From contig WALU01000021.1 in the NCBI GenBank assembly GCA_015522685.1, positions 1 to 22,579 of the forward strand: DNA of 22,579 nt, in the 5' to 3' direction. Below the pieces are notes generated by a model. That model did no database searches and was not told the origin of the DNA. It saw only the letters and a list, made by a program, of their open reading frames with translations. This document shows, piece after piece, positions 1-22,579 of this stretch. A program made the position numbers and the translations under genes. This DNA is from Thermoproteota archaeon. Lineage in GTDB: Archaea; Korarchaeota; Korarchaeia; Korarchaeales; Korarchaeaceae. Within the stretch, counting starts at the first letter, position 1. Each line of letters begins with the position of its first letter.

Positions 1-103
1 GGAGTAGGATATACATTTAATGAGCTTTTATATATTATTTTTTTTGTATATAACAGCAATTATGTATCTATATATAATAAAGTTAACGGGAGGTCAGTAA
101 ACA

Positions 104-142
104 TTTATTAATAAACAAGGATATATTAAATTGAGGAGGTGA
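104..142 (+). promoter_or_regulatory. TATA-like palindrome TTTATTAATAAA (104-115) and Shine-Dalgarno GGAGGTGA (135-142) for the wHTH gene
   Basis: Both elements read directly from the sequence. The SD ends 4 nt before the GTG at 147, and the flank is AT-rich. Confidence 0.55.
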
Positions 143-146
143 GTGT

Positions 147-395
147 GTGGTATTATTGAAGTCTCATGTTCGAATTTTAAGGGAACTAATGAGAAGAGAA
201 GAGAAGGGCATGACTGCAAGTAAGCTTATTGCGAAGAGAGAGTATAGGGTTAAAGTCATAAGGTACTTGGAAAGCGAAGGCCTAGTCAGGGTAACTTATA
301 GCGGTGGCGGAATGCGAGTTTATGCAACAGATAGAGCTAAAAGGCTTCTTGAGAGAATAAAGAAGGAAAAACCAGAACTTTTAGTCAATAGTTAG
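147..395 (+). CDS. Small winged helix-turn-helix DNA-binding protein
   Basis: 82 aa, basic. The pattern 'ILREL...MTASKLI...VIRYLESEGLVRV...RVYATDRAKRLL' matches a wHTH helix-wing architecture. Strong SD upstream. Confidence 0.75.
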   Translation: MVLLKSHVRILRELMRREEKGMTASKLIAKREYRVKVIRYLESEGLVRVTYSGGGMRVYATDRAKRLLERIKKEKPELLVNS

Positions 396-983
396 ATCCT
401 TTAAGCTTTCTATGTATATATCTGCTCCTTCTACCTTCCTTCTTACGCATATGGTAAGGCATCCTAGCTCTCTACCTGCTTTTACATCCCAAGGTGCGTC
501 TCCAACGAATATGCATTCAACTGGTATGGCATTCAACTTTTTCATGGCAAATTCTAACTGCTCTTTCCTATCTAATGAATATTCTCTAGTTACGATTATA
601 TCGAATAGATCTACGACACCTAGGTGATCCAAAGCCTTAGTTGCCGGCTTTTTCGCTTGGAGGGTGACTAACCCTATTCTCAAACCTGCCTTTTCTATTT
701 TACTTAAGGTATGCCTTAAGGACAGATTGAAGCTAGCTCTCTCGGCTGCCTCTAGCTCAACCCTTTCAACTATTGAAAAGGCTTTCTCAATTTCTTCCTC
801 ATTTCTAGCGGCCTTTGGAATACTCATCCCTAATGGACGGAGAGGATGATCCCAATCCATTTCCTTTCTTACTTTTTCCCTCAAGGAATCCCAATCAATC
901 TCCAAATTTGTGAGAGTTCCATCTAAATCTGTTATTAATGTTTTCTTATCCTGAAGAAGTTTATTGAACCGCACTCCTTGCAT
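381..983 (-). CDS. HAD-superfamily hydrolase (phosphoglycolate phosphatase-like)
   Basis: Motif I DLDGTL, motif II LVT, motif III K (DRKEQL), motif IV VGDAPWD. Start moved from 1076 to the ATG at 983 (GGAG 10 nt upstream) because the extension lies inside topA. Exact start uncertain. Confidence 0.85.
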   Translation of the reverse strand: MQGVRFNKLLQDKKTLITDLDGTLTNLEIDWDSLREKVRKEMDWDHPLRPLGMSIPKAARNEEEIEKAFSIVERVELEAAERASFNLSLRHTLSKIEKAGLRIGLVTLQAKKPATKALDHLGVVDLFDIIVTREYSLDRKEQLEFAMKKLNAIPVECIFVGDAPWDVKAGRELGCLTICVRRKVEGADIYIESLKDLTID

Positions 984-3091
984 TGAAGATAAACTCCATA
1001 CTTTCCCTTCTTCGGAATCATCACTCCTCCACATTTCGCGCACCTTACTGGACTCTCCTCGCAATTTCCTAAGCACCTCTTATACCTAAGTATTCTGTTG
1101 CTCTTTGTCTTAATCTTACCTTCAACGAGAGGCAATCCACATTTGCAATTCTCCTTGAGTATTCTCTCCCTTGGAAGCAAGCTATATTTTATATCGCATT
1201 CATCTGGATATCCCGAACATATAACGAAGTATCCATATTTACTTTTCTTCAATAGAAGATCTCTGCCACACTTGGGACATTTTCCCACAACGTTTTGAGA
1301 TATTCTATATTCTTGGATAGCTTTTGATAGTTTCTCTGATATAAATCCTTCCTTTTCCTTAAAATCTTTCATTATCCTTCTCAACTTAGATAATGCATCG
1401 TTCAGAAACTTTTTATGGTCAAGTTTGCCTCTCTCTATACTACTCATAGCTTCTTCGAGTTTGGAAGTCAACTCTGGGCTTGTAAGCTCCGGTACATATT
1501 CCTCAAGGACTTCCGCTACAGCTTCCCCAAGAGATGTTGGCTTGAAGCTATTGCCCTCAACGTATCCCCTTTCCTTTAATATATCGAGTATCTGAACTCT
1601 AGTATTCTTCGTTCCAAGGCCTAGCTTCTCCATTTCCTTAATTATAGAGACAGGGGTATATCTCTTAGGGGGTTGAGTCTCTTTCTCCTCTATCTTAACA
1701 TCCACACACCTAACTTCATCTCCATTTTTCACAGGAGGCATAGAAAAGTTCTTTCTCGAGTAAGGATAAACTCTTAGCCACCCTTCTTCAATCAAAGAAG
1801 CTCCACTAGATCTAAACTTAAAGGAATCAGCATCTATCTCAGTCGAAATTCTCTTAATTATGGCATCTGGTGAAAGAGTAGCTAAATTCCTCCTGGCTAT
1901 TATCTCATAAACTCTCTGGTGGCTTCTATTCTCCAACTTATCTGGAGTTCCCACCACATGTATCGTGGGATGAGCTGGATCATCCTTCTTCCCCTCAATG
2001 GGCTTATTTCTTATGTTTTGGATTACAAAATTGGCATCATTCTTGAGCGGAGAGTACTTCCCTATTGTTTCCACCATCTCTATAAAATCTTTCTTCCTCC
2101 AGTTCTTTGGATATTTCTGACTTTCGGTCCCTATGTAACTTATTAGACCAGCTTCATACAACTGCTGGGCTATACCAGTAGACCTATTAGCTATCTGCTT
2201 GGGAGTGAGGCCAGTTATTCTGCTAACTTCTATCTGCATAGAAGTTCCATCGAATGGTGGAGGCGGCTTAAGGCTGACCTTTCTCGACCTAACCTTGACC
2301 TTGAACGATTTGCCCATAACTGCCTGAGAAGCCGATTCTGCATATTCTCTCTTCCATATCTTATCCTCTCCCTTAGGAGGGGAAAGCTTCATCTCAAACT
2401 TTCCTCTATCACCTTCCATTGCTGCAGTTACCATGTAATATTTACGAGGGGTGAAGTTCCTTATTCCCCGCTCTCTTTTCACTATCAAGGAGAGGGTAGG
2501 CCCTTGAACTCTACCAGAGCTCAGGATTTTCACCCATCTCTTCTTTCTAGTACTTAGTGTGAGCCCTCTAGAGACATTAGCGCCCCATTGTAGATCGAGA
2601 ACCCTTCTGGACCATCCGGCATTGGCCCTAGAGTAATCAAAAGGCTTGAGATTCCTGAAGGCTTCTCTTATCTCTTCAGTATTCAGCGATGAGAACTCCA
2701 TCCTGTAGATCTTCTTATCCCTCTCCCAACCCAAAGCTTTCATTATTTCTAGTGCTATGGAACTCCCTTCAGCATCCAGATCTGTAGCTACTATGACTCT
2801 ATCAGCCTTTCTCCCTAACTTCTCTATTATCCTCAGAAATTGCTTTTTGCTCTCTATACTCCTTAATACAAGCTCATCTGGAGGTATTATGAGTGGATAG
2901 ATCCACTTACCTTCTGGATAATCTAGCTCCAAGAGGTGACCAGCTGCGGGAGCTACCATATATTCCTCGCCATTTAGTTCGAATGTATAGTAGGACAATC
3001 GACCTATCTTCCTCTGCTTGGTGCTTTTTGATAGAATAGAGGCTATTCTCTTAGCAACCTTCGGTTTTTCAGTGAGTATTAGAGTAGTCAT
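935..3091 (-). CDS. topA: DNA topoisomerase type IA (archaeal TopA/Topo III) with C-terminal zinc ribbons
   Basis: TEKP, GHL, TOPRIM DLDAEG, SSGRVQGPTL, LYEAGLISY (catalytic Tyr319), AHPTIH, GLGTKNTR, and CxxC zinc ribbons (CPKCG, CKCG, CAKCG, CKECG). The Arg two residues after the Tyr is Gly. Confidence 0.95.
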   Translation of the reverse strand: MTTLILTEKPKVAKRIASILSKSTKQRKIGRLSYYTFELNGEEYMVAPAAGHLLELDYPEGKWIYPLIIPPDELVLRSIESKKQFLRIIEKLGRKADRVIVATDLDAEGSSIALEIMKALGWERDKKIYRMEFSSLNTEEIREAFRNLKPFDYSRANAGWSRRVLDLQWGANVSRGLTLSTRKKRWVKILSSGRVQGPTLSLIVKRERGIRNFTPRKYYMVTAAMEGDRGKFEMKLSPPKGEDKIWKREYAESASQAVMGKSFKVKVRSRKVSLKPPPPFDGTSMQIEVSRITGLTPKQIANRSTGIAQQLYEAGLISYIGTESQKYPKNWRKKDFIEMVETIGKYSPLKNDANFVIQNIRNKPIEGKKDDPAHPTIHVVGTPDKLENRSHQRVYEIIARRNLATLSPDAIIKRISTEIDADSFKFRSSGASLIEEGWLRVYPYSRKNFSMPPVKNGDEVRCVDVKIEEKETQPPKRYTPVSIIKEMEKLGLGTKNTRVQILDILKERGYVEGNSFKPTSLGEAVAEVLEEYVPELTSPELTSKLEEAMSSIERGKLDHKKFLNDALSKLRRIMKDFKEKEGFISEKLSKAIQEYRISQNVVGKCPKCGRDLLLKKSKYGYFVICSGYPDECDIKYSLLPRERILKENCKCGLPLVEGKIKTKSNRILRYKRCLGNCEESPVRCAKCGGVMIPKKGKYGVYLQCKECGSINFFRIRKH

Positions 3092-3190
3092 ACAATAACA
3101 CCCCTTACACCCATAGAAAGGAATTACAAACGTAATACATTCATACTCTCTCCAATATATGGATGTTTTGGTTAATATAGAAGGAGCTTC

Positions 3191-6100
3191 ATGGAAGACA
3201 AATTCCTAATCCTACTGATGATAACACTCATTTTACCTATTCAGTTCTCTCTAGCTAGTACTCCTTCGAGAACACTCGTAGTTCATACAGGGACTGCTTG
3301 TACAACAGGAGACCTATACTTCCAATTGCCTAGTGAAGCCTTATCCTCCGCAAGTCCTGGAGACAGGATAATAATATGCCCTGGCATCTATCACGACAAC
3401 CTAAAGGTGGAGGTTAGCAACATAGTGATCGAGGGATTCGGCAATCCTTCCGACGTGAAGATAGAGGCCTTAAATAATACCCAGCATGCTATTGAGCTTA
3501 GAAATGTTAGAAAAGTAACTGTCAAAAATATCACGGTTTCTGGAGCATTAGGATCACAAATAGCCGGGATTTACGCTCAACTATCCTCAGAGAGCATTAT
3601 AAAGAATGTAAGAGCAATAGATAACTACTTTGGTATAGACATCGTGTCGAGCTCCAGTATGACCTTGGAAAACGTGAACACAGTGAACAATACAAATGTC
3701 GGAATCAACCTTGAGGGCGCAGTCATCTCTAGTCTCTATAACTCCACATCTGAAGGTAACAGGATAGGATTACTCTTTCTCTTCTCAAATAGCCTTCAGA
3801 TAGATAAAGTTAATGCCACAGATAACTCAGAAGGGGGATTTCTGCTCAAATATTCGACTAATAATACACTTTCTCACTTGATAGCTGGTCAAAATGGTTG
3901 GTATGGCTTCTACTTCCAGGATTCTGATGGAAATGAGTTGTCGGAATCTTCCGCTACGAATAATACAGCTTCTGGAAGCGATGGATATGGACTCTATCTA
4001 TACCTAAAGTCGGAGAATAATGATATTCATAACCTGAATGTCAGTTATAATGTCTATGGAATAACTCTCGCCTCTGCCTCATCTAGAAATAAAATAGCAA
4101 GCTCTATCTCAACGAATAACACAGTTGCGGGTATATACATAGAGAACAGTGATAGAAATTCAGTCAATGCTCACATAAAAGGTAGTATGTATGGAGTATG
4201 GATTCAAGATGGCAGCGAGAACGAGGTCGGAGGTGAGATAGAGGGATGCAGGTGGGGAGTCTTCATATCTGGATTGAGCAAATCATCAAACAATACTATA
4301 AGGAAAGCGAAGATACACGATAATACTTATTCTGGTATAGTGATTAAAGGGAATAGATCTAAAGGCAATGTAATTACTAAAATTTCTTCCTATAATAATA
4401 CCCTACTAGGCATAGATCTCGCTGGTAACTATGTAACACCGAACGATGGAGCTTTAAGCAACGGACCGAATGATCTAATGGACTATCCTATCATAAAATG
4501 GGCTGCTGTTTATGGGGATAAGATGATAGTAAGGGGCTATATAAATAAGGAGGGCAATGAAACGGAGAATAGAATCTTTGATAATGTAACTGTCGAGATA
4601 TATCAGTCTGATAATGACAGAAGTGGATATGGAGAAGGTATGCGCTATCTAGGCAGCCTTGAATCCAGAAATGGAGAATTTCTCGGATGGATAAATCTTT
4701 CACCTGATCTTTCCTGGCATAGCATAAATATAACAGGAACGGCAACACTTCTACCGCACGGCACTTCTGAATTCGGTCCGACAATAACAGCCCCTACTGT
4801 AAGTACGAACCTCACTATATCTAAGTCAATTAATCCCTCAACCGTTCTACCTAATTCCACAGCAGAGGTCCTACTTCTGCTTAGAAATTATGGTAATGGA
4901 ACTGCTTATAATGTTACAGTGATAGATGAGCTTCCTGATGGGATGAAGTATGATAATGAGACCTCTAAAATCAATGGAAATCCTATAGAACCTAAGATCG
5001 AAGGGAACAATTTAACATGGGTGGTGAGCATTCCTTCACATTCAGAGGTTAAGATAAGATTTAATGTGACGATAACAGCGTCTCCTGGATCTACTCTAAA
5101 AAATGCAGTTGTCTTCGAGGGAAATGATGGGGCTGGAAATGACATTGACGATGTCAACGTAATAGCACCTCCTATAATAAACGCTGTGAAGGAAGCGAGT
5201 CCTGAGGTCGTAGATGTAAATGGTTTAGTTCAATACAAGATCACTCTCTCTAATACTGGAGGTTTACGCGCTCTCCTCGTAATCGAGGATAGAGTGCCTA
5301 GCGGGATGGAATATGTGAATTCTAGTCTAACTTCAAATGCTAGTATATCCGGGCCAAAGATTTCTGGAAATAAGATCAGATACAATCTATCTCTAGATCC
5401 AGGAAAGAAGATATTCATCTCTTATTCGCTTAAGGCGCTTACTGAGGGTAAGAAAGAGAATAAGCTTTATCTTAACGGGAGTTTTACAGCATCAGCCTCA
5501 GTCCTAGTGAGAGATCCTCCCTCAGATAGCTCTGGTGGGTCATCAGATAGATCAGAGCATAGCTACTCATCATCGGGCACTCGTTATGGAGGAGGGACTC
5601 CTCCTCCATGTAGATGGTTCTTCTATAACTCAAGAAATAAAAATAACGCGGCTAGAAGCGAGGAAAATGAAGTAAAGAGCTATAGAATGAGCCATCCACC
5701 AATAGTTCTCGTTTCCTTAGGACCTTCAAGTGTTAAAGCGGAGCAAGGATCTCCTAGACAGAGCACTAGGACTAAGACTAGCGGTAACTCTATGGGCCCT
5801 TCAGAAACTTATAAGGAAAATAAAGGAATCTCTATGATAGTAGTTGACATAGCAGCTACTCCCACACAAGCGGAAACTGATACTACGATATCGTTCATCG
5901 TGAAGGTAAGTAACATAGGAGATGGCGCAAAAGATAATCTTTCCCTGATAGTAGATCTATCTAATGGACTTGATTATATTAGAGGTAGCTCTATGATTGG
6001 TGGGATTGCTAGAGAGCCGGATAATAATAACAACAAGCTGAACTGGAATATAGGGACTCTTTATTCAGGTAAGGCCGTTGAGGTAAGCTTTAGGGCTAAA

Positions 6101-7066
6101 CTACTGGCTACATCAGGTCAATTCAATGTGAAGGCGATAGCAGCCTCTTCATCTGACTCAGTAATAGTCTCTGTTAAACCTAAAACCAAACCCGTGGTGC
6201 AATCACCTCCACCTCCGCCTCCAGCGGTAGTTAATTTGAAAGCATCTTCAATAACCTCAGGTAGCGAGGTCCTTATACGCATATCTTTAACAAGCCCCAC
6301 GGGAGCTAAAGGAGTTAAGGTGCTTACCACATTGAATAACCTGACCTATTTGGATGGAAGCGCTATGATAGGAAGCTTGCCTGCAGACACAGAGGTTAAT
6401 GGAAATACTCTCAGGTGGGTCATTAGCATATCGAAGGAGGGCTCTGCTGCAATAAGCTTCAAGGCGAGGCAATCCAATGAGGAGATGAATGGAGGAGCTG
6501 CGAGGATATACCTACCAGAATTTGGTAAATCTGCTGAGATAAGAGCATCCTTTGAGCCCAAGCAGAGGGGTGTAGTACCACCACCGTTCAATATAGAGCT
6601 TCCATCTCTATCATCAATGCCTTGGTGGTTGATACTTCTACTCTCGGCTGCCATCCCTACGTTTTTCACATATAGAAGGAAGAGAGAAAAGAGAAGAATA
6701 GTAATAGATTATAGAGCATTAAAGTGGGCAGTTAGAAGGGGGCTATTAGATGAGTTGATACAGGAATACAAGATCCTAATCTCAACTGAGACGTTCAATA
6801 AAGTGAGCAAGGATAGCGATCTAATGCCCATAATCGAGAGAGATATAATGAATAACTTTATCATCGTGAAAAAAGCTCCAAAAAGGAAAATAATGGTAGG
6901 AGAGGTAGAGAAAGATCTTACCTCAGCCCTTGGATTAGCTGATAAGGAAAAACTACCGGTATATATAGGAGAAGAATATTTATTAAAAGATCTAAAGAAA
7001 AGAGGATTCAATATTAAGCTAATCAGAGAAGCTCCTCCCCCTATAGCTAGAACAAACCTGCCTTAG
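3191..7066 (+). CDS. Large cell-surface glycoprotein: signal peptide, NosD/CASH-type beta-helix, four DUF11-like domains, TM anchor, cytoplasmic PIN-like domain
   Basis: Hydrophobic N-terminus, repeated 'N..GI.l..s..N.i' beta-helix coils, many N-x-S/T sequons, DUF11-like starts (LTISKS...N.G...VTVIDELPDG; AVKEA...NTG...EDRVPSG), Ser-rich and poly-Pro linkers, TM segment PWWLILLLSAAIPTFFTY followed by RRKREKRR, then about 120 further residues. Confidence 0.85.
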   Translation: MEDKFLILLMITLILPIQFSLASTPSRTLVVHTGTACTTGDLYFQLPSEALSSASPGDRIIICPGIYHDNLKVEVSNIVIEGFGNPSDVKIEALNNTQHAIELRNVRKVTVKNITVSGALGSQIAGIYAQLSSESIIKNVRAIDNYFGIDIVSSSSMTLENVNTVNNTNVGINLEGAVISSLYNSTSEGNRIGLLFLFSNSLQIDKVNATDNSEGGFLLKYSTNNTLSHLIAGQNGWYGFYFQDSDGNELSESSATNNTASGSDGYGLYLYLKSENNDIHNLNVSYNVYGITLASASSRNKIASSISTNNTVAGIYIENSDRNSVNAHIKGSMYGVWIQDGSENEVGGEIEGCRWGVFISGLSKSSNNTIRKAKIHDNTYSGIVIKGNRSKGNVITKISSYNNTLLGIDLAGNYVTPNDGALSNGPNDLMDYPIIKWAAVYGDKMIVRGYINKEGNETENRIFDNVTVEIYQSDNDRSGYGEGMRYLGSLESRNGEFLGWINLSPDLSWHSINITGTATLLPHGTSEFGPTITAPTVSTNLTISKSINPSTVLPNSTAEVLLLLRNYGNGTAYNVTVIDELPDGMKYDNETSKINGNPIEPKIEGNNLTWVVSIPSHSEVKIRFNVTITASPGSTLKNAVVFEGNDGAGNDIDDVNVIAPPIINAVKEASPEVVDVNGLVQYKITLSNTGGLRALLVIEDRVPSGMEYVNSSLTSNASISGPKISGNKIRYNLSLDPGKKIFISYSLKALTEGKKENKLYLNGSFTASASVLVRDPPSDSSGGSSDRSEHSYSSSGTRYGGGTPPPCRWFFYNSRNKNNAARSEENEVKSYRMSHPPIVLVSLGPSSVKAEQGSPRQSTRTKTSGNSMGPSETYKENKGISMIVVDIAATPTQAETDTTISFIVKVSNIGDGAKDNLSLIVDLSNGLDYIRGSSMIGGIAREPDNNNNKLNWNIGTLYSGKAVEVSFRAKLLATSGQFNVKAIAASSSDSVIVSVKPKTKPVVQSPPPPPPAVVNLKASSITSGSEVLIRISLTSPTGAKGVKVLTTLNNLTYLDGSAMIGSLPADTEVNGNTLRWVISISKEGSAAISFKARQSNEEMNGGAARIYLPEFGKSAEIRASFEPKQRGVVPPPFNIELPSLSSMPWWLILLLSAAIPTFFTYRRKREKRRIVIDYRALKWAVRRGLLDELIQEYKILISTETFNKVSKDSDLMPIIERDIMNNFIIVKKAPKRKIMVGEVEKDLTSALGLADKEKLPVYIGEEYLLKDLKKRGFNIKLIREAPPPIARTNLP

Positions 7067-7082
7067 TATTCCTTATTCATCT

Positions 7083-8717
7083 TTATTCCATCTTTAACTC
7101 ATCTTTAAGTCTCATCTTTTCATCCTTGAATATCCTTAGATCCATTATGTCTAACTTGTCCGAAATTACCGGCTTGAATTCCATCTTGGCTAGTATATCC
7201 TTATCCAAGTCAACACCAGGTGCTATCTCTTCAAGAATCAAACCATCTCGTGTTAGACTGAAAACAGCTCTCTCCGTGATATACTTAATTTCTTTTCCCA
7301 TTTCTAAGGCGACTGACCCATTGAAAATTATCTTGTATACTTTATCTACGAACTTGGTTATGGGGCCATCTTCTTCTATGAGAAGTTTCCCATCACTCAC
7401 TTTAATCTTTTTCTTACCGGCTGTGAAGCCCCCACCGAAGAATACTCTAGGAGATCCAGCAGCAATTACAGGGAATCCACCGGGACCTGGTATCCTACTG
7501 AGGAGCATAGAGGAATTAATATTTCCCTTCTTGTCTATTTGCATGAATCCTAATGATGCTGCATCGATTATACCTCCCTCATAATTTGTGAACATATCTG
7601 GCATGGGTATTATAGCAAAAGGCCCTATTGAAATACCAAAGTCCTCACCCATGAGAGCCAGCCCACCCCATGGCCCCGATTCTATTGTTGTAATTATAAA
7701 ATCTGATATTTCCTCCTCAGCAGCTATATTGGTGACCATGGTTGGTATTCCTATACCCAAGTTAACGAGAATTGGTCCTTCCTTTTCTTTAACAAGCCTA
7801 ACCATCTCTAGGGCAATTCTCCTAGCAATTATCTTTCTATCACCGAGCTTTATCTTAGGGAGAAGGCTGGGAGTTATCGGGGGTATTATCCTTCCACTTA
7901 TTCTTGGGTCGAACATTATGGTTCCACCCTGCCACTGGTATTGTGAAGGAGCTATTACCAAGTAATCAACTAATGGACCAGGAACGTGGACGCTTTTCGG
8001 GTTTAACGAGCCAAATCTAGCTTCCCTTTCTACTTGAGCTATTACGATGCCTGGATTAGGTCTTGCCTTGGAAGCCTGAGCTATAGCAAGCACAGTCCCA
8101 TATATCCCCTCCTTATCCATCGTGATATTACCCATCTCATCTGCAGTGGTCCCTCTTATGAAGGAAATGTTGGGCTTGGGTGCCTCATAGAAAAGGTATT
8201 CTCTTCCTGCTATTTCTATTAAAGATGTTTTACAGGTTCTTCTCTCTTTTGCGAGGTTATTTACAGCTCCCCCATCTTGCCTGGGATCTAGGAATGTACC
8301 CCTCCCTATGTATGTTATTAGCCCAGGCCTGCCCGATGCTATCTCCCTAAACCAATAAGCAGCCATCCCTATAGACCAAGAATAAAGTTCTATTCTATTT
8401 TTCATAGTCAGCTTCTGAATCCAAGGGGCCCATCCGATGAATGGAAGGAGCATACCTCTAATGAGTTCCTGATCTTTCTCCTCATATAACCTTCTAGCTA
8501 CAAAATCTAGCGCCCTGTTTGGAGTGGCGGGGAGAGTATCTGATATTATAAAGAGGTTCTTAGGGTGGCCTGTGTCTCTATATCTCTCCCAAAGCTTCAT
8601 TATTAGATACTCTGGAGTTGTAGCCATGTTAAAACCTGAAATAGCTAGAACAGAGTTATCTTGTATTCTAGAGAGAGCATAATTGACCTCAACGAACTTG
8701 TTATAAGGAAGGGGCAT
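7083..8717 (-). CDS. Acyl-CoA:acetate/3-ketoacid CoA transferase (fused family I, Pct/YdiF-like)
   Basis: ISGF, GTFLDPRQDGG, RGTTADEMGNIT, VNLGIGIP, catalytic ESG motif, GPGGF, YITERAVF, EIAPGVD. Confidence 0.92.
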   Translation of the reverse strand: MPLPYNKFVEVNYALSRIQDNSVLAISGFNMATTPEYLIMKLWERYRDTGHPKNLFIISDTLPATPNRALDFVARRLYEEKDQELIRGMLLPFIGWAPWIQKLTMKNRIELYSWSIGMAAYWFREIASGRPGLITYIGRGTFLDPRQDGGAVNNLAKERRTCKTSLIEIAGREYLFYEAPKPNISFIRGTTADEMGNITMDKEGIYGTVLAIAQASKARPNPGIVIAQVEREARFGSLNPKSVHVPGPLVDYLVIAPSQYQWQGGTIMFDPRISGRIIPPITPSLLPKIKLGDRKIIARRIALEMVRLVKEKEGPILVNLGIGIPTMVTNIAAEEEISDFIITTIESGPWGGLALMGEDFGISIGPFAIIPMPDMFTNYEGGIIDAASLGFMQIDKKGNINSSMLLSRIPGPGGFPVIAAGSPRVFFGGGFTAGKKKIKVSDGKLLIEEDGPITKFVDKVYKIIFNGSVALEMGKEIKYITERAVFSLTRDGLILEEIAPGVDLDKDILAKMEFKPVISDKLDIMDLRIFKDEKMRLKDELKME

Positions 8718-8782
8718 TAAAACATCACTATATTATACTATTCTATATTCAAAATTAAATCAATTTAGCTAGCTCTAAAAAT

Positions 8783-8980
8783 GCAAGGATAAAGAGAAAG
8801 GCATGTAGTCTTGGTTTTGTATATTACTACTAGAGCTAATGAAGTGAAATTGGCTACAAAAGGCAATATTGATGGATTTATATCTTACCTAAACGGTAAT
8901 AGTTAATGAAGGCATGTGCATGTCAATGGACCATGATCATATACATCAGATGTAAGGGTATAACTTTGGAAGGAAAGTAG
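8783..8980 (+). pseudogene. Possible decayed 2x[4Fe-4S] ferredoxin remnant
   Basis: Fragments across frames: ARIKRKACS(L)-GF/CI, TRA, TVIVNEGMCMS, GP, RCKGITLEGK*. These resemble two CxxCxxCxxxC(P) units broken by frameshifts. Recognised by eye only. Confidence 0.3.
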
Positions 8981-8994
8981 GTCACTTCACTAAC

Positions 8995-9006
8995 TCTTAA
9001 TTAAGA
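8995..9006 (+). promoter_or_regulatory. TATA-like palindrome TCTTAATTAAGA upstream of the methyltransferase
   Basis: Perfect 12-bp palindrome with its TTAATTAA core 22-29 nt upstream of the GTG at 9026, and no SD. This fits a leaderless archaeal promoter. Confidence 0.45.
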
Positions 9007-9025
9007 TAAACTTCTATATTACCGG

Positions 9026-9823
9026 GTGGCTGAACTGAGCTGGGTGAAAAGGGTCTTCGTTGAGAGAGCTGATTTATACATAGAGATAATGAATGGAAGC
9101 TGGTCAGAAGGGGAACAGGTCGCCAAATCAATAGCTAAAATCCTAAGAGATAATGGATTGGACTCAGGCCATTTGCTGGATGCCTTCTGTGGGAATGGAA
9201 GGGTTGCCATTCCCTTGGCATTGGAGGGTTATGGGGTTACAGGTTTTGATATATCCCTGCCTTTTATAGAAGATGCTAAGGTTAAAGCCCAGAAGTATAG
9301 AGTCTCAGATAGGACTAAGTTTATTGTCTCCGATGCTAGGATGATAGATCAAGCATTATCAGGTAAGAAATTCGATGCAATCATAATAGTATCCACATCA
9401 CTAGGGTACTATGATGGAGCAACTGATGAGGAAATTCTAAGGAGGTTAAGATCTCTAGCTAGCGATGGAGCGATCCTAATAATAGCTAATACCCTGCATA
9501 GAGAGACTCCGGATTGGAAGTATTGCAACAGAGTATATCAGAGATATGGTTCCTTGGTCCTTATGGAAGAGAGGAAATTCGATCTTCTATGGTCTCGCCT
9601 CCTATCTAAGTGGATAATCCTACGCGATGATGGAGAGGGAAATCTCACCAAAGAGCTGGAGGTGAACACAGAGATGAGAGTTTACACTCCAACTGAGCTG
9701 GCTGAGATCCTAAAAAGAGCAGGATGGGGAGTTGATTCGATATATGGGGATATAAGAAGGATGGAGAAATTCATTCCCCCATGTACTCATTTAAGCTTAG
9801 TTGCCAAGGCCATCCAGACATGA
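9026..9823 (+). CDS. Class I SAM-dependent methyltransferase
   Basis: Motif I LLDAFCGNGR, VTGFDIS, SDAR, FDAII, TSLGY, and a C-terminal MRVYTPTEL typical of this family. Confidence 0.9.
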   Translation: MAELSWVKRVFVERADLYIEIMNGSWSEGEQVAKSIAKILRDNGLDSGHLLDAFCGNGRVAIPLALEGYGVTGFDISLPFIEDAKVKAQKYRVSDRTKFIVSDARMIDQALSGKKFDAIIIVSTSLGYYDGATDEEILRRLRSLASDGAILIIANTLHRETPDWKYCNRVYQRYGSLVLMEERKFDLLWSRLLSKWIILRDDGEGNLTKELEVNTEMRVYTPTELAEILKRAGWGVDSIYGDIRRMEKFIPPCTHLSLVAKAIQT

Positions 9824-10550
9824 GAGCAGATTTTTGAACATTCTTCTCAACAGATCATATGAGTATCCTCTAGCTTAAATCTAGATCTTATCAGAACCCA
9901 TCCCTTCCCTGTAATACCTTTCCTATGAGCAGATAATCTTCTAAAGGAGTGAGGCAATCTTTACCTAGCTAGAAATAGTACTTAACTACCTCATAGATTG
10001 CATCTAATGCCAACTCGTATATGTACTCTCCCCTGATAAACTCCAGCAATCTGCTTCTCTGGAACTAACTTAGCCTAAGCTTACAGATCCCACAGGAGAT
10101 TTAAGAAGATAGCTCGCTACTAGCGGATTTAGCGAGAAGTAGACGCCATGGAGGCTATTGAGTAGCCTTCCCTTGAATTCCTTAAGTACCTCACCGAGCA
10201 ATCTTGTAGTCTTTTCGCTCAAGGGTTTAACTACTAGCATGCTATACTCTCCAGTTACAGGATTTCTCTTTGGGCTTATGTGAACAGGAATGAAATTTAG
10301 CCTCGCCCAGAACTTGAGGAGGTCTATGGAGGTCTATAGTAGCACATAAATTCATTAAAGGTTCTCTATCTCCTCAAGTGGAACTATATCCCTAGCTAAT
10401 TTACCTGTAAGATGGCCTCTCTCCTCTTCTCCTAGATAACCATTCATTAGCTATTTGAGAAGCTAATTTCTAGGGAATCTTACCTGAAATTGCTATTAAT
10501 CTTCTCTCCTCATATGTTAGAGCTTCACTGATTATAGATCCAGTATCCAA
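9797..10550 (-). pseudogene. tmcA: tRNA/RNA cytidine acetyltransferase TmcA/Nat10 pseudogene (large internal deletion, stops, frameshifts)
   Basis: The minus strand reads DLLKFWARLNFIPVHISPKRNPVTGEYSMLVVKPLS...EFKGRLLNSLHGVYFSLNP, then YELALDAIYEVVKYYF* and LLIGKVLQG. These are hallmark archaeal TmcA GNAT/C-terminal motifs. An N-terminal piece (TTG at 10550: DTGSIISEALTYEERRLIAISG) resembles the TmcA start. Confidence 0.8.
10318..10337. repeat. Tandem 10-bp repeat GGAGGTCTAT x2 at the tmcA deletion junction
   Basis: ggaggtctat|ggaggtctat read directly. It lies where the N-terminal remnant meets the C-terminal remnant. Confidence 0.8.
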
Positions 10551-10558
10551 GAGGAGCC

Positions 10559-11407
10559 TTACCTCCCATAGAGCTCCCTTCTCCTTGCCTCTAATAGATT
10601 GTTATTCTTACCTGAAGCCTCCGCTGCTGTTTTAAATTTATTAGATACTGGATAGAGCCTATCCCTAAAGGTAAGCTCCCTGCATAAATGATGATCCATA
10701 ACCAAAAGTTCTAGAGAGGCGAGATCCAGTAACTTACCTATATTATTTATGGATCTCTTTAAGCTATCCATAGAATAACGAAAGCCCAGCATATAGGTCA
10801 TTGGGCCATCTATGATCGCAATATGAGGATCAGTTTTTATAATGAAATTTACCTGCTCATCTAGAGCGGGGCCCTCTACATCAGAGGAAAAGAGTAATCT
10901 TTCTCCCTCGCTTTCTATTAGAACCTCGATTACGTAACCCAGCTTAGTGTTCGTGCCATGAGGTACTGCCTTGGAGAACCTTATGGTTGTAGAGCCGTAC
11001 TCAAATTTTCTCCCATCGGCAAACTCTAACCTCCTCGGCAAGCCTCTAATGCTCTTCAGAAATAGTGGAGCTCTTTCTACTCTCTGGCTCCTGTTTATAT
11101 TTTCTCTCGGGTGCTTTAACAGGATATCCTTCCCATCATAGATAGAGAGCGAAATCTTCCTACCTAGATCGAAGTGATCATAATGATAGTGAGTTATTAT
11201 TATAACATCAGAGTCCATAGCTTCCTTTTCTATCTCTTTAGTAAGCTCCTTCATTCTCTCCACTTCTTTCTCATGAGGAGGGAGGCCGTACCTCCTTGGC
11301 GCTAAGGCTATGCCCGGATCTATAAATATCCTCAGATTGTTTGTCTCTACGGCTGTAGCCATAGATCTAACTCCGAGGCTATCGAATGCTATCAGTCTAA
11401 AGTTCAT
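10559..11407 (-). CDS. Metallo-beta-lactamase-fold hydrolase (archaeal UPF0282-like)
   Basis: DSLGVRSMAT, IDPGIALAPRRYGLPPH, THYHYDH, VPHG, SDVEGP, DHHLCR, LLEARRRELY. Start placed at the ATG at 11407 (GGAGGGA upstream, just after the pyrD stop). Confidence 0.9.
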   Translation of the reverse strand: MNFRLIAFDSLGVRSMATAVETNNLRIFIDPGIALAPRRYGLPPHEKEVERMKELTKEIEKEAMDSDVIIITHYHYDHFDLGRKISLSIYDGKDILLKHPRENINRSQRVERAPLFLKSIRGLPRRLEFADGRKFEYGSTTIRFSKAVPHGTNTKLGYVIEVLIESEGERLLFSSDVEGPALDEQVNFIIKTDPHIAIIDGPMTYMLGFRYSMDSLKRSINNIGKLLDLASLELLVMDHHLCRELTFRDRLYPVSNKFKTAAEASGKNNNLLEARRRELYGR

Positions 11408-11411
11408 TTTA

Positions 11412-12317
11412 TTAATCCCTCCCTCTCCCAATAAGCTCTCTAACAGATAGATTCTTCCTTTTCAGATAATGAGATAATCCATCTGATATTTCTCTAAATA
11501 CCTCAAGCCCCTTCGTCATGATAGCTGTGCCTATCCCAACAGCCTTTGCCCCTGCAAGTAGCATCTCTGCAGCATCTCTCCAATTTTTTACCCCTCCAGT
11601 GCCTATAACATCGGAAATGGGAGCCAATTCGTAGATGCTTCTCACAGCAACGGGTCTTATCGCCGGTCCACTCAATCCTCCCACTTTATTGGAGAGAACT
11701 GGAGCCATGGCCTCAACATCTATGTACATGGCCTTAAGAGTATTTATGGCCGTAAGACCATCTGCTCCAGATCTTACAGAAGCTTCGCCCAGAGATCTTA
11801 TATTGGGCGTCATAGGAGTTAGTTTTACCAAAAGAGGGATTTTAATTGATCCTCTGACAATATTCACAAGCTCCCTGAGAGAACTTGGGGTACTGCCTAT
11901 CTCCAAGCCATGACCTTTAACATGAGGGCATGAAGCATTTATCTCTATGGCATCAGCTCCAGCATCCTGAAGCCTTCCAGCGACATGAGATACTTCTTCA
12001 GGCGTTCCTCCACCAGCGCTACCTATTATGGGTATGGTCATCTCAGACCTAGCTTCAGCTAATTCTCTCTCAAATTCCTTGATGCCTGGATTTGGAAGCC
12101 CCATAGCATTTATCAGGCCAAAGGGTAGCTCTACGACAACTGGGTTCTCATATCCCTTAGTTGGCTCAGGAAGAATTGTCTTGGTAGTTACAGCTCCAGC
12201 GCCTGATAGTTCTACCCTCTTAAGCAAGGAAGAGCTATTTCCTAGGATACCAGATGCTAATATAAGAGGATTCCTCAATTTAAGACCTGCCACTTCTGTC
12301 TCTAGCAGTGTCCCCAT
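11412..12317 (-). CDS. pyrD: Dihydroorotate dehydrogenase, family 1 (1B-like catalytic subunit)
   Basis: LRNPLILASG, TTKT, NAMGLPNPG, catalytic EINASCPH, VKLTP, INTL, GGLSGPAIRP, GTGGV, GA.AVGIGT. Confidence 0.95.
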   Translation of the reverse strand: MGTLLETEVAGLKLRNPLILASGILGNSSSLLKRVELSGAGAVTTKTILPEPTKGYENPVVVELPFGLINAMGLPNPGIKEFERELAEARSEMTIPIIGSAGGGTPEEVSHVAGRLQDAGADAIEINASCPHVKGHGLEIGSTPSSLRELVNIVRGSIKIPLLVKLTPMTPNIRSLGEASVRSGADGLTAINTLKAMYIDVEAMAPVLSNKVGGLSGPAIRPVAVRSIYELAPISDVIGTGGVKNWRDAAEMLLAGAKAVGIGTAIMTKGLEVFREISDGLSHYLKRKNLSVRELIGRGRD

Positions 12318-12792
12318 TCTCCTTCACCTTCTCAACCTTGAATAGAAGAGAGAACTTTTTAGTTGTTCTGTAAATTTTCATCCTACCTTTCCTGCTTTCT
12401 CTCACTAGCCCTAATCTTATTAGCCTCCTGATGTGCTGCCTAGCAGAGTTACCTCTAACTCTTACTATATCAGAAATAGTTATCGGTTCATTGGCAGTGA
12501 TTAATGCTAGGGTCCTCACCTCCGATTTTGATAATATCTTCTGGGGAAAGAGATGGGCCACTTTCTCCTCGAACTCCCTCTTTAGTACCATGATCCATCC
12601 ATCTTCAACCCTTTCCACGTAAAAGGGGTGGGATGACAGGGATTCATTTATCTCAGAAACGGCCTTCTCTATCGCTGGACCAGTAAGTCTAGTGATTCTT
12701 CCTATATCCGATTCGCTGACTATACCACCAGATGCGAATAAAGCAGCTTCAAGTAAGTTCCTCGCTCTCTCCCATGATTCAGGAGCTTCCAT
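12280..12792 (-). CDS. scpB: SMC-Scp complex subunit ScpB
   Basis: LEAALFASG, LSKSEVRTLALITANEPIT.SDIV.VRG, L..LGLV, YRTTKKF (tandem wHTH, ScpB signature). Adjacent to scpA and smc. Confidence 0.92.
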   Translation of the reverse strand: MEAPESWERARNLLEAALFASGGIVSESDIGRITRLTGPAIEKAVSEINESLSSHPFYVERVEDGWIMVLKREFEEKVAHLFPQKILSKSEVRTLALITANEPITISDIVRVRGNSARQHIRRLIRLGLVRESRKGRMKIYRTTKKFSLLFKVEKVKENGDTARDRSGRS

Positions 12793-13306
12793 TTTTTAGC
12801 ACCACATAGATATCATCAAATGGCCTATCTTGGAGAAGTTCCACTTCTCCATCCCTCTCCATAAATAAAAGGGAGATTAAGGCAGGAATGAGCTCCTCCC
12901 CCGATTTGACTAGCTCATAAAGGGAAATTGCCTTCCTCCCTTTACCTCTAAACGAGAGGATTCTCCTCTTAATTCTCTCAATTTCCTTGGTTAAATCCCA
13001 TTTTGTTATTGCGGATATGCTTGTGACTCTTGCTGCTTTGCTTAGTCTATTTTTAACCCACTTAAGGGCAACCACAAACTCAGATCTTATAGGATATCTC
13101 CTCGGTACCCTCCATCTCTTAGCCTCTACCACGACATTTTTTCTTAAATTTCTCGGGCTATATAATTTTTTATCTTCTTTCTGCCTAAACGATAAGTACT
13201 CTACTATATCAAATCTTAGGTCCCTAGCTAGGGAGAGTATTCTCCTCCCAGCCTTTGCTATGTCTCTATCTCTAATGAATTCCGTCCATATATCTTTTGT
13301 GTTCAT
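12779..13306 (-). CDS. scpA: Kleisin ScpA (short, divergent)
   Basis: C-terminal ALISLLFMERDGEVELLQDRPFDDIYV matches the ScpA C-terminal wHD motif. Lies between smc and scpB, with an ATGA overlap with smc. Confidence 0.8.
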   Translation of the reverse strand: MNTKDIWTEFIRDRDIAKAGRRILSLARDLRFDIVEYLSFRQKEDKKLYSPRNLRKNVVVEAKRWRVPRRYPIRSEFVVALKWVKNRLSKAARVTSISAITKWDLTKEIERIKRRILSFRGKGRKAISLYELVKSGEELIPALISLLFMERDGEVELLQDRPFDDIYVVLKNGSS

Positions 13307-15609
13307 GAAGCTGCCTCCCTAGATATAGCAATAATCTTCGACTGACCATCTTTCATCGTAACGCCTACCAGGTGATCTGCTTCCTCAAGAGTCTCTTTCT
13401 TCAGTGATATTACGATAACTTGAGCTTCCTTAGAGAGTTCCTTTAGGGCTCTGGTGTACATCTTACAATTAACTCCGTCAAGCATGGAATCTGCTTCATC
13501 GAATACGTACAGGGGAGATGGCCTAAGCTTTTGAGCTGCTAAAATGAAAGCTATAGCGCTCAAGGATTTTTCTCCGCCTGAGAGGGAATCTATGGAAACA
13601 GGCTTTTTCTCAGGGAGTTTTACTCTCATCTCCAATCCTTTATCTGTAAGCTCTAAACTACCACTCCCTCCCTCAAATATTATCTTTATCTCTTGATTAA
13701 AAGCTTCTGAGAGTTTTCTTAGGGTCTCAGCTACTATACTCTCCCTCTTCTTATCTATCTTCCTTATCAGTTCTACTATCTCATTATCTCTTCTAGAAAA
13801 CTTCTCATATTTCATCTTGGCATTTTCATATTCTTCTCTCCTTATCTCATATTCTTCCTCAGCTCTGGGATTAGTAGGACCTATTATGCGAAGCTTTGTC
13901 TGGATGGATGCTATCTCTCCTAGAGGATCTACAACTGGTAATGGATCGATATTATCCATTCTCTTAAGCTCTGATTCCAGCGATTTCACCTTCTCCTCTA
14001 GCATTCCCTTTTTCTCACCAATCTCCTCCATTTTAGCTAGATATTGCCTCCTCTTGGATAGAGAATCTCCATACCTCTTTCTTAAATGAGAAACAGTTTC
14101 TCTAAGGGCTTTTAATCTATCTAGATTAGGATCTTCTACTGACAAGCTTGATATTTCCCTTTTCTTCCTATCCACCTCATCTAGCAAATTTTTAAGCTCC
14201 TCTTCTAGTGAAAATAAGCCTTTCCTAATCTCATTTATCCTCTCTATATTCCTCTCAGGTTTTCCCGCTAAAAGACTTCCTTCCCTTTCGAATATCTCTC
14301 CTCCCATCGTAACGAACTTAGCCTTACCAACTAGGTCCTTCCCAACATTGTCCAAATCATTCATCAATATTGCATTAAATATGAGCCTAGCTAATGACTC
14401 AAACCTCTCATTATATTCCAGGAACTTGTAAAGAGGGCCTAATGATCCTGCAATACTGGGAGGACCTCTCGGCCTTATTACATCCATAGGTATTATCCTA
14501 AATCTCCCCTTATACTTCCTTAGCTTCCTAGCTATTCTCTTCGCTCCTTCTAAATCTTCCACTACTATATCGTTTAGTCTACTTCCCCCAACTGCAAGGT
14601 ATGGGATCTCATATCCATCTAGAGGCGTAATCAATTGCGAAACTATGCCAAGAAATGAGGGATCCTCCTCAACAATCTTAGGTATAGTTTTCTCCCTCAT
14701 TAGTACGCTTAAACCCTCCTTTTTTGTATTTATAGCTTCTTCTAATACTCTTTTCTGTCTCTTAAGCGATGAGATATTTGCTTCTAACTGCCTCCTTCTC
14801 CTTGCAGGAGATTCTCTAACAAGATCTTCTAGATTTCTTAGCTCAGCCTCTTTTAGCTCAAGCTCTTTTCTCTGGGACTCTATATCATCGAAATTTCCCT
14901 TAATTTCCAAACTTTCAATGTAACCAAGCTGACTTCGGGTTTCCTCAAGCTGATTCAGTAGTAGATACTTCTTTATCTCCCTTAATTTTGTTTCCATTTT
15001 TTTTCTTTTCTCTAGGGTCTTTATCTCGCTTAAAACCTTATTTAGTTCCCTTTCTCTCTCCCTCAATATTATCCTCATTTCTCTTAGGGATTGATCTACT
15101 TTAGAAAGCTCTTCTAATGCCTCAGCTTTCTTATCATCATATTCGGCTACCCCGCTGATCTCCTCTAATAAATGAGTTCTATCTTTCGGGGACATTTCTA
15201 CTATACTTGTTATATCTCCCTGAGTTACGAATGCATACCTATCCGTAATGAAACCTAGCTCGGAGAGAAGGTCAAAAGCATCAGAAGCACTAGATCTTCC
15301 TCCATTAATCCTGTAAACACTCTCTCCATTAGGCCTAACTTCTCTAGCAAGCTTAAACTTCTCTGGAGAGTTATTTATAGTTAGAATTACGCATCCAGAC
15401 TGTGATCCTTTCCTAACTAAGTGCTCTATTCTAGGAGCCCTAAGTCTCTTGGCCCTCCATCCCATGACAAAGGCTATGGCATCAAGTATGTTACTCTTCC
15501 CAGAGCCATTAGGCCCAGTAATGGCAATTAGACCTGGAGGAAGAGGTATTAATGCTCTCCTAAATGATTTGAAGTTTATCATTTGGATGCTATCAATGGT
15601 TGCTTTCAT
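13303..15609 (-). CDS. smc: Chromosome segregation ATPase SMC (short-armed, 768 aa)
   Basis: NFKSF, Walker A GPNGSGKSN, Q-loop VTQG, hinge (about aa 321-449: GIVSQLI...GGSRLNDIVVED...IIPMD...VTMGGEIFEREGSLLAG), GPTNPRAEEEY, signature LSGGEKS, Walker B/D-loop VFDEADSMLD. Confidence 0.93.
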   Translation of the reverse strand: MKATIDSIQMINFKSFRRALIPLPPGLIAITGPNGSGKSNILDAIAFVMGWRAKRLRAPRIEHLVRKGSQSGCVILTINNSPEKFKLAREVRPNGESVYRINGGRSSASDAFDLLSELGFITDRYAFVTQGDITSIVEMSPKDRTHLLEEISGVAEYDDKKAEALEELSKVDQSLREMRIILRERERELNKVLSEIKTLEKRKKMETKLREIKKYLLLNQLEETRSQLGYIESLEIKGNFDDIESQRKELELKEAELRNLEDLVRESPARRRRQLEANISSLKRQKRVLEEAINTKKEGLSVLMREKTIPKIVEEDPSFLGIVSQLITPLDGYEIPYLAVGGSRLNDIVVEDLEGAKRIARKLRKYKGRFRIIPMDVIRPRGPPSIAGSLGPLYKFLEYNERFESLARLIFNAILMNDLDNVGKDLVGKAKFVTMGGEIFEREGSLLAGKPERNIERINEIRKGLFSLEEELKNLLDEVDRKKREISSLSVEDPNLDRLKALRETVSHLRKRYGDSLSKRRQYLAKMEEIGEKKGMLEEKVKSLESELKRMDNIDPLPVVDPLGEIASIQTKLRIIGPTNPRAEEEYEIRREEYENAKMKYEKFSRRDNEIVELIRKIDKKRESIVAETLRKLSEAFNQEIKIIFEGGSGSLELTDKGLEMRVKLPEKKPVSIDSLSGGEKSLSAIAFILAAQKLRPSPLYVFDEADSMLDGVNCKMYTRALKELSKEAQVIVISLKKETLEEADHLVGVTMKDGQSKIIAISREAAS

Positions 15610-15632
15610 TCATAAGGGTCAGAGATGTTAGG

Positions 15633-15647
15633 AATTTAACTTTTACT
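15633..15647 (-). promoter_or_regulatory. BRE/TATA-like promoter for smc (AGTAAAAG-TTAAATT)
   Basis: Purine-rich run followed by TTAAATT 24-30 nt upstream of the smc ATG, with no SD. This is the geometry of a leaderless archaeal transcript. Confidence 0.5.
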
Positions 15648-15651
15648 GGAG

Positions 15652-16593
15652 TTAAGGAGTGAAGAAATAGGCTATAGAAAAGGAGAATAGGTATATGATG
15701 CTGGACTCAAGAGCAAAACCTATAGGCTTTGATGATAAAGTTACAGATACAAGCCCTGATATTAAGAGCAGTATGGGGAGGTTGGGAGTATTACCAACAA
15801 ATCCTAATAATGGGGAGGACATGACTCTCGCGAGCAATACGTTGGATATGCCTATGGCGGAGGATATAACTAGAGTCATGGCCTTTAAGGATCTTACTCT
15901 AGCTTTCCAAGCGCCCGTGATGCGCCTGAACTCCTTCAGCATATTTGAAGTCCTCCTCATGACCGAAGCTAGCATTCTCCTATCTGAAATCTCCTTCATT
16001 ATCCCTGCCCATTCGGGTAACTGGAAATCGCGCAGGAAATCATCAACAACTAACCTCTCATAAAAACCCAAGCCCTTCAGGGCATAGATCCTTCCACTTC
16101 CCTTCTCTAAATATGAAGCCACCAAGTCGGCTGCTGACGGATCTCCCTCAGGGATTCTTGTATTGAGACCAGGAATTATGGGGTAGATTAAAAGAAGCAT
16201 GAGGAGATGATAAAACTTGAGGCATATCCTTCCTAAAGTAATTGCTAGAGATATACCGACAGATATGGACATACCAAGAGTTAGAATAAGATATATCCAT
16301 CTCTCCCTGGAGACAACATCTGCTTCCAGTAACTGTGATATGAGAGATAGAGAGGAACTGAGGGAGGCTTTAGGATCTCCTCCCTCTAGTATACTTGAGA
16401 GAATCTTCCCTATGTCGCCTAATTCCCTCCTACTCAAGGAGTCTCTAGCTCTTTCCCCCTCGACAGCCACTTCCTCATATGCGGATACCATCCTGAGTCC
16501 CAGGGCGGGCGATGAAGCCCACCCTAGCACTAACTTCTGAGCCATATTAGCCTTGGTAAGGTAGTCCTGCGACCCTCTTAGAAACTTCCTCAT
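15652..16593 (-). CDS. TadC/type II secretion F-like polytopic membrane platform protein (divergent)
   Basis: Two halves, each a helical soluble segment followed by 2-3 hydrophobic helices. Directly downstream of a secretion ATPase. The start may instead be the ATG at 16545 (MAQKLVLG). Confidence 0.6.
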   Translation of the reverse strand: MRKFLRGSQDYLTKANMAQKLVLGWASSPALGLRMVSAYEEVAVEGERARDSLSRRELGDIGKILSSILEGGDPKASLSSSLSLISQLLEADVVSRERWIYLILTLGMSISVGISLAITLGRICLKFYHLLMLLLIYPIIPGLNTRIPEGDPSAADLVASYLEKGSGRIYALKGLGFYERLVVDDFLRDFQLPEWAGIMKEISDRRMLASVMRRTSNMLKEFRRITGAWKARVRSLKAMTLVISSAIGISNVLLARVMSSPLLGFVGNTPNLPILLLISGLVSVTLSSKPIGFALESSIIYLFSFSIAYFFTP

Positions 16594-17932
16594 TGGTCTC
16601 GGCTCCCTCTAGCTCTTTGACATAGTTTAACCATCTTATAGATGGAGAAGGAGGATCATACCAGGATCCATCTACCCAGTATCTTATCTCTATCACCTTT
16701 CTATAATCCATTCTAATGACTAGCGTCTTATCTGGTAATGTTAGACCCCAAGAAGACCACTTCAGCAATAAACCACTGAAGTCTTTGGCATGCGTTGTGG
16801 CCAATACCCTTAAACCGCTGAAAGAAGTCAAATCAAGGGCTTCGGCATGCTCTCTCCCTAAAATCTCACCTAAAAAGACTAAATCAGGATTCCTATGCAA
16901 AAGAAACCTGACGAAATCTGATTTGCTCGAGGTAACTTCGTATGGTGTATGATGCATCCCATATCTTGTTAGATCCTCTATCTCTCTAACTTCCTCCACG
17001 CTCACTATCCTTAAATGCCTAGGTAAGCTAGCTAAAATAGAATTGGAGAGAGTAGTCTTACCAACTCCTGTTTTACCGAAGATAAGCACTGGATCGCTGC
17101 CATTTAGCCTATCTAGAATTGTTGCAGCTTCATATATACCTATCGTCTCTAGGGAAATGAGCCTAGGGAGACTTAGCTTGGACATTGAGCTTAAATTTCT
17201 GATATCTGCCGCTCCAAGAGAGGCTGGAGGCATATCTAACGCCATTCTGAAGTGGAAGTAGCCTAGGTCTAAATCTATCTCTGAGAGGGGAGATTTTATA
17301 TCTAATCCGGCGTTTACATCGGCTTCTATCAGGGTGATTAATTTCTCTAAATCGATCTCATCAAGTGAGTAATTTCTCACGACGAACCTACCATACTCAA
17401 TATGATCTAGATAGAGAGGGCCAAGGAAATGCACATATCCCTCAGTAATGTCATTAGAGGTCATTATAGCGAGAAGAGGCCATATCTTGGTAGATCTTAC
17501 GGCAGCTTCTTCTGCAAGGTTGTACTCATCCCCCAATCCAAGCTCCTCCAAGATATTTAAGGCCTTCTCAATCCTTAGCTGAATTGCTTTCCAGAGAAGG
17601 TCTCCCTGCGAGCTATAATCCATAGGATATACTCCCTTGAGTCTAATAGACAACAAAATGGAGGCCACTTGCCTTCCTTTAGTTAAAGAATTTGGGAAAG
17701 CCTTGGCATTCCTCCCCTCGATCCCCATAAATCCCCCAAGGAACTCTAAATCTCTTGGAATGTTGACGCGATTCGCTTCAAGCAGCTTGCACTTTCTCCC
17801 AAATAGAGTAGCCTTAAGTCTTCCTATTTTAATACCAAAGGCCAGTTTTAACGCATCATTTTTGCATTTAATTAAGAGATCTGACGCTATTCTCTCTGCC
17901 TCTTCCTCTCCAATCCCTATGAGCATATTCAC
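16547..17932 (-). CDS. Type II/IV secretion-type ATPase (VirB11/TadA/CpaF family)
   Basis: Walker A GKTGVGKTT, Asp box SVEEVREI, Walker B RNPDLVFLGE, His box LATTHA. GTG start with GGAGG SD. Confidence 0.88.
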   Translation of the reverse strand: MNMLIGIGEEEAERIASDLLIKCKNDALKLAFGIKIGRLKATLFGRKCKLLEANRVNIPRDLEFLGGFMGIEGRNAKAFPNSLTKGRQVASILLSIRLKGVYPMDYSSQGDLLWKAIQLRIEKALNILEELGLGDEYNLAEEAAVRSTKIWPLLAIMTSNDITEGYVHFLGPLYLDHIEYGRFVVRNYSLDEIDLEKLITLIEADVNAGLDIKSPLSEIDLDLGYFHFRMALDMPPASLGAADIRNLSSMSKLSLPRLISLETIGIYEAATILDRLNGSDPVLIFGKTGVGKTTLSNSILASLPRHLRIVSVEEVREIEDLTRYGMHHTPYEVTSSKSDFVRFLLHRNPDLVFLGEILGREHAEALDLTSFSGLRVLATTHAKDFSGLLLKWSSWGLTLPDKTLVIRMDYRKVIEIRYWVDGSWYDPPSPSIRWLNYVKELEGAETNEEVSKRVAGLPYQG

Positions 17933-18551
17933 GCCTCCTTAATGATATTCCCAAGAGAAATACTGCTAGGCCAAGTGCTATCAAAGGTAAGGAGTTTAAT
18001 CCCTCAGAAGAATAAACTTTAATCGATACTGGATCCTCTGAGGGATTGTAAAGTAAGACTGAGTAATCACCACAGGGAATTCTTGTGATATTACCATTCT
18101 TCGTTATCCTCGCATCCTTTGGGATATCTTCTACTATATCGCAGAGTATTGAAGGGTTCTCGGATTTGATGGTTATATTCCATAACCCCTCCTCAACTGG
18201 GATTAGATATCCTCCATCTATAAACTCCTTTGTTATGTTAAGGGAGACGCAATGGCTCTCTATTTTGAGAGATAACTTGCCTTTATTGCCCTTAATGAGT
18301 GGAAAATATACATCCTTCTCCTCAATGTAGTCTCCTTTCCCTAAATATCTAACATTCAACTTCCTCAGATCAATGCATAAGGAATCATTAGCTTCCAAAA
18401 CCAAGCTTGTTCCATTGCAGGAAATTATTTCATATGTTCTGTCCTCTACTACTGATTCTAATATCCTTTTTCTTTTCATGGATCCCAAAGATCCAAGCAT
18501 GAACAGAAAAACTCCGATCCCTACTACGATATAAGGTAAAATCTCCTTCAT
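17868..18551 (-). CDS. Membrane protein with N- and C-terminal TM helices flanking a beta-rich domain
   Basis: Hydrophobic segments ILPYIVVGIGVFLFMLGSLG and LPLIALGLAVFLLGISL. ATGA overlap with the upstream gene. Confidence 0.75.
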   Translation of the reverse strand: MKEILPYIVVGIGVFLFMLGSLGSMKRKRILESVVEDRTYEIISCNGTSLVLEANDSLCIDLRKLNVRYLGKGDYIEEKDVYFPLIKGNKGKLSLKIESHCVSLNITKEFIDGGYLIPVEEGLWNITIKSENPSILCDIVEDIPKDARITKNGNITRIPCGDYSVLLYNPSEDPVSIKVYSSEGLNSLPLIALGLAVFLLGISLRRREYAHRDWRGRGRENSVRSLN

Positions 18552-21022
18552 GAAAATCTTCTCCTTGCTATCAAATAAACCAGAAGCGTAACTACTACAA
18601 GCATTATTGTATCTGGTGTAATACTGCTTTCTTCTCCTTTAGAATAGATCATGCACCTAGCTGAGAATCTCCTCTCTATCTTCCTTGTCCTTGTGGCCCT
18701 TTCACTGCTGGATGTAATGAAATGAGATTCTTCCTTTCCTTTCTCAATTGACTGTTTTATCCGGGCTTTATTTTCGGATGAATTAACTTCTGAGACTATG
18801 AAATCTAACTGGCTGAATTTTACGGTTCCTTTACCTATATATGCCCATCTAACAGACCAATTACCAGTAACATTGACTAGAAGATATATAACTCTTCTGC
18901 TAATGACGGGGAAATCTGCTACCGTTCTACGAGAGGGATTCAATATCCATATTCGCCCCTTGACTCCTTCAGATGGCGTAACCATCACAGTAACATTTTG
19001 ACCAATCGTTGGATTAGAGGGTATCACTGCTACATTAAATCTCGCCTCATAAGCTCTTATTTCTCGTTTAGATTTATTTCTAGGCTTTTTCTTAATGGAG
19101 GTGATGCTAGTAGAAGATCTTGAATGCTCATACTCGGAAATAGTCTTACTATGGCCTTTAACCTTCTTAGACCTTTCACTTGTAGTTCTCTGAGTCTTTA
19201 ACCCCTCGGTACTGGTAGCCGTGGTCATTGCACTCGTGGTGGAAGTAGCTGAAGATTTCATAGTTACTGAGATTGTTTGAGTCCGATGGACTGTAACTAT
19301 TTTGTTGTAAGATACCTCAGCTCCATCGATATCTATGGCATTTACCACTATTTTCAGCTGAGAAGCATTCGATGGGACCGAATAGTGAGCGACTCCTTCA
19401 CCCTCGAAATGATAGATGGAATCGTTGATTTGTATCGTGATCTTCACGCCCGAAGAATCATCTGTAGCCCTTACTGAGATGGCAATATTATCTCCTGGTC
19501 TCAGCTCATCCTTATCTAGAGATATCTCCACTTTAGGAGGGATGTTCTCAAGGAGAACATCCCATATCTTCGAACTCCAACCGAAATCGTTCTTAGCCAC
19601 AGCTTCTATCTTATACTTGCCTTGTTTAGCATCTTTAGGGATCTCTATTGTGTAAAATCCTTCGCTATCTGCATCAATCTCCTTGTTCATATAACTTATC
19701 GAGCCAGAGACGTTAGTACCCCGAATCTCTATCTTATATTTATCTCCTCTGTGAACAGTTAATGGTAAACCTCCCTCAATGACTGGTGGCCTTCCAACTT
19801 CGATCTGTGCATTGGAGGAAGCAGTAGCTCCATCCATGTCTACTGCTTCTGCCTCTATAGATAAATCTCCCTCAAAGTCATTTGGAATGTTGTAGAAGAT
19901 AGTCTCTCCATTCTCGCTTAAATTCCACTCTTCATGAATCTCCTTTCCATCCGCATAAAGCGAAACTTTTAACTCAGTGGAATCATCCTGAGCAGTTACG
20001 TTTATCTTGACGCTTTGGCCTGGGACGGCCTTCTTCTTATCTATGCTAAGCTTTACCTCAGGAGGTACGTTCACTATGGTGGTTGTCCAGCTTCCATTAC
20101 GGGATCCATCTACGTCCTTAACTATGGCATTTAAGTTATAAGATCCAGCGGACACGTCTCTAGGGATCTCTATAACATTGTCTCCTCTTACAAGACTATA
20201 TTCCTTACCAAAGGCTGACAAGCTACCACTTACAGAATCTCCATCGCCCTCACTTACTGTGATCTTTATTAAATCTGATCTGTGGACTTGGGGTGGTATA
20301 TCCACGCTGATCTCAGGTGGTCTTCCTATAACAGTAAATGAACGAGTTTTGCTATCTCTAGCGGAAACACCTGAGTAATACTTATACACAGTGAATGTAA
20401 TGCTTTTGGATCCGGCAGGTTGATTCACAAAGTTTACAGATGCGTACTCCTTGAAACTACCTCTAGATATTCTGCTTAACGAGTAGGTATGAGATCCTAG
20501 CTTAGCAGAAACTGTCAGGGAACCAACTCCATCATCTATAGCCCCAAGACCACTCGCTTCCAGAGCTATCCTGTCCTTCTTGCTTATAGTAGTGGGAGAT
20601 ATACTAACGGACCATGAGCTTGGGATCGCTACTATATAGGACTTCCCTAAGTTTAGCGTATCTGAATCGGAGTATCCATCCACTTGGCATGTTATCGTAA
20701 TCGAGAGGTATGCATACTTCCCTGGAGAATTCCTAATCCTGACATATACGCTACCACTATCCGAGCTTTTAGAGATACTCTTAGAGATGAGCTCTGTATT
20801 ACTTCCACTGGCATCTACCCCTAGATTCGTGTTGCTAGGATCGCTTGTCGTTAAATCGAACCAAAACTTCACTATGAGGTCTCCTGGATCTGTTGCCTGT
20901 GGCATGCTTGAGGGGCTAGCTCTCGTGAGTTTGATGGAGCACCCCGCTCCTCTCACCTGAGGAGACCAGAGAAGGAAAAGTAGAATTAGCAAAAAGGACG
21001 CTTCAGTAACGGCCTGCATCAA
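18548..21022 (-). CDS. Secreted, C-terminally anchored Ig/cadherin-like repeat surface protein
   Basis: Signal peptide (FLLILLFLLWSPQVRG), repeated beta domains with GRPP/NxPP, AxDDS and AxDxDG motifs, Ser/Thr-rich stalk, C-terminal TM IMLVVVTLLVYLIA followed by RRR. Start is TTG 21022 or ATG 21019. Confidence 0.8.
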   Translation of the reverse strand: MMQAVTEASFLLILLFLLWSPQVRGAGCSIKLTRASPSSMPQATDPGDLIVKFWFDLTTSDPSNTNLGVDASGSNTELISKSISKSSDSGSVYVRIRNSPGKYAYLSITITCQVDGYSDSDTLNLGKSYIVAIPSSWSVSISPTTISKKDRIALEASGLGAIDDGVGSLTVSAKLGSHTYSLSRISRGSFKEYASVNFVNQPAGSKSITFTVYKYYSGVSARDSKTRSFTVIGRPPEISVDIPPQVHRSDLIKITVSEGDGDSVSGSLSAFGKEYSLVRGDNVIEIPRDVSAGSYNLNAIVKDVDGSRNGSWTTTIVNVPPEVKLSIDKKKAVPGQSVKINVTAQDDSTELKVSLYADGKEIHEEWNLSENGETIFYNIPNDFEGDLSIEAEAVDMDGATASSNAQIEVGRPPVIEGGLPLTVHRGDKYKIEIRGTNVSGSISYMNKEIDADSEGFYTIEIPKDAKQGKYKIEAVAKNDFGWSSKIWDVLLENIPPKVEISLDKDELRPGDNIAISVRATDDSSGVKITIQINDSIYHFEGEGVAHYSVPSNASQLKIVVNAIDIDGAEVSYNKIVTVHRTQTISVTMKSSATSTTSAMTTATSTEGLKTQRTTSERSKKVKGHSKTISEYEHSRSSTSITSIKKKPRNKSKREIRAYEARFNVAVIPSNPTIGQNVTVMVTPSEGVKGRIWILNPSRRTVADFPVISRRVIYLLVNVTGNWSVRWAYIGKGTVKFSQLDFIVSEVNSSENKARIKQSIEKGKEESHFITSSSERATRTRKIERRFSARCMIYSKGEESSITPDTIMLVVVTLLVYLIARRRFS

Positions 21023-21057
21023 ATAATCTCTAAGCAGAATATAAAGTGGAGCTATAT

Positions 21058-21075
21058 TTCAAAAAGGAAGAAAAC
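21058..21075 (-). terminator. Oligo-T terminator-like tract after the Lrp gene
   Basis: The minus strand reads GTTTTCTTCCTTTTTGAA just after the stop, followed by a TTTATAT box (21039-21045) that could start the next unit. Confidence 0.4.
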
Positions 21076-21077
21076 TA

Positions 21078-21500
21078 TTACCAAGTAGCCAGAACTATCA
21101 CGCTTAGAGTATTACTAACGCCTCCCATGCCTCTTATTCCCTCTATCGTATTATTTAAGCTAGATGTATCTGGACTCGATATCTCAGCGACAATATCGTA
21201 CTCCCCTGTGACCTCGCAAGCCTTAGCAACGTTATCCATTTCAGATATAGCCTTAGCTATCTCCGGTATATTGTAGCCCGATCTTACCTTTATCAGTACG
21301 ATGGCTTCCATTCCAGATTCTCCTATCTCTACAGTAAACCTCTTTATTATTCCCCCCTTAATTAGTTTACTTACCCTTTTTCTCACTGTCGCCTCACTGA
21401 TCCCTAGCTCCTTGGCTATATTCGTGTAAGGAGTTCTAGCATCCTTAACGAGTATCTCAATTATCCTCTTGTCCATATCATCTAGCAGTTTTATCGCCAT
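21078..21500 (-). CDS. Lrp/AsnC family transcriptional regulator
   Basis: LDDMDKRIIEILVKDARTPYTNIAKELGISEATVRKRV..L...GIIKRFT HTH, and a RAM domain with EVTGEYDI. Confidence 0.95.
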   Translation of the reverse strand: MAIKLLDDMDKRIIEILVKDARTPYTNIAKELGISEATVRKRVSKLIKGGIIKRFTVEIGESGMEAIVLIKVRSGYNIPEIAKAISEMDNVAKACEVTGEYDIVAEISSPDTSSLNNTIEGIRGMGGVSNTLSVIVLATW

Positions 21501-21649
21501 GATATCCCTCTAAGAACAAGTAATTAATATTAGCTATGGAAGTGTCGATGCGCTTTTGTTACGCCTAACAGAATATGTGCAAAATAATCTTCAGTAACCT
21601 ATAAGACATTCCCTATGTAATATAATCACAACAGTAAAGAGCTCTAAGT

Positions 21650-22004
21650 CTCCCTCGATGGAATTAAGACAAATCTTCCCCTCTCAGCTTTCTCATGTTA
21701 ATTCAAACATTTTAGAGCTTTCTATCTCGGAACATATCTTGATGGGAACATTCTTAGCTATCATAAAAGAGATATGATAAACAACTCCCCTAGGAGATCC
21801 TTCCTTTCCCTCTAAATTTATATGCCAGCCTTCCTCACTGGCCTCTATGGTAGCTCGCTCCTAAACAGCCTTCATCTTCAAATCTAACATCTCCTATGGG
21901 AAAGCTATACTTCAGTAAAAGGGATCTCTAAAAGAAGTTCTCTTCTTTATCATAAGAATATAGCTGCCTTTAGAACTATTTCTTTGTACTACATTGCAAT
22001 CCAT
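21650..22004 (-). pseudogene. Probable decayed Nudix hydrolase
   Basis: Frame-broken fragments: YKEIVLKAAIF, LLLKYSFPIGDVRFE, ERATIEASEEG-INLEG, VYHISFMIAK, IKICSEIESSKMF. Together they resemble the 'WxFPGGxV-E...RExxEExG' Nudix box and the downstream 'SE...KWF' strand. Confidence 0.45.
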
Positions 22005-22056
22005 CAATTACTTTAAATTCTCGATACAATAAAAACGATTTGAGAAGGTGCCTCGA

Positions 22057-22579
22057 TTGGGGCTGCTGGACATAGTATATAAAGTAGCTAGCAGGATAGA
22101 GATGCCTATCTATCGAAAATATTTGGAATCTAAGGTTAGAAAGGGGGAAATACCAAAGCATATAGCTCTTATACTCGATGGAAATAGGAGGTTCGCTAAG
22201 AAGCTAGGTTTAAGCTGGATAGAAGCCTATAGAATGGGTGCAAATATAACAGAGAGATTATTAGAGTGGCTACTGGATTTGGGAGCTGAGCATGTAACTC
22301 TCTATGCCTTCTCCACAGAAAATTTCTCAAGGCCTAGGGATCAGGTCGATATCATATTTCAAGTAATAGGAGAGAAACTCATAGAGATGCTTGAAAAGAT
22401 TAATAAGCTGAAGAGGGGCGGCGTATCTATTAGGGTTTTAGGAAGGCGGGAATTATTACCTGAGGGCATAAAGGAGTTATCAGAAGAGCTGGAGAGGAAG
22501 ACATCGAAATTTGGCCCGAAGACTCTCAATATAGCTATTGCTTACGGAGGTAGAACCGAGATAGTGGACGCTGTGAGGA
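22057..22579 (+). CDS. uppS: cis-prenyltransferase (undecaprenyl/polyprenyl diphosphate synthase), 5' partial; absent from the ORF track because it runs off the window
   Basis: Manual translation from TTG 22057 (AAGGTG SD upstream): ...IPKHIALILDGNRRFAKK...VTLYAFSTENFSRP...IRVLGRRELLP...LNIAIAYGGRTEIVDAVR. Confidence 0.95.
   Translation, partial: MGLLDIVYKVASRIEMPIYRKYLESKVRKGEIPKHIALILDGNRRFAKKLGLSWIEAYRMGANITERLLEWLLDLGAEHVTLYAFSTENFSRPRDQVDIIFQVIGEKLIEMLEKINKLKRGGVSIRVLGRRELLPEGIKELSEELERKTSKFGPKTLNIAIAYGGRTEIVDAVR

Follow-up and report, generated by a model that had tools for sequence, protein, structure and literature searches.

Why does a protein of the archaeal cell surface continue beyond its membrane anchor into a compact domain on the other side of the membrane? 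This question is raised by a locus of a Thermoproteota archaeon assigned to the Korarchaeaceae (GenBank assembly GCA_015522685.1, contig WALU01000021.1), of which a stretch of 22,579 nucleotides, here termed the window, was analysed. PIN domains are among the commonest domains in archaea, where they have been described as nucleases or toxins that stand alone. An earlier note, made from the letters of the window, had proposed that a surface glycoprotein carries an intracellular PIN-like tail with a possibly degenerate nuclease site, and that the protein might serve as a one-component sensor-effector. In this article we describe the architecture of the protein, the predicted fold, relatives and conserved residues of its tail, and outline which roles the tail may play.

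Architecture and membrane topology

The gene spans positions 3191..7066 on the forward strand (stop codon at 7064-7066) and forms an uninterrupted open reading frame of 1291 codons. The reading frame and its translation, nine full-length relatives and synteny define the product as a 1291-aa type I surface glycoprotein with a cytoplasmic PIN-like tail. All features lie on the same strand. The signal peptide region (aa 1-23, MEDKFLILLMITLILPIQFSLAS; 3191..3259) contains the strongest hydrophobic segment of the protein (KD 2.25 at aa 5-23), and its cleavage site is predicted from the sequence. A right-handed beta-helix or NosD-like ectodomain (approximately aa 49-430; 3335..4480) matches Pfam Beta_helix (2.1e-19) and NosD (1e-14), as well as seven copies of the NCBIfam para_beta_helix repeat. 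DUF11 or Ig-like repeats at aa 536-775 and 881-995 (4796..6175) are recognized by Pfam DUF11 in three stretches (6.3e-19) and by DUF7927; within the same interval, an S/G/P-rich linker (aa 776-880) between the repeats is poorly conserved, with an identity of 0.44 versus 0.71-0.78 for the repeats themselves. A proline linker, the last Ig-like module and a membrane-proximal stalk follow (aa 996-1143; 6176..6619), which are delimited by alignment conservation and have no family match of their own.

The single transmembrane (TM) helix (PWWLILLLSAAIPTFFTY, aa 1144-1161; 6620..6673) is the second hydrophobic peak of the protein, and its residues P1144, W1145 and W1146 are invariant in 10/10 sequences. 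Behind the positive-inside stretch RRKREKRR (aa 1162-1169; 6674..6697), 122 further residues start with IVIDYRAL and end with KLIREAPPPIARTNLP and the stop codon. They comprise the predicted PIN-fold domain (aa 1169-1278; 6695..7024), which is defined by structure modelling, VIA-align, Foldseek and residue counts over 17 distinct tails, and a C-terminal end with the conserved motif REAPPP...LP (aa 1279-1291; 7025..7063), which is modelled at low confidence (pLDDT 61 falling to 48). Residues R1279, E1280, A1281 and P1282-1284 of this motif are invariant or nearly so among the 10 sequences. The start at 6617 given in the earlier note lies one codon before the TM helix, and the folded domain itself covers approximately 6695-7024; the residues quoted there agree with the reading frame. 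An archaeosortase-type C-terminal sorting signal was rejected, because 130 folded and conserved residues follow the helix.

Strongly hydrophobic 19-residue segments occur only twice in the protein, in the N-terminal signal region and at aa 1137-1161. The 15 residues after the TM helix contain eight Lys or Arg, compared to none in the 15 residues before it, and all 29 N-X-S/T sequons are found within aa 1-1142, ahead of the helix, with none in the tail. By the positive-inside rule and the distribution of sequons, the tail should therefore be cytoplasmic, in agreement with the intracellular location previously proposed for it.

Fold and family of the tail

The AlphaFold2 model of the tail (pLDDT 88.6, pTM 0.81) has the order b1-a-a-b2-a-a-b3-loop-a-b4-a-b5, as expected at the fold level for the PIN superfamily. 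Upon comparison of the model with 48,161 chains by VIA-align, PIN entries hold the top ranks, with Z scores from 12.5 to about 7, and unrelated Rossmann-like folds come next at Z 5.5. The best match is SSO1118 of Sulfolobus solfataricus (2mdt; Z 12.5), given as a structure of the COG2405/DUF3368 family by Matelska et al. (2017). Archaeal Nob1 (2lcq) reaches Z 11.0 with an rmsd of 2.3 over 101 residues, and many VapC chains score around Z 10 (Z 9-11). A Foldseek search of the PDB returned no match at E <= 0.001, and its weak top rows are PIN proteins. The best ESM Atlas scores, 0.85-0.88, fall below the lead level of 0.9; some of the clusters are labelled DUF3368, PIN_6 or PIN. Judged by the model and its structural neighbours, we confidently predict a PIN fold for the tail, as the earlier note had suspected.

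Direct sequence comparisons of the tail gave no family assignment. Pfam and NCBIfam yielded noise only (BatA, GAAD and SecA2 at E around 0.1) and no PIN family at E up to 10, and a profile of seven tails found nothing meaningful among the PDB sequences (best E 0.28). By hhalign, the window-type tails are not significantly related to the VapC-type PF01850 proteins of the same genome (3.5%; seven of the nine found), to four stand-alone DUF3368 PINs (5%) or to six korarchaeal Nob1 proteins (0.45%), and neither PF11848 nor PF17146 matches the tail. It lacks cysteines and ends 13 residues past the last strand, with no four-Cys zinc ribbon. A homodimer prediction, run without controls, scored 0.02.

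The family becomes visible through sister tails. Homologous TM-PIN tails terminate DUF11 giants of 2,700-3,300 aa in other genera, and window tails and giant tails align by hhalign at 97.3% (E 2.6e-11 over 90 columns). A giant tail is likewise modelled as a PIN domain (pLDDT 88), with 2mdt as the best fold match (Z 13.6, rmsd 2.4 over 114 of 119 residues). The profile of the giant tails matches Pyrococcus horikoshii Nob1 (2lcq) at E 1.3e-8, aligning residues 6-129 to 5-134, and stand-alone korarchaeal DUF3368-type PINs at 91%. Of the sequence comparisons, only the one with Nob1 leads significantly to a solved structure. The COG2405 link of the window tail is thus indirect, leading from the window to the giant tails (97%) and from there to the stand-alone members (91%). 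Along this route, as well as by the best fold match, the previous guess of a “DUF3368-like” tail turned out to be a good one. One database fragment of 283 aa, which shares 99% identity with a giant tail, bears a precomputed PF11848 label, and our own hmmscan of the giant tail at E up to 1 gave no PF11848. When full-length relatives of the 2968-aa giant were sought via its tail, none was found among proteins of 1632-5194 aa, and the range of 280-2000 aa gave one fragment.

In addition, ectodomain-less TM-PIN proteins of approximately 175 aa occur patchily, in 12/43 genomes. TM-PIN tails occur on at least three types of carrier protein, the 1.3-kaa protein, the DUF11 giants of 2.7-3.3 kaa and the short ectodomain-less proteins, and this wiring is present in 26/43 Korarchaeota genomes. 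Within the phylum, the ectodomain-TM-PIN layout recurs on several giant surface proteins that are unrelated to one another. In every family member seen, the PIN domain starts at most nine residues after the TM helix.

Conservation and distribution of the fusion

The fusion of ectodomain, TM helix and tail is not an artefact. Besides the window's genome, 17 of the genus's 20 other genomes carry it, each time as part of this one long gene, and the three genomes of the genus that lack it are 86, 70 and 63% complete. The window-type tail, present in 18/21 genomes, is confined to this one genus. A scan for related loci returned only nine, all in metagenome-assembled genomes (MAGs) labelled Thermoproteota or Crenarchaeota. 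Nor is the tail an open frame by chance: among nine full-length relatives of 1211-1302 aa, it is 53-67% identical, and the mean all-pairs identity of the PIN core (0.75) compares with 0.67-0.78 for the folded ectodomains and 0.44 for the linkers.

A fusion caused by a lost stop codon or an assembly error had been named among the outcomes that would overturn the proposal. The relatives never carry the tail as a separate gene: an exhaustive phmmer search against 1.84 billion representatives revealed no free-standing or otherwise fused tail, but two matches that are both clusters of full-length orthologues. A seemingly split gene with a 411-aa frame (G025), from a MAG of 80% completeness, was dismissed as one disrupted copy of the long gene, which there reads as three overlapping frames (499 + 378 + 411 aa) with the frame breaks far from the TM-tail junction, and a 533-aa frame (G019) is cut by a contig end. 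The junction is also supported by DNA, as unitigs of a public run, which may be the window's own sample, span positions 6554-6772 without a difference or indel; positions 6924-7300 are uncovered.

The gene is a single-copy core gene flanked by topoisomerase and CoA-transferase genes. The order HAD-topoisomerase-surface glycoprotein gene-CoA transferase-methyltransferase is kept in two complete-grade genomes (G011 and G016), and no antitoxin-like, inhibitor or defence gene was found among the neighbours of the surface glycoprotein gene.

A putative remodelled acidic pocket

The key residues of the PIN domain are D1173, Y1174, K1178, E1200, T1201, K1204, D1208, E1240, D1242, G1260, E1261 and E1262. 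In tail numbering, D5, Y6, T33, K36 and D40 are invariant in all 17 distinct tails and are located where PIN active sites lie, at the end of b1 and in the first turns of the helix after b2. Acids are retained at positions 5, 32, 72, 74 and 94 in 16-17 of the 17 tails, and every tail has one at position 93 or 94. D, T and D are invariant in 7/7 giant tails, too.

A comparison with Nob1, for which the residue register was taken from the alignment of the sister family and our own gapless reading, places D at the equivalent of Nob1 D12 and D or E at the equivalent of D82, the acid with which the helix after b3 begins, in 17/17 tails each. The equivalent of D99, the first Asp after b4, is Gly in 16/17 tails; that of D100 is Arg in ten, Glu in four, Asn in two and Asp in one, and is followed by Glu or Asp in 16/17. 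The canonical Glu position holds Lys or Val, depending on the alignment. At the D99 and D100 positions, the giant tails have Gly and Arg or Lys, and their canonical Glu position is not acidic.

The residue reading offered before was largely right, with a retained first Asp, Gly in place of the Asp after strand 4, and a canonical Glu given as Lys, which becomes Val in another alignment. The nuclease site deduced from it is degenerate at the D99 equivalent, but less so than assumed, given the acids kept at positions 5, 32, 72, 74 and 94. For the Nob1 protein of P. horikoshii, Veith et al. (2012) describe D12, D82 and D100 as the conserved Asp residues, and cleavage is reported to be abolished by D12N and not by D100N. 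In view of these mutants, the acidic D12 and D82 equivalents and the acid at position 93 or 94, the tail may yet be a real nuclease. With a net charge close to neutral (-1 to +6), the tails give no positive sign of nucleic-acid binding. Since the giant tails keep the architecture even though more of their catalytic residues are lost, the function common to the family probably needs no complete catalytic site, as far as the sequences tell.

Comparison with known PIN systems

The closest parallels in fold are free proteins. Members of the COG2405/DUF3368 family (PF11848), whose structure 2mdt is the best match of both the window and the giant tail models, have approximately 120-180 aa and often lie beside transcription-factor-like genes, in presumed toxin-antitoxin pairs, whereas the window tail ends a 1291-aa surface protein and has no such neighbour. 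The published description of this family includes members predicted to be active and inactive, with 2-5 site residues. Archaeal Nob1 (PF17146) resembles the tail in its fold and in the lined-up motifs hhhD, T....KD and the acid opening the helix after b3, yet features “TDD” where the tail has “T/I-G-x”, and a zinc ribbon that the tail lacks. VapC toxins (PF01850) share the fold and the first Asp; however, they are free-standing and paired with antitoxins, while the tail is fused to an N-terminal part of 1168 aa between topoisomerase and CoA-transferase genes.

A membrane anchor is described for one PIN family, the bacterial YacL-type PIN.COG4956, and its structure 3ix7 is among the fold matches (Z 8.9). 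These proteins carry four N-terminal TM helices, a TRAM domain and no large ectodomain; the window protein, in contrast, has one TM helix after a giant ectodomain and no TRAM match. A literature search found no publication on a surface ectodomain-TM-PIN layout, which bears out the statement that no archaeal system of this architecture has been described, and the layout of surface glycoprotein, TM helix and PIN domain appears to be undescribed.

Possible roles of the tail

We favour, at a probability of roughly 0.45, a vertically inherited envelope glycoprotein with a membrane-held PIN tail that serves as a constitutive module for docking RNA or an RNA-protein partner. After the signal peptide, the beta-helix and the DUF11 repeats would lie outside the cell, one TM helix would cross the membrane, and the PIN-fold domain of 110 residues would sit against the cytoplasmic face, within nine residues of the helix. 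The tail would belong to a Korarchaeota-specific family of membrane-anchored PINs descended from the Nob1/COG2405 (PIN_6-DUF3368) lineage. Docking is predicted to occur via the remodelled, conserved acidic pocket of D1173, E1200, D1208, D1242 and E1262, and would tie a cytoplasmic partner to the envelope protein. Metal-dependent cleavage by the tail would be weak at most, or regulated, and the tail would act neither as a VapC-type toxin nor as a triggered suicide nuclease.

PIN nucleases are often active as dimers, and a membrane tether could plausibly render activity cluster-dependent. The sensor-effector proposed initially, in which contact or damage at the ectodomain (virus, neighbouring cell, envelope stress) changes clustering or conformation and switches the tail on as an RNase, fits this property, the receptor-like architecture, and the first Asp, helix-start acid and acid after strand 4, kept in 16-17/17 tails. 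It is nevertheless unlikely in our assessment: the gene is a syntenic core gene in a housekeeping context with no defence or inhibitor neighbours, no ligand is linked to the ectodomain, Gly replaces the D99 equivalent in 16/17 tails and Arg the D100 equivalent in 10/17, and even more of the site is gone from the homologous giant tails. The partial loss of catalytic positions and the short spacing to the TM helix in all members seen (at most nine residues) would also suit an inert cytoplasmic plug, for which a compact PIN fold was exapted to fix topology, anchoring or lattice spacing without binding a ligand, and inactive PIN domains are described, e.g., Utp23 and part of COG2405. Such a plug, which we rate slightly lower still, would not need D5, Y6, T33, K36 and D40 to be invariant in 17/17 tails, nor D, T and D in seven giant tails, nor a tail as conserved as the ectodomains.

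Nob1 is the soluble endonuclease that forms the 3' end of 16S rRNA on pre-30S particles. The PF17146 model finds it in no genome of the window's family (0/36, several of which reach 99% completeness), compared to 6/7 genomes of the four other families of the phylum. A profile of six korarchaeal Nob1 proteins yielded only zinc-ribbon-sized chance matches in the 36 genomes, and a six-frame search of the window's whole genome with PF17146 found nothing. Veith et al. (2012) remarked that Nob1 was not found in Korarchaeota, and the apparent absence, a puzzle since then, is hereby narrowed to one family and holds over 36 genomes. This absence, the fold match to 2lcq (Z 11.0), the link of the sister-tail profile to Nob1 (E 1.3e-8) and the retained D12 and D82 equivalents invite the idea of a membrane-tethered stand-in, which performs 16S rRNA 3'-end maturation or docks 30S precursors for it. 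We regard it as very improbable, since only one genus has the window-type tail, and the four other genera of the family, which also lack Nob1, have more degenerate tails or none. The tail contains no Cys and no zinc ribbon, its direct profile comparison with korarchaeal Nob1 is insignificant (0.45%), and the D100 equivalent varies. The ectodomain-less form is ruled out as a universal substitute by its patchy occurrence in 12/43 genomes. It is an equally long shot that the family lost free Nob1 and keeps a Nob1-lineage PIN only as membrane-anchored envelope tails, with the tail of the genus, by its D12 and D82 equivalents, as a membrane-tethered site of ribosome maturation or docking. If true, the cell would couple the final step in maturing its small ribosomal subunit, or the placement of ribosomes, to its envelope.

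The docking module remains the reading that we prefer. The wiring of a PIN domain, through one TM helix, to a large glycosylated protein at the cell surface suggests that the archaeal envelope is connected to RNA or protein partners in the cytoplasm by a link that has so far gone unrecognised.

Layout and topology of the surface protein

The surface-protein gene is one long ORF of 1291 codons on the forward strand (3191-7066), whose product begins with a hydrophobic, signal-like segment. Pfam detects a right-handed beta-helix/NosD region (2.1e-19 and 1e-14) and three DUF11 stretches (6.3e-19), and the NCBIfam results are concordant. The sole other strongly hydrophobic segment is a TM helix, PWWLILLLSAAIPTFFTY (aa 1144-1161), followed by RRKREKRR and 122 further residues, exactly as quoted in the earlier note. 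Lys and Arg occur 8 times in the 15 residues after the TM helix versus 0 in the 15 before, and all 29 N-X-S/T sequons lie ahead of it, none in the tail. Beta-helix and DUF11 modules are usually located extracellularly, and together with the positive-inside rule this predicts that the tail should be cytoplasmic, in agreement with the intracellular location proposed earlier.

Within aa 803-844 (window 5597-5722), invariant islands interrupt an otherwise poorly conserved S/G/P-rich linker: P804-P805-P806-C807-x-W809 and Y831 ... P837-I-V-x-V-S-L-G844 are kept in 10/10 sequences and may serve in processing, lipidation or docking. The tail itself ends in a segment modelled at low confidence (7025-7063), which harbours a conserved R-E-A-P-P-P ... 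L-P motif. This motif, whose conservation declines in deeper-branching members of the genus, is a candidate short linear motif through which a cytoplasmic partner might bind. Elsewhere in the window, four proteins are encoded in a cluster on the reverse strand (15652-21022), including a T2SSE-type secretion ATPase (5.2e-13), an 824-aa protein with weak Ig-like/MG2 matches, a 227-aa protein and a 313-aa protein without a Pfam match; the cluster probably specifies a type IV pilus-like surface structure.

Fold of the tail

The tail is recognized by no Pfam or NCBIfam model, nor by a profile search of PDB sequences. An AlphaFold2 model built from an alignment of 12 sequences is confident (pLDDT 88.6, pTM 0.81) and shows the order b1, two helices, b2, two helices, b3, loop, helix, b4, helix, b5. 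Foldseek returned no match at E <= 0.001, its weak top rows being PIN proteins, while VIA-align, comparing 48,161 chains, placed the model closest to SSO1118 (2mdt, Z 12.5) and P. horikoshii Nob1 (PhNob1; 2lcq, Z 11.0, rmsd 2.3 over 101 residues), followed by a long series of VapC toxins and Utp24, SMG5/6, Rrp44 and HARP PIN domains (Z 8-11). The score falls from 6.9 to 5.5 at the onset of unrelated Rossmann-like folds. Judged from the predicted structure, the tail is a PIN-fold domain, which bears out the PIN-like assignment first made from sequence motifs.

Conservation of the fusion

The fusion of surface protein and tail is genuine and conserved. The same tail, at 53-67% identity, is carried by nine full-length relatives (1211-1302 aa), one of them labelled at source as a NosD-domain protein of a Candidatus Korarchaeota archaeon. 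An exhaustive phmmer search of 1.84 billion representative proteins with the tail alone yielded just two clusters (1295 and 1256 aa), both matching at the C-terminus, and no free-standing copy; the separate gene considered in the earlier note was thus not seen. Unitigs of a public DNA run span the TM-tail junction (6554-6772), where a read check had been proposed, without any difference, a weak support as the run is possibly the window's own sample.

Among 40 genomes of the class, a tail profile found matches in 19, namely the window's genome, 17 of the 20 others of its genus and, weakly, one genome of another genus; the three genus members without a match are 86, 70 and 63% complete. Within the genus all but two matches sit in frames of 1258-1320 aa. 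Of these two, one is truncated at a contig end, and the other (L076:1192-4980, contig C92 of the 80%-complete MAG G025) is present as three overlapping frames of 499, 378 and 411 aa, which are either assembly frameshifts or a pseudogene and break far from the TM-tail junction. Two high-quality genomes of the genus preserve the gene order (HAD hydrolase, topoisomerase, surface-protein gene, CoA transferase, methyltransferase, continuing as far as SMC). Mean all-pairs identity is 0.75 for the PIN core versus 0.67-0.78 for the folded ectodomains and 0.44 for the linkers. Given these relatives, the presence in most genomes of the genus, the synteny and a PIN core conserved like the ectodomains, the gene belongs to the core, is inherited vertically and evolves under purifying selection over its whole length.

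A wider family of membrane-anchored PIN tails

The weak match in another genus is the end of a 2968-aa protein comprising 15 DUF11 stretches, a PT-rich linker, a TM helix, RRRP and a 159-residue tail. Searching the 43 genomes of the phylum with this tail, followed by a profile built from seven such "giant" tails, revealed endings of the same type in nine genomes, on frames of 2,682-3,328 aa, and contig-cut copies in five more; the profile again recovered the tails of the window's type. All these endings read TM helix, a few basic residues and h-V-h-D-Y/F/R-x-x-L-K. The DUF11 giants of other genera are further predicted ectodomain-TM-PIN proteins, for which a search had been suggested. The two tail types match in profile comparison (97.3%, E 2.6e-11, 90 columns), and a confident giant-tail model (pLDDT 88.0) again finds 2mdt as best match (Z 13.6, rmsd 2.4 over 114). 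Tallied over both searches, long frames with such a tail occur in 26/43 genomes, 5/10 genera and 2/5 families.

A third carrier, patchily present in 12/43 genomes, is a 175-aa protein whose hydrophobic N-terminus runs directly into a PIN-like domain (hhalign 89% to the giant tails) in which Glu replaces the first Asp. The window's genome, G000, encodes it on the reverse strand at C4:35355-35879 (L067:553-1080), with a second copy of this type at C19:3794-4288. Just downstream of the former lies a gene for a 104-aa two-TM protein (L067:180-494). Small two-TM hairpin proteins are also encoded directly after PIN-tailed DUF11 giants at four loci in three genera (L015:10737-11198, L026:1992-2465 and, on the reverse strand, L031:529-1014 and L032:998-1408), two of them with a sub-threshold winged-helix match (HTH_24, E 0.0017 and 0.015). 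The hairpin protein may be a membrane-bound partner for the PIN tail, a pair that recalls a PIN toxin with its DNA-binding antitoxin; the version from genome G019 has no homologue that was found in the window's genome.

Literature on transmembrane or membrane-anchored PIN domains, including that on Korarchaeota, yielded no description of a surface protein, TM helix and PIN tail in this arrangement, in line with the novelty claimed in the earlier note. As far as its family descriptions go, the 2017 classification holds a sole membrane-linked PIN family, the bacterial COG4956 type, which has four N-terminal TM helices and a TRAM domain (Matelska et al. 2017).

Ancestry and the Nob1 gap

The giant-tail profile matches stand-alone korarchaeal DUF3368-type PINs (91%, E 1e-6, 117 columns), six korarchaeal Nob1 proteins (85%) and the PhNob1 sequence in PDB (E 1.3e-8). 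Direct comparisons of the window tail are all insignificant (5% to DUF3368-type PINs, 0.45% to korarchaeal Nob1, 3.5% to VapC). Since the giant tails link to both families, the window tail is filed, on sequence similarity, as a putative divergent branch of the Nob1/COG2405 lineage, reached through the giant tails and belonging to no Pfam family. COG2405/DUF3368, whose structure is 2mdt, is placed in the VapC group; its members, some active and others inactive, have 2-5 site residues (Matelska et al. 2017).

The Nob1 PIN model PF17146 has matches in 0/36 genomes of the window's family (completeness reaching 99% in several) and in 6/7 genomes of the phylum's other four families; a profile of the six korarchaeal Nob1 proteins gave only zinc-ribbon-sized chance matches in the same 36 genomes. 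The gap noted by Veith et al. 2012, who remarked that Nob1 was missing from Korarchaeota on the basis of very few genomes, is hereby extended and narrowed to one family. Membrane-anchored PIN tails of the Nob1 lineage are present in 26 genomes, 25 of them in this same family; one genome of another family has both such tails and Nob1. In G040, a genome of another family, a Nob1 frame (PIN and zinc ribbon) continues without a stop into a multi-TM region (L065:1459-2676, contig C171); this 406-aa frame represents either a genuine Nob1 fused to a membrane part or a read-through of two genes.

An apparently conserved but remodelled pocket

Residues were counted in 17 distinct tails of the window's type, with R1169 as position 1 and hence D5 as D1173. 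Invariant are D5, Y6, T33, K36 and D40, as is the acidic character (Asp or Glu) of positions 72 and 74; position 32 (Glu in the window) is acidic in 16/17, position 92 is Gly in 16/17 and position 94 is acidic (Glu or Asp) in 16/17. Position 93 is variable (E 4, R 10, D 1, N 2), and the window's own tail reads Glu-Glu at 93-94. The Mn2+ site of PhNob1 is described as D12 (end of b1), D82 (start of a helix) and D99/D100, with D12N abolishing cleavage and D100N causing unspecific degradation (Veith et al. 2012). In a register derived from the giant-tail/PhNob1 alignment and a gapless reading that takes the conserved Gly of "RGF" as its anchor, D5 would correspond to D12, D/E74 (start of helix 73-85) to D82, G92 to D99 and variable position 93 to D100. 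The canonical VapC/COG2405 Glu position aligns to K36 or V37. Accordingly, the retained first Asp and the Gly at the last Asp were read correctly at the outset, and Lys at the second acidic position was close. In the giant tails D, T and D are kept in 7/7, Gly and Arg/Lys occupy the D99/D100 positions, and the canonical Glu position bears no acid. With D/T/D kept while the D99/D100 and Glu positions changed, the pocket at the predicted PIN active-site location appears conserved but remodelled.

Possible roles of the tail

Across carriers the tail architecture is retained while catalytic positions erode, and no antitoxin or defence gene is found among the neighbours of the surface-protein gene. 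The first proposal, a one-component sensor that triggers an RNase across the membrane, draws on the topology and the PIN fold and is unlikely in the light of this erosion; an inert plug, set beside a pocket that is conserved, is slightly less likely still. That the tail stands in for Nob1 would fit a family in which PF17146 finds no match, and is very improbable, as tails of the window's type occur in one genus only.

Housekeeping synteny of a core gene, neighbours free of antitoxin and defence genes, eroding catalytic positions and a conserved pocket together argue for a docking module, the best fit at a probability of roughly 45%. The tail would then be a constitutive, membrane-held docking site for an RNA or RNA-protein partner, and any cleavage would be at most weak or regulated.
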